The notes under the pieces: generated by a model
Told to the model about the DNA's origin: nothing
Databases searched by the model: none
Seen by the model: only the letters and a program-made list of their open reading frames with translations
Made by a program: the position numbers and the translations under genes
Virus genome (UHGV): UHGV-1701501
Length of the DNA stretch: 17,293 nucleotides
From: a virus
Direction: 5' to 3' (one strand)
Part shown: positions 1 to 17,293 of the stretch, piece by piece
Layout of the letters: every line of letters starts with the position of its first letter
How positions within the stretch are numbered: position 1 is the first letter of the stretch

Positions 1-680
1 AACTGCTCCGCATCCACCTGCAGCCCCACAATGGCCGTGTTCGGGTAGCACTGTTTCACATCGATGATTTCGGTGTATGACGACCACAGCGTCTTATTCT
101 GCAGCTGGTCCGTGGTGCTGTCCGCCGTCTCCCTGACCATCCGGATGTTAAAGGGCCGGGGAGGCAGATTATCCAGAATCACCGAGGCCAGGAACTGTGA
201 GGTGGTCTTGCCGTTAATGGTGACATCCTTTTCCGTCATCCATTTACCACCACGCTCAAGCTGAATCAGCAGGCGGACAGACGTCGGGTTACGGTCACCC
301 TTTGAGGTGGTCTCCACCAGTGACTGCACCCCGAAGGTAACCCGCAGGCGGTCAATGTTCGCGGACGTAATGGTGCGCGTCACCGGTTTTGCCTTCGTCA
401 CTTCCACGCCCAGTCCGGTTTCAGCTCCGGAGGACTCAAAGCCTTCCGGTGGTGTCTGCTCCTGCTCCCCGGCACGCCAGACCGCGGTCACACCGTGTAT
501 CACGGGATTACCGTCCGTGTCCGTCAGCGGGGTTTTGTTCACCAGGATACTCTGCAGTCCCTTCACCGGACCTTCTATCGGTCCCTCACCAATCGCATCA
601 ATCACACTCATCATCTGCGTGGATTTGAGATTGTCCTTCGCCTCGCGAGGTGTGTGCGCCTTGCCGCCACCTTTGCCCAT
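1..680 (-). CDS. J: Tail tip / host specificity protein J, N-terminal part (3' end lies beyond window start)
   Basis: Minus-strand ATG at 680..678 preceded by AAGGGTGAGACA; my translation begins MGKGGGKAHTPREAKDNLKSTQMMSVIDAIGEGPIEGP..., which closely matches my recollection of the lambda gpJ N-terminus; open to position 1. Not in the ORF track because it is truncated. Confidence 0.85.
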   Translation of the reverse strand, partial: MGKGGGKAHTPREAKDNLKSTQMMSVIDAIGEGPIEGPVKGLQSILVNKTPLTDTDGNPVIHGVTAVWRAGEQEQTPPEGFESSGAETGLGVEVTKAKPVTRTITSANIDRLRVTFGVQSLVETTSKGDRNPTSVRLLIQLERGGKWMTEKDVTINGKTTSQFLASVILDNLPPRPFNIRMVRETADSTTDQLQNKTLWSSYTEIIDVKQCYPNTAIVGLQVDAEQ

Positions 681-710
681 TGTCTCACCCTTTACTGTGA
701 TAACTGTTAC

Positions 711-745
711 GCACAAAAACAACAGGCATCCCTGAGGATGCCTGT
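711..745 (-). terminator. Intrinsic-terminator-like hairpin plus T-tract on the minus strand, about 30 nt upstream of the J start
   Basis: Perfect 9-bp stem CAGGCATCC/GGATGCCTG (724..745) with 4-nt loop, followed on the minus strand by TTGTTTTTGTG. Confidence 0.45.
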
Positions 746-782
746 ATCATCACTGAATAAAACTTCTGAATATCTTCACATT

Positions 783-810
783 TTCACAAACTGACTGTGG
801 CGCGTATAAT
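783..810 (+). promoter_or_regulatory. Sigma70-like promoter on the plus strand (-35 TTCACA, 16-bp spacer, -10 TATAAT)
   Basis: TTCACA at 783..788 and consensus TATAAT at 805..810 in an AT-rich intergenic insert; orientation opposite to the flanking I and J genes. Confidence 0.45.
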
Positions 811-816
811 TTCTCT

Positions 817-918
817 GCGTTAATTTTTTTGTCGTGACATAAGAATAATTCCTTACACTTAATCTTCGTAACTCTCCCGCAGTTCCTGTCCGTGAGCACT
901 GCGGGATTTTTTCGCTTT
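817..918 (+). ncRNA. Candidate small non-coding RNA (moron) between I and J, about 100 nt, bounded by its own promoter and terminator
   Basis: Promoter at 783..810 and intrinsic terminator at 875..918 on the same strand, with no ATG-initiated ORF with a ribosome-binding site between them. Confidence 0.3.
875..918 (+). terminator. Intrinsic terminator on the plus strand
   Basis: 8-bp stem CCCGCAGT (875..882) / ACTGCGGG (897..904) followed by ATTTTTTCGCTTTT (905..918). Confidence 0.55.
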
Positions 919-1598
919 TATGCCTGCCGCCCGATAACCACGACCTTTCCGCCCCCGCCTTCATCACGGGTACTGATGTCCTGGGATATACGGCGGGAGC
1001 CAACCAGCATTTCCCCGTAAGGCACCGGCATCGGGTTACCCTGGGCAATCATGTTGTCCAGTGACGAAAAATACGTGTTCTGTCTGCCGTTATCCGTTGC
1101 GCGGTAATCCGGTGTTTTTGCCTTCGGGGCCAGCATCTGGGCCACACCGCCCAGAATCATACTGGCACCCAGTGAAAACAGCATCGTGGTGGCAGAAAAA
1201 CCACCGGCACTCAGGGCTGTACCCCATAACGCCATCGAGCCTCCGGCAGTGAAGAAAGAGCCCACGATGGCTGCCGCCCCCAGCACAATCTGCAGTCCAC
1301 CCTTTCCGGCCCCGGCCAGTCGCGGCACAATGTGGATGACCGTTCCCTCACCCAGCTGTTCGTGAAGACGGGCGTACACCGCCTCCGGTGCCGTGTCATC
1401 ACCGGCAATACGTATCTGGTACCAGCCTTCGTTCATCTGACGGCGAAATCCGGGCACCTGTAACGACAGCGCCCGGATGGCTTCCGCTGCCGTGTTCACA
1501 TACAGGCTGAGGCGGCGGCCAAATCGTTGCAAATCCCCGTGAAGGCAGATGCGTGCCAGTGGCGGTGACGCCAGACAGAATGCGTTCGTCGTTGCCAT
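918..1598 (-). CDS. I: Tail assembly protein I (lambda gpI-like)
   Basis: 226-aa ORF; MATTNAFCLASPPLARICLHGDLQRFGRRL... and C-terminal NTYFSSLDNMIAQGN...YGEM.VGSR match my recollection of lambda gpI. Confidence 0.9.
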   Translation of the reverse strand: MATTNAFCLASPPLARICLHGDLQRFGRRLSLYVNTAAEAIRALSLQVPGFRRQMNEGWYQIRIAGDDTAPEAVYARLHEQLGEGTVIHIVPRLAGAGKGGLQIVLGAAAIVGSFFTAGGSMALWGTALSAGGFSATTMLFSLGASMILGGVAQMLAPKAKTPDYRATDNGRQNTYFSSLDNMIAQGNPMPVPYGEMLVGSRRISQDISTRDEGGGGKVVVIGRQA

Positions 1599-2239
1599 TT
1601 TTCGGAATACCTCTCCCGTTTACTCAGTTGTTCAGGCAGATGGTGAAGCAGTTCACCGTTGCCGCAGTATATGGCGGCATGGTTGGGTACCGATGCGCCA
1701 AAGCAGCACAGCAGGATATCGCCTGCCTGTGCCGAGGACAGGGGCACCCGGTAAAAACCAGTGGCCTCCATATTGTCCAGATACAGGTTCTGACCATTGC
1801 GCCACCACTCATCCTCGCGGTGAAAATCCGGCAGCGTTATCCCCGCCAGATGGCAGGCATCCCTGAACAGCGTGTAACAGTCCGTCACCCCGTGTTCAAA
1901 ACGACGCCCGGTCAGGTGCGGCACACAGCGGAATTTATGAATGTCCCCCCGGCAGACCAGCCACCAGGGCAGGGCACTTTTTATCTGCAGCCGCCGGTCG
2001 GCCTCGCTCAGCCAGGGCAGACCACCGGGATGACTGTGGACCAGTGCCACAATCTCCCCCTGCATCTCTGCCCGCAGCCAGTCTTCCGGTGCAATACGAA
2101 AATACGCCTCCGGCTCTGCAGAGATATTCACACAAGGGATATACCGCTCCCCCTCCGGCGTTCTCACCACGAAGCCGCACGACTCCGCAGGCACACACCG
2201 CCGGGCATGCGCCAGAATCGCTGATTCTGTCTGTGTCAT
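1496..2239 (-). CDS. K: Tail assembly protein K (lambda gpK-like; JAB/MPN plus NlpC/P60 architecture)
   Basis: 247-aa ORF with HSHPGG (JAMM-type metal-binding motif) and a downstream Cys/His region (GVTDCYTLF..., HAAIYCGNGELLHH); position between L and I. 3' end overlaps I by 103 nt. Confidence 0.85.
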   Translation of the reverse strand: MTQTESAILAHARRCVPAESCGFVVRTPEGERYIPCVNISAEPEAYFRIAPEDWLRAEMQGEIVALVHSHPGGLPWLSEADRRLQIKSALPWWLVCRGDIHKFRCVPHLTGRRFEHGVTDCYTLFRDACHLAGITLPDFHREDEWWRNGQNLYLDNMEATGFYRVPLSSAQAGDILLCCFGASVPNHAAIYCGNGELLHHLPEQLSKRERYSEKWQRRTHSVWRHRHWHASAFTGICNDLAAASACM

Positions 2240-2244
2240 TGGAT

Positions 2245-2943
2245 TTACTGCGAAAGTTTGTTAATGGAAAGGAAACCGCCAAAATTAGCCACCATGCCGC
2301 GCATCTCACACCCGCGCATGCACTTGCTGCATCTGTCCTTACGGATATCGGTGGTGGGTTTATCGAACTCATCCGCCACCGCAGGACCGTTATACCCGCA
2401 TTCATCTCCCCGGTAATCCCACATACAGGTGTTCGCCAGCATGATGCGACCGGGAAACAGCGCTCCGTCCGTCTCCGTCGGTGTTGCCAGCACAAACGAG
2501 GCTGTCATGGCCGTCAGCTCTGACATCTGCTCCACCACCCAGCGGTCGCTCAGCTCCTGCTCCGGGTCGGCCTCCGGATTGCCCGCCACAAAATTCACCG
2601 CATCCAGAAAACGGGCATACACCCGGCGGCGGACCACCGTGGCCCCCACCAGGCTCTGCAGGTCCTCCGCCATCCCGGTGGCCAGACCGAACAGATTCGA
2701 CACCGTCAGCGACGGGCGGGCACTGCAGCCCTTTCCGTTCATCTCAAAGCCACTGCCCTCAATCGGGTACGCCTGATATTGCCGCCCCTGCCAGGTAACC
2801 GCCTCCCCTTTTTCATTCAGCTCATTGCAGAAAAAATACCGCTCACCGCCCTGCACCGTCAGGTCGATTTCCCAGAGCACCACCCGCGGTGACTGCTCTG
2901 ATTTAACCGACTCGTTCAGGCTTTCTTCGTGAATATCCTGCAT
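2245..2943 (-). CDS. L: Minor tail protein L (lambda gpL-like)
   Basis: Matches my recollection of lambda gpL from MQDIHEESLNE onward (VVLWEIDLT...GGERYFFCNE...WQGRQYQ.YPI.GSGFE.NGKG, C-terminal GNFGGFLSINKLSQ). Start placed at the internal Met (2943), which overlaps the M stop as TGATG, rather than the ORF-track start at 2970. Confidence 0.9.
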   Translation of the reverse strand: MQDIHEESLNESVKSEQSPRVVLWEIDLTVQGGERYFFCNELNEKGEAVTWQGRQYQAYPIEGSGFEMNGKGCSARPSLTVSNLFGLATGMAEDLQSLVGATVVRRRVYARFLDAVNFVAGNPEADPEQELSDRWVVEQMSELTAMTASFVLATPTETDGALFPGRIMLANTCMWDYRGDECGYNGPAVADEFDKPTTDIRKDRCSKCMRGCEMRGMVANFGGFLSINKLSQ

Positions 2944-3284
2944 CAGTTCACCACCTGCTCTATCGTGCAACTGAAATCACTGTACCGGGCATTATCCGTG
3001 ACACTCCACTCACGGCACACAACCCTCACCGTCCGGTTATGTTTCGGCGGTCGCCATAAAAAGGCACGGTAACCACCATGCCACGATAAAAACTCTTCCA
3101 GCCAGCGCCGGGTTGACTCATCCGTCACCCGGAACACCGCCTGAAACGTCTTCAGTTGAGGATTCAGCCCTGTGGGGCGGCGCTGTTCATAACCGTCACC
3201 AAACCGCACCCTCACCACCGACGGCTTCTCACTCACCTGCATCCCTTCACGCGGGACCAGATGCAGCGTTTTTATCTCAGCCAC
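2943..3284 (-). CDS. M: Minor tail protein M (lambda gpM-like)
   Basis: 113-aa ORF; VRVRFGDGYEQRRPTGLN...FLW.PP...C.EWS... ending EQVVN matches my recollection of lambda gpM; 8-nt overlap with the tape-measure gene end. Confidence 0.9.
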   Translation of the reverse strand: MAEIKTLHLVPREGMQVSEKPSVVRVRFGDGYEQRRPTGLNPQLKTFQAVFRVTDESTRRWLEEFLSWHGGYRAFLWRPPKHNRTVRVVCREWSVTDNARYSDFSCTIEQVVN

Positions 3285-6200
3285 TCAGTATTCCTCCGTC
3301 ACGTCGCATGGACAGCATCACCGCCTGCACCCGCTGGTCAATCAGTTGCACAAGGCTGCCTGCCGCCTCCGGCCCTATCTGGCCATTAGTCCCGTCATTC
3401 TGAATGGCGATATGGTAGACCGGGGAATACACCAGGCCCGCACTGCCGTTCATACTGCCCACCGCTCGCACACCCAGCGAGCCATCCGCCGCCCGGGTCA
3501 GGGGCATAATGGCTTCAGGACCGGCCTCCCCCATCAGTCCCGCCCCTTTTGCAAAGGCAAAGTACGTGGGCGTATCCACAATACTGTTGCTGTACGCACT
3601 CAGGTTTGCCGAGGTATACACGCCGCCTTTTGCATTGGCCACCGCCCCGCCCAGCCAGTCACCAATGCTGCCGAGAAATCCTCCCGCACCGGACATACCG
3701 TTTGCCGCCGTCTTAATTCCGTTGACAATCGCGGCATTCATAAGAACTTTTGATATTTCCTGCAGTACGGATGAGGCCCAGCTGCGCCATTCCACTTTGT
3801 TTCCGTTCAGCATCTCCGTGATGTTATTCACCAGTCCTGAAATCCCCTCCGTTGCCAGCTGTGCTGCCTGAGAGGCGTAATCGGATGCATTGTCCACCCA
3901 GTTACTGAATCCCTCCTGCAGCCCTTTCTGCCAGTCCGCACGCTGCACATCCGATTCGGCATAAAAGGCTTCCTGCTCTTTCAGACGTTCACTCAGATAC
4001 TGTGCATTCTGCGCCAGCGCCTGTCTGTAAAAATCCTCACTGATATCCCCGGTCTGATACTGAGACTGAAGGTCCGCATCCTTCTGGCGGAAGCTGTCGC
4101 GGATCTGCTGCAACTCCCGCATGCGTTCCCTGGCTCGTTCTCCCTGCCCGTACCCCAGCAGTTCCGCTTCATTTGATGCACGCGCAGCCACATTATCATT
4201 CTTCAGGGTCTCTTCCCGGGATCGCAACTGTTCCCGGATTTTTTGCTGGTCAATCAGGGCCGCGTTACGCAGCAGTTCCTGCTTCTGTATCTCCGACAGG
4301 GTTTTCAGTTCACCCAGCGCTGTCTGGTACTTCAGCTTCGCCAGCTCCGTGTTCTGACCGGCCAGTGCCAGTTGCTCTTTCTGCTGCTTCAGCAGCCGGG
4401 AAAAACTGTCTTCCGCTTTTTCCGTCTCTGATTTTCCACCCCGGGATTTGGGTTTATTCGCCTCGTTATTGCGCCAGGCTTCCAGGGCATTACTGATATA
4501 ACGTTGTCTCGCCTCCTGATACGGATCACCCACAAAACCGAGGTCATCCGCCGCATACCCCAGCCGGACGCGCTCTTTTTCTTCCCCTTTCAGTCTGGAC
4601 AGGGCCAGCTCACGCTCTGTTTTTGTCAGGGCACTCTGCTGTTTATCATCCAGAGTGGCCTGTGGCAGCCGTAACGGCACATTCACCAGTCCCTGCCGCT
4701 GCTGAAGCAGTTCATTACCCAGCCCCAGCAGACGGTTGAATTCCGTATGCTGACCGTTCATAACCAGCATGGACTGGTACACCTTATTCTGCTCTGCCGC
4801 CTGCTGACGAATTAACGCCACACGACGGTCTTCCAGCCCGGCAAGCACATCCTGAATGGACTGCGCTTTTTCCTGCATCTGTGCCAGACGGGACTGCTCA
4901 ACGGCAAGCTGCTCTGTTGCCTGAGCAAGCCCTTCCGTTACGGTCTTCACCGAGGTCAGATGGTTTATCATGAATCCGTCACCGGTCGTCCAGCCCGGGT
5001 TCGCCAGAACATACTGATATCCTGCGATTTTTTCCTGCAGGGATTTCACCCGACTGGCCTGTTCATCAATCAGCCGGTTCTGCTCTGTCAGCGCCGCCCG
5101 TGTTCGTCCTTCATTATCTGAGGCTTCAGGCAAAGACATTGACGGCGTTTTATGCGCGATTTCATCTATCGTCAGTGCATACTGGCGCGCAGACTCCCTG
5201 GCCTGCTCCTGATTCTGGTACAGCGTGTACCATGCTGCAGCCCCCAGCATCACCAGTCCGGGTACGCCACCAACCAGCCCCAGCGCACCGCTCATCAGAC
5301 GTGAGCCCACCGCCGTTGTACTGTTCAGCGCATTCTGGGCGGCGCTTCTGGCAGCAATATTTCTGTTCAGGCGTTCCTGTGTGGCCGCCAGACGGGCCTC
5401 TGCTGCAATCTGCATCTCCGTCCCGCGGGCTGCCGCCACGGCCTGCTGAGCACGGTACACGGCTGCTCTTGCCCGCGCCGTGGCAATCTGCGTTCCCCTG
5501 AACTGTGCTTCCGCCAGTGCAACTTCATTACGTGCAGCCGTCACAAATCCTGCCGTGGCAGACATCGCTCCGGAGGCCATATTGCCAAAGTACCGGGCAA
5601 CCCCGACGGCAACCAGTGCCCCCACGGCTGTTGCCACATTATCAATCTGTCCGGCAACACCGTTCAGCGCACCGGAGAGCGTTTTCGTCACCCCGCTGGC
5701 CTCATTCGCACCGCCCACCCAGGCCATAAAGGCGTTTTCCACCTTCGTGATACTACTGGAAACCGTTTCCGGCATGGCCGCATATTCATCACGTAATATC
5801 CCCAGCTGGCTGATTAACGCGGGGACCACTTTATCCGCTGTCAGTTTTCCGTCATCCGCCATTGCCTTCAGATCTTTACGGGCCACGCCCATACCCGCAG
5901 CCAGTGCACGTACGATCCGGTCACCACTTTCATTGACCGAATTAAACTCCTCACCACGCAATACACCCTGCGCCAGCGCCTGACTGAACTGGGTGATCAC
6001 CGAGCCCGCCTCTGCCGTACTGGCACCGGAGATTTTCAGCCCTGTCGAAATGGCCTCCGTCACCTTCAGCACATCATCAGCACTGTAACCATATTCACGC
6101 ATCGAGGCAGCCGAACGGGCAAACAGGGCCGCATTATCCGAAAAAGCGGTACCTGTCCGCTGACTGATATCCATCAGCACTTTCTGTGATGACGAAAATT

Positions 6201-6519
6201 CATCGGATGACTGTGATGCCTGTTTCAGACGGGCATTCACGGAACTCCACTCATCAGCCAGTGAAATCAGGTGTCCGGTGGCAAAGGCACCGGCAAATGC
6301 GCCAGCCATTCCGACAGCCGAAGCGCGGATTTCCGTCAACTGGCTGTTCAGTTCTGCCAGGGCACGTCGCTGCTCCCGGGCTGCCGCAGCGGCCTGACGC
6401 CCGCCATTCTGCAGGGTCCGGTAATATTCACTGCCCATACGGGAAGCCCGCTGGATCTCCGACTGGAATGACTGTGAATTTGCCGAAATTTTGATAATCA
6501 GTTCACGTAACGTCGCCAT
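3277..6519 (-). CDS. H: Tail length tape measure protein (lambda gpH-like), 1080 aa
   Basis: Very long Ala/Gln/Glu/Arg/Leu-rich ORF with Gly/Ala-rich hydrophobic segments, immediately downstream of the G/GT chaperone pair and upstream of M. Confidence 0.9.
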   Translation of the reverse strand: MATLRELIIKISANSQSFQSEIQRASRMGSEYYRTLQNGGRQAAAAAREQRRALAELNSQLTEIRASAVGMAGAFAGAFATGHLISLADEWSSVNARLKQASQSSDEFSSSQKVLMDISQRTGTAFSDNAALFARSAASMREYGYSADDVLKVTEAISTGLKISGASTAEAGSVITQFSQALAQGVLRGEEFNSVNESGDRIVRALAAGMGVARKDLKAMADDGKLTADKVVPALISQLGILRDEYAAMPETVSSSITKVENAFMAWVGGANEASGVTKTLSGALNGVAGQIDNVATAVGALVAVGVARYFGNMASGAMSATAGFVTAARNEVALAEAQFRGTQIATARARAAVYRAQQAVAAARGTEMQIAAEARLAATQERLNRNIAARSAAQNALNSTTAVGSRLMSGALGLVGGVPGLVMLGAAAWYTLYQNQEQARESARQYALTIDEIAHKTPSMSLPEASDNEGRTRAALTEQNRLIDEQASRVKSLQEKIAGYQYVLANPGWTTGDGFMINHLTSVKTVTEGLAQATEQLAVEQSRLAQMQEKAQSIQDVLAGLEDRRVALIRQQAAEQNKVYQSMLVMNGQHTEFNRLLGLGNELLQQRQGLVNVPLRLPQATLDDKQQSALTKTERELALSRLKGEEKERVRLGYAADDLGFVGDPYQEARQRYISNALEAWRNNEANKPKSRGGKSETEKAEDSFSRLLKQQKEQLALAGQNTELAKLKYQTALGELKTLSEIQKQELLRNAALIDQQKIREQLRSREETLKNDNVAARASNEAELLGYGQGERARERMRELQQIRDSFRQKDADLQSQYQTGDISEDFYRQALAQNAQYLSERLKEQEAFYAESDVQRADWQKGLQEGFSNWVDNASDYASQAAQLATEGISGLVNNITEMLNGNKVEWRSWASSVLQEISKVLMNAAIVNGIKTAANGMSGAGGFLGSIGDWLGGAVANAKGGVYTSANLSAYSNSIVDTPTYFAFAKGAGLMGEAGPEAIMPLTRAADGSLGVRAVGSMNGSAGLVYSPVYHIAIQNDGTNGQIGPEAAGSLVQLIDQRVQAVMLSMRRDGGILSG

Positions 6520-6537
6520 TCACCTTTCTCCGGGCGT

Positions 6538-6556
6538 AAAAAAACCGCCTCAGCGG
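6538..6556 (-). terminator. Hairpin plus T7 element (terminator-like) directly upstream of the tape-measure ribosome-binding site
   Basis: Minus strand reads CCGC-TGAG-GCGG then TTTTTTT, then ACGCCCGGAGAAAGGTGA-ATG (H start). Confidence 0.4.
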
Positions 6557-6566
6557 TTCTCATCAT

Positions 6567-7246
6567 TCATGACTGTGCTGCAAAGCTCAGCGCGTCTTCC
6601 AGCGCCGCAAACGGATCCACCTCCGGCTTATCCTCATCCTCGCCCCAGCAAAGCATGGCGTCCTTCAGTGCAACATTCATCCCCTGTGCCCCGAAAACCG
6701 CTTTCACGATCTGTGCATTACGGATATCCCCGCGCTCATCACCCAGCGGGGATACCCTGTCGAACTCCATCCACATCATCGCCTCGCTCGCACTCAGGCT
6801 GTGCCGCAGTTCGGATAAGGTGCGCCCCAGACGGAGCGCAAGTCGCATCAGAAAGCGAATTTCCGGGCGGGCTACTTTTTTCTGGCCGACTCTGCATCAG
6901 CGATCAGTTCCAGTGCCTGACGCAGCAACCGGGCATGTACCGGACCATAGACGGCCAGCACCTGCTCACGGTCGTCCGGAGTGAACACCCGTTGCAGGTC
7001 AGTATCACACAGGACATCGCAGAACAGCGTCACATCCGCTTCCAGGTTACGGCGGGTTTTCGCCACCACCGACAGGGTATCGTCATCCTCTCCATCACCA
7101 TTGAGCACTTCCTGCCACAGATACCAGGCCTCTGCCGAAGGCTCCCGCAGCACCACGCTGACATTTCTCCATTCCGGCACCTTCACCGTTTTATGACGGA
7201 ACCCCGACAGTCTGGCCAGCGCCAGTGTTTTCAGATCTTTTGCCAT
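6567..7246 (-). CDS. Tail assembly chaperone GT fusion made by -1 programmed ribosomal frameshift (G frame 7246..6875, then T frame 6881..6567)
   Basis: Slippery heptamer A_AAA_AAG at the last codons of G (…GCC AGA AAA AAG TAG). My translation of the -1 frame from the slip site reads V A R P E I R F L M R L A L R L G R…, running without a stop into the 93-aa ORF that ends at 6567. Position between major tail and tape-measure genes. Confidence 0.7.
6872..7246 (-). CDS. G: Tail assembly chaperone G (lambda gpG-like)
   Basis: 124-aa acidic ORF directly downstream of the major tail gene, ending in the slippery sequence; SD-like GGCGGATAAGG upstream of the ATG. Confidence 0.8.
   Translation of the reverse strand: MAKDLKTLALARLSGFRHKTVKVPEWRNVSVVLREPSAEAWYLWQEVLNGDGEDDDTLSVVAKTRRNLEADVTLFCDVLCDTDLQRVFTPDDREQVLAVYGPVHARLLRQALELIADAESARKK
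6875..6881 (-). promoter_or_regulatory. -1 programmed frameshift slippery site (A AAA AAG)
   Basis: Heptamer of the X_XXY_YYZ form overlapping the G stop codon; the -1 frame stays open for about 105 codons. Confidence 0.7.
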
Positions 7247-7251
7247 AAGCC

Positions 7252-7968
7252 TTATCCGCCCGCACCATTAACCGTTACCGTACACGCATCAGAGGTAATG
7301 CTCTGCGGCTGTTCTGCAGAATCCGTTACCTCGCAGGTATAAGCCCCCTTATCACCTGACTGCGTATTGGCTTTACTGAAAGTGTCAGTAGTCTGTCCCT
7401 CTACCGGCTGACCATCCTTCTTCCAGGCGTGTTTATAAGGCGGCGTTCCCCCGTTGACACTGACTGACATTGTCAGCAGCGCACCGGTATTCACGGTAAG
7501 TGTCTTCTCCAGATTTTTCACAAACGCCAGCGGTACCACATAGGACACCGGTTTACCCTTCAGGCGAAGTGAAAACGTTGCAGCCACCACGCCGTTGGTA
7601 CCGGATGACCAGGTGTGCTGACGCACTTCCGCCAGGAACTTAAAGCCCTTACCGGACGGAAACTGCACCTTAAACGCATACACCGTGTCATTGTCATAGG
7701 CATCACGCAGGGCGTTCTGGGCCTGATTCAGATAAAAATTACCCGACATGGAAATCTCGGACGACGCCCCCAGACCGTTGATGTTCTCCTGCTCTGTGGA
7801 GCAGAGCGTGGTCACATCAATATCCTGTTTCTGACCGGCGGTGAACTGGACTTCCTTGATGGTGCAGTCCAGGCGCAGATATTCCGCCTTCTCCATGGTT
7901 TCAGCAGTCGCCGGGGCAGATGAAATCATCACCTGCGTCAGCTGTGAGCGTTCATACAAAGCAGACAT
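7252..7968 (-). CDS. V: Major tail (tube) protein with C-terminal Ig-like domain (lambda gpV-like)
   Basis: 238-aa ORF directly upstream of G; C-terminal segment ...PPYKHAWKKDGQPVEGQTTDTFSKANTQSGDKGAYTCEVTDSAEQPQ...TVTV has the Tyr-Trp...Gly-Tyr-Cys pattern of Ig-like domains; strong SD AGGAGG, 4-nt spacer, ATG. Confidence 0.85.
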   Translation of the reverse strand: MSALYERSQLTQVMISSAPATAETMEKAEYLRLDCTIKEVQFTAGQKQDIDVTTLCSTEQENINGLGASSEISMSGNFYLNQAQNALRDAYDNDTVYAFKVQFPSGKGFKFLAEVRQHTWSSGTNGVVAATFSLRLKGKPVSYVVPLAFVKNLEKTLTVNTGALLTMSVSVNGGTPPYKHAWKKDGQPVEGQTTDTFSKANTQSGDKGAYTCEVTDSAEQPQSITSDACTVTVNGAGG

Positions 7969-7983
7969 TCTGCCTCCTGATAA

Positions 7984-8006
7984 TAAAAAACCCGCTCGCG
8001 GCGGGG
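7984..8006 (-). terminator. Hairpin plus T6 element (terminator-like) directly upstream of the major tail gene ribosome-binding site
   Basis: Minus strand reads CCCGCCGCGAGCGGG then TTTTTTATTATC-AGGAGG-CAGA-ATG. Confidence 0.4.
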
Positions 8007-8034
8007 TATGGGTTTTGTAGAAAAAAAGAAAAAG

Positions 8035-8379
8035 TCACACCGTGACCTGAAACTCCAGGGTAGCACGGTAACAGCGGTTTTCCGGAATATAGTCCTGCAT
8101 TTCACTGACGGATCCCGGGGCCAGCAGCATTATGGCTTCACGGGCGTCCTGACGTATCTGACGCGCCTGCGTCACAGTCCCGGCATAAACGTCTATCTGC
8201 ACCGACACTGAGGACTCCGCCTGCCCGCCCATCACGTCCGCCGACACCGATGAAATCAGGCTGAAAACCACCCACGGAAGCGCCACCGACGGTCTGCCAT
8301 CCAGCAGGGGGACCACATACGGGTACACCTGCCCGCCGGCAAGATGCGCCAGATAAGGATACAAATCCGCCTCCGTCAT
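8035..8379 (-). CDS. Tail terminator / tail completion protein (putative)
   Basis: 114-aa ORF in the conserved position immediately upstream of the major tail gene; start overlaps the stop of the upstream gene; family assignment is by synteny only. Confidence 0.55.
   Translation of the reverse strand: MTEADLYPYLAHLAGGQVYPYVVPLLDGRPSVALPWVVFSLISSVSADVMGGQAESSVSVQIDVYAGTVTQARQIRQDAREAIMLLAPGSVSEMQDYIPENRCYRATLEFQVTV

Positions 8380-17293: not shown

Follow-up and report, generated by a model that had tools for sequence, protein, structure and literature searches.

The window analyzed here, a 17,293-nt stretch of DNA from UHGV virus genome UHGV-1701501, carries two neighboring phage tail genes on its minus strand. 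The tail assembly gene I (918–1598, minus strand, taken from the list of open reading frames) encodes a Lambda_tail_I protein (Pfam, E = 6.5e-16), and the tail tip gene J (1–680, minus strand) is represented by its 5′ part, which starts at the ATG at 680–678 and continues beyond the window. The J translation (3–680, minus strand) matches FNIII-A_GpJ of the tip attachment protein (Pfam, E = 1.1e-41), and its start aligns with the annotated gpJ starts of E2348/69, O26 11368 and Sakai. The long open reading frames around the spacer between the two genes all lie on the minus strand. This spacer (681–917) measures 237 bp and is AT-rich, as an earlier note on this DNA had described: in 100-nt windows, the GC content is 0.32–0.40 across 701–900, as compared with 0.53–0.68 in the flanking genes. 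The same note described I and J of phage lambda as abutting, which is not the case, the two genes being 60 nt apart (end of I at 15444, first base of J at 15505).

Directly ahead of J, positions 681–710 of the minus strand form its leader and ribosome-binding region, with AAGGGUGAG upstream of the AUG as read from the sequence, and this segment is conserved jointly with the J start in loci having the same J type. About 30 nt ahead of the J start, a terminator scan identified a hairpin on the tail-operon strand (711–745, minus strand) at the place where a hairpin with a T-tract had been noticed before: its stem, which measures 10 bp (745–722), is followed by UGUUUUUGUG, and it folds with −20 kcal/mol (z = −3.4). 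One compensatory pair change (U:A to C:G) is seen in this hairpin when the window is compared with the E2348/69 and Sakai copies. The lambda junction (15445–15504; L131, 846–905) has a strong sense-strand hairpin as well, AAACCGCCUGCGGGCGGUUU; after it come UUUUGUCAUUU and then the ribosome-binding site of J. The lambda and window hairpins are non-homologous and have the same layout and position, which suggests that the pre-J hairpin is a conserved intercistronic element. Because lambda carries such an analogous hairpin without the small RNA (sRNA) gene described below, the hairpin at 711–745 belongs to the tail operon and not to the insert; we regard it as terminator-like and ancestral to the I–J junction. 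It has no U-run on the plus strand and so works only in the direction of the tail operon, where it could be a terminator that is read through by Q-modified polymerase or an element for mRNA end formation or stability.

A predicted transcription unit opposed to the tail operon

On the plus strand of the spacer, the near-consensus promoter announced in the earlier note was found at 783–810. It is a predicted sigma-70 promoter with TTCACA as the −35 element (783–788), a 16-nt spacer and TATAAT as the −10 element (805–810), and it matches the consensus at 11 of 12 positions. No other site of the 17.3-kb window, on either strand, reaches at least 11/12, and dinucleotide shuffles of the window hold a mean of 0.09 such sites. 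At a threshold of at least 10/12, a single further site appears, the next best in the window: TTAACA-16-TATCAT at 9112–9139 (plus strand), antisense to structural genes. The AT-rich region immediately upstream of the spacer promoter (746–782, plus strand) is highly conserved among alleles and is possibly an UP-like element. A 25-mer from this promoter-upstream region, TTCTGAATATCTTCACATTTTCACA, matched at least 120 viral contigs. The exact 25-nt string also occurs in short contigs assigned to Asaia platycodi JCM 25414 (L003, 546 bp) and Streptomyces flavalbus CGMCC 4.7400 (L005, 3408 bp), the latter with a full PasB-like gene (see below); these matches most likely reflect contamination of the assemblies with E. 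coli or phage DNA.

Downstream of the promoter, within the 875–918 segment in which an intrinsic terminator had been proposed, we confirmed a terminator at 875–912 (plus strand) with a 9-bp stem (875–883 paired with 898–906), a 14-nt loop and six U residues (907–912). With a start at about 817, placed from the position of the −10 element, the predicted primary transcript spans 817–912 and is 96 nt long. The earlier note saw no credible open reading frame between promoter and terminator, and we agree: no AUG was found within 817–912, and reading from its GUG and UUG codons leads to a stop after two codons, with no longer reading frame. These features, together with indels among alleles that are not multiples of three, speak against a transcript that encodes a very small protein, a reading to which we assign next to no probability and which the sequence effectively excludes.

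Two elements precede the terminator in the predicted RNA. A motif search identified an A-R-N repeat, AAGAAUAAU, at 841–849 (plus strand), which is a candidate Hfq distal-face site according to the ARN rule (PMC4104026). It is followed by an unpaired core, UCCUUACACUUAAUCUUCGUAAC, at 850–872 (plus strand), conserved across 55 distinct RNAs of the family described below and a candidate seed. The core contains UCCUUA, complementary to UAAGGA.

The predicted RNA is a relative of PasB from enteropathogenic E. coli

The earlier note left this RNA without a name. Full-length alignment and a covariance model now allow it to be assigned as a homologue of PasB and of EcOnc22, EcOnc23 and EcOnc24, and we describe 817–912 (plus strand) as the window-type allele of this sRNA family. 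PasB (pathogenicity-associated sRNA B) is an 83-nt sRNA of prophage PP6 in EPEC O127:H6 E2348/69 (NC_011601.1, 1466343–1466261, minus strand; Table S6 of PMC8550237; Pearl Mizrahi et al., 2021). It was validated by northern blot, was strongly reduced without Hfq and took part in 37 RIL-seq interactions (PMC8550237). Its log2 change was −6.8 and −2.4 in two differential-expression sheets of Table S2 (PMC8550237), which we take to be comparisons of an hfq deletion with the wild type, a reading that fits the stated Hfq-dependent stability. In E2348/69, two plus-strand genes flank this position, the tail assembly gene with its end at 1466255 and gpJ with its start at 1466496; PasB, located between them on the opposite strand, therefore sits in the I–J spacer, antisense to the tail operon.

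Window positions 661–940 align end to end with the I–J locus of E2348/69. PasB occupies the same place as the window RNA, directly after the I stop and antisense to the tail operon, and has the same −35 element, spacing, −10 element, terminator stem and U-tail as well as a similar length. Both RNAs follow a common layout in which an A-rich ARN run, whose E2348/69 counterpart is AGUAACAAAAACAAC, leads to a conserved unpaired core and then to the terminator; the PasB seed has been placed directly upstream of the terminator (Zhu, Shabalina and Storz 2026 preprint). The window promoter has the same hexamers and spacing as that of the expressed PasB gene and differs from it at two spacer positions. 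The published 3′ end of PasB falls on window position 912, the end of the U-run, while the published 5′ end, which was derived from read coverage (PMC8550237), corresponds to about position 831 and would give an RNA of 82 nt. When reverse-complemented, the probe used on the PasB northern blot closely matches the window terminator region, and the terminator hairpin of the PasB/EcOnc22–24 family (CCCGCAG...CUGCGGG followed by a U-run) is present in the window.

The window RNA differs from PasB in its 5′ third and in the terminator loop. The promoter region is more conserved than the RNA body: 64 of 71 positions are identical between 746–816 and the PasB promoter region of E2348/69, as against 63 of 91 aligned positions (~69%) in the body, where the longest exact run common to the two RNAs is 16 nt. 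This divergence has practical consequences. Searching the window with the 83-nt PasB query, blastn gave no match at a word size of 28 and only a 24-nt terminator match at a word size of 11. A recent survey of bacterial genomes used a word size of 28 and a coverage above 75% and described PasB variants as differing by few nucleotides (Zhu, Shabalina and Storz 2026 preprint); since blastn fails at this word size, the survey would miss the window-type allele. Likewise, with only 63 of 91 positions identical in the RNA body, PasB targets are not transferable to the window allele. The same preprint reports no target motif for PasB.

We also built a covariance model from 20 alleles, leaving out the window type; they represent E2348/69 PasB with its relatives, the type found in Sakai, and three additional types. 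This model matched 817–912 (plus strand) along its entire length (model positions 1–95 of 95) with 69 bits and E = 6e-12, and gave no other significant match within the window.

Correspondence with EcOnc22, EcOnc23 and EcOnc24 of O157 Sakai

EcOnc22 (Sp15), EcOnc23 (Sp14) and EcOnc24 (Sp11) are homologous Hfq-CRAC peaks of O157 Sakai (Table S2 of PMC4104026; Tree et al., 2014). EcOnc22 is an RNA of ~85 nt on northern blots that is destabilized in an hfq deletion (PMC4104026), and its targets were given as unknown in a 2021 review. We located the I–J spacers of the three prophages in NC_002695.2 at 2902691–2902930 (Sp15), 2676622–2676861 (Sp14) and 2166672–2166911 (Sp11), and in each of them the tail genes occupy the minus strand while the peak is on the plus strand. 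All three align with the window spacer over its whole length.

The published EcOnc coordinates refer to an older version of the genome, so that the shift between versions had to be deduced. The older chromosome presumably measures 5,498,450 bp, which differs by 128 bp from the 5,498,578-bp record. Measured with the AgvB1 and AsxR sequences printed in PMC4104026, the shift is about +136 to +143. When a shift of +128 to +140 is applied, all three EcOnc peaks fall inside the predicted RNA; in Sp15, for instance, the predicted RNA spans 2902836–2902926 and the shifted peak ~2902842–2902914. The Sakai allele has a weaker promoter than the window, without the second TTCACA and with AATAAT as the −10 element, and its 5′ region is shorter and different. 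We infer from coordinates, by way of this deduced shift, and from alignment that PasB and EcOnc22–24 are equivalent. Neither Table S6 of PMC8550237 nor the 2026 preprint gives an EHEC homologue of PasB or a link to EcOnc22–24.

On the strength of these comparisons, the window I–J spacer very probably holds a divergent and distinct allele of the PasB/EcOnc22/23/24 prophage sRNA, as a complete, independently transcribed gene opposed to the tail operon. This locus has already been detected experimentally twice; the window allele is new, unannotated and common, and a literature search with strings from it found no paper. PasB from EPEC, EcOnc22–24 from EHEC and the window allele would then represent one locus with several divergent alleles.

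The relatives also bear on another account, in which the spacer is a control region of the tail operon only, serving to initiate J translation and to provide an intercistronic terminator, and the plus-strand promoter and terminator are incidental, with no functional RNA made from this allele. Promoter-like hexamers do arise readily in AT-rich DNA, and a sense-strand hairpin with a T-tract ahead of J occurs in lambda too. When the AT-rich spacer was shuffled alone, however, a promoter of at least 11/12 was obtained in only 0.65% of the shuffles, and the one observed is correctly spaced from a strong terminator. The promoter is moreover better conserved than the body of the RNA, transcripts bound by Hfq come from homologous loci of two pathotypes, and the lambda junction makes do with just 60 nt. 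We consider an incidental promoter and terminator very unlikely.

Other identities were considered and set aside. The anti-sRNAs AgvB and AsxR (Rfam families RF02702 and RF02703, as cited in Zhu, Shabalina and Storz 2026 preprint), like other lambdoid prophage sRNAs of the PR′ moron site, resemble what is proposed for the window RNA in being short Hfq-binding RNAs that are borne by prophages, end in an intrinsic terminator and are expressed in lysogens, and they resemble the I–J family in joining variable 5′ parts to conserved 3′ parts. In contrast, they lie downstream of Q/PR′ and not in the tail operon, measure 51–60 nt and have no sequence similarity to the window RNA. AgvB, AsxR and EcOnc03 have in common a conserved 3′ region of ~42 nt (UAUCUCAUGC..UUGCCCGAACCCAYUCGGGC) at the PR′ moron site (PMC4104026), and this region is absent from the window RNA; location and sequence rule out an AgvB/AsxR identity. 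EcOnc54 (Sp6) was rejected as a further copy, as the regulator/antirepressor insert that houses it separates tail genes L and K, not I and J. A search of Rfam 15 gave nothing relevant with the whole window at gathering thresholds or with positions 600–1000 at E values up to 10, and the I–J sRNA family appears to be absent from this database.

Anatomy and prevalence of the I–J sRNA family

Two scans of viral contigs, one anchored on the promoter and the other on the 3′ half of the RNA, yielded 67 distinct alleles of the family. In 62 of the 67, a −10-like hexamer is retained whose distance from the conserved GCGUUA start is constant (TATAAT in 31, AATAAT in 19, TATCAT in 7 and others in 5); like the 64 of 71 identical positions in the promoter region, this points to a promoter under constraint. 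Folding the 55 distinct RNAs with RNAalifold gave the terminator stem as the sole consensus structure, the remainder being an unpaired succession of a U-run, A-R-N triplets and a core that ends in AUCUU. This AUCUU (862–866 in the window) is invariant across the family alleles; it was imposed by the second scan and is invariant in the promoter-anchored scan too. Covariation support among the 55 RNAs is nil because the terminator hardly varies, in part since the second search pattern fixed its 3′ arm. The 5′ segments, the core or seed variants and the terminator loops occur in all combinations, which argues for recombination inside the sRNA gene. Such divergent alleles at one locus offer a natural series for studying how seed changes rewire targets.

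The position of the sRNA directly after I is fixed in every context examined, even where the type of J has changed. The most common context among viral contigs (L020, 7758–8100) has an I–J spacer of 343 nt and a different, longer J (1230 aa). There, the sRNA unit still adjoins the I stop, and ~185 nt more separate its promoter from J; this extra segment holds a hairpin, AAACCCCGGTATC..GATACCGGGGTTT. The idea of a universal pre-J hairpin based on this contig was rejected, as ~100 nt more lie between the L020 hairpin and J. Two viral contigs contain two different PasB-like alleles each, a few hundred bases apart (L151, 4419–4466 and 4644–4692; L159, 323–368 and 995–1042), which would mean either tandem sRNA genes or a rearranged junction.

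Among 5426 complete E. coli genomes, 827 have the window-type RNA with its promoter (~15%; query 764–917, at least 80% covered), and 925 records have the E2348/69-type RNA at an identity of at least 95%. The spacers of strains such as O26:H11 11368 and O103:H2 12009 are 96.6% identical to that of the window. Over its full length, the whole window is most closely related to Stx1a- and Stx2c-converting phages, at 96–97% identity. Among the matches listed for window-derived queries, none has an annotated feature under the match, and when the E2348/69 PasB region served as query, the sole listed feature was the adjoining tail assembly gene, which the last bases of the query overlap. Many E. coli prophages, Stx1a and Stx2c phages among them, carry this widespread regulatory RNA gene in their tail operon without annotation. 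No new principle is involved, prophage-encoded Hfq-dependent sRNAs and sRNA morons being established.

Predicted mode of action

The present analysis shows the gene anatomy, homology, synteny and pattern of conservation. Expression, size, Hfq dependence and many partners have been published for other alleles, those of E2348/69 and Sakai; for the window allele, we infer its activity, the start at 817, the Hfq contacts and the seed at 850–872. Host RNA polymerase with sigma-70 would start about 7 nt after TATAAT, near 817, and transcription would end at the hairpin and U-run of 875–912, giving an RNA of ~96 nt that is possibly trimmed to ~82 nt. With a promoter of its own, the unit is independent of the late transcript driven by Q, and the sRNA should therefore be made in the lysogen. 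On our analysis, it is most likely a trans-acting, Hfq-dependent base-pairing RNA. Hfq would be contacted on its proximal face by the terminator hairpin with the U-tail and on its distal face by the AAGAAUAAU run, leaving the unstructured, conserved segment at 850–872 to pair with host or phage mRNAs, where its UCCUUA may recognize sequences that resemble ribosome-binding sites (Shine-Dalgarno-like, UAAGGA).

The arrangement of the locus also allows for an sRNA that acts mainly in cis, either by pairing with the late I–J mRNA and thereby causing cleavage or altered J expression, or in that the abundant late transcript mops up the sRNA upon prophage induction. Being antisense to the tail operon, the predicted RNA is perfectly complementary to the intercistronic part of the late I–J mRNA, and a mere 6 nt separate its 3′ end from the stop codon of I (920–918), in a position that holds across contexts. 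Neither a coding sequence nor a ribosome-binding site is overlapped by the RNA, however, and the J start lies ~130 nt away, past a separate hairpin. PasB moreover has 37 partners in trans by RIL-seq, and lambda and many relatives assemble tails without the sRNA. Weighing these points, we hold a mainly cis-acting role to be quite improbable and favor a trans-acting RNA.

The perfect complementarity to the late tail mRNA implies that prophage induction could titrate the sRNA. One may go further and picture the I–J sRNA not as a single gene but as a family of modular cassettes that recombine, in which the window type has a regulon unlike that of PasB and serves as a switch titrated upon induction. 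We put this forward as a speculative proposal that is rather unlikely to hold in full; if it were true, titration by late mRNA would couple the regulation of host genes to the lysogenic or lytic state.

A moron at the I–J junction

The earlier note proposed that a moron between I and J specifies an autonomously expressed plus-strand RNA of ~100 nt, and the loci of related prophages support this. The 60-nt lambda spacer (15445–15504) is without the sRNA unit, and compared with lambda, the window has ~170 extra bases between the minus-strand hairpin and the I stop, which comprise the promoter, the RNA and the terminator. Because the lambda spacer has the sense-strand hairpin only, the sRNA unit is a moron-like insert. 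The earlier note had suggested a check of presence or absence in relatives: of 279 phage records with a match to the window, only 149 match the spacer too, and lambda is devoid of the unit. With its own promoter and terminator and an atypical composition between conserved genes, the antisense sRNA unit is a moron in the sense of Juhala et al. (2000; cited in PMC4104026). Protein morons such as sodC, found in the I–J gap of Sakai Sp4, have the same insert character, whereas the cargo in the window is a non-coding RNA.

In some prophages, sodC (Cu/Zn superoxide dismutase) occupies the I–J gap on the strand opposed to the tail operon, with a window-type sRNA body directly downstream of it, as at L132 1350–1800 and in Sakai Sp4 (NC_002695.2, 1202486–1203338; L193, 10487–11339). 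In this form, the TTCACA/TATAAT promoter is replaced, the junction reads CTCTG[C>A]GTTAATG, and the RNA body lies ~70 nt beyond the sodC terminator hairpin. O157:H7 genomes match window positions 812–917 only, which corresponds to the sodC-linked form. The RNA body behind sodC could be an sRNA derived from the sodC 3′ end or a promoterless relic, and this promoterless copy in O157 indicates that the RNA body can persist without the promoter at 783–810.
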